This document shows, piece by piece, positions 1 to 64,000 of a stretch of 64,000 bases of DNA (the first letter of the stretch is position 1; every line of letters begins with the position of its first letter). Both the position numbers and the translations under genes were made by a program. The stretch is taken from positions 1 to 64,000 of IMG/VR virus record IMGVR_UViG_3300007609_000011; one strand, 5' to 3'. Below the pieces are notes generated by a model that saw only the letters and a list, made by a program, of their open reading frames with translations, was not told where the DNA came from and made no database searches. The DNA comes from an uncultured virus (IMG/VR IMGVR_UViG_3300007609_000011) (lineage: Duplodnaviria > Heunggongvirae > Uroviricota > Caudoviricetes).

Positions 1-2
1 AA

Positions 3-3000
3 TTCTGCAGTGCTGTCAACTGTTAACAGATTTGTATTTGCTTCATAACCCAACACATTAGCTGTGTTTGTGTTAAATGCAACTGTTACAAATTCGTTAT
101 CTACATCGTTGCCGACAATATCTATCCAATTTGCTGTGCTCTGTGTAGTATCAGCTGTCCAAGTAATACCGTCTTCGCTGATTAATGCATCATTGCTGTT
201 GTATGAAACCGCAACAAACACTCCTCCTGCATAAGATACAGCATTCCAGTTACCGCTTGGTACAGTTACGCTTGACCACGTTTCGCCACCGTCTGTCGAA
301 TATGCAAAGTTTGTAGAAGCTTGGCTAGAATTTCCAGCTACCGCTACAAATTTGCCGTTACCGTATGCAACACTACTCCAGTAATCGCTGGCTGGTAGTG
401 TGCTTGCTGTCCAAGATGCGCCGTCATTTGTGCTGTATGCTCCTGCGGTGCTTGCGGATGATACTCCTGAAACTGCTACAAATGCACCGTCACCGTATGC
501 AATGCTGGTCCAATCAGCAAATGCAGGTAAGGTGCTTGCAGTCCATGAAGTTCCATTGGTTGAAAATTCTGAAGTGTTTGTACCTATTTGAACAACTACA
601 AATGTTCCGTTTCCGAAAGCAATATCTGACCAATCTCTGGTGTTATTTAAAACATTCGAGTTAAACGTCCATGTAACACCATCACTAGAAGTTGCAACAT
701 CGTTACTACTGAAATACGGTATTACATAAGTTCCGTTGCCGTAAGCAATAGCTCTTGCATCGTCAGAACCTGTAGGAATAGTCCTATTAGTCCAGGTTTT
801 CCCGTCAGGTGAAGTAGCTACTGCAATACTGTTTCCTGCTACAGCAACATATTGATCGTCAGTTGTACTATAAGTCACCGCGCTCCAGTCTGAAGTCGAC
901 GGCAATGTACCTACCTGCCAATCTACAACAGTATCTTTAGATGTTTGCAAGATATCAATTTCTTTAACAGTAGCATTTCTCTCTGTCCAAGTTAAACCAT
1001 CTTGAGACGTAGCGGCTACTTCACTTTCAGCTAACGCTAAGAATACACCGTTGCCGTATGCAATTTTTCTCCAATCATCACTGCTTGTAATAGCACTTAG
1101 ATCTTTTCCTAAGTCTGCCCAGGTTTCTCCGTCGTTACTTACAGCAATTGCTCCATTTTTATCAGCAATCGCAACAAATATGTTGTTACCGAATGCTAAA
1201 TCCTGCCAGTTTGAATCTGAACTATCGTTGTTTGCAGGTAATGTAGAAGCAGTCCAGCTTACACCGTTTGTGCTGTAAGCGGCTTCTGCACTGAAGTTGC
1301 CTTCGATTACTACAAATTTACCTAAGCCAAATTCAATTGCTTTTGCACCGCTCGGTAGCGAACCAGTGTTCCATGTAGTTCCTGCATTTGCGGATACAGC
1401 CCTTAGTGTGCTAGAAGAATCACTTTCTGCTATTGCAACTACCAAGTTATTTCCGATAGCTAAGTCAACCCAATCAGCGGCTTCTCCTAATGATCCGCCA
1501 GCAGTCCAATTAACTCCATCTAAACTGTATGCAGTATCTGTACTTTGCTTGGCTACTGCTACATAGTAACCGATACCACTAACTACACCGTAGGTTACAG
1601 CACTCCATTGAACACTTGAAGGCATTCCTGCAATTTCCCAGGTAATACCGTCTTCACTCTGAGCGGCAACATCAAGTGTAGAGTCTCCTACACCACCTAC
1701 AGCTACCCATCTTGCAGAGATTGCAGTACCTGTGGATGTAATTGCATTAATTGCCCCACTTTCTGTAACTTCTGTTACAGTGATTGTAAGATTATTAACA
1801 CCTGTAGTTCCGCCTAGTACACTACCGTTAATTGTGATAGTGTCATTCACTTCGTACAATGTACCAGATGCACCTATGTCTACTGTGTACACTCCGTTTA
1901 CTCGGGTTATGTTAAAGGTTGCTAACGTTCCAGATGCACTTGTGGTGCTCGAAGGACTCACTAATGAATAGCTTCCTTCTCCGTTACCGTATGCTACGCC
2001 TGTCCAATTAAATCCGTTTGGCAGACTTCTGGTAGTTTTACTATATGGAGGAGTAGTAAACGTAATCCTAGGTGTAATCTCGTACTGAGATGTAATATCC
2101 GGATCCACAATAGTTGTTCCTGGCTTAAGATGATCCCATCCTTGTGCGCCATCGCTTTCTTTGTATACTGTTGCGGCTTTGCTTCCAGCATTATATGACT
2201 GAATATAACCGTATTGTCCTGCACCCGTTCCTGTTACAATGTAGATACTCATTCCGACATATGCCGCACTAGACTGAGTATCTGTTGCCGCAAGTGTTAT
2301 TGTTCCGCCTGCTGTGCCACCTTGTGCGGCATTAGCCGCTGTGAGATATCCTTCGCCTCCAGTTCCGCTAGAATCACCCGGATCTGTTAAGCGTACCTGA
2401 TAAACACCCCCATTTCGTGTTTCATCTCCAACAACTGCGGCTGAACTTCCTGCGCCACTAATACTAAAATCAGCAGTTGTATATTGCTCACCAGCATTTC
2501 CAAATTCAAATGCTAATACTTCATCGCCGTCGGTAATAACGTTGACAACATTTGCATCGTTGCCTCGGTTGTTAATTTCTCCAGTGATTTCTGTTTCTGT
2601 AATATCTACACCTTCAGATACTGATCCAAAATCACCATAAGAATTGTTACCATTTGTAGCACGAATCTGTCCACCGTTTTCTGCAAGATATCCAATGTGT
2701 GCATAATATGAGAACACTGATACAAGTTCTGCTCTACCTAAGTTAGTAATCCAAGCGCCGATGCCGTCTGAAATTACCTGTGTAAAGTCGTTTGATACAA
2801 TAGAATCATTACCGCCATTATGTATCGAACCGTCAATCTTTTGTCCAGTTGCTCCGATACCGAATGTTGTTACGTTCTGTACATAGGTTGATTTATTAGT
2901 AACCCAGGCAGTTTCGTCGTTTGGTCCCCAACCCGGATCCAGTGATACATATGCGCCTGCACGTGGACGTTGTGTTCCGTATTCATTCGCATCTGTTAGT

Positions 3001-6000
3001 GCCGATTGCTGTCCGGTTGTGTTACCGTCCGAACTACCATCTAATCCAAGAACAGTTTGATTGCGTAAACCGCAACCGTTTCTAACATAATACATATCTT
3101 CTAGTTTAGAACCAGTTAACGCATTTCTGTAATATCTTGCGGCATAATGCGACTTGTAATTACCTGTGTAAATCATATCGTAAGCAATTGCTTCAATGTA
3201 ATTTCTTACATCGTTTTCGCATCTCGCAGTTTCATAATAATAAGAAACTGTCATAGAGCCGGTTCCGTCTGCTAATGCAAATACCGAACCGTCGAGCTCT
3301 TCGCTAATAGTAAACTGTGTGCCGCTTACTACTTCTTTAACAAAATATGTAGTATCTGATACAACATTTCCAAACACAGTGCCAGAGAATCTTATAGTGT
3401 CTCCTGCAACCATCCAACTTGTGTCAGATATAGTAAATCTATCTGTAGATGCTGTGGTTGCTGTTACAGTATCTGTGTAAGTGTCATTAATATATGCAGT
3501 AGCTTCGGCTGCAAAGAAATCTTTGTTTAACAAAAGAATATTTGCACCATTAATTAAATCTAAATCTTCCACAGGAGTGTTAGTACCAACAACTATCGGT
3601 TTTGTTCCAGTATTAACATATGCAATGATTTCATCCCACAACTCTTGTGCGGTTACTACTGCGCCGGATGCCACAATATACGTTGCTTTCTTTTTAATGA
3701 AATCAATTGTTAATGACGTTGCAGTAAGTTGATCATTTATAACTTTGTTAGTGCTCACTGTTCCTTGTCTGTATGCTAACCCTGCCTGTATGCTTGCAAA
3801 GTTAGAATTAAACATTAAGTCATATCCTAATGCTTCTACGTGATAACCGTAATCTCTACCACATTTATCTTCGTCAAACAATAACGTTGGAATTTCTCTC
3901 TTGATATGCTGTATTCCGTCTGTTTGAATAGTAGTTTTTGCGTCTTCTAAAAGTGTTCTAGCTGTAACTAAGTCTGTGCTTACCCAAGAAGTTCCAGGTT
4001 CTACAACAGTCGGTAATGTTCCGTCGTTGTTAATTACGTCTATTAATAGTTGAATATTATCTTCTACCAGTGTTACTGAAGCTGCCGATCCAGCAGTACC
4101 AGACTTATCTTGGGTTTCTCCGTTTCCGCTAGACTTAGAGACATCATTTTCTTGCACAATATCACTAACTACGCTTTTTAATCTAGCCCACCAAGCAAGT
4201 GTTTCTGCTTCGCGATCAGCAATTTTAATTAGATCTCCGTCGTAGCTGAAGAATCTATCAGCATTTCTAACAGACTGATAATTTCCGCCATAAGTTAGCT
4301 CGTATTTTAGAATGTCTAAAATATCGGTAATTTCGGCCGTAATTGTCTCTTCATTGTATGTAAAACTAGAAGTAAACGGTGCGGTTTCTGCTGTAACCTG
4401 ATCATCAATCCACGCAACTATTTCTTCTGTTATAAATGTTCTGTTTGCATCTAGTTGATCTCTTGCATCGCCATATCCTGTTAGGTATCCAACATTATAC
4501 CCAGTCGGGTCTGTGAATACAAAAGCATCTGCCGCTCCTTCACCGTTTTCTAAAATATCTTTTATTTCGTCGGCATTATTTTCTAATCTAGTTATCGCAG
4601 TTGAACTACCAGTATTACCGGCTTTTTGACTGCTTGTATCTTGAGTTACTGTATTTCCTGTTGTAGGAGTTACTGAAGTGTTTGCAATTACTTCATCAGT
4701 TATACTCTTAAGATGGGTTAACGCCGCTACTGATTTTGCTTTGTCATTATCAGCAATGATTTTGCCTGCAGGAGAAACTCGTGTTGAGCGCAATTCATCC
4801 CCTACAATTGCTGTTTCGGCAGGAATAATAATTGGTAAAACTTCTTCAAACAATCCAGTTTTAACAAAAATTGAATAATTAATTTTTACTTGTGCTGGAA
4901 GGTCATCAAGATCTCCTGCTGTGATAGCATCTGTTACAATTTCTATGAGCGATGATGCTAATGTAAACGCTCCAGCTTCAGCAGTATAACCAAAATCAAT
5001 ATATTGCTTTATTCTGTTTGCGAGAATTATACCATTTTCTGATTGATAGTTTGTATCCGGTGCCAAATTTGCTAAAACTTTTTCAATAAGAGTTACACCG
5101 TAATTGATGCTTGCAACAGTTTCATCTTCTTGTCCTGAAATGTAGCTCGCACCTAATTCTGTAAAATAACTTTGTGCTACCTCTCTAATTTTACGATTAC
5201 CGCCATGCGTCAAATCATAAACAACCGCATCTAAAAGTAATCCCATATCGCGCTGACACTTAGATTTATCATACGTGAACGCACTTGTAAACGGAGCAAT
5301 ATCATTTGCAATCTGATAGTCTGTCCATTCAACAATTTCTTTTTGAACAAACGTTCTGTTTCTTTCTAGCAAATATTTTGCGTTTGGATTTTCTGGACCT
5401 TTATCTACCTGTTCAGAAGCATATCTAACAGTTCTAAACGGTCTATCAATACTTAGTCCCCACAACGGAGCTGGGCTGTCTGTTCCTTCTGTTGAAACAT
5501 AATAAGTTCTAGGAACATTACCCCAAGTATACCATGCCGGTTGTCCATCAACAACAGCTAATACTTGTCCTTCATTTCCAATAGGAAGTCTTGTCGGACC
5601 TGCGCCGCTATAAAATACTATATCGCCAGCAGTGTTTAATACACTTTCTTCTAAGCCAGCGGTTAAAAGATTCCAATATGTACCTGTTAAATCTTTTTCA
5701 GGACTGTTGTTAGTTGGTGTTTGGGTGCTGTCGTCATCGTCTGAAGTGTGTTTTAAAACACAAACATAGGAGTTAGACCCGAATCTAACAGCATCACCTA
5801 AAAGATACTGTGTTTCATTGTCCCATTCGCCTCTCCAGCGGAATCCAGAATTTAATCTTACCCAATAAGTACCTAAGTTGTCATCTGGTGGGAATCCAGT
5901 TCCGTCTTGTATTGCATAGTAAGTGTAAGAGCCATGTCTAACAACTTCACCAACTTTATAAGCAGTTGCCCCGTCCCAGTCTCCATTAAAATTGAATGCT

Positions 6001-6974
6001 TCCAGGAACAAATCCCAGTTTGCAGTACCAGTCGAAGGAGTACTGTTGTCGTGAACAGTCTTAGCAATATAGCTGTATCCACCGTACTTAACAATGTCGC
6101 CTGGTTGGTAAGTTGTTCCGCTATTCCAGATTAGTTCATACTGAATACCTTCGGAAAACAATGCAAAATTAGAATCATTAAATGAGGCAGAAGATGTATG
6201 TTCTGTTGTACAAATCCATATTCCTGCGCCATATTTTACAAGATCGTTAATCTTATATCTTACTGAAGAACCTGACCAAGCACCTTTGTACTCAACACCT
6301 TTATGGAAATAATCCCACTTGGCTTGATCGTCTTCTAATCCAAGTGTTTCAGTAGCGGCTGATGTGTGTCCGGTGTTACAAACATAAATTTGTCCGCCGT
6401 ACTTAACTAGATCGTTTAACTTATATCTTGTTCCGGTTGCCCACTCGTCCTTCCAGTCAAGTCCTAGCGAGAATGTATCCCAGCTTGCTTGATCGTCTTC
6501 TAGTCCGTCGGCAGCATCTGCGGCTGATGTGTGTCCGGTATTGGCAATATAAGAAATACCGCCATACTTAACTACATCATTAACTTTATATGTTGTTCCA
6601 GTAGCCCAATCGCCGGTCCAATTTAAACTTTCGGCAAATAAATCCCACTTGGCTTGATCGTCTTCGAGCAAAGATTGCGAGGTATGGCCTTCGTTCGCGA
6701 TGTAAAGATATCCGCCATATTTGACAATATCGTTTACTTTATAAAGTGTGCTTCCACTCCATGTTCCTGTCCAAGTTTGACCATCAGCAAACTGATTCCA
6801 TCTAGTTGGAACATTTTCTAAGTCCGTGTAAAAATCTGAGGCAGATGTGTGTCCTTCAACACACAAGAAAGTCTTGCCACCGTAATTAACAATATCATCT
6901 TTAAAATATGTAGTAGAAGAGCCCCAAGCTCCTTTCCATACAAATCTAATTCTACCAAGTTTAAATTCTGCCAT
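3..6974 (-). CDS. Giant virion fibre/adhesin protein (>2300 aa, runs off the left edge): Trp-rich ChtBD3/CBM5-like repeats, pectin-lyase-like beta-helix, Asp-box/BNR-like propeller repeats
   Basis: Absent from the ORF track, presumably because its stop lies outside the window. ATG at 6974 (MAEFKLGRIRFVWKGAW...), GGAG SD and AATAAATA box upstream; the frame still reads sensibly at the edge (...VDSTAE). Paralog of 7007..13267 (shared SLDPGWG, SxYVQNVTTFG, VSNDFTQ motifs). Confidence 0.85.
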   Translation of the reverse strand, partial: MAEFKLGRIRFVWKGAWGSSTTYFKDDIVNYGGKTFLCVEGHTSASDFYTDLENVPTRWNQFADGQTWTGTWSGSTLYKVNDIVKYGGYLYIANEGHTSQSLLEDDQAKWDLFAESLNWTGDWATGTTYKVNDVVKYGGISYIANTGHTSAADAADGLEDDQASWDTFSLGLDWKDEWATGTRYKLNDLVKYGGQIYVCNTGHTSAATETLGLEDDQAKWDYFHKGVEYKGAWSGSSVRYKINDLVKYGAGIWICTTEHTSSASFNDSNFALFSEGIQYELIWNSGTTYQPGDIVKYGGYSYIAKTVHDNSTPSTGTANWDLFLEAFNFNGDWDGATAYKVGEVVRHGSYTYYAIQDGTGFPPDDNLGTYWVRLNSGFRWRGEWDNETQYLLGDAVRFGSNSYVCVLKHTSDDDDSTQTPTNNSPEKDLTGTYWNLLTAGLEESVLNTAGDIVFYSGAGPTRLPIGNEGQVLAVVDGQPAWYTWGNVPRTYYVSTEGTDSPAPLWGLSIDRPFRTVRYASEQVDKGPENPNAKYLLERNRTFVQKEIVEWTDYQIANDIAPFTSAFTYDKSKCQRDMGLLLDAVVYDLTHGGNRKIREVAQSYFTELGASYISGQEDETVASINYGVTLIEKVLANLAPDTNYQSENGIILANRIKQYIDFGYTAEAGAFTLASSLIEIVTDAITAGDLDDLPAQVKINYSIFVKTGLFEEVLPIIIPAETAIVGDELRSTRVSPAGKIIADNDKAKSVAALTHLKSITDEVIANTSVTPTTGNTVTQDTSSQKAGNTGSSTAITRLENNADEIKDILENGEGAADAFVFTDPTGYNVGYLTGYGDARDQLDANRTFITEEIVAWIDDQVTAETAPFTSSFTYNEETITAEITDILDILKYELTYGGNYQSVRNADRFFSYDGDLIKIADREAETLAWWARLKSVVSDIVQENDVSKSSGNGETQDKSGTAGSAASVTLVEDNIQLLIDVINNDGTLPTVVEPGTSWVSTDLVTARTLLEDAKTTIQTDGIQHIKREIPTLLFDEDKCGRDYGYHVEALGYDLMFNSNFASIQAGLAYRQGTVSTNKVINDQLTATSLTIDFIKKKATYIVASGAVVTAQELWDEIIAYVNTGTKPIVVGTNTPVEDLDLINGANILLLNKDFFAAEATAYINDTYTDTVTATTASTDRFTISDTSWMVAGDTIRFSGTVFGNVVSDTTYFVKEVVSGTQFTISEELDGSVFALADGTGSMTVSYYYETARCENDVRNYIEAIAYDMIYTGNYKSHYAARYYRNALTGSKLEDMYYVRNGCGLRNQTVLGLDGSSDGNTTGQQSALTDANEYGTQRPRAGAYVSLDPGWGPNDETAWVTNKSTYVQNVTTFGIGATGQKIDGSIHNGGNDSIVSNDFTQVISDGIGAWITNLGRAELVSVFSYYAHIGYLAENGGQIRATNGNNSYGDFGSVSEGVDITETEITGEINNRGNDANVVNVITDGDEVLAFEFGNAGEQYTTADFSISGAGSSAAVVGDETRNGGVYQVRLTDPGDSSGTGGEGYLTAANAAQGGTAGGTITLAATDTQSSAAYVGMSIYIVTGTGAGQYGYIQSYNAGSKAATVYKESDGAQGWDHLKPGTTIVDPDITSQYEITPRITFTTPPYSKTTRSLPNGFNWTGVAYGNGEGSYSLVSPSSTTSASGTLATFNITRVNGVYTVDIGASGTLYEVNDTITINGSVLGGTTGVNNLTITVTEVTESGAINAITSTGTAISARWVAVGGVGDSTLDVAAQSEDGITWEIAGMPSSVQWSAVTYGVVSGIGYYVAVAKQSTDTAYSLDGVNWTAGGSLGEAADWVDLAIGNNLVVAIAESDSSSTLRAVSANAGTTWNTGSLPSGAKAIEFGLGKFVVIEGNFSAEAAYSTNGVSWTASTLPANNDSSDSNWQDLAFGNNIFVAIADKNGAIAVSNDGETWADLGKDLSAITSSDDWRKIAYGNGVFLALAESEVAATSQDGLTWTERNATVKEIDILQTSKDTVVDWQVGTLPSTSDWSAVTYSTTDDQYVAVAGNSIAVATSPDGKTWTNRTIPTGSDDARAIAYGNGTYVIPYFSSNDVATSSDGVTWTFNSNVLNNTRDWSDIAFGNGTFVVVQIGTNTSEFSTNGTSWTASTLPAFADWTSIAYGDGAFVAVSGVSSASTAGAYSTNDGASWTASTLPASDYWSSVAYGNGKFVAVAGNSSQASTNFAYSTDGGETWSSVTVPSGNWNAVSYAGGVFVAVSYNSNDALISEDGITWTADTTQSTANWIDIVGNDVDNEFVTVAFNTNTANVLGYEANTNLLTVDSTAE

Positions 6975-6994
6975 TTATTGCTCCAACTAATTAA

Positions 6995-7002
6995 TATTTA
7001 TT
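6995..7002 (-). promoter_or_regulatory. T4-type late promoter box (AATAAATA)
   Basis: One mismatch to TATAAATA, in the short gap upstream of the 6974 start. Confidence 0.6.
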
Positions 7003-7006
7003 GTTT

Positions 7007-10000
7007 TTACTCATTGTTTCCTGAAAGGAACACTGATTGTTGTAACCAAACTCCGTCAATACCACCTTGGAAAGTCATTTTAACAGGAACATTAATTTCA
7101 ACCCCTGTTGTTGTGGTAAATTGATTTGGACCCATAGTTACTACCCCGGCGGTCATCTGTCCTGTAATAGCATCGGAGCCACCGCCTGACACCCTTGCAG
7201 TAATAAACGCTTTAATTGCACGTTGTGTAGGTATAATGTTGTTACTGTCGGCGGTAAACGTCGGATCTGTTGAGAATTCTCTAACCACAACACCCGATCC
7301 GCCGACACTAACACCACCTAATACTAATTCTTCTAATCCTTCTAGATCAAAGAAGTCAGCATTGATTGTTACAATACCAGTTGACTGCTCTACAGCAAAC
7401 AATTCGCCAACTCGGAAATTACCGTTTTGATCTGTGCTTGTGTAAAATACTCGTCCGCCATCTGCTTCAATAACTTCATCCTGTGGTGCTCTAACTGTTC
7501 CAATTGGAAATAACACGTTAGGGTAGTTAGTTTGTACAAAATTGCCTAATCCTATATCTAGGAAATCGTGTCCTGATAACCGCACTTGACTGTATTGCTG
7601 TCTAATTTCTAATGAATCGCCGTGTCCTGGACTTTCGTCTCTGTCTAAATCTTTAGCGATTGTTAAACGTGCTGTAACATTAGGAAATTCTCCTTCTAAT
7701 ACTGTTACTGATAACAATTTGTATGTATAATCTGTAATTTCATCAAAATTAACGTTGTCGCCAGGTCCTGGAATTCTAGTTAATCCGCTTACAATTATGT
7801 CACTGCCGGTCTGGAACTGATCTTTAAATCCATCGCCGGTAATGGTTACAAATGTTGTGTTATTTTGGAATCCTGTACCTGCGTTTACCAAGGTTGGGTT
7901 TCCTAATACACCGTGATGTGTTCTAACATTAACAGCAACATCACCTGTATTGTTTGGATCTGTTAAAACAAATGCCGGGGCACTACCGTATCCACTTCCT
8001 GGTTCCCAGATGCTGATAGCACTTATTCTCTGACCAACTACACTGACCCTGGCTTGTGCTCTTACACCTGTTCGAATGTCTCTAACAGGGTTGCGATTTC
8101 CAGTATTTCTAGAGATTACAATAAATCTTCCGGTGTTTTCCGAATTACCGAACGCTACTGTTGACCACTCCGAGCTCCCTGATAACGTTTCACTTTCCCA
8201 GCGGATACCGTCTTCTGATACCGCACAAGAACCAGAATCTTCTGCAACTGCAACGAATAATCCTTGCCCGTATGTAATATCTTGCCAGTTGTCAGCAGTA
8301 GGTAAATTTCCTTGTACCCAGGTTTCACCATCGAAACTGATAAAGCTGTTGTTTGATCCTTCAAACCCGCCTTCAATTGCAACAAATCTATTATTACCGA
8401 ACGTAATTGCATATGCGCCGCCTGGCATTGAACTTTCTGTCCAAGTATCGCCGCCATCAGCAGAGTATGCCGATTCGGTATTACTCGAAGCACTTTCAGC
8501 AATGGCTACAAATTTTCCTTTACCATATGTTATGGCTGACCAATCAGACCCTGATGGTAATGTAATAGTAGTCCAAGTATCGCCGTCATCTGTTGATTTA
8601 ACGGCAGTGTCGCCGCCTGAAGCTACTGCTATCCACACACCGTCACCGTATGCGACACCTGTATAGCTTAGTGAAGGTGCTCCAGCAAGTGCCCATGATA
8701 TACCGTCAGTGCTTATTGCTGATACACCATCGCCGACCGCTATATAATTGCCGTTACCGTAAGCAATGCTTTTCCATCTAGCTGAAGCAGGAAGTGTACT
8801 GAAAGTCCATTCTACACCATTATCGCTGGTTCCTACTGCTGTAGAAACAGTAGTTCCGCCTGCGATTGCAACAAATTGACCATCGGCATATATAACTTTT
8901 GTGAACGGATTACCCGAACCTGAAGAATACATAGTAGCAGAATTAACTGAATAACCTGGACTAGAAAATGTAACTCTAGGTTCGATAGTGTAATTTGTTG
9001 TTGTGTTTAAAGTAGTTTCGGCCGGTGTTCCAGGATTAATGTTGTTCCATCCTAGATGATGTAACTCCATATCGCCTGTTTCGTTAATCAATCCAAAGGC
9101 TGTGTTTGCTACTGTGGAAAACTGATAGATTGTTGATGTACTACCAGCAGTAATATACATTTTTTCTCCGCTGTTTGCAAATTCAATTGCTCCTATTGCA
9201 GAGGCTACCGTACCACTAAAATCATATGTTACACTGTCGTACGAGGCAGAGCTTAAATCAAACGATGCGCTTAACCCGTATCTATACACAGCATCCGAAT
9301 CATTTACAAATATTTTTGTGCCATCATCATTGAAATATGCTCCGCCTAAATTATCATTAGTAGTTTGAAGAGCAGTATCTAAGGCTATCGAATCATCTGT
9401 AGCAGTTGTGATATCAAATTCTGTTGAAAGAGAATATTGATGTATTTGTTGTGACGCGACAGTAGATTCAACGATATACATTTTGCTTCCTGAATTGTTA
9501 AAAAGTACATCCGTCGGATCAATGCTTGAAACTGCATTTGCATCATAAGTTGCTGGAGTAGGATCAATTGAAGTTACATCATAAGCAACAGACAAATCGT
9601 GTTCGTAAATTAATCCAGTTGTTTCGTTGGCAAAATATAGTTTAGTACCAGTAGCATTGAATGTTAGACCGGTATGGGTGTTTAATCCGCTGTCGAAGGT
9701 ATTGATAGCAGTGGCGCTTTCAATATTAAAGTTATCATACATAAAATATTCTGTTACCACACCGCCTTCTAGCACAAATGCTTTGGTTCCTATATCGTTG
9801 AAAACTATTCCTCGAGGAGTCCCGCCTGTGTTTAAAGTTATACTGTCGGAAACAGCATTAGATAATGTGTAACCTGTTTTGTCAGGTGATGTGGAAATAG
9901 TAATGTTACTTCCGCTAACACTGTTAACATAATATATTGTAGTTTCTTGGATATTACCATAATGCGTTCCTGTAAATATTACAGGATCACCTATGCTTAA

Positions 10001-13000
10001 TCCTTCTGTACTGTCAAGAACAACTAAATTTCCAATCGCTTGTGTTTCTAAAACAGTTTTCTTAGGATAATACTCGTCGCCAACATAAACAATTTTTGAT
10101 GTATCGTCATATTCTGCAACATAGCCGTATTGTCCTGCGCCTGTTCCGGATTGAATATAAACACGCATTTCTCTGTATGTTGCAGGAACTTCTTCATCGG
10201 CCGCCGCGATAGTTATCGTCTTGTCAGTGCCTGCCTGTGCCGAGTTAGTAGTAAACTTATAACCGGCACCACCTGCAATTCCTGAATCACCAGGATCGGT
10301 AATTCTAACTTCATAAACAGCGTCATCTCTAATTTCATCTCCGAGCAATTCTTGATTTAATCCAGAACCAGAAACTGTAAATGTTGCTGACGTATATTCA
10401 TTACCAGCATTGCTGAAAAATAACTTTGATATTTCTTGATTTTTAGTTTGTACAGATGCTACATCAGCTTCAAAATATCGGTTGTTAACTGATGCTTGAA
10501 TTGGCGCTTCACTTACATTAAATCCTTCAGCAACCGCACCAAAAGTTCCGTAAGAACAGTTTCCGTTAGTTCCTCGAATTTTTCCGCCGCGTGTACACAA
10601 ATAACCTATGTGATTATAGTATGTAAACACCGATACTGCTTCTGTTTTTCCAGTTCCGTTACACCAGACACCTATACCGTCAGATAATATTTGTGTAAAA
10701 TCGTTCGAAACAATTGTTTGATTACCGCCGGCGTGTAAGTCGCCGTCGATTTTTAAACCGATACAGCCGTCGCCGAATGTAGTAACATTTTGTACATAAG
10801 GAGATTTAGAACCTACCCAAACAGTGTCATCTTGTGTTCCCCAGCCTGGATCTAGAGATGCATAAGCTCCTGCCGTCGGTCTTCTTGTTAAATTAGCATT
10901 AAGATCACCTAGTGTTCCGCTTAAGCCTGTTAAGGTACAGTTTCTTAATCCAGTACCGTCTCTTAAAAGAAACATATTTTGTATTTTATTTCTATCGTAG
11001 CTGTTTGCATTTAAGAAATATTGCGATTCTAGTCCTGTTCTGTAGTTTCCTGGATATTGGGTATCATAAATTATAGCATCAATTACTCTAGCTATATTAG
11101 AATCTAACTGTGTTTCGTTGTAATCGTATAATGGTTGTACAGTTGTAATGTATGCTTTTAGTTCAGCGAGTATAAAACTTCTATTTGCTACTAACAAATT
11201 ATATGCATTTACTTCTGCTTCATCGGTGGAAGCTGTGTTAGTACTGTTTACCGATGCAACAAGACCGTCATTTAAAATTGACACTAATTGTCCTAACAGT
11301 GAGGAATAGTTAGTGGCTGTATCATCTGTTGACGGCGATCCTAAGAATACTTGAGATTCATTACTGTAAAGATTTGTTCCAAATGTAGGCTGTAATTCGT
11401 CAGCAGTGCCAATCTCTTGTTCTAACACAACAAACTCAACTATGCTTTGGAAATACTGTATAATCTGTATTAGATAGGTTAAATCTAAATCTGAAATTAT
11501 AGGTTGGGTGGGGCGAATTACAGTGCTTCGTAATTCATCACCTACCACTGCACAGAATGCAGGAACTGTTAACGGTAAAACTTCGTCAAATATACCTGTT
11601 CTAACATAAATTGTCGAATTTCCTGATACATTATCTCTTACATACTCTAGTGCATATCTTAGTGTTTTCCATGGAGCATTTTGATCTCTACCTAAATTAG
11701 GGCTATCAACTCCATCGTTTGCAACAAAGAAAACCGAAGTTGCAGAATTTAGATTTTTCCAAGATATATCGCTATCTTGAACTGCTAATGTTTGTTTTTC
11801 GTTACCGATAGTTATTCTTCTATTTCCGATAGAACTTCCATCTTCTTGAACTCCGTAACTGAGAATATCACCGACTTCTTTTAAGACGTTATCTGGATCT
11901 CCTAAAATTAAAGGTTCCCAATAAAAACCTCCGTCGTCTTCTGGGCTGTTACCTGCATCAGAAACGTGTCTTCTTAATGCTCTATAAGAACTAGATGTCA
12001 ATACAACAACATCGCCTTCTACATACGTGTTGCCTGCACCCCAGATTCCTACCCACTTTTCGCCTGGAATAATTAAATCCCAGTAATCTGAGTTGACTGT
12101 ACTATCATCTGTTAAGATATCCGGATCTTCACCTATAGAATCTGCCACCGCAACAAATACCTGGCCGCTTCTTCTTACTACATCGCCTAAACGATACGAA
12201 GAAGTTCTTCCCCACTCTCCTCTAACATTTGAGTTTTCAAATAACAACGTCCATGACGCATTAGGTTGTGCAGTATCATATGTAGGTATTATTCCAGACC
12301 CAGTAGCTCGATTTACAAATAAATATCCACCGTATCGAACAATGTCTCCTATTTGATAAACAGTATCTTCGTTCCATTCGTTATCAAATTCTTGTCCTGG
12401 ACAATATATTGAAAAATTTCCTGCTAAAAATCCATCTGCTTCTCTGGAAGTATGTGCAACAGTTACTTGGTACAGGTATGAACCGTATTTTACAATATCA
12501 TTAGCTTTATATCGATAACCTTCAGCAACATAATTGCCAACATATTCAACTCCATTAACAAACACAGACCATTTGTCGCTATCGTCTTCTAATCCATCCG
12601 CAGAAGTCGCCGATGACTCGTGTCCTTCGGTACATCTATAAACAATGCCACCATAACGAACTATATCATTCACTTTATATCTGTTAGAAGTTGTCCAATC
12701 TCCTTTCCAATCTTGTCCAAGATTAACAATTTCCCACTTGTCTTGATCGATTTCTAAACCAGTAACATCGGTAGAATCACTAATATGTCCTTCGGTACAT
12801 CTATAAACGATCCCACCGTAACGAGCAATATCATTTAATTTATAAAATGTACTTGTTGTCCAATCAGTAACCCAGTTATCTGAACTGACTTGAACTGTCC
12901 AGTAACTTAATGATAAATCGTCATAAAAATTATCTGAAGAATCTACGGAGGTATGTCCTTCAGTACAAAGGTATACAATACCTCCGTATTTTACTAAATC

Positions 13001-13267
13001 ACCGATATTATAAAAAGTAGATGGTTGCCAATCTCGGCGCCATTCAGATCCTTCTGCCATTAAAACCCATCTTGGGTCTGGCGCAGGTGGAATATTATCA
13101 TTTAAAAAATTTAAGTCGTCATAAAAATTTGGTTGGCTGTCGTGCAATTTGATACAGACATATATTTTCGATCCGTACGATATAATATCGTCGGGATTAT
13201 ATCTGTAGAGAGATCTCCATTCACCTCTCCATGTATATCTAAATCTGTCTAGTATAAAATCTGCCAT
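7007..13267 (-). CDS. Giant virion fibre/adhesin protein (2086 aa) with carbohydrate-binding repeats, beta-helix and beta-propellers
   Basis: About nine N-terminal WxxxxxYxxxDIVxYGG repeats, SPYVQNVTTFG beta-helix, FNxxGTK propeller repeats, S-x-DG-x-x-W repeats. Confidence 0.85.
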   Translation of the reverse strand: MADFILDRFRYTWRGEWRSLYRYNPDDIISYGSKIYVCIKLHDSQPNFYDDLNFLNDNIPPAPDPRWVLMAEGSEWRRDWQPSTFYNIGDLVKYGGIVYLCTEGHTSVDSSDNFYDDLSLSYWTVQVSSDNWVTDWTTSTFYKLNDIARYGGIVYRCTEGHISDSTDVTGLEIDQDKWEIVNLGQDWKGDWTTSNRYKVNDIVRYGGIVYRCTEGHESSATSADGLEDDSDKWSVFVNGVEYVGNYVAEGYRYKANDIVKYGSYLYQVTVAHTSREADGFLAGNFSIYCPGQEFDNEWNEDTVYQIGDIVRYGGYLFVNRATGSGIIPTYDTAQPNASWTLLFENSNVRGEWGRTSSYRLGDVVRRSGQVFVAVADSIGEDPDILTDDSTVNSDYWDLIIPGEKWVGIWGAGNTYVEGDVVVLTSSSYRALRRHVSDAGNSPEDDGGFYWEPLILGDPDNVLKEVGDILSYGVQEDGSSIGNRRITIGNEKQTLAVQDSDISWKNLNSATSVFFVANDGVDSPNLGRDQNAPWKTLRYALEYVRDNVSGNSTIYVRTGIFDEVLPLTVPAFCAVVGDELRSTVIRPTQPIISDLDLTYLIQIIQYFQSIVEFVVLEQEIGTADELQPTFGTNLYSNESQVFLGSPSTDDTATNYSSLLGQLVSILNDGLVASVNSTNTASTDEAEVNAYNLLVANRSFILAELKAYITTVQPLYDYNETQLDSNIARVIDAIIYDTQYPGNYRTGLESQYFLNANSYDRNKIQNMFLLRDGTGLRNCTLTGLSGTLGDLNANLTRRPTAGAYASLDPGWGTQDDTVWVGSKSPYVQNVTTFGDGCIGLKIDGDLHAGGNQTIVSNDFTQILSDGIGVWCNGTGKTEAVSVFTYYNHIGYLCTRGGKIRGTNGNCSYGTFGAVAEGFNVSEAPIQASVNNRYFEADVASVQTKNQEISKLFFSNAGNEYTSATFTVSGSGLNQELLGDEIRDDAVYEVRITDPGDSGIAGGAGYKFTTNSAQAGTDKTITIAAADEEVPATYREMRVYIQSGTGAGQYGYVAEYDDTSKIVYVGDEYYPKKTVLETQAIGNLVVLDSTEGLSIGDPVIFTGTHYGNIQETTIYYVNSVSGSNITISTSPDKTGYTLSNAVSDSITLNTGGTPRGIVFNDIGTKAFVLEGGVVTEYFMYDNFNIESATAINTFDSGLNTHTGLTFNATGTKLYFANETTGLIYEHDLSVAYDVTSIDPTPATYDANAVSSIDPTDVLFNNSGSKMYIVESTVASQQIHQYSLSTEFDITTATDDSIALDTALQTTNDNLGGAYFNDDGTKIFVNDSDAVYRYGLSASFDLSSASYDSVTYDFSGTVASAIGAIEFANSGEKMYITAGSTSTIYQFSTVANTAFGLINETGDMELHHLGWNNINPGTPAETTLNTTTNYTIEPRVTFSSPGYSVNSATMYSSGSGNPFTKVIYADGQFVAIAGGTTVSTAVGTSDNGVEWTFSTLPASARWKSIAYGNGNYIAVGDGVSAISTDGISWALAGAPSLSYTGVAYGDGVWIAVASGGDTAVKSTDDGDTWTTITLPSGSDWSAITYGKGKFVAIAESASSNTESAYSADGGDTWTESSMPGGAYAITFGNNRFVAIEGGFEGSNNSFISFDGETWVQGNLPTADNWQDITYGQGLFVAVAEDSGSCAVSEDGIRWESETLSGSSEWSTVAFGNSENTGRFIVISRNTGNRNPVRDIRTGVRAQARVSVVGQRISAISIWEPGSGYGSAPAFVLTDPNNTGDVAVNVRTHHGVLGNPTLVNAGTGFQNNTTFVTITGDGFKDQFQTGSDIIVSGLTRIPGPGDNVNFDEITDYTYKLLSVTVLEGEFPNVTARLTIAKDLDRDESPGHGDSLEIRQQYSQVRLSGHDFLDIGLGNFVQTNYPNVLFPIGTVRAPQDEVIEADGGRVFYTSTDQNGNFRVGELFAVEQSTGIVTINADFFDLEGLEELVLGGVSVGGSGVVVREFSTDPTFTADSNNIIPTQRAIKAFITARVSGGGSDAITGQMTAGVVTMGPNQFTTTTGVEINVPVKMTFQGGIDGVWLQQSVFLSGNNE

Positions 13268-13268
13268 A

Positions 13269-13634
13269 TTAATCTTCCGAATCTAAATTGTTATATTCTA
13301 CGCTTCTGTTAATTTTAACAACCAATTGTCCGTCATCGTCTACATAATAAAATAGACCTCGATCGTCCCAGCGGTACTGATCATATTTTAAATTATCAAA
13401 AACTTTTTCGTGATTTACATCAACTCCTTCATAAAAATCTACGCCAATTTCAAAATCGTTATAGTTTTCTGCTTGATCTCCGGGAGTATTCAATTCAATT
13501 GTGTCGTCGTCTTTGAGTTGATCACTTCTTAAAAGAAATAAACTACCATTTTCGTTTCTTCTTAAAGCATAGAAGTATCTAGGATTATCCCCTAATACAT
13601 CAGCTGGATTCTGTCCTAAATAAAAATTACTCAT
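13269..13634 (-). CDS. Hypothetical (probably virion) protein, 121 aa
   Basis: Tightly packed ORF with GGAG SD inside the structural operon. Confidence 0.75.
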   Translation of the reverse strand: MSNFYLGQNPADVLGDNPRYFYALRRNENGSLFLLRSDQLKDDDTIELNTPGDQAENYNDFEIGVDFYEGVDVNHEKVFDNLKYDQYRWDDRGLFYYVDDDGQLVVKINRSVEYNNLDSED

Positions 13635-13643
13635 TGTTCACTC

Positions 13644-13976
13644 CTATGATAACTCTACAAAGCTAACCACAGCATCTATACTGTCATCTACATTGCTGGA
13701 TATTCGTAGAGTTGTGGTTTCTGGTAATATTAATTTTTCACCATTTGTAACTATTTTAACGGTGCCTCCCGGAGGTATTCCGAGATCTTTAGCATAATAA
13801 GATGCGTTACTGCCTTCGTCTATAACAAAGACATCAACGAAAACATTATCGTAATCTGTAATGTTTGTTAAATTACAACCGATTACAGTTGTACTAAATC
13901 CAACAGGAACAGTTATTACATCTATTGGAGTTGTTCCTATGGTTGTGTTCACCGCATGTTGAAAACTCGTTGGCAT
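13644..13976 (-). CDS. Small beta-rich virion protein, paralog of 16746..17081
   Basis: 110 aa; IPPGGTV...EKLIL pattern shared with VPAGETV...EKIVL. Confidence 0.75.
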   Translation of the reverse strand: MPTSFQHAVNTTIGTTPIDVITVPVGFSTTVIGCNLTNITDYDNVFVDVFVIDEGSNASYYAKDLGIPPGGTVKIVTNGEKLILPETTTLRISSNVDDSIDAVVSFVELS

Positions 13977-13980
13977 CTTA

Positions 13981-15030
13981 TTATCCTATTGTTAATGCAA
14001 ATCTAATTGCAATATCATTTGCTTGTACTTCAGAAACAGCACCAGTTGTACCTGCTGGACTTGCCCAGCTTATACCGTCCCAAATTTCTAAAGCACCTGA
14101 ATCTGTATTATATCTAGTCATACCTATCTCTGCATATGCAGTTGGTCTATTTCCTGAATCACCCACAGGAGGAACAAATCCGTTTGTACCAGCAATTTTA
14201 AAATAACCATCTCCTGACTGCTGTAAAATAGATATACTGTCCTCTACCGCATTTGTAATAGTATTATCTAATATCTCAAAATTTCCTAAGTTAATACTAC
14301 CGGATCCGTTTGCTTCTAAATTTAAATCACCCGTAGATGTAGTAATTTCGTTGTTTGCAAAATCTATATTACCTACTGTGAACGTATTTAAATTTAGGGT
14401 GTCGGCAAATAGATCGTTAGCATAAACATTTTGCCATTTAAAACTGTTTGATCCTAAACTATAAGTGTTGTCTTGGTCAGGAATTAAATCACTGTTTATG
14501 CTTGCATTAATTTCAATCGAATCTGTAATCTCGTCACCAATAATAATGTTACCGCTTATTGTAACATTACCTGTAACATCGATATTACCTGTAACTGTTA
14601 AATCGCCTTCGACATTAGCGGAACTTTGTATATCAACAATACCAGTTCCGCTCGGTCTTAATTCTAAATCACTGTTGCTTACAGTTGTGCTTATTACGTT
14701 GCCATTTAGTTCAATATCGTTTACAATAAAACGACTATGGTAAACTGTCGGTTCTAAACCACTCGGAGCAAAAGAAATAGTATTGTTGGTGCTTACAATA
14801 TCGTTCCCTGATATTGTGATTTCGCCAATGTCAAACTGTGTGTCAACATCAAGATTGGTTACTCGGGCAGTGCCGTTAACATCTAAATTATATTCAGGGG
14901 AAGAAGAGTTAATACCGATTCTGCGATCTGTAACGTCTAAATATAATAAATCCGTCTCAAATGCTAAGTCTACTCCTTCACGAAGTAGATTTGCTTTCAA
15001 GAGCGGACCGCTAATACGACCGACTGCCAT
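13981..15030 (-). CDS. Virion fibre-like structural protein, paralog of 15170..16246
   Basis: N-terminus GRISGPLLxxNLxRxxVDLAF, beta-strand repeats, C-terminal GFVPPVG...RP...GMTRYNTD motif. Confidence 0.8.
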   Translation of the reverse strand: MAVGRISGPLLKANLLREGVDLAFETDLLYLDVTDRRIGINSSSPEYNLDVNGTARVTNLDVDTQFDIGEITISGNDIVSTNNTISFAPSGLEPTVYHSRFIVNDIELNGNVISTTVSNSDLELRPSGTGIVDIQSSANVEGDLTVTGNIDVTGNVTISGNIIIGDEITDSIEINASINSDLIPDQDNTYSLGSNSFKWQNVYANDLFADTLNLNTFTVGNIDFANNEITTSTGDLNLEANGSGSINLGNFEILDNTITNAVEDSISILQQSGDGYFKIAGTNGFVPPVGDSGNRPTAYAEIGMTRYNTDSGALEIWDGISWASPAGTTGAVSEVQANDIAIRFALTIG

Positions 15031-15149
15031 TTGCTCTCCTTACACCCGGGGATCCTGTCCCTCTAACCTAATTTTCATCCCTAAGGCTCTTTGCTGGTTA
15101 ACCACAGTTTGTCCTGTAAGATTAATAGGTCGTTATCTTACATTAATAA
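15031..15149 (-). promoter_or_regulatory. Structured 5' leader (candidate cis-regulatory RNA) between late promoter and start codon
   Basis: About 120 nt with stems TGTAAGAT/ATCTTACA, TAACC/GGTTA and GGGA/TCCC, ending in an AAGGAG SD. Confidence 0.5.
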
Positions 15150-15157
15150 TATTTATC
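15150..15157 (-). promoter_or_regulatory. T4-type late promoter box (GATAAATA)
   Basis: TAAATA core at the start of the intergenic gap. Confidence 0.6.
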
Positions 15158-15169
15158 AAAAAAATGGAT

Positions 15170-16246
15170 TTAACCGAAGATGAGGCTGTAAATGTTGCCG
15201 AGATCTTCCATGATAGGTTCTGATATCACTCGACCTCCACCAGTTGCTACTTGGTATACACTACCGTCGAAGCATTCTAAATAACCAAGATCCGTATTCC
15301 ATCGAGTATCGCCAACTTCTGGAGAAGTTCGTTCGTCTGTATCTCCTACCGGAACTACAAAACCATTTGTGCCTCCGAATTTAAGATAACCGTCGCCGGT
15401 ATGTACTAATTCGTTTTTTGTATCTAACAAGTTGGTTATTATATTATCTGAACCGCTTGCTTCGAACTGCAAATCTTCTAAAGTAACAACACTGGTGTTT
15501 GAATTGAGCTGTAATGCATCGTTTGATTGAATTGTTTTAATTGTGTTTGGAGATTCTACTAATACTTGATCACTTGTAATCAGATTGTCTACTGTTACGG
15601 TATCAACGCCGGCAAATGCATAAATGTGTATCTGTCCCCATCTTTTCGGATCAGTACCTAGACTAAATCTTTCTGTTTGTCCAGGTAAAATATCTTGTGA
15701 GAAATCAGGTGCGATTGCAACAGTGTCTATAGGATTATCGCCAAGTATTATAGTCCCTCCTGCGATAGTGAGATCTTGATCTGTGCTAATGTTCTGACCT
15801 ACAGTTAAATCTCCGTTCACTGTAGTATCTGCTTGCATATCAACAATACCAGTTCCGCTGGTATCCATTTCTATATTCTCATCAGTACCTAAAGATTTAA
15901 TATAATTGTCTTTAATTTGAAAACTCGGAGTTAGTGCTTTGCCCCATTCGATATAAGCATCCGGACCTGTTGGTCTTATGTTTATTTCGCCTAAAGTTGT
16001 TGACCAAGTACTTTGATTATCTAAAGTCACTTTACCGAATATTGCGGTGTTCGTAGCTGTAAAATCGTCAGTTGTTCGAGAATTTCCCGACAAATCTAAG
16101 TCGTAATTAGGGCCGTCGGATTTTAAACCTACTCTACCATTTGCAACATCTAGGTAAAGTAAATCAGTATCGAATGCCAAGTCTACATCGTTTCGAATTA
16201 AGTTCGATTGCAGTAAAGGACCCGATATTCTACCTATCTGTGACAT
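15170..16246 (-). CDS. Virion fibre-like structural protein, paralog of 13981..15030
   Basis: MSQIGRISGPLLQSNLIRNDVDLAF; C-terminal GTNGFVVPVG...GDTRWNTD. Confidence 0.8.
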   Translation of the reverse strand: MSQIGRISGPLLQSNLIRNDVDLAFDTDLLYLDVANGRVGLKSDGPNYDLDLSGNSRTTDDFTATNTAIFGKVTLDNQSTWSTTLGEINIRPTGPDAYIEWGKALTPSFQIKDNYIKSLGTDENIEMDTSGTGIVDMQADTTVNGDLTVGQNISTDQDLTIAGGTIILGDNPIDTVAIAPDFSQDILPGQTERFSLGTDPKRWGQIHIYAFAGVDTVTVDNLITSDQVLVESPNTIKTIQSNDALQLNSNTSVVTLEDLQFEASGSDNIITNLLDTKNELVHTGDGYLKFGGTNGFVVPVGDTDERTSPEVGDTRWNTDLGYLECFDGSVYQVATGGGRVISEPIMEDLGNIYSLIFG

Positions 16247-16749
16247 TAGTTTGCAAATCCAAATAGCAATGTTACGTTCTTGCCGAACGGTACAGGAGAC
16301 GTGAATTGTATTCTTGTATCTCCAGGTGTTCCTAAATAATCATAAATCAATGTGTAATTTGTATCGCTAACTTGAAAAACGTTTTCAATTAATACAATAA
16401 CATTTTCGGCGGCAGCTGGTTCAAAATCTAAAGGCCCGAACACAGTTTCAACTGCATCACCAGGACCTAGTGTTTGTTTTTGTATAGCAGTAGCGCCAGG
16501 AGCTCTAACTATTTCCCATGCTCCACCTACATATGCTTCTATGCTGTCTGTATCAGTATTATAACGAATTGTTCCGTTTGCGCCGCCTGCTTGTCTTATA
16601 CCAGATAGTGTAGGACGTTCTGCTTCAGTTCCTTTTGGTAATCGCAAGCCTCCTGGAATATTCATTACAGCTCGTCCGGCGGCATTGACAAACAAATCCG
16701 TATCACTAGGACTAAATTTGTTTAGACTTGCTCCCTTTAAATACTTCAT
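16246..16749 (-). CDS. Virion structural protein
   Basis: LPKGTEAERP...GTIRYNTD motif typical of phage fibre linkers; C-terminal IxFTSPVP Ig-like segment. Confidence 0.75.
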   Translation of the reverse strand: MKYLKGASLNKFSPSDTDLFVNAAGRAVMNIPGGLRLPKGTEAERPTLSGIRQAGGANGTIRYNTDTDSIEAYVGGAWEIVRAPGATAIQKQTLGPGDAVETVFGPLDFEPAAAENVIVLIENVFQVSDTNYTLIYDYLGTPGDTRIQFTSPVPFGKNVTLLFGFAN

Positions 16750-17081
16750 ACCGGTAATGTACTCACTGTTATCGAAATCAAATTTCCTGAACTTGCTGTA
16801 GCTCTGATTTGATCTCCATCTTCTAAAACAATTTTTTCATCGGAAAAAATAACAGTTTCACCTGCTGGAACAACTAATTGCGATACTACTGTATTTGTGA
16901 TCGAAGTCACACCTCCGTCTGGTACTAAATTAATAGTAATATTTGAAGTGTTGACAGTTTCATCTGTAGCATCGGGTGTTCCTGTATTACAAATCATCAT
17001 AGTTACAATAGCGTTATTACCACTACTTTCGTAAACTAATTCGTCACCTGTCGTTGTTAATCTTGCACTACTAATTGCCAT
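16746..17081 (-). CDS. Small beta-rich virion protein, paralog of 13644..13976
   Basis: 111 aa; its stop overlaps the next start (ATGA). Confidence 0.75.
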   Translation of the reverse strand: MAISSARLTTTGDELVYESSGNNAIVTMMICNTGTPDATDETVNTSNITINLVPDGGVTSITNTVVSQLVVPAGETVIFSDEKIVLEDGDQIRATASSGNLISITVSTLPV

Positions 17082-17090
17082 TGTATAATC

Positions 17091-18044
17091 CTAAAATAAC
17101 ATGCTAAAAAGCAAAGCTTTATCTTTGCTGATAATTTCACCGTTCGATGACGGTCCTACAAAATATAATCCTGTTCCGCCTGAGCTTATAGGGTTAGCAT
17201 GCAACGTAGTATATCCGTTTGTATGAGCAGGCGCTGACCCTGTATGCTCTATGATAACGCCGGAAGAATTTATTTCAACTTTACCGGTATTATTAGTTCT
17301 AAAACTTATATTATCGTTTGTATTATTGTTAGTAATTTCAGAACCTAAAAATTCTAAATCTTGTATTTCGGCTCTATTCGGATAAAATTTTGCACCTTGT
17401 AATCCATCAACAATGATTGCAACTTCACTTTCGCCAACTGCGCCACCTAGGTAATCAGTATCACCTTCATCTGCATCAGAGGCAATTACTCGAGTGTCGC
17501 CTGTTCTTACCTGTCTTGCAGGATTATTCTGAATAGTATCATCTACATATTTTTTGTTTGGTATATCATCGTCATCAGTAACTTGATTTTCATAATTAGT
17601 GGTTCCTGTTACTTTAACTACTCCGGTACCAAACCCTATCAAAGTCAAATCGCCAAAATCAGTATCTGCATCAGTTCTAATTCTTCTTACTCTTAAATTG
17701 CTATCTTGAAAATTATAACTGTCAACTGCTCCGGTTGCAATAAACCATGTATCACTTTCTTCATCAAAAGCAAAGCTTGCAGTACCAGATGATGCTGTAC
17801 CTCTATCTATTTCGATACCACTATACCTTAAGCTAACGCCGTTGCCTGTTTCGCCGTAGTTTAAAGTAATAATGTTATCTTGAACCTGTAAATTTTCGGC
17901 TGAAACTGTAAGTGTATCACCATCAACTACAAGATTACCGGTAACACGGGTAATTCCTACCCCTGCACCGGTATCTAGTGTTATGGTTTTAGTTTCGCCA
18001 GTGACAATATTAATATTGCCATTAGATTGGATAACTTTACCCAT
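17091..18044 (-). CDS. Virion fibre-like structural protein
   Basis: VTGNLVVDG...QDNIITLN...SGIEIDRG and NKKYVD motifs common in T4-like fibre proteins. Confidence 0.75.
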   Translation of the reverse strand: MGKVIQSNGNINIVTGETKTITLDTGAGVGITRVTGNLVVDGDTLTVSAENLQVQDNIITLNYGETGNGVSLRYSGIEIDRGTASSGTASFAFDEESDTWFIATGAVDSYNFQDSNLRVRRIRTDADTDFGDLTLIGFGTGVVKVTGTTNYENQVTDDDDIPNKKYVDDTIQNNPARQVRTGDTRVIASDADEGDTDYLGGAVGESEVAIIVDGLQGAKFYPNRAEIQDLEFLGSEITNNNTNDNISFRTNNTGKVEINSSGVIIEHTGSAPAHTNGYTTLHANPISSGGTGLYFVGPSSNGEIISKDKALLFSMLF

Positions 18045-18058
18045 ATATCACCTTGCTG

Positions 18059-18505
18059 TTAAGCGCCTGGTCCGCCAACTTTTTCTGTTAGTAAAAGCTG
18101 ATTGGAAGTTGAATCATCATCAACTGTCCACTTATAACGCTGATCATTAAAATCGACAGCAATTCTGTTGGTTAGCTTTTGAATAGTTACTGCCGCGGTA
18201 TCGCCACCGTCGTCGACAAAATAACCAACAATAACCATTTCTCCTGCTTCTAGGCCTAATGCAGTCGAATCATCACCCGATCCTGCTTTGTCTACCAAGC
18301 GACAAACTGCTTGTTCTCCGTCTTCTGAACTTTGAACTAGGAATCTGCGAGAAGATTTTTGCTTTACAATAAAAATATCAGATTCTGGATCTGCAATAGT
18401 CATTTTACCGCCGATAAAAGCCGCTTCGACTGGTATATTTGGATAATCTCCTTCAGAACTACTTGTTTGTGTTCCGAAATACTTTTTGTTAATAGGACGT
18501 CCCAT
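18059..18505 (-). CDS. Hypothetical late (probably virion) protein, 148 aa
   Basis: Start reassigned to ATG 18505 (MGRPINKKYFG), which has an AAGGAG SD. Confidence 0.75.
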   Translation of the reverse strand: MGRPINKKYFGTQTSSSEGDYPNIPVEAAFIGGKMTIADPESDIFIVKQKSSRRFLVQSSEDGEQAVCRLVDKAGSGDDSTALGLEAGEMVIVGYFVDDGGDTAAVTIQKLTNRIAVDFNDQRYKWTVDDDSTSNQLLLTEKVGGPGA

Positions 18506-18520
18506 TATTTTCTCCTTTAT

Positions 18521-18578
18521 TAGAAGTCCGATGCGGGTTCTAGCCGCTACGGGGTGGGTCCCCCATAATATATCGAAC
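18521..18578 (-). promoter_or_regulatory. Structured 5' leader: three-way junction with possible pseudoknot
   Basis: P1 GTTCGAT/ATCGGAC, P2 TATGGGG/CCCCGTA, P3 GCGG/CCGC; P3 loop TAGAA is complementary to downstream TTCTA. Confidence 0.55.
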
Positions 18579-18583
18579 ACATG

Positions 18584-18591
18584 TATTTATT
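18584..18591 (-). promoter_or_regulatory. T4-type late promoter box (AATAAATA)
   Basis: Overlaps the stop of the upstream gene and precedes the structured leader. Confidence 0.6.
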
Positions 18592-18856
18592 GCTTTGATA
18601 AATGTTTTAGTATTTCTATTCGTTCGACAGTTTTAACCAATTCATTAATTTTATATATTTCTGTTTCTGCTTTTTCTATATAGTGCCTACTTTTAGTATT
18701 ACGATACTCAACCATATACTTGCTGTATGCCGTTATATGAGATTCTGCGGTAGATTGGAGACGTTCAACATCTTTGTTAAACATTGGATATTTTCTACGA
18801 TATTTTTTTAAATGATTTCTCAGACGAGTAAAGTCATCTTCATCTTTAACTATCAT
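18587..18856 (-). CDS. Hypothetical basic helical protein, 89 aa
   Basis: ORF downstream of the capsid terminator, preceded by CTTAAATA-N5-ATG. Confidence 0.7.
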   Translation of the reverse strand: MIVKDEDDFTRLRNHLKKYRRKYPMFNKDVERLQSTAESHITAYSKYMVEYRNTKSRHYIEKAETEIYKINELVKTVERIEILKHLSKQ

Positions 18857-18871
18857 AAATGTATTTAAGTC

Positions 18872-18901
18872 AAAAAGAAAGGGCCTTGCGGCCCTTCTTT
18901 T
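18872..18901 (-). terminator. Rho-independent terminator of the major capsid gene
   Basis: AAGGGCC-GCAA-GGCCCTT followed by TCTTTTT on the minus strand. Confidence 0.9.
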
Positions 18902-18919
18902 GTGTTACTCTAAAATATA

Positions 18920-20092
18920 TTAAGAGAAACGTAGGTTATTAGTTGTAACTTCAACTTTACTCAGGTAGTCAGCCGCATTACCTAGAGATGATGCAGTGTT
19001 TGTTAACTCTACATAACCATATCTAGTCATGAAACTTACTACTGGCTCGAACGTTGATGGATCTAGTACAACACCGCTTGACATCAATGGGATGTATGGG
19101 CAGTAGAACGCAGGTGCGTCTGATTCGCTTGAACCTTTGTATCCAACAAGTACGTTGTCGTCTGTAGCATAACCGTTTACATATACTCTCATTGCACCGT
19201 TAAGTGTACCAACGAACTTAGTGTTAGTTGGAGCTTCGAAAGTACCTTCAGTTGTTCTTGCGAACGCTGAAGTTGTAGCACTTTGAAGAAGAGTTAATGT
19301 AGTTGGTGAAACGACAGCATAGTTACCAGCACCACGACGTGTACGCTGGGCAATTAAGTTTGCCGCTCTGTTGATTTGAACAGCAAGAGCCGCATGCTCG
19401 TCACCTACGAATGTAGCAGTACCAGAAACGGCTGCCTGATCGTATGTTAAAACAGTACCAGCTAGAGCATTCAAGCTTCCAATCACTTCCTGATCAATTT
19501 CAGCAGTAATTTCTTGTGCCAAAGCAGCCATAATCTCTGCTTCTACGTCGATACCTTGCTGAGCCTGTGCATCTTGCGCAGATTCAAAAGTCCAACGTGC
19601 AGAAAGCTTTCTTGACTTAGCTTCAACAGTTTGCTTCAAGATCTGAATGCTTAAACGATTACCACCAGTACCTTCTAAAGCCGCTGTATTAGCTGCCTTA
19701 TCATCAGCTGCCGCGCCTGAATAGCCTTCAGCAATCTTAAATGGTGATAGTGCTTCTTCGCCAGCAGTAGTATCAGTACCTGATGTGCTGTCAAAGTTGT
19801 CCGCATAACGAACACGTAGTGTGTGGATCTGACCCACTGGTCCAGTCATTGGCTGTACGCCTACCAATTCGTTAGCAATAACGGTTGGCATTACACGTCT
19901 GATCACTGGAAGGATCACACGATTTAGTGTTGCAACATTACCGGCGGAAGTAGCACCAGCGGTAGCACTTTCTGCAAGATACTTACGGGTATTTTCCAGA
20001 GTTGCTGCCATAACTGTGCGCTTGTTACCATTTAGACCTTCAAGTAGGGCCTCTTTGGTTTCCGACCAGCGTGACTCAAGTAGTTGTGACAT
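18920..20092 (-). CDS. gp23: Major capsid protein (T4 gp23 family)
   Basis: LPVIRRVMPxxIAxELVGVQPMTGP, VEAKSRKLSARWT, FYCPYIPL and MTRYG motifs; start ATG 20092 with AGGAG SD. Confidence 0.97.
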   Translation of the reverse strand: MSQLLESRWSETKEALLEGLNGNKRTVMAATLENTRKYLAESATAGATSAGNVATLNRVILPVIRRVMPTVIANELVGVQPMTGPVGQIHTLRVRYADNFDSTSGTDTTAGEEALSPFKIAEGYSGAAADDKAANTAALEGTGGNRLSIQILKQTVEAKSRKLSARWTFESAQDAQAQQGIDVEAEIMAALAQEITAEIDQEVIGSLNALAGTVLTYDQAAVSGTATFVGDEHAALAVQINRAANLIAQRTRRGAGNYAVVSPTTLTLLQSATTSAFARTTEGTFEAPTNTKFVGTLNGAMRVYVNGYATDDNVLVGYKGSSESDAPAFYCPYIPLMSSGVVLDPSTFEPVVSFMTRYGYVELTNTASSLGNAADYLSKVEVTTNNLRFS

Positions 20093-20103
20093 TTTTGTTC
20101 TCC

Positions 20104-21201
20104 TCAAACCTTTAGTCCCGCAAGCCTGCGGATATCAAATACTTCGGCAGTGTTCACTTCACTACCAGTTGATTGTGCCTTTGTTTTTTTGTCGCCTGTA
20201 ATTTCTTTTGCCTCTGTTAACGCTTGTTTTGCTGGTTTACCGCCATCCATTACGGAAGGCATATACTTATCAAACTGTTTGCGTAACTTGTCAGTTTGAA
20301 CAGATTCTAGTAAATCTTTCATGACTTCTCTTTTTTCACTGTTTAACGGTGCAAGAAGTTCGTTCATAACATTACTTCTTTCAATAGAGTCATTGATAGA
20401 TTTGATTTCATGATCTTTCGATTCTAATAAATCCCTAGTTTCAGCAACAACTTTCGCCGCTTCTTCTAGCTCTTGTGTTTTTTGATTCACAACTTTTAGC
20501 AGTTTAGCGGTTTCGGATTTTTCATTAAGATAACTCGTGTTATATTCAGTAGCGAAAGCTTCAAAAATTCTACGACCAAAGTCATTCTGTCTTGCAGATT
20601 CAATATCTTCTTTAAGTTGATTAATTTCACCTTTAAGTGTTTTAGATACTGTTTCTGAAACCATGCTTGATGCAGTTTTAATAAACTTATTCTTAACTTC
20701 ATCAAACTTAGCTTTGTTTTCTTTAACAAGCTTAACTTTAGTTTCGGCAAGATCTTGTTTATCTTCGTAAAATTCAGCTATTTCTTTAGCTAAAGCTTCG
20801 ACAATAAATTCTTCTAGCTTTTGAATATTATTTGCAACAGAATTGCGATCTTCATGAAGTTCTGCTATTTCACCTTTTAAATTCTGCAAAACAAAAGCTT
20901 CCATAGCCTGTGTATCTTGCTTCATTTTTTGTGCATAGCGAGCTCTTGCTTCAATCAAACCCTCACGATCAGCATTGAATTCTTCAAGTTCGCCTTGTAA
21001 TCTTTCAGACAACATTGACTCAATGGCTTCGACCATTGTAGATTTGTCATGCTCATACTTTGTTGCAAACTCTTCGCGTAATTCTGTAGCTACCTGTTCA
21101 CGGTTTTCTTGAATCTTGCTTTCCCAAGCAGTTTCAATTTCCGATTTAATTTCTTCGGAAATCACATTGTTCTCGAATAAATCTTTTACTATGTCAATCA
21201 C
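20104..21201 (-). CDS. gp22: Prohead core/scaffold protein (gp22-like)
   Basis: Glu-rich coiled coil located between protease and capsid genes, as in T4. Confidence 0.8.
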   Translation of the reverse strand: MIDIVKDLFENNVISEEIKSEIETAWESKIQENREQVATELREEFATKYEHDKSTMVEAIESMLSERLQGELEEFNADREGLIEARARYAQKMKQDTQAMEAFVLQNLKGEIAELHEDRNSVANNIQKLEEFIVEALAKEIAEFYEDKQDLAETKVKLVKENKAKFDEVKNKFIKTASSMVSETVSKTLKGEINQLKEDIESARQNDFGRRIFEAFATEYNTSYLNEKSETAKLLKVVNQKTQELEEAAKVVAETRDLLESKDHEIKSINDSIERSNVMNELLAPLNSEKREVMKDLLESVQTDKLRKQFDKYMPSVMDGGKPAKQALTEAKEITGDKKTKAQSTGSEVNTAEVFDIRRLAGLKV

Positions 21202-21216
21202 TGTGATTCTCCTACT

Positions 21217-21840
21217 TTACTTGAGCCCTGAAATTATATTTTTCAAAGCTTCAGCGATGTACTTTTGTGCCTTTGGATCGCCTTGGACTTCTTTCGAAGT
21301 TAAAATTGCCTTATAACCCCCGTCGGTATTCATTAAATGTTCATACACTGGGGTTGGATATGCTCCCGGAGCACTTGGTTGAGCAACAATATCAACTGTA
21401 ATGATTTCAAAACCTTTAACATTGCCGCCACCGTCGACTTCTCCCGAACCTCTACTAGAAACGCCTAATTTTACACCGCTTTCTAGCATCGTTTGAACGA
21501 GCTGTCCCATAGGTGTTGGAATAATTTTAAGCTTTCCATACCCATTAGGACCGTCCATCCACATTTTTGTGATCATATGACTAACACGATCTAAATTAAT
21601 TTTCAAATCGTCTGGATGATCAACTTCACCACATACAGAATATCCACCTGATACTTGTTCATTGAGCGTGTTTACAGCCGTTCTAATTTCATCAGAGGAA
21701 TATACCCTTTGATTTTGATTGCGAATATCGCCTTGTATACAAATACCAGACATATACAAAGACTTTGTTTCGCCCTCATCACGCTCCAACACAATTTGTG
21801 CTTGATCAAACGACAAATGTTCGCTGAGTGGTTGTCTCAC
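21217..21840 (-). CDS. gp21: Prohead protease (T4 gp21 family)
   Basis: NxRVY, GEVDHP, LDRVSH, GVSSRGSG and DIVAQPSAPGA motifs. Confidence 0.95.
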   Translation of the reverse strand: MRQPLSEHLSFDQAQIVLERDEGETKSLYMSGICIQGDIRNQNQRVYSSDEIRTAVNTLNEQVSGGYSVCGEVDHPDDLKINLDRVSHMITKMWMDGPNGYGKLKIIPTPMGQLVQTMLESGVKLGVSSRGSGEVDGGGNVKGFEIITVDIVAQPSAPGAYPTPVYEHLMNTDGGYKAILTSKEVQGDPKAQKYIAEALKNIISGLK

Positions 21841-21856
21841 TTATTTCTCCTGATTC

Positions 21857-22666
21857 TTACTTGAATAAGCTATTCTTGTTATCAGCTTGCTCTGCAGAAC
21901 CTTTCTTTTCAGCACCGTGTCCGGGCTCATTACTCATTTTAGTTGCGTTTTTAGAACCTGGAGTATTAACATTACCAGTGTTCATGTCTTTAGGTGAATT
22001 GCTCGAAAGTCCGCTTTCACTACCACCTTTAGCTTCTTCAGCTTGGTTTAAATTGCTTGCTGTTCCGCCCATATCATTTTTCATATTGTCAATTGTGCTT
22101 TTCTTGTTGTCAGCTGATTCTGCTGAACCTTTTTGCTCTGCACCGTGACCGCCTGCAACCCTATCTACATACTCTTTAATAGTTGCAAGTTCATCGTATT
22201 CTTCTTTGCTTTCAAAAGAAAAATCTTCTTCAGTTTCTTCAGCGTCCATATCCATATCCATGTCATCTTCGCCGTTACCTTGGAGTTCATCAAACTTTGC
22301 TTGAAGTTCGTCAACAATACTTTCTAGATCTTGGAAAAGTTCGTCGGTATCTTCTTCACCTTCGTCATCATCCATATCCATTTCTTCTTCGTCGTCTACA
22401 TCATTAATCAAGTCATCTGCAGGATCGACAGTATCGTCATCTTCTTCGTCAAGATCTAATTCTAAAAAAGACTCTTCAACTTCTTCTTTATCCTCGTCCT
22501 CTTCCTCGTCTTCCTCTTCTAGGTCTTCAACGTTTTCGTCTAAAAGAGTTTCGTAAATTTCACGAGACTTTTCAACCACATACTGATGGAAAAGCTCTTC
22601 TGCTTTTTCTTTGTCTTCATTAACAAGATGCTCTAGCATCTGTTCTAATAGATTGTTATCCGCCAT
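21857..22666 (-). CDS. Highly acidic prohead core protein (gp67/gp68-like position)
   Basis: D/E-rich low-complexity protein directly upstream of gp21; GHGAE(Q/K)KGSAE occurs twice. Confidence 0.7.
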   Translation of the reverse strand: MADNNLLEQMLEHLVNEDKEKAEELFHQYVVEKSREIYETLLDENVEDLEEEDEEEDEDKEEVEESFLELDLDEEDDDTVDPADDLINDVDDEEEMDMDDDEGEEDTDELFQDLESIVDELQAKFDELQGNGEDDMDMDMDAEETEEDFSFESKEEYDELATIKEYVDRVAGGHGAEQKGSAESADNKKSTIDNMKNDMGGTASNLNQAEEAKGGSESGLSSNSPKDMNTGNVNTPGSKNATKMSNEPGHGAEKKGSAEQADNKNSLFK

Positions 22667-22699
22667 GGTATTCTCCTTGATGATTAGGCTGCTGTGTAT

Positions 22700-22707
22700 T
22701 ATTTACA
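22700..22707 (-). promoter_or_regulatory. T4-type late promoter box (TGTAAATA) for the core-protease-capsid operon
   Basis: TAAATA core in the gap upstream of AAGGAG SD and ATG 22666. Confidence 0.6.
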
Positions 22708-22727
22708 TGATTGTAACATTTTCTGCT

Positions 22728-23363
22728 TTAAATGTTGCTTTTTTGATCGTTTTTGTCGGAGTAAATAGATCCTGGGTAGATTTTTTCAAAATCTTCGAAT
22801 TTGAAATGTCTTAAATTTCTGTGTTTCGGTCCTAATTGATCAGGTATAAACCCTTCATGTTCGATCACTCTAACAAACTCTATATTTTTAAATTCTTTAA
22901 TAGTTTTTTCGGTTTGATTTAACCAATTTCCATGATATGTTGCACTATCGGAAGATTTTTTATAATTGTATGTATTAGCGTACACATTATTAAACTTTCC
23001 TGAATCTCCTTTGTAGTCAAATCCAAAAATGTAGATTTCGTTAAATCCTTGAGTGCAAGCAAAATGCAAAGCTGTTGGGCCTGAGCTCCAGCCTTTATGA
23101 GGTGAGAAAAAATTTATGCCTTTTTTACTGTTAACGCCTTTGTTTGGGTTTGTCCATACTGAATGCTTTTTATGATATCCACTTGCAATAATTTCATTGA
23201 TCATTTTTACATCTACTGCAATCAGATAGTGCGGATCGAATTCCCTATAAATTGCATTACAGCCGAATATAGTTCCTTCATTTCTAATATGATTGTGATT
23301 AAGTTTTAGTCTACTTTTGCCGTTGCCGAGTACAAATGCAACTTTTTTACTCTGCTGGCTCAC
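22728..23363 (-). CDS. Putative sialyltransferase-like / MptE-Maf-type (DUF115-like) transferase
   Basis: AFVLGNGKS, FGCNAIYR, SSGPTALHFA and IYIFGFD motifs resemble the GNGPS/SSG/GFD motifs of GT29/GT42/Maf proteins. Confidence 0.6.
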   Translation of the reverse strand: MSQQSKKVAFVLGNGKSRLKLNHNHIRNEGTIFGCNAIYREFDPHYLIAVDVKMINEIIASGYHKKHSVWTNPNKGVNSKKGINFFSPHKGWSSGPTALHFACTQGFNEIYIFGFDYKGDSGKFNNVYANTYNYKKSSDSATYHGNWLNQTEKTIKEFKNIEFVRVIEHEGFIPDQLGPKHRNLRHFKFEDFEKIYPGSIYSDKNDQKSNI

Positions 23364-23583
23364 TCGGCGCTCCGTACATAGCTTTTACAAACTGAAGATC
23401 ATTTTCTTTTTCTTTATCATGTGCTTCAGTTTGCTTTCTTAAATAATTGATCTGTTTCAGTGTTAGTTTTACTTTTCTCGAATCACCAAAACGGACCACA
23501 GAGCTATCACGATCTGCATCATAACGCATATCGTTCTCTAAATTATTTTCATTATTAATATAAAAAAATTCGTACAAGAGCAT
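23347..23583 (-). CDS. Hypothetical protein, 78 aa
   Basis: Start reassigned to ATG 23583 (MLLYEFF), 4 nt after an exact TATAAATA. Confidence 0.7.
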   Translation of the reverse strand: MLLYEFFYINNENNLENDMRYDADRDSSVVRFGDSRKVKLTLKQINYLRKQTEAHDKEKENDLQFVKAMYGAPSEPAE

Positions 23584-23587
23584 AATG

Positions 23588-23595
23588 TATTTATA
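23588..23595 (-). promoter_or_regulatory. T4 late promoter consensus TATAAATA
   Basis: Exact match, overlapping the portal stop codon. Confidence 0.7.
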
Positions 23596-25309
23596 TTGTT
23601 TCAGTTCCTGTGTCGGTGTCTGTTCCGCCAACATCTCCAGCACCGGTATCTGCACCTGTTTCTGATTCAGGAGATAACGGCGATTCTGCTGATTGAACAT
23701 CTAAATCAGCAGAAATATTGCCTGGTGTAATACCAACTCCTCTTAATTGAGCTCCTGCATCTGTCGGCGAAGACAACATTCCGTTTTCTTCTCTCCACAG
23801 AGTTTCGTTTTCTGCAATTTCTTCTTCAGTTAATCCTAAGAATCTTTTCATTGCAAATCGCTTTGAAAGATAAGGATTTTCTGCAATAGCACCATATAAA
23901 TTTGCTCGTGTAGTATCTAATTCTGCTTGTCGATATGCCGCAAAATTTTGTGGCGGTGTAAAATTCAATTCAAATAAACTGTTATCTATGTTATATCCAT
24001 TATCATACAACCAGATTTTGAATTCTTCATCAAACACATTGATTACGTTTGACTGCAATCTTTCGCAGTATTTGTTAAAACGGAGTTCTTGTATATAAGC
24101 TGTGCCAACTTTTCCGTCTGCAATAACGTTCGCCGATTCGTCAATACCTGTGGGCAAATACGATGCAGGGATTCTCAAGGCACGGAAAAGCTTATTAGTA
24201 AAAAATCTTAGGTCAGTAATTTCGCCTAGGTTTGTTCCGCCTGGTAATGTTTCTACTTTTGATCCACGTCCTTCAGCAGTTTGTGGGAAGAAGTAATCTT
24301 CATTCACTGATAACGGATTATAACTGGCGTCTATCATATTCTGACCGCCGCCTGTCGAACTAGGTATTCGTCTTTGTTGAATTTCGTTTTTTACACGTTC
24401 CACAAATCCCATCGCCATATGTGCTGGCATATTACCTACATCGACATAAAAAATACGTCTTTCAGGAGCTCGTTGTATACGATAAATGATAATCGCATCT
24501 TCAAGTAATTCTTTTTGTTTGTAAACTTTAAACACAGACTCTAGCAGTGAATTGCCAAACGGATAGTTATTATCTAGGCCTTCGCTCATGCTAATATGGA
24601 TAACATGTTTTGCATCGATACTGACTTCGTTTTCTCCGTTTTGGAATCGTGTTCCTGGAGTTTGATTTACATTTCCAACATAACCTCTTCCTTGTGCTCC
24701 GCCGGTTGTGTAACTAGAAACTCCCGAAGGCCCATAATTCATACTACCCTGATCTTTAGTAAATTCGAGATCTTTAAGATTAATATTAATATCTTTTACA
24801 ACATAGCTGGTTGGGATTTTTCCTTCGCTTTCGTTTACTATAATCTTAGTAACCTTCGACGGATCAATGTGCAGCCATTTCTTAGTTTCTGGGTCTCTTA
24901 CAAAAAATGAATCGCCGTACTTGAACGTATTGCGCACAATCCTAAACATTCTTTTTTCAAACTGTTGATGCTTGCACCATTTTTGCAAAGCATCTTTTAG
25001 AAGTTTGACTTCCACAGCAGTAGGATTTTGTTTAAAATGAAATCTAAACGGAATATCGTTTTCTTTGTCTTTCTGTGTGCAGAATTCTGCAAGAATATCT
25101 AATGCGGCATTAACTTCGGAATCCATATCCATAGTATCGTACTGTGTATAACGCTCTGTCCTATTCGGAGAACCTGCATAAACATCAGGTAGATACGAAG
25201 AATAATTTGTTTTTGCAGGGCCCGGACGACTTCCGTTTCCTAGAGGACTATACGTTCCTTGCGGATTATCGCTGGTTTGTACTGGTTTAAAATATTTTTT
25301 CCAACTCAT
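23591..25309 (-). CDS. gp20: Portal protein (T4 gp20 family)
   Basis: EDAIIIYRIQRAPERRIFYVDVGNMP, EDYFFP and TLPGG motifs; likely start MSWKKYF at 25309. Confidence 0.96.
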   Translation of the reverse strand: MSWKKYFKPVQTSDNPQGTYSPLGNGSRPGPAKTNYSSYLPDVYAGSPNRTERYTQYDTMDMDSEVNAALDILAEFCTQKDKENDIPFRFHFKQNPTAVEVKLLKDALQKWCKHQQFEKRMFRIVRNTFKYGDSFFVRDPETKKWLHIDPSKVTKIIVNESEGKIPTSYVVKDININLKDLEFTKDQGSMNYGPSGVSSYTTGGAQGRGYVGNVNQTPGTRFQNGENEVSIDAKHVIHISMSEGLDNNYPFGNSLLESVFKVYKQKELLEDAIIIYRIQRAPERRIFYVDVGNMPAHMAMGFVERVKNEIQQRRIPSSTGGGQNMIDASYNPLSVNEDYFFPQTAEGRGSKVETLPGGTNLGEITDLRFFTNKLFRALRIPASYLPTGIDESANVIADGKVGTAYIQELRFNKYCERLQSNVINVFDEEFKIWLYDNGYNIDNSLFELNFTPPQNFAAYRQAELDTTRANLYGAIAENPYLSKRFAMKRFLGLTEEEIAENETLWREENGMLSSPTDAGAQLRGVGITPGNISADLDVQSAESPLSPESETGADTGAGDVGGTDTDTGTETI

Positions 25310-25310
25310 T

Positions 25311-27962
25311 CTATGTTCCTGCGTATACATTGCCTGATAGTGCTTTTATTGCATCTATCTGTTGTTTTGAAAGTCTAAGTTGTTCTGTAAGTACAGCAAC
25401 TAATTGAGACACTGAAGTAGTATTTAAGTCATCTGCATTTGTTGGGCTTCCGCCTTGGGCAGTTGAACCTGTGGATCCGCCAGTTGCCTTTGTTATTTCA
25501 GCTATAAGCTGTTTCATTGTTTCTTCGGTCATCTTATTTTCAGGATCTAAATTTTTAGCCATTGCTACTATTTCTTCCATAGTTTTCGATCTGTTTCCGT
25601 TCGCAGAAGCCGTTTCATCGTCACTGAACCACGAAGTAACGCTATCCCATGCACTAGACGCCGCATCAGTTGTTGCATCAACAATATCCGATCCGCTTGG
25701 TATCCAATTAGTAAACATTTTCCAACCTTCTTGAAGACTATTATACATTCTAGTTCCAATATCATCAACCCAATTAAATGTTGAAGTAAATGCTTCGTTT
25801 ATGTGCTCCCTTGCAACTTGTCCTTGGGCTATCCAATATTCGTCAGTTAACCACTCAGGCATAGAAGGGAACTTAAAATCAAATAGATCTTTCAAAGATC
25901 CAAATCCTCTAGTACCTGAACTGCCTGCCAATTCACTTTCATAGGTTGCCATCGTAAGATCGTTTCCGAATATTCCGGTTTGTGTGGTTGTACCACGCCC
26001 GCCGGCGGCGGAAGTTACATCGGTCGCAGTATCTCCTGCGAGATATGACCCTTGTTGTTCAGCAAACGTTTTTAATAATTGATCAGGACTTGAATAATCT
26101 AACAAAGATGCATTGTTGGCGTTTCTTATTTCAGTCTCACCTAGAATAGAATTTTCTAGTTTTTTAATATACTGTAACCGCGACTGTTCACGACGATTAT
26201 CTCTGTCTTCTCGATAGCGTTGTTGTGCCTGTTGCGCGGCTTCGTTTTCTTCGGCAGATCTAAACAAGCTCATAAAGGCAAGTGCCGCATCCATAAATGA
26301 ATCTCTTAAGAAAAACAGAGCATCGCCTATAGTAAACATGGCATTGGTGAAGAAAATACCCATATCTATAAGAGCCGCATCGAGTTGACTTCCAGCATCT
26401 GTAATATCTTCAAAACCACTGGTAAGCTTTCTTATAGCTCCTGTTATTGAATCAAGAATAATCATAAATGGCTGTAATGCAACTCTTATAACTTTTCCAA
26501 AAAATTCAACAAGGTCAAATAACGGAACTAATAACGATGTAAAGAAACTTGTTACCGAGATCAGTGGATCTATGAACTGTCTTAAGAATCCAGTTATACT
26601 GTCAAACATATCCATAACATCTGGTAAAATTCCACTGTCTGCCATTAATCGACTGAACATGTTCGACAGTTCGTTTACTCGTTCTAAAAATCTTTTACTG
26701 ACTTCTGCTAAAGCATCGGTTGTTGAAGTCGCCTCTTGCTGTGCTCTTACAGCGTCTATCAAGGAGTTTTCTTGTCTTCTACCTGCATCCGTTAATGCAT
26801 TAATTTCATCGCCTAAGACTCCAAATTGTCCTATGGTTGAAACTTGGGCACTTGATTGTCTAGCTGATTGTATAGTTAAATTAGTAAGAGAATTAGCTGT
26901 TTCTAAACTAAATCGCCCAGTCTGATCAAGAGCTCGACCAGCTTCCATTGCGGCAACTCCTGCTTCTCCTAAGAACGGAACTAATTTTCTCGATGCTTCT
27001 CCTGATGCTGTTCCAGAAATTACAATTTCCTTAAGAGCAGTTCTTAATGTCGGATCGTCAAACTGATTAATAAACAATCTTAGATTTTCAGCATCTGCTT
27101 CTCTTCCGGAAGCAATCATTGAATTTAATTGAGATTGAAATGCCGCGTCGGCAGCTAGATCTTCGTTTCTTCGCTGGGCTTCTTCTCGGGTTTGACCTGT
27201 CACTTTCGCTAATAGATCTAATTCTTTAAGATAGGACACAGTTCCTGAAACGTATTCTTGATTAGTTCTGTTTTGTCTAATCCCTACCCTGTTTACAATG
27301 CTGATGTAATTAGCCAACCCTTGATTTATATCTTGTGTTGTAAAACCAAGATTTGCAAGATCGTTTGCTACTTCGCTTGCTCTAAGCTGTCTGCCTAGTT
27401 CGGCAAATCTACGAGCTCCTTCGGCTGTATTTCCACTTAGCAATCTCAAAGCATCGCCGTTACTCTTTAGCAATCCGGCAAAATCTTGTAAATTTAATCC
27501 TGCATTTCCTGCGGCAACGGATACTTCAAGTATTTGTCCTCCAAATGATGCGCCGGCTTGAGAAGCTGTTTGAAATGCCCGTATATTTCTATCTATCTGT
27601 TCAGTATATCTTGAAAGAAATCTACCAAAGATAAAAATTTCGTCTGTGGCTTCGGATAATGCAGAACCTTGTAAATTTGCGATAGCAGACTGTTTTCTTA
27701 CTATACTGTCAAGAACCTCTGCGGATTTTGTAAGTTTACCAGCAACAGCACCGACTGCAAATGACAACGAATCAAGACTTGATTCTACAGCTCCGGTGCC
27801 TTTTAGAGATCCGCCAGAACCTGACCCGCCAGAAGTGCCGCCTCCTCCTCCGGTGTTTTTAATTCCGTTGATAGCACTTACGAGTTGTTTGAGGGTAGAT
27901 TCAGACGCTATTCCGTCTACTACTACATCTCCAATGTTGGGAACATTAATTGTTACAGCCAT
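25311..27962 (-). CDS. Putative tail tape measure protein (883 aa)
   Basis: Long Ala/Gln-rich helical protein with an amphipathic hydrophobic middle and Trp-spaced C-terminal repeats; next to the hub chaperone gene. Confidence 0.65.
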   Translation of the reverse strand: MAVTINVPNIGDVVVDGIASESTLKQLVSAINGIKNTGGGGGTSGGSGSGGSLKGTGAVESSLDSLSFAVGAVAGKLTKSAEVLDSIVRKQSAIANLQGSALSEATDEIFIFGRFLSRYTEQIDRNIRAFQTASQAGASFGGQILEVSVAAGNAGLNLQDFAGLLKSNGDALRLLSGNTAEGARRFAELGRQLRASEVANDLANLGFTTQDINQGLANYISIVNRVGIRQNRTNQEYVSGTVSYLKELDLLAKVTGQTREEAQRRNEDLAADAAFQSQLNSMIASGREADAENLRLFINQFDDPTLRTALKEIVISGTASGEASRKLVPFLGEAGVAAMEAGRALDQTGRFSLETANSLTNLTIQSARQSSAQVSTIGQFGVLGDEINALTDAGRRQENSLIDAVRAQQEATSTTDALAEVSKRFLERVNELSNMFSRLMADSGILPDVMDMFDSITGFLRQFIDPLISVTSFFTSLLVPLFDLVEFFGKVIRVALQPFMIILDSITGAIRKLTSGFEDITDAGSQLDAALIDMGIFFTNAMFTIGDALFFLRDSFMDAALAFMSLFRSAEENEAAQQAQQRYREDRDNRREQSRLQYIKKLENSILGETEIRNANNASLLDYSSPDQLLKTFAEQQGSYLAGDTATDVTSAAGGRGTTTQTGIFGNDLTMATYESELAGSSGTRGFGSLKDLFDFKFPSMPEWLTDEYWIAQGQVAREHINEAFTSTFNWVDDIGTRMYNSLQEGWKMFTNWIPSGSDIVDATTDAASSAWDSVTSWFSDDETASANGNRSKTMEEIVAMAKNLDPENKMTEETMKQLIAEITKATGGSTGSTAQGGSPTNADDLNTTSVSQLVAVLTEQLRLSKQQIDAIKALSGNVYAGT

Positions 27963-27988
27963 TTAAAAAAATCCAAGTTTTCTGCTTA

Positions 27989-28012
27989 TATAAATATCTA
28001 CACTTATTTATT
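27989..28012. promoter_or_regulatory. Face-to-face late promoter pair: TATAAATA (+, 27989-27996) and AATAAATA (-, 28005-28012)
   Basis: Both lie in the 61-nt gap between the divergent tape-measure and gp26-like genes. Confidence 0.65.
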
Positions 28013-28023
28013 GGAGAAATATC

Positions 28024-28872
28024 GTGGAAGGACAAACTGGTCACAATCCATTAGCACAATATTACAGACAGCCTAAGATTTATATAAAATTACCAAGCAA
28101 TGGAGAATTTTATCCCGAAGGAGCACTTGATAAAAGTGTTAACGAAGAATATCCTGTGTATGCAATGACCGCAAAGGATGAACTTTTGCTAAAAACACCA
28201 GATGCGTTGTTAAACGGACAAAGCACGGTTGATGTAATTAAAAGCTGTGTACCAGCTATTCTAGATCCATGGAAGATGCCTGTAATTGATGTTGACGCTG
28301 TCTTGATTGCTATAAGAATTGCAACATATGGAAACGAAATGGATGTCACACATATCTGCAAAGGTTGCGAATCGGAAGCAGATTATGTTGTTGACCTGAC
28401 TGACAGTCTAGGACATATTCAATCTATGAGATATGAAACCCGAGTTGATCACCCACCATTGATTATTCATCTTCACCCGTATTCATACAAAGACATGACC
28501 ACAGTTGCACTGAAAGCATTTGAGCAACAGCGAGTTTTAAAAATTGTGTCAGATCAAAACATGGAAGAAACAGAAAAATTGCAAAAGTTCAATGAAAGTT
28601 TTAACAAGCTGACGCAATTTACAATTGATACAATTACGTCAAGTATTACATCTATTGAAACTCCAGAAGGCGTTGTAACAAATTCAGAAATGATAAATGA
28701 TTTTATTAACAACACTTCAAAAGACATTTTTGAAAGCATTCAGACACACGTAAACGATTTTCGTGACAAGAGCGTATTGCCTACACAGAAAATTCAGTGT
28801 GAAAAATGTAGCGAGATTGCCGAAGTTTCAATTAGCATGGACATGTCTAATTTTTTCGCAGTAAGATCTTAA
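28024..28872 (+). CDS. gp26: Baseplate hub assembly chaperone (T4 gp26-like)
   Basis: KLPSNG, MTAKDELLL, D..LIAIRIATYG motifs and two CxxC pairs; GTG start with GGAG SD. Confidence 0.8.
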   Translation: MEGQTGHNPLAQYYRQPKIYIKLPSNGEFYPEGALDKSVNEEYPVYAMTAKDELLLKTPDALLNGQSTVDVIKSCVPAILDPWKMPVIDVDAVLIAIRIATYGNEMDVTHICKGCESEADYVVDLTDSLGHIQSMRYETRVDHPPLIIHLHPYSYKDMTTVALKAFEQQRVLKIVSDQNMEETEKLQKFNESFNKLTQFTIDTITSSITSIETPEGVVTNSEMINDFINNTSKDIFESIQTHVNDFRDKSVLPTQKIQCEKCSEIAEVSISMDMSNFFAVRS

Positions 28873-29084
28873 GACTGCCCGACGACCAGATCTTACTTGA
28901 AGGAAAAAAATTAGACAATGAAGCAAGGGCAATAAAAAAAGATCTCCTGCGTATCTGCTGGTTCATGCGCGGTTTAAATTATCAAGATGCACTAAATCTA
29001 ACTCCGGATGAGAGAGAAATCGTCGGAGAAATAGTAAAAGGTAATATGGAAACTACCAAGAAAAGCGGAATGCCTTTCTTTTAA
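28851..29084 (+). CDS. gp51-like hub/tail chaperone extension, probably reached by -1 ribosomal frameshift from the gp26-like gene
   Basis: The -1 frame is open from T TTT TTC (28851) to TAA 29084: FFRSKILRLPDDQILLEGKKLDNEARAIKKDLLRICWFMRGLNYQDALNLTPDEREIVGEIVKGNMETTKKSGMPFF; no SD-linked start of its own. Confidence 0.7.
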   Translation, partial: FFRSKILRLPDDQILLEGKKLDNEARAIKKDLLRICWFMRGLNYQDALNLTPDEREIVGEIVKGNMETTKKSGMPFF

Positions 29085-29677
29085 TTTGTTTTCAGTCCGG
29101 TGAACAGAGTTTCAAAATCTTCAAGGTCCATTTCAGGCAATTCACCCTGTGCAAGTTTATCCATAACGGGTTCGAATTGATTTTGGGCTAGATTATATCT
29201 CCCTGCTCTGAGATTATTTTTCATTTGTTTGAGCTGTGTAGCATCAGCGGTGTTTAATTTATCACCTCTAATCATTTTCTGTAAAATCTTTTGTTCAGGA
29301 GTTTCAGCTTGTCTCACAATGTTTTGCAATGCAGAGGTATCTTGAGAACTGATCGCATTTCCTTTGTATGCTGACTGAAATCCTTGCTGGTATGAATCAG
29401 ACGCTGATCGAGCTGTTCTGCCCACGGCTTTAATCGCGTCTCCAGGAGCTTTTAGTGCATTAATGCCTGCTCGGGCTACACCTCTAGCCGCACCTGCTAC
29501 GGCTTGTTTAGCCGCCGCACTAGGCGATGAAGGTATTAATGTTCCTATGGCTTTCTTTGCTATACTACCGGCAGCACCTATCATCGAAGGCAACGGAATT
29601 GCTTCATCGATATGATTGTCTCTCAGTAATTCTTTTTTGAAATCACGATACGATGTATCAAAATCATTTATTTTCAT
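29081..29677 (-). CDS. Hypothetical late protein (possible internal head protein)
   Basis: Ala-rich ORF; TATAAATA (29683-29690) lies 5 nt before ATG 29677. Confidence 0.7.
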   Translation of the reverse strand: MKINDFDTSYRDFKKELLRDNHIDEAIPLPSMIGAAGSIAKKAIGTLIPSSPSAAAKQAVAGAARGVARAGINALKAPGDAIKAVGRTARSASDSYQQGFQSAYKGNAISSQDTSALQNIVRQAETPEQKILQKMIRGDKLNTADATQLKQMKNNLRAGRYNLAQNQFEPVMDKLAQGELPEMDLEDFETLFTGLKTN

Positions 29678-29689
29678 AATCATATTTAT

Positions 29690-29764
29690 AACGAGCTAGA
29701 GCTCGTTTGCGTTTTCGCTAACGCTCAACGCATTTTTTTAATTATTAACTGCGAAGCAGTTTAA
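29690..29764. other. Cluster of three DNA hairpins including a GCGAAGC mini-hairpin
   Basis: AACGAGC-TAGA-GCTCGTT, TGCGTT...AACGCA and AACTGC-GAA-GCAGTT. Confidence 0.6.
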
Positions 29765-29766
29765 GT

Positions 29767-29847
29767 ATTATCTAGATTGTTCGGTCATAAAGAGCCCGTT
29801 GCGGGGCTCAATATTTTCTGCACATTATCTGAGTTGCACAGTCATAA
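29767..29847. repeat. Two 24-bp imperfect direct repeats (ATTATCTnnnTTGnnCnGTCATAA) flanking a hairpin
   Basis: 29767-29790 and 29824-29847 are identical at 18 of 24 positions. Confidence 0.65.
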
Positions 29848-30169
29848 CAGCATTAGGATTATATGTATTGCTACACTCACAGGCGGTTGGCCGATACCTG
29901 CTCATCCCGTTCGAGTTTCTTGTTGTCCAACGGCAGTCATGCATATAAAATGCTGTCTTCTACGCATGACCTGGGTTTATTCCCATCCTTAGCCTTTAAT
30001 GAATTCTTTTTTGTAAACGTGTCAAATCAGTTCATTAGGCATATCTGATCAGCATCATTTGGTAGTGACACGAGTCTCCGCCGTCAAACGGACATTCAAT
30101 TCCCTGCGCTACACATGTGCCAGGTATAAGTCCACCATATCTGCGCCGGTGGGGGCTTAATTGACGGTG
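29790..30169 (-). ncRNA. Candidate large structured non-coding RNA of unknown family downstream of the GIY-YIG nuclease
   Basis: At least nine nested stems, GCAA tetraloops and G-U pairs that work on the minus strand, one 8-bp pseudoknot; no credible ORF. Confidence 0.6.
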
Positions 30170-30625
30170 TTATTCGTCCAACTGAGCGGGACGATTTCCA
30201 TATATTTGTTCTAGTGTTTCTGTGAGTTGCCTTGAACTGCCTACACGCACATTGATAATACCGTTATAGTATTCGTCGGTTTCCAATACTCGCCTGTCGA
30301 ACTGCTCTTTTGCCTCTAGATATGATAGGACGCCTCTGCTGGGACAGAAATGTAATATTTCTCTAGTGAATTTTTCTTCGCCTAGTGCTTCTACGTCAGC
30401 CTGTAACTTGTCTGAAGATCCCCAATAGAGTCTCCAGTCTGATTCTTTTGTTCCACGCCTACGATTTTTTCTGCCTTTGAGTGGGGGTTTTGAAGTTTTG
30501 AACCGTGCCAGTTTTTTGCCTATGTATTTTTTATTGTTTGTTAAGTTAGTAATTAGATATACGAAGCCTTCGCAATCTTTTGGTAATTCATCAATCACTT
30601 TTCCCTGATAGGTCCACTGGCTCAT
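30170..30625 (-). CDS. GIY-YIG (Seg-like) endonuclease, 151 aa
   Basis: GFVYLITN...KKYIGKK, YWGSS, conserved E (LEAKEQ) and YN motifs; start reassigned to MSQWTYQG at 30625. Confidence 0.85.
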   Translation of the reverse strand: MSQWTYQGKVIDELPKDCEGFVYLITNLTNNKKYIGKKLARFKTSKPPLKGRKNRRRGTKESDWRLYWGSSDKLQADVEALGEEKFTREILHFCPSRGVLSYLEAKEQFDRRVLETDEYYNGIINVRVGSSRQLTETLEQIYGNRPAQLDE

Positions 30626-30857
30626 GATTATATGTATCTTTAGCCGGTCTCCCATTCTTGCCGTTTCTGGCTTTGCGTCGCTCCGCTCGCTTCTCTTGAA
30701 TTTCTTTGCGCCTCTCCGAGGCATGGTTTCTAATTTCGCTGAGCGCAAGCCTAGCTTTTAATCCTGCATCGTCTGAACCTTTGTATTCAAAACGATCTTG
30801 CCACTTAAAATATTCTTGAAATGCTTCAATCATTTTATCGTGACTGTCAGTAGCCAT
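30591..30857 (-). CDS. Small basic protein resembling histone H1-like Hc1 family
   Basis: KGSDDAGLKARLALSEI...RRKEIQE resembles the GNKAAGxRARKA pattern of Hc1-like proteins. Confidence 0.55.
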   Translation of the reverse strand: MATDSHDKMIEAFQEYFKWQDRFEYKGSDDAGLKARLALSEIRNHASERRKEIQEKRAERRKARNGKNGRPAKDTYNHEPVDLSGKSD

Positions 30858-32632
30858 TACACTATATCCACATCCGTGTTGTAGGAAGTGAATCCATTTT
30901 CTTTAATCACTTTCAAAACTTGGCTGACTCTATTAGTTAAGTCATCTCTGTGAGATATTAAAAACACATTTTTGTCACGCTCACGAGTCATTTTTTTCAG
31001 CACACTTATGCTGTTTTCAACACCGTTCGCATCTAATCCGTTGTCAATCAGTTCGTCAATAAACAACAAGTTAATTGAGTGATACAGATTCTCCCACACA
31101 TCTCTAAACGCAAAACTTAAAGACAAGATTAATCTGTTACGTTCACCTCTTGATAGGTTGTCAAAATCTAAATCCTGACCCAGCTGTGTGATAATCACGC
31201 TGAGATCATTCTGAAACTCTACCAGGTGCGGCAACCCGGTCTTGTTCAAATAGTATGTAAGACGTTGGTTCAAAAATGCAAGATTCTGATCGATAATGCG
31301 TTTACGAATGTACGAATCTTTGTTTGTGAGCAGTTTGTATAAAAACTCTTGATGATCTTTGATTCGAGTAAGCTCGTTAACTGTGTCCCAGTTAATTTCT
31401 TGCATTGCGCTGTCTTTCAGTTCTGCAATCTGATCATCGTAAGGATTAGTTTCTGCATTTTTATTTTCTAATTCTTTTCCTAAACCGTCAATTGTAGCTC
31501 TATGATTAAGTGCTTCTTCTAATGTACTGTATTCTACATTAGGGCAATTACCGAGTTCTCCGATCAAAGACAATGCTTCAGCATAATCCTTCAGTTCGGA
31601 TTGTTGAGCTGTAACACGAGACTGATATTCAGCAACCTGTTCTGCTTTCTTCTCCATCATTTGATCGTGTTGCTCGTCATGAACATCTTGTCCGCAAGCA
31701 TGACACTTATGATCCGCAAGTTTTTCCAGTTCAAGAACCAACTTATCGTAATGTCGCTGATCGTTTTCCATTTGTGCAGTCAATCTAGCTACGGTCTTTT
31801 CAAGTTGTTCCTTTTCTTTCTTATGTTCACGCCATTGTTGCAGTGCTTTTTGATTTTCAATTTCTACATCAATGTCGATATGATCTAACACAGAAATACT
31901 TTTTGCAATGTCTTTAAGAGTCTGTGCTTTGTTTTCTCCCCAAAGGCGTTGCTTACGTTCCAAACTTTCAATGCTTTGCTGTATGCGCTCGTTTGAGGCC
32001 CTCACGGCGTCAATGCGTGTAGTCTCCTGTTGTATCTCGTCTCTAGTAAACTTAATTTGTTCTTTGAGATTCTCTGCTTTTTCGGAAAGCAGTGTGATCC
32101 CTAACAGTTCTTCGATGATCGCACGTTGATCATTGCTCCGCATGCTGAGGAAAGGTTCGGTATAAGTGTTCAACGCCACAAGATGCTTAAACATATCATG
32201 GCTCATACCGAACAGATTTTCAATTTCTTTCTGTGTTTCTCGGCTGTCTCCTTGTGATTCATCAGCATCTTCTGGTTTTTGCTCATGTCCATTTATGGTA
32301 AGCTTCAACAGATTAGGTTTGCGCCCTCGTTCGATATGATATTCTACACCATTTTTTTCAAATGTACAAGTAACCAGCATGTTTTTGCCGTTGATCTTGT
32401 TAATAAGATTATCTTTCTTAATATTTGTAAGTGCTGACCCGTAAATTGCATATGACAGCCCGTTTACAATAGTTGTTTTTCCCGTGCCATTCCGTGCGCC
32501 ACCGTCATCACCACCGAGATCGAGATTTTCGCCTAGCACTAACGTAAGATGCCCTTTGTCGAAATCGATAGCTTGTGTTTGATTTCCGATACTCATAAAA
32601 TTTTGTGCGGTTAAAGTTTTAATTTTAATCAT
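30857..32632 (-). CDS. gp46: Recombination endonuclease ATPase subunit (gp46, Rad50/SbcC-like)
   Basis: Walker A NGTGKT, coiled coil with CHAC zinc hook, LSRGE signature, FIDE Walker B, ISH motif. Confidence 0.95.
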   Translation of the reverse strand: MIKIKTLTAQNFMSIGNQTQAIDFDKGHLTLVLGENLDLGGDDGGARNGTGKTTIVNGLSYAIYGSALTNIKKDNLINKINGKNMLVTCTFEKNGVEYHIERGRKPNLLKLTINGHEQKPEDADESQGDSRETQKEIENLFGMSHDMFKHLVALNTYTEPFLSMRSNDQRAIIEELLGITLLSEKAENLKEQIKFTRDEIQQETTRIDAVRASNERIQQSIESLERKQRLWGENKAQTLKDIAKSISVLDHIDIDVEIENQKALQQWREHKKEKEQLEKTVARLTAQMENDQRHYDKLVLELEKLADHKCHACGQDVHDEQHDQMMEKKAEQVAEYQSRVTAQQSELKDYAEALSLIGELGNCPNVEYSTLEEALNHRATIDGLGKELENKNAETNPYDDQIAELKDSAMQEINWDTVNELTRIKDHQEFLYKLLTNKDSYIRKRIIDQNLAFLNQRLTYYLNKTGLPHLVEFQNDLSVIITQLGQDLDFDNLSRGERNRLILSLSFAFRDVWENLYHSINLLFIDELIDNGLDANGVENSISVLKKMTRERDKNVFLISHRDDLTNRVSQVLKVIKENGFTSYNTDVDIV

Positions 32633-33639
32633 AAGTTCTGATAGATGTCCAATAAGATTTTTTGATCGTAGTTGTCGCTTTCGATTTGGTTAAGTTGATT
32701 CATTACGATAGTATCTACACTTTCGAAACTTAGATCTACCGGCTCCGACTGTGAATCCAGTTCTACCTTTTCCGGAATCATCATTAATTCACGCAGTCCG
32801 TACTTGGGAATAAGTTCTTCTTTGATAAAGTTTGCTTCCTCAAACGAAATTTCAACGTCAATGGTTGCTCGAACATGCATTTTTTCTCGAAGAACTTTGT
32901 CTGTATCTACTAATAGGTCACTTAACTTCATAGTTCTATACACGGGCTGATCAGGCCATGCTTCGTACTCCGGAGCACCACCCCACTCTAGTGTCATCAT
33001 ACCGCGTTCGTCGTCCCAAGCATCAGCATAGTTGTGAGGAAATGCATTTCCCATATACACAATATTTCCTTTCTGCTGACGCTTATGAAAGTGCCCTGAG
33101 AAAACATATTCTTGATTTTTAAAATGACTGGCCCTGAGATTACCGTGGTCTGGCATCTGTACCATTGCATTCATATAAAAACTAGGCAGTTCAAGATGTC
33201 CAAATATATATTTTGAAGTATCTTTTTCGATTTCTTTCCACTCGTCTCCTACAAGCCAAGGCAAAATAGTAACATTGCCTTCGCGTAACGGTTCTCTGAT
33301 AGGAACAACATTAGGAAATAATCGCATAAACTCTACAGAGTTAATTTCTCGCTTGTCTTTGTAAAACAAATCGTGATTACCGAGGATAAAATATACTTTT
33401 TCAAAGTTCTGACTTAGCCTTTCGAGATTACTAAGAGTATAATTCATAGTCGATACATCTGTCGAACTGCGATTGTGATGCCAGTCACCTAAAAAGATAC
33501 AGGTTTCTGCACCTTTTTCTCGTGCTCTTTTGCAAAACCATGCTACAAAATCTTCACAGTCTGTATTATGCACACGGCTTCCACTTTTCATACCGAAATG
33601 TATGTCAGTGAAACAGGCCGCTTTTTTAAATAAGTTCAT
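32629..33639 (-). CDS. gp47: Recombination endonuclease nuclease subunit (gp47, Mre11/SbcD-like)
   Basis: Metallophosphoesterase motifs DIH, GD, GNHD, GH and GHFH. Confidence 0.95.
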   Translation of the reverse strand: MNLFKKAACFTDIHFGMKSGSRVHNTDCEDFVAWFCKRAREKGAETCIFLGDWHHNRSSTDVSTMNYTLSNLERLSQNFEKVYFILGNHDLFYKDKREINSVEFMRLFPNVVPIREPLREGNVTILPWLVGDEWKEIEKDTSKYIFGHLELPSFYMNAMVQMPDHGNLRASHFKNQEYVFSGHFHKRQQKGNIVYMGNAFPHNYADAWDDERGMMTLEWGGAPEYEAWPDQPVYRTMKLSDLLVDTDKVLREKMHVRATIDVEISFEEANFIKEELIPKYGLRELMMIPEKVELDSQSEPVDLSFESVDTIVMNQLNQIESDNYDQKILLDIYQNL

Positions 33640-33645
33640 AATTGT

Positions 33646-33674
33646 ATAATACCTTATTTTGTTTTAAAAATCAA
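33646..33674 (-). promoter_or_regulatory. Sigma70-type promoter for gp47-gp46
   Basis: TTGATT-N17-TATTAT-N6-ATG. Confidence 0.55.
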
Positions 33675-34504
33675 TCATTATCTTTGTCAGACGAACGATC
33701 GCCAAATGAATCTTGCCATTGTCTTGTCCAACTTGGATTCATACCGTTTATTTCAAGGATATCGTCACGAATGTTTTGATTTCGTTTTTCGATATTAATG
33801 ATCCTCACAAACGAATTTGTAACAGCGGCCGTATAATATGCAAAAGGATTATCCGATTTTGACTCGTCGAACTGTAATCCAATCTGTGTTAGTTGAAGGA
33901 TTGCTTGCCCACGCATTTCGTCGTTGTATGTATACCCTCGAACATTGCTTCGTGTTGCATATCTTTCGCATAATTTCATCCACATTTTTGCAAGTTCGTT
34001 AGTAGCTTGTCCGTGTTCTTTACAGAATTCGCCTTTTTCTAAATCTCCTTTCCAATGACTTTTACCTACACAGAATAAATTTCCTTCATCGTCGAATTTC
34101 CAGTGCTGGAACGGTGGAAAATTTACTTTTTCGTGATGATCGGCTACTGATTTGGGGTTTTTCTTACGACCCGGCGCAAGCGGAATGTGTTCGAACGTCA
34201 TAATACGAAATACAACATCTGTTTTTTGAATTTTTTTATAATCGATATCAAATTCTTTTGCAGGAATTTTTTTGTTTTGCTTCCTCATTTCAGCTTCGTG
34301 TGCTTGTTTAGCAAGTCTTGATGCTTGATTGCGTTTTGCATCTGCAATTGTTCTTATATTAATTTTATCTAAACTCGGAAGAATAAGATCGTACTGATTA
34401 TACTCTGGTTTTGTAAAACTACAATATGTAGTTTTGCTTTTATGAATTTCTCTTAGTAAATCACGATTATTTAAATACTTTACACGTGGGAATGGACTAG
34501 ACAC
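33671..34504 (-). CDS. gp55: Late-transcription sigma factor (T4 gp55-like)
   Basis: YLNN, RGYTYNDEM and FDESKSDNPFAYYT...NSF motifs; GTG 34504 with AAGGAG SD; adjacent to gp47/gp46 as in T4-like phages. Confidence 0.85.
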   Translation of the reverse strand: MSSPFPRVKYLNNRDLLREIHKSKTTYCSFTKPEYNQYDLILPSLDKINIRTIADAKRNQASRLAKQAHEAEMRKQNKKIPAKEFDIDYKKIQKTDVVFRIMTFEHIPLAPGRKKNPKSVADHHEKVNFPPFQHWKFDDEGNLFCVGKSHWKGDLEKGEFCKEHGQATNELAKMWMKLCERYATRSNVRGYTYNDEMRGQAILQLTQIGLQFDESKSDNPFAYYTAAVTNSFVRIINIEKRNQNIRDDILEINGMNPSWTRQWQDSFGDRSSDKDND

Positions 34505-34549
34505 AATAGATAATCTCCTTATAAGATTATAGTAGCATATTTTATCTAA

Positions 34550-34557
34550 AATAAATA
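34550..34557 (+). promoter_or_regulatory. T4-type late promoter box (AATAAATA) for the baseplate operon
   Basis: Upstream of AAGGAG and ATG 34582. Confidence 0.6.
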
Positions 34558-34581
34558 CCATAAAGGAGTAATTTTGGATCA

Positions 34582-35661
34582 ATGAGTAGACCAACAAATC
34601 CTCTTGCAGAACTTGTATCTAAAGTCGAAGAAGAAATAGGAGCCGCATCAAATGCCTTTAGCTCAGATTTACAAGCGGCAGGCGAACAATTTGCAAAAGA
34701 CAAAGCAGAATTAAGTAAAAAAATTGCAGAATTATCTGACGCCGTAGGCATTCCGGACATAGGAGATAATCTTACATCTCTTGGTGAAGAGGTAGGCGGC
34801 TTCTTTGATGGTTCTGGAAGTTCTATCCAAAGCAGTATAACTGACGGTATTTCTACATTACAAGAAACAACAGGTGCGATTAGTCAATTTACCAGCGATA
34901 TATCAGGTGCTTTAGACAAAGTAGGCTTAGGAGATATTGCTGGAGGATTGCAATCAGCGGCAGGAGCCGCATCGCAAGTTGCAGGAGTTATAGATGATGT
35001 TCTGAGTTTAAAAAGAGCTTCGTCAATACCTCCAGGTGCTGAAACATTTAAACAAAAATCTGACGCGATTGATGTAACAGTGAATTATGAAAATGATTGG
35101 CGTGTTAGGATTGATTGTGAAAGTTGGAATGCTTTTAACAGCCAACTATTTGATCAGATAAAAAATACAGGAGGAGTAGTATTTCCTTACCTTCCGGAGG
35201 TAAAAGTTGCGACTACAGCAGAGTATTCACAGATAGAACCGGTTCATAATAACTATCCGTTTCAGGCATACAAAAACAGTCGTGTAGATGACATTACAAT
35301 AAGTGGAGAATTCTCTGCAGAAACCGCTAAAGACGCAGATTATTGGTTAGCATCTAATTTGTTTTTTAGAACAGCAACAAAAATGTTTTTCGGACAAGGC
35401 GAAAATGCAGGAAATCCTCCTATAATTTGCAGGTTGCACGGATACGGAACAGGTATTTTTAATAATGTTCCTGTGGTTATTAAAAACTACAATGTAGATT
35501 TAGGATCAAGCACACAATACGTTAAAAGCGTAAATTATAACACATGGGTTCCTATTGTAAGCACTGTGAGTGTTACTGTTGCTCCGATATACAATAGAGA
35601 AAGATTAAGAAACTTCGATCTTGCAACGTTTGCAAAAGGCGGAATGGTAGGATACATATAA
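34582..35661 (+). CDS. Baseplate tail-tube initiator/cap-like protein (gp48/gp54-like)
   Basis: C-terminal tube-like fold motifs (FPYLP, ITISGEF, GNPPII, VPVVI); first gene of the baseplate cluster. Confidence 0.55.
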   Translation: MSRPTNPLAELVSKVEEEIGAASNAFSSDLQAAGEQFAKDKAELSKKIAELSDAVGIPDIGDNLTSLGEEVGGFFDGSGSSIQSSITDGISTLQETTGAISQFTSDISGALDKVGLGDIAGGLQSAAGAASQVAGVIDDVLSLKRASSIPPGAETFKQKSDAIDVTVNYENDWRVRIDCESWNAFNSQLFDQIKNTGGVVFPYLPEVKVATTAEYSQIEPVHNNYPFQAYKNSRVDDITISGEFSAETAKDADYWLASNLFFRTATKMFFGQGENAGNPPIICRLHGYGTGIFNNVPVVIKNYNVDLGSSTQYVKSVNYNTWVPIVSTVSVTVAPIYNRERLRNFDLATFAKGGMVGYI

Positions 35662-35961
35662 ATGGCAACATATTCTAAATTTAGTCCTTACAGAAACACA
35701 CCATCTAATGATTTATATCTAGAATTATTAGAAATTGTTCCAGTGCCGGCCGAAGATGATGATTTCTTTTATCAAATTGAAACACAATATACGCATCGTC
35801 CTGATTTATTGTCATATGATGTTTACGGAACTCCGAAGCTTTGGTGGGTGTTTATGCAAAGAAATATGGACGTTATTAAAGATCCTATATATGATTTTCA
35901 GCCAGGTACACAGATTTACCTACCTAAAAAACGAAACCTACAGAAATTTTTAGGAGTTTAG
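35662..35961 (+). CDS. gp53: Baseplate wedge protein (gp53-like, LysM-like)
   Basis: RPDLLSYDVYGTPKLWWVF...N motif. Confidence 0.85.
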   Translation: MATYSKFSPYRNTPSNDLYLELLEIVPVPAEDDDFFYQIETQYTHRPDLLSYDVYGTPKLWWVFMQRNMDVIKDPIYDFQPGTQIYLPKKRNLQKFLGV

Positions 35962-38322
35962 ATGGCAGATATAATAGAAAGAAGAATACAATCTAGCGGA
36001 AGCACTACTAATTTTAATATTGACAGGACTCAGCCTTCTCGTGTGATTACTGTTAACGGACAGAAAACCAAAGTCTATGGATCTAAGTCTCAACTAGATG
36101 CATACGAAGAGCAACAAAACAACAAAGCGTCGTCCACTTCAAATGTACAACAATCTACAGCAAACAGAATAACAGATCAACAAGGAGCCTCGGCGGTTTT
36201 TAATTTGTTTAAAGACGGTAAAAAGGAAAAACCACCTACTGATCCGAATAAAACTTCATCTGTGCCCGGAATAAATGTAGAAGCCGCAGTAAATCCTCTA
36301 GAACAATTTGCTTCTTATACAACTCTTTTTACTTTAGCGGCAATACCTCCAGAAATGTACAACGATCCAGAGACATATCGGAATGATCCTAGTGCTTTAA
36401 CAAATGTAGTGGTTGCCAGCGCAGGGAGGTTCGGCGATGCAAGACCTCAAACAGTTAACGGAACTCCGGAATTCTATATAGACAATGTTGAAATCGACTC
36501 GTTTGTTACAGGTTCGAAAAAGACAGGTAACAGTAATGCAGTTGGATTCAGTTTTGATTTGTTTGAACCATACTCTGTTGGACTGTTTTTAGAAAGTTTG
36601 CAGATAGCCGCATTACAAACTGGTGCGTATGCCAGCTATGGAGAAGCAGTATTTCTTTTGAAGATAGATTTTTTAGGGTATAAAGATACTGGGGAAACTT
36701 TTGAAGGTGTAAAATCAAAATATTTTACGGTTAAGATTAGAGAAGTTAAATTTGAAGTAGACGAATCTGGTAGTCGATATACCGTTAAGGCAATCCCCTT
36801 TAATCATCAAGCATACAGTTCTGTGATCAATAAAGTTTATACTGATATCTCTATAGTAGGCGAAGGCGTAAAAGAAGCATTATGCATTGGAGAAAAATCT
36901 CTAGTGAGTGTCCTTAATAGAAGAGAGCAAGATGCCGTTAAAAAAGGAACACAAAGTGTTGCTGATCAATTTACCATAGAATTTCCAAAGACCTATTGCG
37001 AAAAAATCAGCCAAGGTTCGGTCTCTAAAGATAATAAAGCGGTTGTTCATCCATTGTATGGGTATCCAACTACTACTTCTGTTGGATCTAATTCTCAAAC
37101 TGGTATATCGGAGTTTGGAGATAACAATATAGGCTCTAGCTCGTTTGGGTTCAGCTCAGCAAACGGCGGAAATTTTGTAATGCCAAGAGAAGCAGATGTA
37201 ATAGATTCTGAAACTGGCAAGGTTAACAGAAATTCTATGATTATTGATCCTAGTAGAAGACAATTCCAATTCCCCCAGGATACATCTATCACAAGAATCA
37301 TTAATGATATTGTGTTAAGCTCTGAATATGCCGGAGACGCAATAACTAAACCTTATTCTCCGGAAGGGTTTGTGAAATGGTACAAAATAGATGCACAAAT
37401 AGAACTTTTAGAATTTGACGACAAACGAGGGCAGTATGCAAAGCGAATTATATATAGGGTATTGCCTTATGAAGTTCATATTAGTATTTTCTCTAACACT
37501 CAAGCAGTGCCTCCGGGATATGAAGAACTAGAAAAACTAATAGCAAAACAGTATGATTATATGTACACAGGACAAAATAATTCTATATTAAAATTCGACA
37601 TAAACATTAATAATTTATTTTTTACAGGATTTAATCCGCAAGCCCCGCAAGATACAGGAGATCAACAAAACCCTAATCTTAAAGGTGGACAAGAAGAAGG
37701 TCCTGATATTGTAGAAAAAGAAGAAGGTATTGAAACTAGAGCACGAGTATCAAATACAGGAACTGTGAGACAACAGCAAGATCCAGAATTAAACAATATC
37801 AATACTTCAACAGGATCAGAAACCAGCCCCAAAGAATTAGTTGCAAGAAACTTTCAACAGGCATTCCTTAATAACAGCGGAGATTTGATTGATATAGATT
37901 TAGAAATTTTAGGAGATCCGTATTGGATAGTCGATAATTCGATAGGAAATTATTTTACCTGTCCTTCGTCAAATAAGCTGGTAACACAAGACAACACAGC
38001 TAATTTCGAATCCGGCGATTCGTACATTTATATAAGATTAAGAACACCGAGCGATGTTGACCCTGATACTTCTCTCTACAAGTTTGCCAACGAAGGAAAA
38101 GACAGTCCATATTCGGGAATTTACAAAGTTGTAAAATGTGTTAACAACTTTTCTAACGGAGTGTTCACACAAAAATTAAAGTGTCTAAGAATGAGAGGTC
38201 AAGCTATTGATTATGACGGTAGTTTAAATATTGATCCTTCGTCAACACCACTATATAACTACAACGGTAAAAAACCGCCATCAACATCGATTGTCGATGA
38301 TGATTTAATAAGTCCATTTTAA
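35962..38322 (+). CDS. Baseplate hub protein (gp27-like)
   Basis: Lies between gp53 and gp5; LEILGDPYW and YSGIYKVVK...FSNGVFTQKL C-terminal motifs. Confidence 0.6.
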   Translation: MADIIERRIQSSGSTTNFNIDRTQPSRVITVNGQKTKVYGSKSQLDAYEEQQNNKASSTSNVQQSTANRITDQQGASAVFNLFKDGKKEKPPTDPNKTSSVPGINVEAAVNPLEQFASYTTLFTLAAIPPEMYNDPETYRNDPSALTNVVVASAGRFGDARPQTVNGTPEFYIDNVEIDSFVTGSKKTGNSNAVGFSFDLFEPYSVGLFLESLQIAALQTGAYASYGEAVFLLKIDFLGYKDTGETFEGVKSKYFTVKIREVKFEVDESGSRYTVKAIPFNHQAYSSVINKVYTDISIVGEGVKEALCIGEKSLVSVLNRREQDAVKKGTQSVADQFTIEFPKTYCEKISQGSVSKDNKAVVHPLYGYPTTTSVGSNSQTGISEFGDNNIGSSSFGFSSANGGNFVMPREADVIDSETGKVNRNSMIIDPSRRQFQFPQDTSITRIINDIVLSSEYAGDAITKPYSPEGFVKWYKIDAQIELLEFDDKRGQYAKRIIYRVLPYEVHISIFSNTQAVPPGYEELEKLIAKQYDYMYTGQNNSILKFDININNLFFTGFNPQAPQDTGDQQNPNLKGGQEEGPDIVEKEEGIETRARVSNTGTVRQQQDPELNNINTSTGSETSPKELVARNFQQAFLNNSGDLIDIDLEILGDPYWIVDNSIGNYFTCPSSNKLVTQDNTANFESGDSYIYIRLRTPSDVDPDTSLYKFANEGKDSPYSGIYKVVKCVNNFSNGVFTQKLKCLRMRGQAIDYDGSLNIDPSSTPLYNYNGKKPPSTSIVDDDLISPF

Positions 38323-38332
38323 GAGAGCATAG

Positions 38333-40072
38333 ATGTCAATAGAAACCAGACAGCCCGACGACAGTAATAATAAACTCAAAGAATCTCCTTACCTTGCTAA
38401 GGTAGTCGGGCATCTTGATCCTTCATTCGGCGGAGGGTTAAAAATACAACTATTAAGGACACAAGGCAATCCTGCTTCGGACGACACTACAACTTATACC
38501 GCAAAATATCTTTCTCCGTTTGCAGGAAATACCGCATTAGAATTTAATGGATTTAATAAAGATAGTTTTGACGATACTCAAAAATCTTACGGAATGACAT
38601 TTATTCCCCCGGACGTTGGAAACACAGTTGTTGTGATCTTTATAGATGGCAACATAGGAAAATGTTACTATCTAGGATGTGTATCTGGAACATTTGTGAA
38701 CAATATGATTCCAGGAATCGCCAGTAGCGACAAGTACGAAGCAACACCCGAACAAAAAGCCAAATACGGAAATGTTGATCGACTTCCTGTAGCAGAAATT
38801 AATAGAAAAATTTACAAAGACGCTAATGGATTAGAAGTAGATCAAGTTAAACGTCCGGTTCATCCTATTGCAGATAGATTCTTAGAGCAAGGTACTCTAG
38901 AAGATGATGTTAGGGGCCCAACAACCAGCAGTCAACGACGAGAAACTCCTAGTAATGTATACGGTATATCCACGCCAGGACCTCTCGACAAAAGACAAGG
39001 AAGCAATCGAAAAACAATAGGAACTAAACAAACCAAAACACTGTCGCCTGTTCCTGTTAGCCGATTAGGTGGAACCCAATTTGTAATGGACGACGGTGAT
39101 GACCAATTTCAACGTGCAACTCCTGCGAGCGAAGGACCGGTAGTTTATAAAGATATACTCGCCGGCGAAAAAGGTGATCCGACAATACCCTACAACGAAC
39201 ACGTAAGAATACGAACAAGAACAGGTCATCAAATTTTATTGCACAACAGTGAAGATTTAATTTACATTGGCAATGCCCGCGGAACTACTTGGATAGAATT
39301 AACTTCAAATGGAAAAATAGATATATTTGCAGAAGATTCGATATCTGTACATACAAAAACTGATATGAACTTTTATGCAGACCGTGATATTAACATGGAA
39401 GCTGGTAGAAACGTTAATATTAAAGCCAGTGCCGAATACAGTAAATTAGCTCCTACAGATGAAAAAGGCCTCATCAAAGATGCAAAAGAATACGAAAGTG
39501 GTAGAATACAACTAGAAAGTGCTTTCAATACAAATATTCTTATAGGTGCAAACGGTAAAATTGAAACAAGAAAATACGTGAACGAAAATAGTGAAGAAGC
39601 GGATGGTAATTTAGATATTAACATTAAAGGTAATACTAAATTAGCAACTGGTACTGGAGATGTCGAAGAGGCATACAGGTTAGATCTAAACACAGATGGA
39701 AATGTTTTTATTACTACAACAGGAAGTTTAGATTTGTACTCAGAAGACAATAATAAGTTTACGGCGGCATTAGGAGCGACAGATATATTAAGCGGAAGTA
39801 ACCATACAGAAACTGCCTCGGTTATTCACATGAACGGTCCGCAAGCCGCTGAAGCCGTCCAAGGAGAAGTGGCAAACATTGTTACAGATCTAATCACGCA
39901 TGATAATTTAGTTACAAACAAAGATCTAACATGGTCTTCTAGTAAATTTATAGAATCGTATACACTAAAAAGTATTATGCGTCGAATACCACAACACGAA
40001 CCTTGGTTGTTACATGAAAATCAGGCACCGCAAAGTGTTGCGCCTGACTTTACAGATAGGGAGTTAGAATAA
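38333..40072 (+). CDS. gp5: Baseplate central spike (gp5/VgrG-like)
   Basis: N-terminal OB fold (PPDVGNTVVVIF), RTRTGHQI..HN and beta-helix repeats; no lysozyme domain evident. Confidence 0.8.
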   Translation: MSIETRQPDDSNNKLKESPYLAKVVGHLDPSFGGGLKIQLLRTQGNPASDDTTTYTAKYLSPFAGNTALEFNGFNKDSFDDTQKSYGMTFIPPDVGNTVVVIFIDGNIGKCYYLGCVSGTFVNNMIPGIASSDKYEATPEQKAKYGNVDRLPVAEINRKIYKDANGLEVDQVKRPVHPIADRFLEQGTLEDDVRGPTTSSQRRETPSNVYGISTPGPLDKRQGSNRKTIGTKQTKTLSPVPVSRLGGTQFVMDDGDDQFQRATPASEGPVVYKDILAGEKGDPTIPYNEHVRIRTRTGHQILLHNSEDLIYIGNARGTTWIELTSNGKIDIFAEDSISVHTKTDMNFYADRDINMEAGRNVNIKASAEYSKLAPTDEKGLIKDAKEYESGRIQLESAFNTNILIGANGKIETRKYVNENSEEADGNLDINIKGNTKLATGTGDVEEAYRLDLNTDGNVFITTTGSLDLYSEDNNKFTAALGATDILSGSNHTETASVIHMNGPQAAEAVQGEVANIVTDLITHDNLVTNKDLTWSSSKFIESYTLKSIMRRIPQHEPWLLHENQAPQSVAPDFTDRELE

Positions 40073-40512
40073 TGGCAACACGATTATATAAAACAAAAAC
40101 AGTAGCGGAAAACGCACAAAGTTTAGGAAATCAAAACGTTGAAACTTTCACTTATGTAGGATTTTCAAGTAACAGCGATAATACAAATTATAAGTTGTAT
40201 GATGTAGAGTTAGTAAAGCAAGATTTAATAAATCATTTCTACATCAAAAAAGGAGAAAAACTAGAAAATCCTGCATTTGGAACAGTTATTTGGGATCTGT
40301 TGTTTGAGCCGTTTACAGAAGATGTAAAAAAATTAATTGCAAAAGATGTTCAAGAAATTGTTAACTATGACCCAAGAATCTCAGTTAATTCGGTTACTGT
40401 AGATTCTACGTCTCAGGGTATACGTATTGAAGTATCTTTGGTTTATATACCATTTAACATTAATGAGCAAATGACTTTTAATTTTAACAAAGAAAATCGA
40501 ATAATAAACTAA
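40072..40512 (+). CDS. gp25: Baseplate wedge subunit (gp25-like)
   Basis: KGEKLENPAFGT..WDLLFEP and DPRI motifs. Confidence 0.9.
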   Translation: MATRLYKTKTVAENAQSLGNQNVETFTYVGFSSNSDNTNYKLYDVELVKQDLINHFYIKKGEKLENPAFGTVIWDLLFEPFTEDVKKLIAKDVQEIVNYDPRISVNSVTVDSTSQGIRIEVSLVYIPFNINEQMTFNFNKENRIIN

Positions 40513-40528
40513 GCACTTAATTTTATCA

Positions 40529-40536
40529 GGTAAATA
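40529..40536 (+). promoter_or_regulatory. Late promoter box (GGTAAATA) 5 nt before ATG
   Basis: TAAATA-TTGAT-ATG with no SD. Confidence 0.55.
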
Positions 40537-40541
40537 TTGAT

Positions 40542-43500
40542 ATGACAACTTCTGTAAGACAAAACAATTTATTGGTTAATCAAGATTGGACTAGAATCTA
40601 CCAAACGTTTAAAAATGCGGACTTTAAATCTTATGATTTTGAAAATCTCCGCAGGGTAATGATTAACTATCTGAGAGAAAATTATCCTGAAGATTTTAAT
40701 GATTATATAGAATCTTCAGAATATATGGCTCTCATCGATCTACTGGCATTTTTAGGACAGAGCCTTTCTTTCCGATTAGATTTAGCAAGCCGCGAAAACT
40801 TTATTGAGCTTGCAGAAAGAAAGGATAATGTTTTACGAATTGCAAGATCTCTTGCGTATAATGCTAAAAGAAATATACCAGCAACTGGGTTGCTAAAGTT
40901 CGATACTGTGTCCACAACAGAAAGCGTTTTAGACAGCAGTGGAAGAAATCTAGCAAATCAAACAATCGTTTGGAATGATCCAAGTAATTCCAATTGGGCA
41001 GAACAGTTTATTGCTGTTGTAAATTCAACGATGGTTGCAAATACTGAATACGGTCGCAGCCAAGGCAATGCAACAATTGAAGGTATTGAAACTGATCAAT
41101 ATCGATTTAACACGTTTTCTAACGATGTTCCTATCTATGCATTTAATAAGAGTGTAGCAGGAAGATCTATGGTATTTGAAGTTGTATCAACAGCATTTAC
41201 TGGTGAAGAATTTATATATGAAGAAGATCCCGAACCAGGTAATCAACCGGGGTTTGTGTACAGAAATGACGGCAAAGGTCCAGGGAGTTCTAACACTGGA
41301 TTTTATATGCTTTTCAAACAAGGAAGTTTAGAACTTGCAGATTTTACCATAGAAGAGCCTACTACAAATGAAGTTGTTGCTGTAGATTCTACAGGAATCA
41401 ACGATGCTGATGTTTGGTTATATTCGTTAAACGGTGCAGGGATTCAAACAAACCAATGGACCAAAGTTCCTAGTTTAAGCGGTAATAATATAGCCTATAA
41501 TAGCATTGCAAATAACATAAGAAATATTTACAGTGTAATTACAAAAGATAAAGATCGTGTGGATCTTGTTTTTGCAGACGGTAATTACGGAAATTTGCCT
41601 CAAGGCCCTTTCAGATTATACTATCGTGTATCAAATGGATTGAACTATGTTATACGTCCTACCGAAATGACAGGTATAAATCTTACTATCCCGTATGTTA
41701 ATTCGTCAGGCGATGCACATACTTTAACTGTCGGGCTAAGTTTAAAATTCACAGTAGATAATGCTTCTGCTACTGAATCGATAGCCAGTATTCAGCAAAA
41801 TGCACCTGCAACTTATTATACCCAAAACAGGATGGTAACTGCTGAAGATTATAATTTAGCACCCTTAGCAACATCGCAAAATATTTTAAAAGTAAGAGCA
41901 GTTAACAGAATCAGTAGCGGCATATCGAGAAATTTTGATTTGATAGACAGCACTGGAAGATATAGTGGTGTAAATGTTTTTGCAGACGATGGATATATCT
42001 ACAAAGAAGACACGGAAACAATTTTAAATTTTAAGGCACAAAATAGATTTGATGCCATAAACTTTATCAGAGATTCGATTGAACCTATATTTTCTAGTAA
42101 TTCGGTGTATAATTTCTATATTACTAAATTTCCCAAAATTTTATTTACGGATTTAACCACTGAATGGGTAGAAATCACAAACGAGATAAATCAAAACACA
42201 GGTTATTTTATTAACAATGTCGATCAAACAGTTTTAAAAACTGGAGTATACACAACAAATACCCTGAAGTATCTTTCAGTCGGATCATTAATTAAGTTTG
42301 TAGCACCTTCTGGTTATTATTTCGATAAAAATAACAATTTAGTACAAGGAACTGCATCGCTGTCCACTGATAAGACATATATATGGACTAAAGTTGCAAG
42401 CTTAGTTGGCGACGGAACCAACGCAGGTCGAGGTGTGTTAAGCAATGGGCTAGGACCTGTAACTTTTACAGATCGGGTTCCTTCCGAAGCAATTGCCTCG
42501 AGGATTGTCGCAAGTTTTTCTAATAACATTCAAACAGGGTTAGAAAACGAAATGGTTAACCTTATATCAAACGGGGTTAATTTTGGAATTCGTTATGATT
42601 ATGAATCAGGCGAATGGAAAATTATCGATAAGGATAATTTGAATCTAAATGATAGATTTGCACTCGGTAAAGCAGGCGACACAACTAATAATAATTTAGA
42701 TTCTTCGTGGTTAGTCTCATTTGTAAAAGTTGCAGACACATATAAAGTAACTGTAAGACAAGTAGACTATCGATTTGGAAGTGTTAAACAAAATAGATTT
42801 GCAATCGAAGAAAATCGTAAAATATATGATCCTAATACAGGATTAACAGTTTTTGATCAAATTAAAGTTTTAGGAATAAACACAGATTTTGCTCAAATTG
42901 ACCCATTGAAACAAGATAAAGTTTTCTTTGTAGATAGTGCTATACAAGAGCCGGACGGGTATAAAAAACCTGATGAAGTTAATGTTGCCTTTGCTGATTC
43001 CGACGACGATGGTGTAATCGATAATCCGGATTCATTTGTTGAAATAGCCGGCGATGACAGCGAATTAAAATTTCTGTTTTTTATAAAAGACACAACTACT
43101 CAGTTCGATACATATAATTATTTTGATAATTCAGACGAAACTATTATATTAGTTAATAGAGAAGTAGATGCTGATATCAATAATTATACAGACGGCCAGT
43201 TAATCTACTTTTATGACATTGATGAAGATGTTGTAAAACAGGTAAACAGAACCACAAATACATTTGATATTCAGCCTAATTACAAAGCAAATTACGGCAG
43301 AGACAATTTAAAATTTCAATATATTCATAACGCCGGAAACGACAGAAGAATTGACCCTAGTGCAAGTAATTTGATAGATGTATACCTTCTTCCAAAAAAT
43401 TACGATACCGAATTTAGAAATTTTCTAAAAGGAGCTGTATCTACAGTGCCGGTTGCACCTACGTCCGACGAGCTACGAATTGCTTACGGAAGCACTTTAA

Positions 43501-43955
43501 ATCAAATAAAAACAGTAAGCGATGAAATTATCTATCATCCAGTAACATATAAAGTTTTATTTGGATCTAAAGCTGAGCCTAATTTTCAGGCACAATTTAA
43601 AGTAGTTAAGAATCCAAATAGAAACATAAATGACAACAATTTAAAAGTTAGAATTATAAGTGCTATCGACGAATTTTTTGATATTAACAATTGGGATTTT
43701 GGTGATAGATTTTATATAGGAGAATTGATAACCTATATAACAACAACTGTTGCTCCGGACATTAGCAATATGGTTATTGTTCCTCGACAGTCTAATCAAA
43801 CATTTGGCACTCTATTTGAAGTACAAAGTTTAAATGATGAAATTTTTGTTAGCGGAGCAACTGTGGACGATATAGAAATTGTAGAAGCTATAACACCTTT
43901 TGAAATTTCAAGATCAACAGGATCAACAACCAATACCGGAGGCACCAGTAACTAA
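40542..43955 (+). CDS. gp6: Baseplate wedge protein (gp6-like), extended to 1137 aa
   Basis: DFxSYDFE, FNDYIESS, LIDLLA and QNRMVTAEDY motifs. Confidence 0.88.
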   Translation: MTTSVRQNNLLVNQDWTRIYQTFKNADFKSYDFENLRRVMINYLRENYPEDFNDYIESSEYMALIDLLAFLGQSLSFRLDLASRENFIELAERKDNVLRIARSLAYNAKRNIPATGLLKFDTVSTTESVLDSSGRNLANQTIVWNDPSNSNWAEQFIAVVNSTMVANTEYGRSQGNATIEGIETDQYRFNTFSNDVPIYAFNKSVAGRSMVFEVVSTAFTGEEFIYEEDPEPGNQPGFVYRNDGKGPGSSNTGFYMLFKQGSLELADFTIEEPTTNEVVAVDSTGINDADVWLYSLNGAGIQTNQWTKVPSLSGNNIAYNSIANNIRNIYSVITKDKDRVDLVFADGNYGNLPQGPFRLYYRVSNGLNYVIRPTEMTGINLTIPYVNSSGDAHTLTVGLSLKFTVDNASATESIASIQQNAPATYYTQNRMVTAEDYNLAPLATSQNILKVRAVNRISSGISRNFDLIDSTGRYSGVNVFADDGYIYKEDTETILNFKAQNRFDAINFIRDSIEPIFSSNSVYNFYITKFPKILFTDLTTEWVEITNEINQNTGYFINNVDQTVLKTGVYTTNTLKYLSVGSLIKFVAPSGYYFDKNNNLVQGTASLSTDKTYIWTKVASLVGDGTNAGRGVLSNGLGPVTFTDRVPSEAIASRIVASFSNNIQTGLENEMVNLISNGVNFGIRYDYESGEWKIIDKDNLNLNDRFALGKAGDTTNNNLDSSWLVSFVKVADTYKVTVRQVDYRFGSVKQNRFAIEENRKIYDPNTGLTVFDQIKVLGINTDFAQIDPLKQDKVFFVDSAIQEPDGYKKPDEVNVAFADSDDDGVIDNPDSFVEIAGDDSELKFLFFIKDTTTQFDTYNYFDNSDETIILVNREVDADINNYTDGQLIYFYDIDEDVVKQVNRTTNTFDIQPNYKANYGRDNLKFQYIHNAGNDRRIDPSASNLIDVYLLPKNYDTEFRNFLKGAVSTVPVAPTSDELRIAYGSTLNQIKTVSDEIIYHPVTYKVLFGSKAEPNFQAQFKVVKNPNRNINDNNLKVRIISAIDEFFDINNWDFGDRFYIGELITYITTTVAPDISNMVIVPRQSNQTFGTLFEVQSLNDEIFVSGATVDDIEIVEAITPFEISRSTGSTTNTGGTSN

Positions 43956-46900
43956 TGGCCGTTAAAAAGTATCCAGAAAGCAATCTTCCTATACGACAAA
44001 CATCGGATTTATTGCCTTCCATTTTTAAGACCGAACAGAATGAAAAGTTCTTAAACGGAACTTTAGATGCACTTGTTCAACCAGGCGTTCTTAATAAGAT
44101 AACCGGTTATGTTGGTAGAAGATACGGTAAAACATTTAACGGAAATGATGTTTATTCCGGAAACGACGAAACACTTAGAAGTAGATATCAGTTAGAAACT
44201 GGAGTTACTGTTGAAGAAAACCAAGAAGTTAAACAATTTTATGACTATCTAGATTTTAAAAATATACTTAACTTTTTCGGAAATAATACCGATATTGATT
44301 CTGTAACTACAGATGCTAAACATTATTCTTGGAATCCGCCTATTGACTGGGATAAGTTTATTAATTATAGACAATATTATTGGATTCCTGAAGGCCCGCC
44401 TGATGTTAATATATCGGGACAATCTCAAAGTATTGTTAGCACATATAAAGTTAGGACCAGCGATCCTCAGAATTGGTTAATTACACCTGACGGATTAACA
44501 CCGAATCCTACTTTAGAACTATATAGAGGTCAAACATATAAGTTCGATATTAATTCTCCTGATAATCCTTTTGTTATAAGAACAAATTACGATACAGGTA
44601 GTTTACTATTTGATTCTAACAAAGCATATGATTTGGGCCAACTTGCTCTTTATTCGAATGTTTTATATCGAGCCACCGAGTCAATACCTATTCTTCAAGG
44701 AGTTTTTAACCCTGAACAATGGGAAATTGTCGATGCACAAGAACAAGAAACTGTTTTAGATTATAATGATGGTGTTGTTAATAATAATATTGAAAGCGGA
44801 ACCGTAACTTTTACTGTTCCTTTAGATTCTCCAGATATTCTTTATTATCAAAGTTCCACAGAACCCGATCGTTTAGGACAGTTTGTTATTAAAGATATAG
44901 AAGAGAATTCCTTTGTTGATGTAGAAAAGGAAATTATTGGAAAAGAAACTTATACAAGCGGAAACGGTATAGAATTAACTAATGGATTAGTAATTTCATT
45001 TATTGGACAGGTTACTCCGTTGTCCTATTCTTCAGGAAAATATTTGGTCGAAGGCGTAGGTGATGGAATACGATTAATACAATTTGATGATTTAGTTGTT
45101 CCGCCTACTGTTTCTAGTTCTAACCTAGATGTAATTTTTGATAATGAAGGGTTCGATACTCAGCCTTTTGATAACGCTTCGACATACCCGGGCGAAAAGG
45201 ATTATATCACTATCAATAAGTCTAGCATAGATAGAAATCCGTGGAGTCGGTATAACAGATGGTTCCATAAAGATGTTTTAGAGTTTGCATTTGCACAAAA
45301 CGATAGTAGTTTTTCAGCTAACGAAGATTCTAGAGCAAAACGGCCGATAATAGAATTTCAACCTGATTTACAATTAACAAACCACGGCGGTACAGCGAAA
45401 GATACTGTAGATTTAATTGATACTTTCACTACAGATGTTTTTTCTATTATTGAAGGAAGCCAAGGTTACAATATTGATAATATTAGTTTATATGCCGGAG
45501 CAAGAATTCTTTTTACCGCAGACACTGATTCTTTAGTTAAAAATAAAATTTATGAAGTTCAATTCATTGATCACAATGGTACTAACATAATTCATTTAGC
45601 AGAAACTGAAGATACCCTGCCTCAGGATAACGATTGTGTTATTATAAGATATGGTCAGGCCAATGGCGGCAAAATGTTCCATTATGCTAACGAAACATGG
45701 ATAGAAAGTCAATCAAAAACCGAGGTAAATCAAAGTCCTTTATTTGAATTATTTGATGAATCTGGAAATCAGTTTTCTGACATAACGATCTATGATACTA
45801 CTACATTTGTAGGAACTCCGATTGTATCCTACAAAGAAGGAACAGGGAACAATGATGCAGAATTAGGATTTCCGATAAGTTATCTTAATATTAGCAACGT
45901 AGGTGACATTGAATTCGATTATGACTTAGATGTAGGTTCGTTTGATTATATTGATAATCAAGTACTGGTATCTAAACAGTATTCAACAGGGTATTTAAAA
46001 TTTAATAATGAAAAATCTTATGACAATTGCTGGACAGTATCTGATAATACATTCCATAGTCCTATTGTTGACAGTGTTGTTATATCTGAATCAACAACAG
46101 AACTTACATTAACCACGGTAAACTTTAAAGAAGTTACAGATGAACAAATACACCTATATGTAAACGATTTAAAAGTTGAAAATTATCAAAGATCTGTCAA
46201 CACTTTTGTTTTTGATACAGCATTAAAAGAAAACGATGTATTAACAATTAAAATTTTTGCCGATGTCGAACCAGTAGATGGATATTTTGAAATACCTAAA
46301 GGTCTCGAACAAAACCCATTGAATGGCGATATCCAAGAATTTACACTCGGAACAGCGATAGATCATGTAGCGACTGCGGTAGAATTTAACAGTTCGTTGA
46401 TTTCTACTGCTGATAATTCTGTTAACAAAGTAATCGGAAATAATAATCTAAGAGATTTATCGGGTTATATTCAAAATGCTACCAGATTTATGAAGCATGA
46501 TGGGATTAATGCACTGGCTCTATATTTGCTGTGTGATAAAGAAAATAATGTAATTAAATCTTTAGAGTATGCAAAAAGTCAATATCGTGTATTTAAAAGT
46601 GATTTCATTAAGAACATTACCGAAGAAGAAATATTCGATAACCCATCCGAATCTGTAGATAACATCATGAAGAAAATGACTGATAATAAAACAAATCAGT
46701 CAGCGTTCAAATATACGGACATGATAGGTTTCGGTGCGTATACTTCTATTCAATTAACAGTTGATGATACAGAAATAAAAACTTTTTCTTTATCCGATAA
46801 TTTCGATCTAGACACTTCTAGCAATAAAGCTGTATACGTTTATCTAAATAATGTTCAGCTATTTCACGGCTACGATTACGAGTTCAATTCTGATTTTGGG

Positions 46901-49900
46901 TTTGTTACATTGGATGTAGAATTATCAGAAGGCGACATTATCGAAATAAGAGAATACTTGTCAACAGTTTCTGGGTTTATACCAGCAACTCCTACCAAGT
47001 TAGGACTATACAAAAAATTTAAACCTGAAATTTTCATAGACGACACATTTGTAGAACCTAAGAAAATGATTCAAGGACACGATGGTAGTTTGTTTGCCGC
47101 GTTTGATGATTATCGAGATGACATTATTCTAGAATTAGAAAAAAGAATCTACAATAATATTAAAATTTCATATAACGAAAATCTTTTGGATATAGATTCG
47201 TTGCTATCGAGTTATTACGGCAACGGCGATTTTGAAAAAGAAACATTTGATTCTATAATCGGAAAACAGTTTTTAAAATGGATATCTAATAGCACACTTG
47301 ATTATACTCAGAATGAATACTTAGATACTGAAAACAGTTTTACCTACACGTATTCAAACATGCTAGATCCAACAAGATCTATAAACCTTCCAGGGTATTG
47401 GCGAGGAGTGTATCGATGGTTTTTCGATACAGATCGTCCACATACAAGACCTTGGGAAATGTTAGGATTTTCAGAAGAACCGTCGTGGTGGCAAACAGAA
47501 TACGGTCCTGCTCCCTACACTAAAGGAAACTTAGTTCTATGGGAAGATATAGAAAACGGAATTATTAGACAAGGGTCTCGTGCAGGAACATATGACAAGT
47601 ATAAACGTCCAGGGCTGACTAACTATATTCCGGTGGATCACAGTGGAAATCTTCAAAGCCCTTTAAATGCAGGCATTGCTAAGAATTTTGTATTGGTCAA
47701 TAACCAAGGTGCATTTAAGTTCGGAGACGTAGGCCCGGTTGAAAGTTCTTGGAGATATAGTTCAGATTATCCTTTCAGTGTTATTATAGGATTATCACTT
47801 TTACAGCCTTTTAAAATTATATCACAAAATTTGGATAAGGTCGGATTTACCACAAATTTATTAGGACAAACTGTTGATGTCGATACATTTAAATTTAAAA
47901 ATGTAGATCAAATTAATGTTCCTACAGCAACAAACATTACTGGAGGAATAATAAATTATGTTACAGACTACATTTTAAGCCAAGGACGAACTTCGGAATC
48001 TTTACAAAATGTATTCGAAAACTTTAATGTAAGATTGTCGCATAGACTATCTGGCTTTGTGGATCAAGATAAACTTAATTTTGTTTTGGATAGTAAAAAT
48101 CCTAGATCTGCAAGCGAAAGCGTATTTTTGCCTGCAGAAAATTACCAGTTATTTTTTAATGAGTCTGCTCCTATAGAAACTTTAGAATACAGCGGAGTTA
48201 TTGTAGAAAAAGTTTCTACAGGATTCAAGATAAACGGTTACAATCAAAATAAGCCATATTTTAACTACATTAAACCTGTAGAATCAAAAGGCGATCCGGT
48301 GTTTGAAGTCGGCGGAATTTCTGAATCTTTTGTAGATTGGACTCCTGAACAATTTTATGCCAACGGCACACTTGCAAGATTTAATAACAGATATTATAGA
48401 TCCAAGCAATCGCATACAAGCGGAACGGATTTTGATTCGTCTTTATGGTCAGCATTACCTAAGCTACCGATCGAGGGCGGTGTTGAAGCATTTAGAAGAA
48501 GAACTTTTTCTAATAAAATAATAGAAGTTCCGTACGGAACTATCTTTACAGATATACAAAGTGTTGTTGACTTCCTTTTAGGCTATCAAAAACATCTAGA
48601 ATCGAAAGGTTTTGTTTTTGATTCTTACGATACTGAACTTAAAGTAAACAGAGATTGGCTCACCTCAGCAAAAGAGTTTATGTTCTGGAGTACACACGAA
48701 TGGGCAACGGGATCTTTAATCTCATTAAGCCCGATGTCGTTACAGGTGAGTATACGATATCCTGTAGGAGTTTCCGAAGATATTTTTGATTCGTTTTATG
48801 ATTTTAATATCTTTAAGAGCGACGGCACTCCATTAAAAACAAATGAAATAGACGTTAAGAGATCTTTTCAAACTTTAGAAGTTACGTCAAAGTTATCTAA
48901 CGATGGAATTTATTTCCTAGCAGTTAACTATGTGTTAAAAGAACACGTTGCATTGTTTGATGACAGAACTGTTTTTAACGATGTTGTTTACGAAAAAACT
49001 TCTGGTTATCGACAGCAACGAATAAAAGTTAGAGGATTTAAAACAGCAGATTGGGACGGAGACTACACAAGTCCGGGATTTATATTTGATAATGTAGATA
49101 TAAATGATTGGCAACCGTTTATTGATTATAAACTAGGCGATATAGTTTCGTATAGAGAGTTCTTTTATACAAGTTTAATGAACCAGTCCGGATCTGCTGA
49201 ATTTATAGAGTCTAATTGGACCAAACTAGATCTAGTACCTAAAAAAGAGTTAATTCCGAATTACGATTACAAAATTAATCAATTTGAAGATTATTTCAAT
49301 TTAGATAGTGATGCAGTTGTCGGAAGCCAACGAGAATTAGCACAGCATACCTTTGGCTATCAACCAAGAAACTATCTATCTAATATTATCCAGGATGAAG
49401 TTACACAATTTAAGATTTATCAAGGATATATTAGAGAAAAAGGTTCACTGAACAGCATATCAAAAGTTTTCGATAAGATAAGTCGAATTGACGGAAATTC
49501 TATTGATGTGAAAGAAGAGTGGGCATTTAAAACTAATACATTCGGCGGAGTGAACACCTTAACTGAAACAGAATTTAGATTACCTTACGAAAGTTTTGAT
49601 TTATCTCCACAGCCTATAATAATTCAAGAATCTGATAATATTGAACAGTCAAACGATCAATATACTCGGATTACTCCGAAGGAATTTACAATTAATAAAT
49701 CTCCGTTTACAAAAAATATTTTTTCAAAGAAATTATTTAACGGAGACTCGAGAAATGCGGGATATGTTAGCACACTAGATGTTGATTATATTGTAAGAGA
49801 TATTCCGGAACTTTTGTCATTGGATATTTCTGATATTAGTGAAAATCAAAATATATGGATTACCTTTGAAGACGCATCCTGGAATGTATATAGATTTAAT

Positions 49901-52900
49901 AGATCTGAAATTTTAACTGTTGAAAATGCAGAAGTAATCGATAACAATGTTGAAATTACTTTTAATCGAGCACACAATTTTTCAGTAAACGATATCATCG
50001 GATTCAAACAAATACCAGGAATAAACGGACTCCATAAAGTTACATTCGCTGGTTTAAAAACCTTAAGATTTGAGATAACGCCACCTCTAGAAATTTCGTT
50101 TGATTCAAGCACAGTGATAAGAATTTATCAATTAACCAGTGCTAGATATTCTGGTTACGACAGAATATCCGACGAAAGTATATCGGTTCTTAATACCGGA
50201 TCTAAAGTATGGATCGATGAGAACGAAAATCAAAAATGGGAAGTGTTAGAGAAGGCACAACTTTATCAAGATAAATCTATTGTTGATTATGGTGTATCAC
50301 TGCCTGTAAAAACAGGGTACAATGTTTTATACTTAGAAAATCTTAAACAGTCTGTAGTGTCTATTCCTGGATCTAACATTGTTTCAGTATTAGTAGAAAC
50401 TGCTAACGGATTAGCGGCTAAGCAAGTTTTACAACCGCCGACTGGATTTAATTTTATTGATCAAAGCTTTGGTTATGGACTAGGTGTAAGTCCTGACGAA
50501 AAATATCTAGTGATCGGCGCACCGTTAATTTCAGATATTCCTACTCCGTACAAAGGGAAATATTCGCCATCGGCAACATATGCTTCAAACAGTATTGTTG
50601 AACACGACGGTAAACTCTGGAGGGCATTGGTAGGAATAACCGGTGCCGACGGAAGTACCATTAACATATATTCCGGCGACTGGACCGAAGCAACTAATAT
50701 TCGTGTAGATACGGATGAAACAGGCAGTGGGTTAACTTCGCAAGGATTGGTTCTTGTATATGAAAGATCAAATAATAGATGGGAATTCCACTCATCTTTT
50801 GTAAGTCCAAGACCGAACGACAACGAACGATTTGGCGAAACTATTTCTATTAGTAAAAACGGATCCAGCTACCAACTTGCTGTAGGAGCACCCGGTGCGT
50901 TAAGAAATCGAGGAAGAATCTACTTTTTTGATTTAGTTGCAAACGAGTGGAAAATCCAACAAAATGTAAATTACAGAGGGCTTTACAGTTCCGATGTTGA
51001 TACTTTTTATCCAGCCGGCAGTATTGTTTACTATAATAACAACCTCTGGAGAACAAGTGTAGATGTTTACAGCGACGGAAGCACAATTACAGTAGAAAAC
51101 GAAGAATGGCAGCTTATAGATCCAGTATCTACACATTGTTCGTTGCCAACTAATATAAGTTTGCCATTCGATGGTTCGACAATCGACGATAGCACATCTA
51201 AAATAGGAATATTGTCATCCGAACAAATTGCTGAATTAACCAAAGAAGGCGATCAGTTTGGTAGAAGTTTTGCATTAACATCAACAGGTAATGTGTTAGT
51301 TGTCGGTGCTCCGTTTAGCGACGAAAAGTTTTTCCAAAATTATCGAGGTTCTTGGCAACCGTTTGTTGAATATCTAGAAGGAGATGTAGTTAGGTATCAA
51401 GGTTCGTATCATATATTAACCGATCCTAGCGGAAACGACAGTGCAATTACATCTAATAACGAACGTCCCGACGACGGATTACCTTGGGAAAATATCGGAG
51501 ATAGCTCCAGACTGTTTATAGGAAAGGTATTTGTTTATGTTAAAAATGAATTTGGATTCTACGATCTAAAACAGACAATCAGTTCTGAGAATTTTGACAA
51601 TGGACCGTTTTATGTTTACGGCACAAATGATGACATTAAAGGACATTATTATCCGCTATATACCAATGAAAGTTTAGCTAACTCTATAGGCGAAACATCG
51701 CAAGCATTTACTTTTACTGAGTATCCTGGTGTAACGTTCTATATGCCTAGCACTGATATAAATTTATACAAAAAAGAACAACCGCAGAATTTAAGAAATT
51801 ACGACGATAAAGAAGTGGTAGACTTAGGAGATCAATTCGGATATCGAGTAGATGTAGACGGATCGGGATCCACTATTGTTGTTAGTAGCCCACTTTCGGA
51901 TATTGAATTACAAGATCAAGGCGCAGTTTATGTGTTTAAAACGGATAATCTTGTAAGCCCTCATTACCAGTTGCTACAAAAATTAACCAGTTATGAAAAT
52001 TATGTAAGTGAATTTTTTGGATCTGATGTTTCAATAAGTAAAAACAATGAAAAAATTGTAGTAGGAGCTAAAAACTCCCCATTTGTAAAACCAACTTCGT
52101 TTGACTTAGAATCTGGAACTTCTTTTGATTCTGGCACTACTAATTTTATATTCGATCTCGGCTATCCTGGACAAGCTTATGTCTTTGAAAGAAAGCCGGA
52201 ACGTTATTTCTTAGCTGAAAAACTGCAATCTGAAAACTTCCAAGATGACGAGAGTTTCGGATCGTCTGTTGATTGCTCGAGTGATAAAGTATTGGTAGGT
52301 TCGCCTGATTTTATAGTAGGAAATTCTGCATTCGGAAACGCAAGGTTATTCAGTAATGCAGGACTAAAAAGTATTTCTACAATTGGTATACAAACAGAAC
52401 TAACTGATCCGTTCGAGATACAGAACATAAGTTTGTTTGATAATTTTACCAACACTAAGACTGGTGATATCGAGATTGTCGATTCCTATAAATTTAAATT
52501 TTTAAGTTTAGTTGAACAGGAATTAAGTTTTAAAACAATGTACGATCCTGCAATCTACACCGCAGGAAATAATGAAACTACCGTACAACAAAATCAAGCG
52601 TGGTTTGAGAAAAATGTCGGAAAGCTATGGTTAGATCTTTCTACAGTAAAATGGTTAAACTACGAACAAGAAGATGTCGGATACCGTATTAGCAATTGGA
52701 ATCGTACTGCATACGGATCGTCTGTAGATGTTTATGAATGGGTAGAAACAAAATTACTCCCTAGTGAATGGGCAGCCATTGCAGATACTACAGAGGGATT
52801 GTCTGCAGGGATTTCGGGACAACCTTTGTATGCCGACGATACTGTATATTCACAGAAAATACTTTATAATATAGAAACAGGACAAACTTCCGAGACTTTG

Positions 52901-55900
52901 TATTATTATTGGGTAAAAGATAAAAAAATTACTCCTAACTTGACTACTAGGTCAATAAGTTCGTTCGATGTTAAAACTTACATTGAAAATCCAGCAGCCG
53001 CACAAATTCCGTTTGTTGCATTAATAGATGAAGACAAATTTATTTTATATAATTACGAAACAGTTTTAAGAAATAATGAGACATATATTAACTTCTTAAA
53101 CAAAGATAGTGAAATTGTAAACCCTGTTCACAAAGAATATCAACTATTAACTGAAGGAAATATAGAAAAAGAATTAAGCGAAGACTTAGAGTTGAAATGG
53201 ATTGATAGTCTAATAGGCTATGATTTAAATGCAAACAAAGTTCCCGATCCAAATCTTCCAGAAAGACAAAAATATGGTATCGGTTTTAGACCTAGACAGG
53301 GTATGTTTGTCGATAATAGAGAAGCTTTAAAAATCGTCGTCAACAGAATAAATCTTATTTTAAGTTCTCAACCTTATGTTGAAACATTAGATTTAACTGA
53401 TTTCTTTGATAGTCAAGAAATTCCAAATTCTACGTTAAACTTATACGATACATCCGTAGAAAATTTTGCTGACCTAGACAACGTCGGAGCTATAAGATTA
53501 ACTTCTGCTTCTTTGCAAGCCAACATTGTGAATGGTGAAATTGATACTGTTGATATAATAAATCCCGGATTTGGGTACCGAGTACCGCCAACTGTTGAAG
53601 TAATCGGAAACGGTGAAAATGCAGAAATTACCACAGTTATTAATTCTATAGGCCAAGTAACAGCAGTTAATGTTGTTAATGCAGGAAGAAAATATACAAC
53701 TGTCGATCTCAAAATAAGAGCATTTTCTGTTCTTGTAGAGAGTGACGAAACTTCAAACAATTTTTGGAGTGTATATGAATATGACGAAAATAGAAATACT
53801 TTTTATAGAAGTATAACTCAAGATTATGATGTATCTCGTTATTGGGATTATGTAAATTGGTGGCAGGACGGATACGGCCCAGATTCTAAAGTTTCGTTCG
53901 AAATCGAAAACTTTAGTTTAATTCCTACATTAAATTTAACGTCCGGTAATCTTATAAGAATCAAAGAATACGGCACAGGCGGTTGGGTTGTTCTAGAAAA
54001 GAATGAATCTAATACAGGCGATATTGGAACAGATTTTAATATAGTAGGTAGACAAGACGGAACTATTTCTTTAAAATCGAGCTTATATGACGATACTGCA
54101 TTCGGACTAGGGTTCGACAGCATAGATTCTTTTGATACAACTAAGTATGATAAAGAACCGTATTTAGAAACAAGAAAACTATTGTATGCAATTAAAAATA
54201 ATATCTTTGTAAATGAACTTGCCACTGAATGGAACAAGCTGTTTTTTGCAAGTATTAAATATGCATTTACAGAACAAGAATATGTTGATTGGGCGTTCAA
54301 AACAAGTTTTGTTAATGTTAAACATACTGTTGGGGATCTTGATCAGCCTACAAATTATCGTCCAGATGGATTAGACAGTTATCTAAGTTACCTAGAAGAA
54401 GTAAAGCCTTTTAGAACATCAATACGAGAATTTATTAGTAGCTATAATGAAATTGAAGATACTCCTACTATAACCACTGACTTTGATTTGCCTCCTTACT
54501 ATAACACTAATGCAGGAAAGGTGTTAAGCGTAAATCAATATGATTCTAATCTCCAGAATTATCCGTGGAAATATTGGTCCGATAATCAAGGGTATGCTAT
54601 AACCGAAATTGAAATAGCCAATGCAGGTAGTGGTTATACAAATCCTCCAAGCGTAGTTATTACTGGCACTGGCTCCGGCGCATCCGCTAGAGCTTTTATT
54701 AGAAACGGTTCAGTAAGTAGAATACAGATTATTAATAAAGGCTACGGATACACTTCTAACACAGTAGTGTCGTTGGTTGGAGGTAATGGTAGTAATCCTG
54801 ATAATGCAAAAGCAGTTCCTATACTTGGCGATAATTTAATTAGAAACATCGATACAAAAATTAAATTTGATCGTATTTCTAAAAATCCTCTATACTCAAC
54901 ACTTACTAAAGAAGAGTCGTTTATTGCAACAGGAAATACATCTGTATTCACATTAAGTTACGCTCCTACTCGTAATAAAAATGATATTGTAGTTTATAGG
55001 AATAATCAAATATTATTAAACAGTGATTACTCTATAACACTCTTTACTCAGTATAACAATCAATATACACAGTTAAAAGGAAGGTTAACTCTAACAGAAG
55101 TTCCTGATGCTAATGATGTTATTACAGTAATGTATAATATTAACAATGAATTACTAGATTCAGTAGCAAGAATTAACAAATTCTACAGTCCATTGGCAGG
55201 AATGAAAGGTAAAGAATTAAATCAACTAATGACAGGTATAGATTTCGGCGGTGTGCAAATCCAAGGAAATACATTCGATGTTACTGGAGGATGGGATGCA
55301 TTACCTTGGTTTACTGATAATTGGGATTCAGTAGAGAGTAATACTGATTTCTATGTAGTCGCCGATGGTAGTACCACATCTGTAACATTACCGTATACCC
55401 CAGAGTCTGGCGAAATCATAACGGTTTATTTGAAACGGTCGGGGTCTGATTTAGTTCAAACAATCGATGATTTGCAATATTCAGATGTTCCAGATGAACC
55501 TAAAACTGTTCGTATAGATGATCCTTATTTTGATCAGTATGACGGAACTACAGTACAACCGAACGGAAGAACTACTGCTCCGGATAGTGCGTTGATGCCT
55601 TCTTTTATTGGAGACGGTAGCACAAAGACTGTTGAAATAGGGTCATACGTAAGAACCTATGAAAATGATATTTTAGTCTTTAGAAAGTTAGAAAGTGATG
55701 GTACTGTAACAATTGAAGATGAAAACATTGTAGATACAAACCTATCCGGAGGTAATTTAAATTTTGCAGGAGGCGCATACAGCACCGCTAATGGAACAAC
55801 TGCTGAAGAGATAGTAATAGAAGGTGGAAAATTTATATCTCCTGAACAATCAACAGGCCCCGAAGAAAATCTTCCGGGACAAGTTTTAGAAAGTCTTAGT

Positions 55901-57907
55901 TTTAAAGTATTCACTAAAAAAACAGATGGAGCCGCACCTGTATTATCGAAAATTTATGTTGCCGACGGAACTTCTTCGACGTATTTTATAGGACAACCAA
56001 TTTTAGAAAACAGTTCTATTAAAGTTTACTTAAACAAAGTAGAACAAGATGTAACTTCGGATTTTGAAATTGATTATGTAGATAATTCGATAAGTTTTGT
56101 AACAACACCTACTCAAAACGACAAGATTGAAATTTTCAGTATAGGAATCGGCGGTGTTGGAATAATAGATTATCAGGAATTTATCGGCGACGGCGAAACT
56201 GATCAATTTCTAACCAAAGCTCGATTTGATAGCACATCTCAAATTTTTGTAACAGTAGATGGAGATCCGGTTACCGGAACTTTCGAAGAAAGCAGTATCA
56301 CAACCGATACCCAAGGAAAAACATTGGTTAAGTTAACAGTAACTCCTGGTTTTAGAAATGTTGTAAAAATCATATGTTTAGAAAGCAATATAGGAGAATT
56401 AGAAGGTGTAGTAAGAGTTAATGAGCAACAATTTATATATGACGGCTCGACAAGAAATTATCCCGTAGATAATTTTGTAACTTATGAAGGAATAAATGCA
56501 ACTTCTAGTGTATTGGTTACTAAAAATGGTGCAGAATTAACAGCAGTTGATACAATTGTAGAAATTTATGACGGAACTAACGACGAAATAGAATTAGGTA
56601 TTGATCCTGTAGAATTAATTGGTTCGATAACATCTGGTAACATTAAAGTTTATGTTAACGATGAATTAAAAGAGTTTGTTATTGATTATGTGTTTGACGG
56701 TAATCGTAATGTAATAACTTTAGGCGAAGGCACAGCCAGCATAGGAGACAGAATAAAGATCGAAACTAATGTAAGAGCTGACTATGCAATGATCACTTCG
56801 TTTGACAGTGCTACTGACGGAGTATTACAGTTATCTGAAGACTTATCGATAAATCCGGGAGACACAATCGAGATAACATGGTTTGAACAATATCCTTCGA
56901 TGGATATAATTTCCGATCAATATACTGGCGGACAACTAAAATATAAATTGTCTAGACAACCAGTTAGTGTAAATTTTGTTAAGGTGTTCTTAAATGGAGT
57001 TAGACTAATACAAGATTTCGATTATTATATCGACGAACCTGGATTAAATGTTTATCTTAAAGATTTAACCACTACCTCTGATGATTCGATCAAGATAGTC
57101 CAGTTTGGTACTTTGTCTTATTCTAGTCCAAGTATCTACGAAATACACAAAGATATGTTGAATCAATATCAATTTACTAGAATTTCTATCTCTTCTGATA
57201 TAAAATTAGATAGAAATTTAAATTATTATGATACTGAAATAGTAGTATCAGATACTTCTACTTTATTTGAACCTATTAGAGAACTTAACCGTCCCGGTGT
57301 TCTTTTAATAGGTAAAGAAAGAATTGAATATTTTGTAAAGACTGGAAATGTTCTTAGCCAATTAAGAAGAGGCACTAAAGGAACCAGCGTCGGCGAGGTA
57401 TATCCTGAGGGATCAGATGTAGTTGATGTCAGTCCGTCAGAAGAAATTCCTTACAACGAAACAATTATAAAAGAAGATTTTGTCAGCGATGGAAGCACAA
57501 CTTTAATAGGACCGTTGAGCTTTACGCCGTCTAAAACAACTATTACAGGCTGGTACAGAGATACTATACCTACGGATTATGGTCAATGTGATGATGTAGA
57601 AGTGTTTGTTGCCGGTACTAGATTAAGAAAGCAACCGGTTAGTTATTATAGTGAATCTTTAGGAGATTTAGGTAATGCAGATGCAGAGCAGACTTTAGAA
57701 GCAGAATTTTCAACCAATGGCGAAAATGCATACATTAGACTTACCGAAGCACCGCCAGCCGGCACAAGAATATTTGTAATTAAGAAGCAAGGATATACTT
57801 GGTATGACAGGGGATTAACTACCGCATCTGCTGGTATATCACTACTACAGAACGAAACTGACATTGCAAAATTCTTAAGACAAAAATCTAGTGAATTACC
57901 CGAATAA
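43955..57907 (+). CDS. Giant multidomain baseplate protein (4650 aa; gp7-like position) with FG-GAP-like propeller, CBM-like and Ig-like repeats
   Basis: Single uninterrupted ORF after gp6; FG..V.....LVVGAP repeats; NPGFGY..PP.V / NAGSGY.NPP.V repeats. Confidence 0.8.
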   Translation: MAVKKYPESNLPIRQTSDLLPSIFKTEQNEKFLNGTLDALVQPGVLNKITGYVGRRYGKTFNGNDVYSGNDETLRSRYQLETGVTVEENQEVKQFYDYLDFKNILNFFGNNTDIDSVTTDAKHYSWNPPIDWDKFINYRQYYWIPEGPPDVNISGQSQSIVSTYKVRTSDPQNWLITPDGLTPNPTLELYRGQTYKFDINSPDNPFVIRTNYDTGSLLFDSNKAYDLGQLALYSNVLYRATESIPILQGVFNPEQWEIVDAQEQETVLDYNDGVVNNNIESGTVTFTVPLDSPDILYYQSSTEPDRLGQFVIKDIEENSFVDVEKEIIGKETYTSGNGIELTNGLVISFIGQVTPLSYSSGKYLVEGVGDGIRLIQFDDLVVPPTVSSSNLDVIFDNEGFDTQPFDNASTYPGEKDYITINKSSIDRNPWSRYNRWFHKDVLEFAFAQNDSSFSANEDSRAKRPIIEFQPDLQLTNHGGTAKDTVDLIDTFTTDVFSIIEGSQGYNIDNISLYAGARILFTADTDSLVKNKIYEVQFIDHNGTNIIHLAETEDTLPQDNDCVIIRYGQANGGKMFHYANETWIESQSKTEVNQSPLFELFDESGNQFSDITIYDTTTFVGTPIVSYKEGTGNNDAELGFPISYLNISNVGDIEFDYDLDVGSFDYIDNQVLVSKQYSTGYLKFNNEKSYDNCWTVSDNTFHSPIVDSVVISESTTELTLTTVNFKEVTDEQIHLYVNDLKVENYQRSVNTFVFDTALKENDVLTIKIFADVEPVDGYFEIPKGLEQNPLNGDIQEFTLGTAIDHVATAVEFNSSLISTADNSVNKVIGNNNLRDLSGYIQNATRFMKHDGINALALYLLCDKENNVIKSLEYAKSQYRVFKSDFIKNITEEEIFDNPSESVDNIMKKMTDNKTNQSAFKYTDMIGFGAYTSIQLTVDDTEIKTFSLSDNFDLDTSSNKAVYVYLNNVQLFHGYDYEFNSDFGFVTLDVELSEGDIIEIREYLSTVSGFIPATPTKLGLYKKFKPEIFIDDTFVEPKKMIQGHDGSLFAAFDDYRDDIILELEKRIYNNIKISYNENLLDIDSLLSSYYGNGDFEKETFDSIIGKQFLKWISNSTLDYTQNEYLDTENSFTYTYSNMLDPTRSINLPGYWRGVYRWFFDTDRPHTRPWEMLGFSEEPSWWQTEYGPAPYTKGNLVLWEDIENGIIRQGSRAGTYDKYKRPGLTNYIPVDHSGNLQSPLNAGIAKNFVLVNNQGAFKFGDVGPVESSWRYSSDYPFSVIIGLSLLQPFKIISQNLDKVGFTTNLLGQTVDVDTFKFKNVDQINVPTATNITGGIINYVTDYILSQGRTSESLQNVFENFNVRLSHRLSGFVDQDKLNFVLDSKNPRSASESVFLPAENYQLFFNESAPIETLEYSGVIVEKVSTGFKINGYNQNKPYFNYIKPVESKGDPVFEVGGISESFVDWTPEQFYANGTLARFNNRYYRSKQSHTSGTDFDSSLWSALPKLPIEGGVEAFRRRTFSNKIIEVPYGTIFTDIQSVVDFLLGYQKHLESKGFVFDSYDTELKVNRDWLTSAKEFMFWSTHEWATGSLISLSPMSLQVSIRYPVGVSEDIFDSFYDFNIFKSDGTPLKTNEIDVKRSFQTLEVTSKLSNDGIYFLAVNYVLKEHVALFDDRTVFNDVVYEKTSGYRQQRIKVRGFKTADWDGDYTSPGFIFDNVDINDWQPFIDYKLGDIVSYREFFYTSLMNQSGSAEFIESNWTKLDLVPKKELIPNYDYKINQFEDYFNLDSDAVVGSQRELAQHTFGYQPRNYLSNIIQDEVTQFKIYQGYIREKGSLNSISKVFDKISRIDGNSIDVKEEWAFKTNTFGGVNTLTETEFRLPYESFDLSPQPIIIQESDNIEQSNDQYTRITPKEFTINKSPFTKNIFSKKLFNGDSRNAGYVSTLDVDYIVRDIPELLSLDISDISENQNIWITFEDASWNVYRFNRSEILTVENAEVIDNNVEITFNRAHNFSVNDIIGFKQIPGINGLHKVTFAGLKTLRFEITPPLEISFDSSTVIRIYQLTSARYSGYDRISDESISVLNTGSKVWIDENENQKWEVLEKAQLYQDKSIVDYGVSLPVKTGYNVLYLENLKQSVVSIPGSNIVSVLVETANGLAAKQVLQPPTGFNFIDQSFGYGLGVSPDEKYLVIGAPLISDIPTPYKGKYSPSATYASNSIVEHDGKLWRALVGITGADGSTINIYSGDWTEATNIRVDTDETGSGLTSQGLVLVYERSNNRWEFHSSFVSPRPNDNERFGETISISKNGSSYQLAVGAPGALRNRGRIYFFDLVANEWKIQQNVNYRGLYSSDVDTFYPAGSIVYYNNNLWRTSVDVYSDGSTITVENEEWQLIDPVSTHCSLPTNISLPFDGSTIDDSTSKIGILSSEQIAELTKEGDQFGRSFALTSTGNVLVVGAPFSDEKFFQNYRGSWQPFVEYLEGDVVRYQGSYHILTDPSGNDSAITSNNERPDDGLPWENIGDSSRLFIGKVFVYVKNEFGFYDLKQTISSENFDNGPFYVYGTNDDIKGHYYPLYTNESLANSIGETSQAFTFTEYPGVTFYMPSTDINLYKKEQPQNLRNYDDKEVVDLGDQFGYRVDVDGSGSTIVVSSPLSDIELQDQGAVYVFKTDNLVSPHYQLLQKLTSYENYVSEFFGSDVSISKNNEKIVVGAKNSPFVKPTSFDLESGTSFDSGTTNFIFDLGYPGQAYVFERKPERYFLAEKLQSENFQDDESFGSSVDCSSDKVLVGSPDFIVGNSAFGNARLFSNAGLKSISTIGIQTELTDPFEIQNISLFDNFTNTKTGDIEIVDSYKFKFLSLVEQELSFKTMYDPAIYTAGNNETTVQQNQAWFEKNVGKLWLDLSTVKWLNYEQEDVGYRISNWNRTAYGSSVDVYEWVETKLLPSEWAAIADTTEGLSAGISGQPLYADDTVYSQKILYNIETGQTSETLYYYWVKDKKITPNLTTRSISSFDVKTYIENPAAAQIPFVALIDEDKFILYNYETVLRNNETYINFLNKDSEIVNPVHKEYQLLTEGNIEKELSEDLELKWIDSLIGYDLNANKVPDPNLPERQKYGIGFRPRQGMFVDNREALKIVVNRINLILSSQPYVETLDLTDFFDSQEIPNSTLNLYDTSVENFADLDNVGAIRLTSASLQANIVNGEIDTVDIINPGFGYRVPPTVEVIGNGENAEITTVINSIGQVTAVNVVNAGRKYTTVDLKIRAFSVLVESDETSNNFWSVYEYDENRNTFYRSITQDYDVSRYWDYVNWWQDGYGPDSKVSFEIENFSLIPTLNLTSGNLIRIKEYGTGGWVVLEKNESNTGDIGTDFNIVGRQDGTISLKSSLYDDTAFGLGFDSIDSFDTTKYDKEPYLETRKLLYAIKNNIFVNELATEWNKLFFASIKYAFTEQEYVDWAFKTSFVNVKHTVGDLDQPTNYRPDGLDSYLSYLEEVKPFRTSIREFISSYNEIEDTPTITTDFDLPPYYNTNAGKVLSVNQYDSNLQNYPWKYWSDNQGYAITEIEIANAGSGYTNPPSVVITGTGSGASARAFIRNGSVSRIQIINKGYGYTSNTVVSLVGGNGSNPDNAKAVPILGDNLIRNIDTKIKFDRISKNPLYSTLTKEESFIATGNTSVFTLSYAPTRNKNDIVVYRNNQILLNSDYSITLFTQYNNQYTQLKGRLTLTEVPDANDVITVMYNINNELLDSVARINKFYSPLAGMKGKELNQLMTGIDFGGVQIQGNTFDVTGGWDALPWFTDNWDSVESNTDFYVVADGSTTSVTLPYTPESGEIITVYLKRSGSDLVQTIDDLQYSDVPDEPKTVRIDDPYFDQYDGTTVQPNGRTTAPDSALMPSFIGDGSTKTVEIGSYVRTYENDILVFRKLESDGTVTIEDENIVDTNLSGGNLNFAGGAYSTANGTTAEEIVIEGGKFISPEQSTGPEENLPGQVLESLSFKVFTKKTDGAAPVLSKIYVADGTSSTYFIGQPILENSSIKVYLNKVEQDVTSDFEIDYVDNSISFVTTPTQNDKIEIFSIGIGGVGIIDYQEFIGDGETDQFLTKARFDSTSQIFVTVDGDPVTGTFEESSITTDTQGKTLVKLTVTPGFRNVVKIICLESNIGELEGVVRVNEQQFIYDGSTRNYPVDNFVTYEGINATSSVLVTKNGAELTAVDTIVEIYDGTNDEIELGIDPVELIGSITSGNIKVYVNDELKEFVIDYVFDGNRNVITLGEGTASIGDRIKIETNVRADYAMITSFDSATDGVLQLSEDLSINPGDTIEITWFEQYPSMDIISDQYTGGQLKYKLSRQPVSVNFVKVFLNGVRLIQDFDYYIDEPGLNVYLKDLTTTSDDSIKIVQFGTLSYSSPSIYEIHKDMLNQYQFTRISISSDIKLDRNLNYYDTEIVVSDTSTLFEPIRELNRPGVLLIGKERIEYFVKTGNVLSQLRRGTKGTSVGEVYPEGSDVVDVSPSEEIPYNETIIKEDFVSDGSTTLIGPLSFTPSKTTITGWYRDTIPTDYGQCDDVEVFVAGTRLRKQPVSYYSESLGDLGNADAEQTLEAEFSTNGENAYIRLTEAPPAGTRIFVIKKQGYTWYDRGLTTASAGISLLQNETDIAKFLRQKSSELPE

Positions 57908-57910
57908 ATA
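57903..57910 (+). promoter_or_regulatory. Late promoter box (AATAAATA) 4 nt before ATG
   Basis: Overlaps the stop of the giant gene; AATAAATA-GCTT-ATG. Confidence 0.55.
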
Positions 57911-57914
57911 GCTT

Positions 57915-58565
57915 ATGAAGAAGAAAAAATCTCAGCAACAAGAAGATAAAAAAATGAAAAAACCTGATGAAGTTACTGGCTGGAAGTTCGATGGCCATAT
58001 TAAAATTTTTGATCCGGAGACTGATAAAGTTTATGTAGATCAACGAAATGCGATTCATTATGAAAATATGAGTATTGCAATTGTGAATTCTTTGTCAAAT
58101 CAAAATCTTGGTTACATTTATCAGATGGATTTTGGTAACGGCGGAACCAATGTTGATCCTACCGGCTTAATTGCATATTTGACTCCTAATACTGTAGGTA
58201 CAAATTCTAGTTTATACAACAAGACATACAGTAAAATAGTGGATCAAAATGCTACCGTAAACGAAGACCCAATTAGAAATAAAATGGAAATTCGTCATAT
58301 TGCTGGTGCAACCTATAGCGATATTATTGTAAGTTGTACTTTAGATTATGGCGAACCGGACGGACAAGAAGCATTTGATAATAGTCAGGATTTAAATGGT
58401 GAATTTGTCTTTGATGAGTTAGGATTAAGATCCTACTCTCCATCAGGAACCGGAAAATTGTTAACACACGTTATTTTTCATCCTGTACAAAAATCATTAA
58501 ACAGATTGCTCCAAATTGATTATACAATTAGAGTACAAAGCTTAACAGGCTTCAGCGAGGAATAA
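57915..58565 (+). CDS. Baseplate/tail-fibre attachment protein
   Basis: FGNGGT...FDELGL...HPVQKS motifs resembling tail-collar/gp8-like baseplate proteins. Confidence 0.6.
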   Translation: MKKKKSQQQEDKKMKKPDEVTGWKFDGHIKIFDPETDKVYVDQRNAIHYENMSIAIVNSLSNQNLGYIYQMDFGNGGTNVDPTGLIAYLTPNTVGTNSSLYNKTYSKIVDQNATVNEDPIRNKMEIRHIAGATYSDIIVSCTLDYGEPDGQEAFDNSQDLNGEFVFDELGLRSYSPSGTGKLLTHVIFHPVQKSLNRLLQIDYTIRVQSLTGFSEE

Positions 58566-58566
58566 T

Positions 58567-60651
58567 ATGCCGTATCAGGTTAATTTTACAGACAGAGAAA
58601 ATAAAGTACCGATTACTGTTTTCGACAATACTTCAAATGAAGACACCAGCTTAACCATACCGGGAAGAAATGTCACCGGCTACGGTCAAATAATTGCTGA
58701 AAATTTTGTTTCTTTATTAGAAAATTTTGCAAGTGAAACTGCACCAGCTAACCCTATTGAAGGACAGTTGTGGTACGACGTAAGCAATAACACTCTTCAA
58801 ATTTACGATAGTACTAATTGGAAAGCAGCCAGTAGCATACAAAAAAGCATAACCGAACCGAGTGTAGAAACTGCTAATGTAGGTGAACTTTGGGTTGACA
58901 CTATTAATCAACAACTTTATATTTTCAGCGGAACACGCTGGATTTTGGTAGGCCCTAACTTTAGCTCGGGATTAAGAAGTGGACCTATTGTAGAACAAAT
59001 TGTTGACAGTGACAACTTAGACAGAATTATATTAACATTCTATATCGACGATAATCCTATATTCATTGTTAGTAAAGATACATTTACACCTAAAACAAGT
59101 ATTGCAGGATTTACTACTATCAGTAGTGGATTAAATATTACCGATTCAAATGTCGATGTTGCAGGATTGGATGCTATCTTAAACAGTAGAGCCCAGTCGG
59201 CAGATGCATTAAACATCTCAGGCACTGAAGTTCCTGCTACAAGATTTTTAAGATCAGATGTTGTTAATACTTTAGAACAAGGTCTTAATATTAGAAATAA
59301 TTCTGGTATTACTTTAGGAGCAGACGGTAATGTCTCTCTATCCAACACAGCGGCGGGTGTAAGGTTATATAATAACTCTCCAGGCAGCAGTATTGATTTA
59401 CAAACTAATAGAGATGGTACACCATCGACTGTTTTGCGTGTTCAAAATCAAAATATAGGTATTAACAAACAAGATCCGGACTTTGCGTTAGATGTTGTAG
59501 GTGATATTGCTTTGACTGGAGAACTAACAGTTTCTAATACAACAGAATCTACAAATTTCTCTAACGGATCTATTCAGACAGCCGGCGGCGTAGCTGTATC
59601 TAAGAATTTGTTAGTAGGAACAACTGGTGACATCCAAGGAACTTTAACAACATCTAATGTTGAGCCTAGAGTCACAGAAACTTATGATTCTGGGACTGCA
59701 ACAAAGCGATGGAATACAGTAAGAGCAAAAACAATTATAGCAGACGAGTTACAAGGTGTGTTATCCGGTAATATTGTAGGTAACGCCAGCACCGCTACCA
59801 ACTTACGATTTGCAACTTCTTTTCAGCTTTCGGGCGATGTAACTTCGCAAAGCGTACAGTTCGACGGACAAGTAGGCGGACTTACTAAAATTTTTAATAC
59901 AACTCTTACAACAGACATTATTAGTGGAAAGTCCGAACCTACCGGTGTATATGGGTTACGATCAGTAAAAGATGACTTTGTTTTAGTATTTAGAGCAGGA
60001 TCCGGACTTTTAAAAGTCAAAAGAGATAATTTTATAGCCGATCTGGGAGTTCCAATCGGAACAATACTTCCTTTTGCAGGTGCGAATGCCCCATACGGAT
60101 ATCTTTTATGCGATGGTAGTGAAGTAGAAAGATTGAAGTATCAGAATTTGTATGATGTTATTTCAACAACTTATGGAACTCCAGCAGTCGGATTCGATAC
60201 ATTTGTTCTTCCGGATTTAAGAGGAAGATTCCCTCTAGGTAGAGATAATATGGATAACGGTGAGATTGTGCCTGATGATTCCGGAGCATTTGTAGACGCT
60301 GGCGGCGGAAATGCTGACAGGGTTGCTGGTACAGCGGCAGATAATCTCGGCGGCTCCGGCGGACAAAGCACTAACACATTAAGTGTAACTAACTTGCCAG
60401 ATCACGAACATAACATGCAAGGTAGTACCGGCGAACAATATTATGCAGTTCGACCAGATACTGCTAACCCGTTAGATGACGGAGCATCATTAAGAGTAGG
60501 TCCTACTGTTGCAGGACAAATGCAATATCTTCCAAGTTCCGGAGGTGTAAAAACCGCAGATATTTTAGGAGATGCTTTTGCGTTAATGAATCCATATCTG
60601 ACTATTAATTACATTATAAGATCTGGACCACCAGCTGAGGATTATATCTAA
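58567..60651 (+). CDS. Tail fibre with C-terminal phage tail collar domain (gp10/gp12-like)
   Basis: PIGTILPFAG..PYGYLLCDG...LPDLRGRFPLG...HEH...PYLTINYII. Confidence 0.85.
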   Translation: MPYQVNFTDRENKVPITVFDNTSNEDTSLTIPGRNVTGYGQIIAENFVSLLENFASETAPANPIEGQLWYDVSNNTLQIYDSTNWKAASSIQKSITEPSVETANVGELWVDTINQQLYIFSGTRWILVGPNFSSGLRSGPIVEQIVDSDNLDRIILTFYIDDNPIFIVSKDTFTPKTSIAGFTTISSGLNITDSNVDVAGLDAILNSRAQSADALNISGTEVPATRFLRSDVVNTLEQGLNIRNNSGITLGADGNVSLSNTAAGVRLYNNSPGSSIDLQTNRDGTPSTVLRVQNQNIGINKQDPDFALDVVGDIALTGELTVSNTTESTNFSNGSIQTAGGVAVSKNLLVGTTGDIQGTLTTSNVEPRVTETYDSGTATKRWNTVRAKTIIADELQGVLSGNIVGNASTATNLRFATSFQLSGDVTSQSVQFDGQVGGLTKIFNTTLTTDIISGKSEPTGVYGLRSVKDDFVLVFRAGSGLLKVKRDNFIADLGVPIGTILPFAGANAPYGYLLCDGSEVERLKYQNLYDVISTTYGTPAVGFDTFVLPDLRGRFPLGRDNMDNGEIVPDDSGAFVDAGGGNADRVAGTAADNLGGSGGQSTNTLSVTNLPDHEHNMQGSTGEQYYAVRPDTANPLDDGASLRVGPTVAGQMQYLPSSGGVKTADILGDAFALMNPYLTINYIIRSGPPAEDYI

Positions 60652-60652
60652 T

Positions 60653-62479
60653 ATGGCATACACAATTAATAAATCAGACGGAACAATATTAGCTTCGGTC
60701 CCTGATGGACAGTTAGATCAGTTTTCGACTGATTTAGCATTAATAGGAAAGAATTATAGCGGTTTCGGCGAAGTTTTCAATGAAAATTTAGTTAAACTTC
60801 TTGAAAATTTTGCAGATAGTTCTGCACCTGATAATCCTATTTCAGGACAATTATGGTTTGATACAACAGAACTCAAATTAAAAGTTTATAGCGGAACAGG
60901 ATTTGTACCGGTTAGTTCCGCTACAATTTCAGAATCTCAACCCTCTGATTTAGGAGCTGGCGATTTATGGTTTAATAACGTTGATAGTCAACTGTACTTT
61001 TTTGATGGAACAAACATTATTCTTTTAGGACCTGATTACAGCTCTAGCCAAGGAATATCGGGATTAAAAGTTGAAAATATCTTAGATACCTTGAATCAAA
61101 ACAGAGTTGTAACTTTTTTATATAATAATGGAATATTATTAGGTATCTTTTCAAAAGACACATTTACACCTAAAAATCCTATTGCTGGGTTCAGTGGAAG
61201 CATTATTCCTGGCTTCAACGCAGGAACATTAGATGGACTAAAGTTTGATGTTACTGTTACTAATTCGGAACAGTTAGGATCACAACCCGCAAGCTCTTAT
61301 GTAAGAAACGATACTTCTAATATTGTTAACGGACAATTAATTCTTGCATCGAATTTAGGACTAATTATAGGTGACGGCTCTCAAGCTCAGGTGTTTGTTA
61401 GTGATGGTAATATTTTCTTTGCAAACATTGCTCGAGAAAAAGATATAAGTTTCAATGTAAGAAAAGCAGTAGAATCAGAATCCGCCATAAAAATAAGTTC
61501 TGCAACACGCCAGGTTAGTATATACGAAGATTTTACAGATAGCAAACTATTTACAGGCGGAGATGTAGAAATCACCGGCGATGTTACCATTAAAGGTAAT
61601 CTAGTAATTAATGACGGGGATGTTGCCCAAATTAAAACTTCAGAATTGTTGGTAGAAAATAAAGCAATTATATTAGCAGAAACTGGAGATAGTGCGTCGA
61701 ACACAGATGAATATGCCGACGGCGGCGGGATGATTTTAAAAGGAGCAAGCCCCCACGAATTTTTATGGAATAGAAATACTGAGGCATGGGAAAGTACTGA
61801 ACATATTAATCTTGCTACAGGCAAAGCAATTAAAGTCAACGGAGTTACTGTAATTGACGGTTCTAGTTTAGGACCAGGTATTACCAGCATTCCGGGTGTA
61901 ACCAGTTTTGGTACGCAGACTACTGTGTCAGTAGGACCTATTTTATCTCCAGGAAATCCTCCAACAACTTATTTGCAAATACAATCTAATAGAATTTCAA
62001 CGGTTACTGATAACTTAGATTTAGAATTAGATCCTAACGGAACTGGAAATATTGCATTAATTGACAGTCCGAAGATTACAGGGTTAGCAGATCCGACATC
62101 TGATCAGGACGCTTCAACTAAAAAGTATGTAGACGATACTGTTGAAAGCAGGCCTTTGGCATTTAGTTTAGATATCTCTGATGGTTTACCAAACTCCGGT
62201 ATTGCGGCAATACTTGAAGACATTGCTCCTGTTGCTGATTATGCAGAAGGAACATATGCAAGGGTTCTTTGCAGTTCTGCATCCAACAGTCCTAACACAG
62301 TTGATGTTCAAAGTAATGTTAGTGTTAACCAAACAGAGGTAAACACTCCAACAGGAACAGCATTTGTTGTAGGTAATTTTGCAATATCTGATGTGACAGT
62401 TCCTGGACAGGCAATATCTATTACCAGGGTAACAAAAATATTTAGAATTGTTTCTGGAGCATGGACGTTTATTTCGTAG
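60653..62479 (+). CDS. Tail fibre-like protein, paralog
   Basis: Shared N-terminal LLENFA...P..GQLWFD domain; DASTKKYVD motif. Confidence 0.8.
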   Translation: MAYTINKSDGTILASVPDGQLDQFSTDLALIGKNYSGFGEVFNENLVKLLENFADSSAPDNPISGQLWFDTTELKLKVYSGTGFVPVSSATISESQPSDLGAGDLWFNNVDSQLYFFDGTNIILLGPDYSSSQGISGLKVENILDTLNQNRVVTFLYNNGILLGIFSKDTFTPKNPIAGFSGSIIPGFNAGTLDGLKFDVTVTNSEQLGSQPASSYVRNDTSNIVNGQLILASNLGLIIGDGSQAQVFVSDGNIFFANIAREKDISFNVRKAVESESAIKISSATRQVSIYEDFTDSKLFTGGDVEITGDVTIKGNLVINDGDVAQIKTSELLVENKAIILAETGDSASNTDEYADGGGMILKGASPHEFLWNRNTEAWESTEHINLATGKAIKVNGVTVIDGSSLGPGITSIPGVTSFGTQTTVSVGPILSPGNPPTTYLQIQSNRISTVTDNLDLELDPNGTGNIALIDSPKITGLADPTSDQDASTKKYVDDTVESRPLAFSLDISDGLPNSGIAAILEDIAPVADYAEGTYARVLCSSASNSPNTVDVQSNVSVNQTEVNTPTGTAFVVGNFAISDVTVPGQAISITRVTKIFRIVSGAWTFIS

Positions 62480-62487
62480 GATAAAAC

Positions 62488-64000
62488 ATGGCATATATTA
62501 TAAACAAATATAATGGAGAAATTTTAGTTTCATTACAAGATGGAACTTTAGACAATAGCACAAGTTTAGGGTTGCTCGGCAGAAACTATACAGGCTATGG
62601 AGAAACCCAGAACGAAAACTTCCTGTTTCTCTTAGAAAATTTTGCAAACGACACTGCTCCTCTGCGTCCGTTAGCTGGCCAGTTGTGGTATGATACAACA
62701 AATGATGTTTTAAAAGTATACGACGAAGCATGGTCTGTTGTAGGCTCGGCAATTGTTGGCACTGAACTTCCAGATACCGCAGTTAACGGAAGTTTGTTTT
62801 TAAAAAACAACGAGGAAAAACAGTTTTATGTTTATGCCGATAATGACTGGCAACTTATTGGGCCGAGTTTTGTTGAAGGGTTTGGTGTAACAAGAGATGT
62901 AGGGTTATCTATTGTAGATACTCAGGGTGTTTCACACCCTGCTATATTAAGAATTGTCGATAATATTGTTATTAGTATAACATCTAGCGATGATTTTTCT
63001 TTTAGATATGCAGATCAAGACAGTATTTCTGTAACAGGAAATCAAAATTTGGTTAGATCTATATCTCAAGGAATTAATGTTGTTGAATCTAATTATCCGT
63101 TTGTAGGCAATCTTCAAGGAACGGCGCAGTTTGCTGACCAATTAAAAACTCCCAGAAGTATCAATGGTGTTCAATTCGATGGAACACAGGATATAACGAT
63201 CTCCTCGGCAACAACTAATTCACTCATTGCTGGAGATTATATATCAGGAAACAGCTTTGACGGATCGAGCGATGCTACATGGAGCGTTTTTGCTACACCT
63301 AACAATACTGTAGGTGCTATTGTAGCGAGAGATAATTCAGGGAACTTCACTGCCAACGAAATCACTGCCGATCTTGTAGGGGATGTTACAGGAAATATTA
63401 CTGCATCGTCTGGAACAAGCACGTTCAACCGCTTAGAAGCTAACGAAATTGTAGGATTGACTTTTTCAGGAAACTCTTTTACTGCACAAAAACTTCAAAC
63501 AGCTAGAAAAATAAATGGTGTAGATTTTGATGGCACAACAGATATTACTGTTCCTGCAAGTGCTAATACATTAACAGGAAATACACTTGCTTCTGGAGTA
63601 ACAGAAAGTAATTTACAAACATTAGGAACAATCTCCAGCTTAGATATCGGTACAACTGGAATAAATGTTAACAATTTAATGACAATATCTGCCAATGATA
63701 CACCTACAGTTTCGGCAGATTCAGAAATTGATCTAACAATAGGTATTAATTCTCCTCTTAAATTAGTCGATGGAGATAAAGCATCGATTCTAGGCGGAGA
63801 TGACGTTTTAACTTTATATTCTCAGTCTATAAATATTGGAATTCCTTCGGTTCCTATTAAAAAAATATACGCTAATGAGTTAAATGGTGTTGCCTCAAGC
63901 GCACAGTATGCCGATTTAGCAGAAAACTATGAATCGGATTTAGAATATCAACCAGGGACTGTTGTTATTTTCGGAGGATCGCATCAAATAACACACAGTG
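62488..64000 (+). CDS. Tail fibre protein with YADLAE autoproteolytic/chaperone-type domain (runs off the right edge)
   Basis: Absent from the ORF track. ATG 62488 (MAYIINKYNG...LLENFA...GQLWYD), RxINGVxFDGTxDIT repeats, in-frame AQYADLAENY at 63901. Confidence 0.85.
   Translation, partial: MAYIINKYNGEILVSLQDGTLDNSTSLGLLGRNYTGYGETQNENFLFLLENFANDTAPLRPLAGQLWYDTTNDVLKVYDEAWSVVGSAIVGTELPDTAVNGSLFLKNNEEKQFYVYADNDWQLIGPSFVEGFGVTRDVGLSIVDTQGVSHPAILRIVDNIVISITSSDDFSFRYADQDSISVTGNQNLVRSISQGINVVESNYPFVGNLQGTAQFADQLKTPRSINGVQFDGTQDITISSATTNSLIAGDYISGNSFDGSSDATWSVFATPNNTVGAIVARDNSGNFTANEITADLVGDVTGNITASSGTSTFNRLEANEIVGLTFSGNSFTAQKLQTARKINGVDFDGTTDITVPASANTLTGNTLASGVTESNLQTLGTISSLDIGTTGINVNNLMTISANDTPTVSADSEIDLTIGINSPLKLVDGDKASILGGDDVLTLYSQSINIGIPSVPIKKIYANELNGVASSAQYADLAENYESDLEYQPGTVVIFGGSHQITHS

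Follow-up and report, generated by a model that had tools for sequence, protein, structure and literature searches.

Several structured RNAs lie beside a small DNA enzyme of a mobile element and hold a short variable segment in a conserved scaffold, among them HEARO/omega-RNA (with IscB and TnpB) and the IS110 bridge RNA. Phages and prophages also carry long, intricately folded RNAs without known function, GOLLD and ROOL among them. The Polynucleobacter-1 RNA motif (RF01718), a family without known function, was described by Weinberg et al. in 2010 (PMC2864571); their table gives its origin as "Burkholderiales, fresh water/estuary", and their seed alignment already draws a 3' extension and a pseudoknot between a loop and a 3' strand (SS_cons_1). 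Among the full texts searched, Polynucleobacter-1 is mentioned by this original paper alone. In the tRNA gene cluster of T4, the free-standing GIY-YIG homing endonuclease SegB is reported to recognise a conserved tRNA-gene motif and to spread together with neighbouring tRNA genes (PMC2330249).

Here we analyse a 64,000-nt stretch of DNA from an uncultured virus (IMG/VR IMGVR_UViG_3300007609_000011; hereafter the window), in which a GIY-YIG gene is followed by a long form of Polynucleobacter-1 RNA. The Rfam model spans merely 141 nt, whereas the element here has ~480 nt; to the structure lines of the seed we add a pseudoknot between the leader and the P3 loop, a 3-bp pairing between the leader and the P1 loop, and a twin-box tail. 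The family was listed from Burkholderiales and fresh water, whereas the majority of copies found here are in large T4-type phages. As with HEARO/omega-RNA and the bridge RNA, a folded RNA with a variable segment in a fixed scaffold adjoins a small DNA-acting enzyme. Unlike in those systems, the enzymes belong to other families, RNA and enzyme occur apart, and the variable segment comes as two identical copies, for which no matching target was found within ~3 kb. GOLLD and ROOL are likewise long, folded and phage-borne, but the gap has no sequence or model match to them and RF01718 alone passes there. As for SegB (PMC2330249), a GIY-YIG gene adjoins conserved structured-RNA genes of a T4-type phage; unlike SegB, the protein here has 151 aa and no DNA-binding extension, its cleavage and homing are putative, and its gene is near-universal at the junction rather than sporadic.

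Results

The gap between the flanking open reading frames (29684-30169, 486 nt) is conserved, strand-specific and heavily covarying on the minus strand, where its folding energy is -135.6 kcal/mol (z = -2.97), matched by 0 of 100 shuffles. With cmscan, RF01718 matched 30015-30157 of the minus strand at 104 bits (E 3.2e-23), compared with a curated gathering score of 37 bits. The match covers model positions 1-141 of 141 and is not truncated, the alignment flags zero non-canonical pairs in consensus helices P1-P4, and no other Rfam family matched at E <= 1 within 29600-30700. Seed members such as JCVI_SCAF_1101668617863 closely resemble the window sequence, 3' extension and its pseudoknot included; blastn with the gap as query found no match among cultured phages. 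The gap is a single conserved ~480-nt element, the long form of Polynucleobacter-1 RNA, and we regard its identity, structure and strand as established. An earlier note on this DNA had proposed an undescribed RNA; that claim fails, since an Rfam match had been named beforehand as the outcome counting against it. The group I intron that it had also brought up fares no better: no intron model matched at E <= 1, and the GIY-YIG ORF begins inside the preceding ORF, which leaves no RNA part 5' of it. The features of the locus, in the direction of the RNA, are as follows.

30170..30625, minus strand: SegE-type short GIY-YIG nuclease gene, 151 aa, upstream of the RNA (PF19835, phrog_447)
30161..30167, minus strand: 5' leader strand CCGUCAA, pairing with the P3 loop at 30081-30087 (covariation)
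30015..30157, minus strand: 5' domain, the Rfam Polynucleobacter-1 model with P1-P4 (cmscan and covariation)
29847..30014, minus strand: 3' domain with UGGG/CCCA and GUCAUGC.../...GCAUGAC hairpins, CAGG-CGG junction helix, enclosing helix GGAU/AUCC, and pseudoknot of 29949-56 with 29847-54 (2010 seed and covariation)
29823..29834, minus strand: twin box A, ACUC and the 7-nt AGAUAAU at 29824-29830 (sequence comparison)
29792..29809, minus strand: hairpin GAGCCC-CGCAAC-GGGCUC between the twin boxes (pairing and covariation)
29766..29777, minus strand: twin box B, AUCU and the 7-nt AGAUAAU at 29767-29773 (sequence comparison)
29747..29761, minus strand: hairpin AACUGC-UUCG-GCAGUU (stem covariation)
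29690..29731, minus strand: two terminal hairpins, the first with the motif UGAGCGnnAGCGAAA (conservation and compensatory change)
29081..29683, minus strand: downstream ORF, 200 aa, no family (ORF call)

The large pseudoknotted RNA that the earlier note had placed on the nuclease strand was upheld by covariation and pairing controls. Its argument from G-U pairs and GNRA loops also stood, as G-U pairs are frequent on the minus strand (for example UG:29 and UG:20 in the 5' part, UG:9 in the 3' domain and tail) and argue for an RNA of that strand. The 5' part as a whole is 82.3% paired, compared with 66.1% in the control, with a covariation score of 0.467 vs 0.199. Helices P1, P2, P4 and P4b, all predicted beforehand, covary across 43-73 relatives. 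Among 43 sequences, P1 (CCACC/GGTGG) is paired in 98.1% of cells and P2 (CCTG/CAGG) in 88.6%, each with both-side changes in 5/5 pairs; CGTGTCA/TGACACG and ATCAG/CTGAT correspond to P4 and P4b; RNAalifold predicts both from 73 sequences, and at most of their pairs 13-37 sequences have changed both partners. The leader strand begins 2 nt past the GIY-YIG stop codon, as had been predicted for the start of the RNA. Its pairing, CCGTCAA/TTGACGG (30161-67 with 30081-87), shows both-side changes in 7/7 pairs and is 67% paired in a MAFFT alignment of 43 phage sequences. The pairing had been correctly read but its topology had not: what was taken for a stem enclosing P1 and P2 in reality involves the loop of hairpin P3 and is a pseudoknot. 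The leader CTACYG of bacterial copies is complementary to their loop CRGTAG in 38 of 40. This pairing is a second pseudoknot, new here.

In the 3' domain and tail, 79.5% of pairs are kept, compared with 68.0 +/- 0.6 in shuffles (0 of 500 attain the observed value), and the covariation score is 0.305 vs 0.137, slid partners giving 0.07-0.13. The predicted 8-bp pseudoknot of ACAGCATT (29949-56) with AATGCTGT (29847-54) is 89.5% paired, with both-side changes in 7 of 8 pairs. GTCATGC/GCATGAC, 74% paired among 34 sequences, has changed on both sides in 10/10 pairs; CAGG-CGG/CCG-CCTG is 100% paired, two of its pairs covarying and the remainder invariant. Other proposed stems did less well. TGGG/CCCA gained a compensatory change in L003 (GGG to GAG with CCC to CTC) but is just 41% paired in a ragged alignment; the TGTA-GCAA-TACA hairpin is present in some clades only and is best called optional; CCGTT/AACGG, mostly invariant and with one pair unpaired in 14 of 34 sequences, is unsupported. 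In the tail, the GAGCCC..GGGCTC stem held up (72% paired, covariation in 2 pairs), and bacterial copies have an equivalent hairpin at the same site between the boxes. The stem at 29747..29761 covaries (UA:9 CG:4 AU:2; GC:18 UA:5 AU:3) around a conserved CUUCG loop, and the terminal hairpins show compensatory change from GAGC/GCUC to GAUC/GAUC in L002 and L003 (the latter the same contig as L082). The motif UGAGCGnnAGCGAAA is common to marine and bacterial copies.

The tail also holds a new feature, twin 7-nt boxes that change in concert. The boxes are hypervariable within the conserved scaffold, and across 20 variants the 7-mers of box A and box B are always identical to each other. Each lies behind a GUG(U)RAS motif and a conserved AACUC or AAUCU. 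The box variant does not go with the GIY-YIG clade. A box complement or third copy at a consistent place was absent within ~3 kb of 183 elements, and an exact 7-mer complement inside the element was present in just 2 of 189. When G-U pairs were allowed, 43 hits among 189 elements clustered on the U-rich 3' strand of P4 and were judged compositional. The boxes were also considered as sigma-70 or late promoters, which their spacing and variants such as ACAUGAA and AGCGAAA rule out. Two tail hairpins were flagged as terminator-like on the plus strand; a role as terminators of a convergent baseplate operon was dropped, as bacterial copies lacking such an operon share the tail architecture.

The upstream nuclease matches PF19835 over residues 4-124 (E 1.8e-34) and phrog_447 (E 5e-37). 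Its AlphaFold model (pLDDT 87) has the I-TevI catalytic domain as its best three Foldseek PDB matches, at probability 0.87-0.96 and weak E of 0.1-0.3. T4 endonuclease II was considered as the nearest relative and set aside, with zero PDB sequence matches and I-TevI first in the fold search. Across 30 homologs, which are similarly short (142-151 aa), the GIY, YIG, R, E and N columns do not vary. As the earlier note had observed, the protein lacks a long C-terminal DNA-binding region: the catalytic fold is followed by one helix only (residues 132-142). The gene is an ORF of its own between orf88/gp46-like and the RNA and baseplate genes, outside any intron or intein.

In phages the RNA is closely linked to a small nuclease gene, as had been proposed. 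Of 50 records (from 80 loci) carrying close GIY-YIG homologs, 2 had RF01718, and the "no co-occurrence" reading taken from these records was reversed for phages by the search from the RNA side: GIY-YIG lies upstream in 77 of 80 assessable loci, 73 of them within ~130 nt and 4 with one intervening ORF. When loci were sampled by gp46, a small nuclease gene was upstream in 41 of 42 RNA hits, and GIY-YIG occupied the junction in 50 of 53 loci having at least 1.5 kb downstream. No empty site, with orf88 followed directly by the RNA, was seen among the sampled relatives. The upstream gene can nevertheless be a different one: PDDEXK_15 (PF24608, E 2.5e-29) replaces GIY-YIG in L121, L159 and L271 (the latter two assigned by homology), and in L146 the RNA stands behind an unrelated 649-aa ORF. 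In loci other than the window it abuts the stop codon of GIY-YIG, PDDEXK or an extra ORF.

Nuclease genes have been exchanged beside the RNA, and RNA and GIY-YIG occur independently of each other. First, the GIY-YIG tree has two deep clades (SH-aLRT 100 each), both with RNA-linked genes, and the genes of L108 (clade II) and L109 (clade I) adjoin sister RNAs (support 1.0), although strongly supported branches of this quick tree force no more than one change of RNA label. Second, GIY-YIG identity is uncoupled from that of the flanking gp46-like protein (87% and 55%, respectively, in L006; 50% and 68% in L098). Third, GIY-YIG proteins 75-87% identical occur without RF01718 RNA in 78 loci and in phage Melnitz, where the gene follows nrdB. 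Twenty GIY-YIG loci of opposite orientation lack the RNA and have twin boxes in 0/20; there and in Melnitz, proteins 77-80% identical are followed at once by an ORF, without twin boxes. Finally, none of the 40 bacterial RNA loci has a GIY-YIG gene. The co-occurrence across related genomes that the earlier note had expected is not obligate, and its working pair of GIY-YIG and RNA is unsupported, as each occurs without the other and the nuclease is swapped or replaced beside the RNA.

A phage RNA profile (nhmmer) had zero matches in the 78 GIY-YIG loci or Melnitz. Marine regions 3' of GIY-YIG were considered as undetected RF01718, but with default filters, covariance model R1 gave 0 credible hits in 78 loci and recovered 8/8 positive controls, and with filters off it found none in 16 loci. 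By eye, some marine loci (L006, L019, L044, L054; also L305) show a P1-like hairpin and an ACUACCC..GG motif, and may thus still be homologous. GIY-YIG loci without RF01718 frequently have a different long, conserved non-coding region that ends in the same twin-box tail; 31 of 68 contain an ORF-free stretch of at least 300 nt, in two sequence clusters, and L305 is one more such locus. The layout of a structured RNA behind a nuclease thus extends beyond the Rfam family.

The bacterial copies, in Burkholderiales elements, neighbour DUF6641 and a 188-aa Phage_integrase of catalytic domain only, which lies 0.5-0.9 kb from the RNA, at times behind other ORFs. Burkholderiales are probably the hosts of the RNA-bearing phages. 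A divergent gene lies upstream of the bacterial element, which therefore requires its own promoter there, and the downstream genes vary. In the window, no sigma-70-like promoter or terminator-like site was found on the minus strand in 29300-31000. Because the leader starts 2 nt past the stop codon, no minus-strand promoter or terminator was found and the RNA abuts varied stop codons, we infer that the phage RNA is co-transcribed with the upstream gene.

Downstream, the 200-aa ORF has a likely true start at MKINDF, resembling the M(K/R)IN(D/E) with which ORFs behind the element begin elsewhere; such a same-strand ORF follows in the window, L121, L146, L272, L305 and L327. In L002, L003, L089, L091, L092 and L093 a same-strand orf200 match is absent and convergent, opposite-strand genes directly follow. 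In several loci TATAAATA, which we take to be of T4 late-promoter type, lies between element and ORF.

Discussion

We think it rather probable that the RNA is autonomous and that GIY-YIG, rather than being the RNA's partner, occupies a homing-endonuclease slot bordering the RNA gene. The RNA would be made from the minus strand as a 3' continuation of whichever gene lies upstream, folding into a 5' domain with the leader-P3-loop pseudoknot, a 3' domain with its loop-3'-strand pseudoknot, a tail whose boxes flank a hairpin, and further hairpins. Large T4-type freshwater myophages and integrase-bearing Burkholderiales elements both carry it, and it would be an autonomous accessory, most likely acting in trans, either together with a protein or as a ribozyme. 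From a nuclease slot bordering the 5' end of the RNA gene, GIY-YIG would behave as a free-standing homing endonuclease, cutting GIY-YIG-less genomes near the conserved junction and being copied in by repair along with flanking DNA, as T4 SegB does among the tRNA genes. Several observations sit uneasily with this reading: near-universality at the junction (50/53), with no empty site seen, is unusual for a sporadic selfish gene and fits a fixed, useful gene too; strongly supported branches of the GIY-YIG tree force just one change of RNA label; GIY-YIG loci without RF01718 often have another conserved non-coding region with the twin-box tail; and past its catalytic fold the protein lacks a DNA-binding domain.

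The RNA could instead act in cis, as a 3' UTR element that shields or controls the upstream operon's mRNA, whether by stopping 3' exonucleases, say, or by keeping the level of a toxic nuclease low. That it always abuts an upstream stop codon in phages, has no predicted promoter of its own and usually follows a nuclease gene would fit. We consider this unlikely, as the bacterial copies with their divergent upstream gene must have their own promoter, the gene upstream in L146 is the unrelated 649-aa ORF, two pseudoknots and ~480 conserved nt far exceed what a stabiliser needs, and the twin boxes are left unexplained.

Quite unlikely, in our judgement, is a functional pair akin to omega-RNA or bridge RNA, in which the RNA, perhaps through the twin boxes, would give specificity or a scaffold to the adjoining small nuclease or the bacterial tyrosine recombinase. 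Adjacency of RNA and nuclease is tight in phages, all three neighbour enzymes are minimal catalytic domains with no recognisable DNA-binding part, the hypervariable boxes keep two identical copies over 20 variants, and GIY-YIG loci without RF01718 often bear another structured region with the same tail. However, GIY-YIG proteins 77-80% identical do without twin boxes and have an ORF directly behind them (0/20 opposite-orientation loci; Melnitz), the same RNA stands beside unrelated nuclease folds and two deep GIY-YIG clades, and the bacterial integrase lies at a distance, sometimes past other ORFs. Nor does the box variant track GIY-YIG clade, or have a consistent complement or third copy within ~3 kb of the 183 elements.

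If the element acted as DNA at the junction of two gene modules, for replication initiation, recombination or protein binding, the boxes would be iteron-like or core-type sites for a co-evolving protein. An identical 7-nt core resembles the overlap regions of tyrosine-recombinase sites, and this reading would accommodate direct repeats that evolve in concert, an integrase gene near the bacterial copies and a position between recombination-nuclease genes and baseplate genes. We hold it to be very unlikely: pairing is kept through G-U pairs, which are A-C on the opposite strand; the pseudoknots and the GNRA and UUCG loops indicate RNA; and no inverted binding arms were seen around the boxes when the sequences were read by eye.

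It is highly improbable that the RNA is programmable, with twin boxes that set specificity, by pairing with a nucleic-acid target or by fitting a co-evolving protein, and that direct the catalytic-only tyrosine recombinase in Burkholderiales or GIY-YIG/PDDEXK in phages. If true, phages and host islands would share RNA-directed mobile-element machinery of a new class. Least probable of all is a 5' cis-regulator of the downstream gene, for which the same-strand M(K/R)IN(D/E) ORF in the window and five other loci and the tentative 'cis-reg: y' of the 2010 table (PMC2864571) speak, but convergent genes directly follow in six loci without a same-strand orf200 match, TATAAATA intervenes in several loci and the downstream genes vary in bacteria.

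On our preferred reading of an autonomous RNA, a homing slot beside a conserved RNA gene is enough to place a folded RNA behind a nuclease gene, without partnership. The analysis places an orphan RNA of 2010 in large T4-type phage genomes and in integrase-bearing bacterial elements. Its extension to ~480 nt, the second pseudoknot and the twin boxes make the family experimentally approachable, indicating where to seek transcripts, which neighbours to examine for binding and which nucleotides to swap.

The gap holds the long form of a known RNA

The RNA in the 486-nt gap is real and already known. Our cmscan run placed RF01718, Polynucleobacter-1 RNA, on the minus strand of 30015-30157; the match spans the full model and reaches 104 bits, the gathering score being 37. 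No other Rfam family matched the gap at E ≤ 1. The family was first described by Weinberg et al. in 2010 (PMC2864571), where its table entry gives 'y' for RNA, 'y' for cis-regulatory, '?' for switch and the range 'Burkholderiales, fresh water/estuary'; in the full-text library searched, this paper alone names the family. The Rfam model represents only the first 141 nt of a long form of ~275-300 nt, to which 10 of the 16 sequences in the published seed alignment (supplementary file 5) belong, and two of these, JCVI_SCAF_1101668617863 and the scaffold ending in 644630, closely resemble the window sequence. The seed structure lines contain the UGGG/CCCA hairpin, the long hairpin (GTCATGC/GCATGAC), the CAGG-CGG helix and a pseudoknot joining the long-hairpin loop to the 3' end. 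The earlier note had suggested that this may be an undescribed GIY-YIG-plus-RNA system; the match and the 2010 seed show that the RNA itself was already described.

The gap lies among the following features:
32629-33639, minus strand: Metallophos protein
30857-32632, minus strand: SbcC/gp46-like ATPase (AAA_23 and SMC_N)
between the gp46-like ATPase and GIY-YIG genes, minus strand: 88-aa ORF
30170-30625, minus strand: GIY-YIG protein, 151 aa (PF19835 SegE_GIY-YIG, E 1.8e-34)
29684-30169, minus strand: 486-nt gap between the GIY-YIG gene and the 200-aa ORF
3' of the gap, minus strand: 200-aa ORF
28024-28872, plus strand: T4_baseplate protein, converging on the minus-strand genes

The 78-kb viral record that includes the window is 22% complete by CheckV. 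Judged by the baseplate context, related contigs of up to 345 kb and the gp46-like protein, whose best matches among cultured phages are in Phosso and PA5oct, both jumbo phages (48% identity), the window phage is a large T4-type myophage. The 88-aa ORF, whose end is overlapped for 35 nt by the GIY-YIG start (30591-30625), is basic, has only a weak Hc1 match (E 0.0086, below cut-off) and is kept 5' of GIY-YIG in many loci. A TATAAATA motif at 29675-29690 (minus strand), which we take to be of the T4 late-promoter type, overlaps the 200-aa ORF at its first ATG; read from the second ATG, the protein begins MKINDF, which matches the M(K/R)IN(D/E) starts of ORFs 3' of the element in L121, L146, L272, L305 and L327. 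A second Rfam match in the window, RF02980 freshwater-2 RNA, lies at 18503-18584 on the minus strand (61 bits, gathering score 49.9).

Covariation supports two pseudoknots

Relatives were collected in two pattern scans of viral contigs, the first yielding 13 loci and the second more than 120 matches, from which 80 loci were taken; two of these (L129, L157), unalignable to the RNA and with none of the flanking genes, were dropped. RNAalifold predicted the 5'-domain helices P1, P4 and P4b from 73 distinct sequences, with both-side changes at 13 of 16 pairs. Across the 3' domain and tail, aligned in 34 sequences, 79.5% of cells were paired compared to 68.0 ± 0.6 in shuffles, none of 500 reaching the observed value, and the covariation score was 0.305 compared to 0.137 in shuffles and 0.07-0.13 with slid partners. 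The 8-bp pseudoknot that had been proposed between the long-hairpin loop (29949-29956) and 29847-29854 is borne out, with 89.5% of cells paired and both-side changes at 7 of 8 pairs (for example, GC in 20 sequences vs AU in 12). Its companions were the enclosing helix GGAU/AUCC (98.5% paired, 4 of 4 pairs covarying), the long hairpin (74%, 10 of 10 covarying) and the CAGG-CGG helix (100%); a proposed CCGTT/AACGG stem was unsupported in this alignment.

The stem CCGTCAA/TTGACGG of the same proposal is a second pseudoknot, in which a leader 5' of the Rfam model (30161-30167) pairs with the P3 hairpin loop, an interaction drawn neither in Rfam nor in the seed structure lines. Among 43 sequences, all 7 pairs showed both-side changes (pair 14/106: GC 11, CG 10, AU 8, GU 2, UA 2), with 67% of cells paired in a plain MAFFT alignment. 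Leader CTACYG is complementary to loop CRGTAG, at the variable position, in 38 of 40 bacterial copies; of the other two, one has a G-U pair and one a mismatch. A further 3-bp pairing of leader GCY with P1 loop RGC was 93.8% paired, one pair being GC in 33 and AU in 7. The leader starts 2 nt past the GIY-YIG stop codon, no sigma-70-like promoter or terminator-like site was found on the minus strand of 29300-31000, and at other loci the RNA abuts the stop codon of whichever ORF is 5'. From this arrangement we infer that the RNA is probably co-transcribed with the upstream gene.

A conserved tail carries identical twin boxes

After the 3'-domain pseudoknot, the tail keeps a conserved order of parts (minus strand):
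part 1: GUGAC-N6-ACUC and a 7-nt box
part 2: hairpin between the boxes
part 3: GUGAC-N6-AUCU and the same 7-nt box
part 4: UUCG hairpin
part 5: two further hairpins, the first containing UGAGCGnnAGCGAAA
29766-29834: twin boxes, ACUC-X7 ... AUCU-X7, around the hairpin; also in pattern-scan (L095-L174), bacterial (L215-L254) and gp46-sample (L256-L335) loci

The two boxes were identical in 75 of 80 loci from the second viral scan and 7 of 13 from the first, in 46/80 loci sampled by gp46, 27/80 sampled by GIY-YIG and 25/40 bacterial loci, and were absent from 20 opposite-orientation loci and phage Melnitz. The boxes stay identical to each other across twenty different sequences, in phage and bacterial copies alike, including AGAUAAU (window), GGAUGAU, ACAUGAA, GCAUAAU and AGCGAAA (bacteria). 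No box complement or third copy was found at a consistent place within ~3 kb of 183-189 distinct elements. Since both copies stay identical, the boxes point to a common co-evolving partner or to gene conversion. Bacterial and phage tails are built alike; therefore, the whole gap is one element common to both contexts rather than something peculiar to the phage junction.

Of 68 GIY-YIG loci lacking RF01718 and extending at least 600 nt downstream, 31 had an ORF-free stretch of 300 nt or more. By sequence, these regions sorted into two clusters (21 and 12 loci), the larger of which shows conserved blocks that look paired, together with the same twin-box tail. The conserved regions span 340-755 nt, occur in marine and some freshwater relatives (L004-L081; L305:6190-6700, of the larger-cluster type) and matched neither Rfam nor R1, our own covariance model. 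Some contain a P1-like hairpin. Nuclease gene, long folded region and twin-box tail, in that order, are thus a general arrangement in this phage group, and RF01718 is one version of the core.

The RNA and the nuclease are linked in phages but separable

The earlier note had proposed a GIY-YIG-plus-RNA system; the adjacency recurs in 77 of 80 assessable viral loci, but the RNA stands without GIY-YIG in all 40 bacterial loci. The viral set comprised 94 RNA-bearing loci including the window, with 85 distinct RNA sequences, 5 of them cut off 5'. In 70 loci, a GIY-YIG homolog ended no more than 60 nt from where the RNA is estimated to start; it ended 63-131 nt from that point in 3, and one extra ORF of 257-341 aa stood between it and the RNA in 4. 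This ORF (in L110, in L118 and L171, which share one sequence, in L130 and in L167) has no Pfam family; the upstream genes there have radical-SAM-like CxxxCxxC motifs and take the place of gp46. In the remaining three, a PDDEXK_15 nuclease of 173-188 aa occupies exactly the GIY-YIG position in L121 (L121:1746-2267; PF24608, E 2.5e-29; phrog_244) and L159, as also in L271, and L146 has an unrelated 649-aa ORF.

When 80 loci were picked through their gp46-like protein, without regard to GIY-YIG or the RNA, R1 matched 42, of which 41 had GIY-YIG ending 11-80 nt before the match and one (L271) had PDDEXK. Of the 53 whose sequence runs 1.5 kb or more past gp46, 37 had both, 9 had GIY-YIG without RF01718, 3 had neither within 3.5 kb and 4 were left unassessed. 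On the nuclease side, GIY-YIG relatives occur in more than 567 viral stretches, and RF01718 was present in 2 of 50 records searched from the best 80 (75-91% identical), with R1 finding the RNA in 0/78 loci of this sample (L004-L081) and 0/16 with filters off. Even so, the majority of these loci are flanked by the gp46-like and baseplate genes, and they occur in two orientations. Phage Melnitz carries an 80%-identical GIY-YIG gene after nrdB, with no RNA 3' of it.

A quick IQ-TREE of 139 distinct GIY-YIG rows gave two clades (SH-aLRT 100 each): clade I, with 60 rows, all RNA-linked, and clade II, with 63 rows without and 16 with RNA, including the window gene and Melnitz. Five changes of RNA label are needed on this tree, but only 1 is required by branches with strong support. 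In the RNA FastTree, clade-II-linked RNAs fall in at least four places, and the RNAs of L108 (clade II) and L109 (clade I) are sisters (support 1.0). Identities are also uncoupled (L006: GIY-YIG 87%, gp46 55%; L098: 50%, 68%). By these comparisons, the nuclease gene beside the RNA appears to be exchanged.

The predicted protein model (pLDDT 87) is nearest to the I-TevI catalytic domain, at a weak E of 0.1-0.3. Only one helix follows the catalytic fold, so the nuclease has no DNA-binding extension, as had been anticipated. Numerous RefSeq phage records, as well as phrog_447, label homologs of this short GIY-YIG family 'NAD synthetase', which looks like a propagated mis-annotation.

Bacterial copies lie in a different context

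A seed-derived pattern search of 185,579 species genomes gave 40 bacterial RNA loci, in Polynucleobacter, Limnohabitans, Comamonadaceae and a few differently labelled MAGs. Three assemblies had two copies each; the copies were separated by 9 kb in one assembly and 18 kb in another, and were on different contigs in the third. None of the 40 loci had a GIY-YIG, gp46-like or baseplate homolog within 3 kb. In the 12 loci examined, the RNA was usually preceded, at 170-210 nt, by a divergent DUF6641 gene and followed, at 0.5-0.9 kb, by a 188-aa Phage_integrase, a tyrosine recombinase with the catalytic domain only. This DUF6641-RNA-recombinase unit looks like an undescribed mobile island.

Discussion

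Because bacterial islands without the nuclease also carry it, the RNA is an autonomous element, and the position just 5' of it is a slot taken by different nuclease genes. Such a slot would fit a hot spot for homing endonucleases beside a conserved RNA gene. The precedent is T4 SegB, which, according to PMC2330249, recognises a tRNA-gene motif and spreads neighbouring tRNA genes. That the nuclease is present almost everywhere, and that no empty site was seen, speaks against a purely selfish gene. Given its size, two pseudoknots and variable twin boxes, the RNA most likely has a trans-acting RNA-protein or catalytic role.
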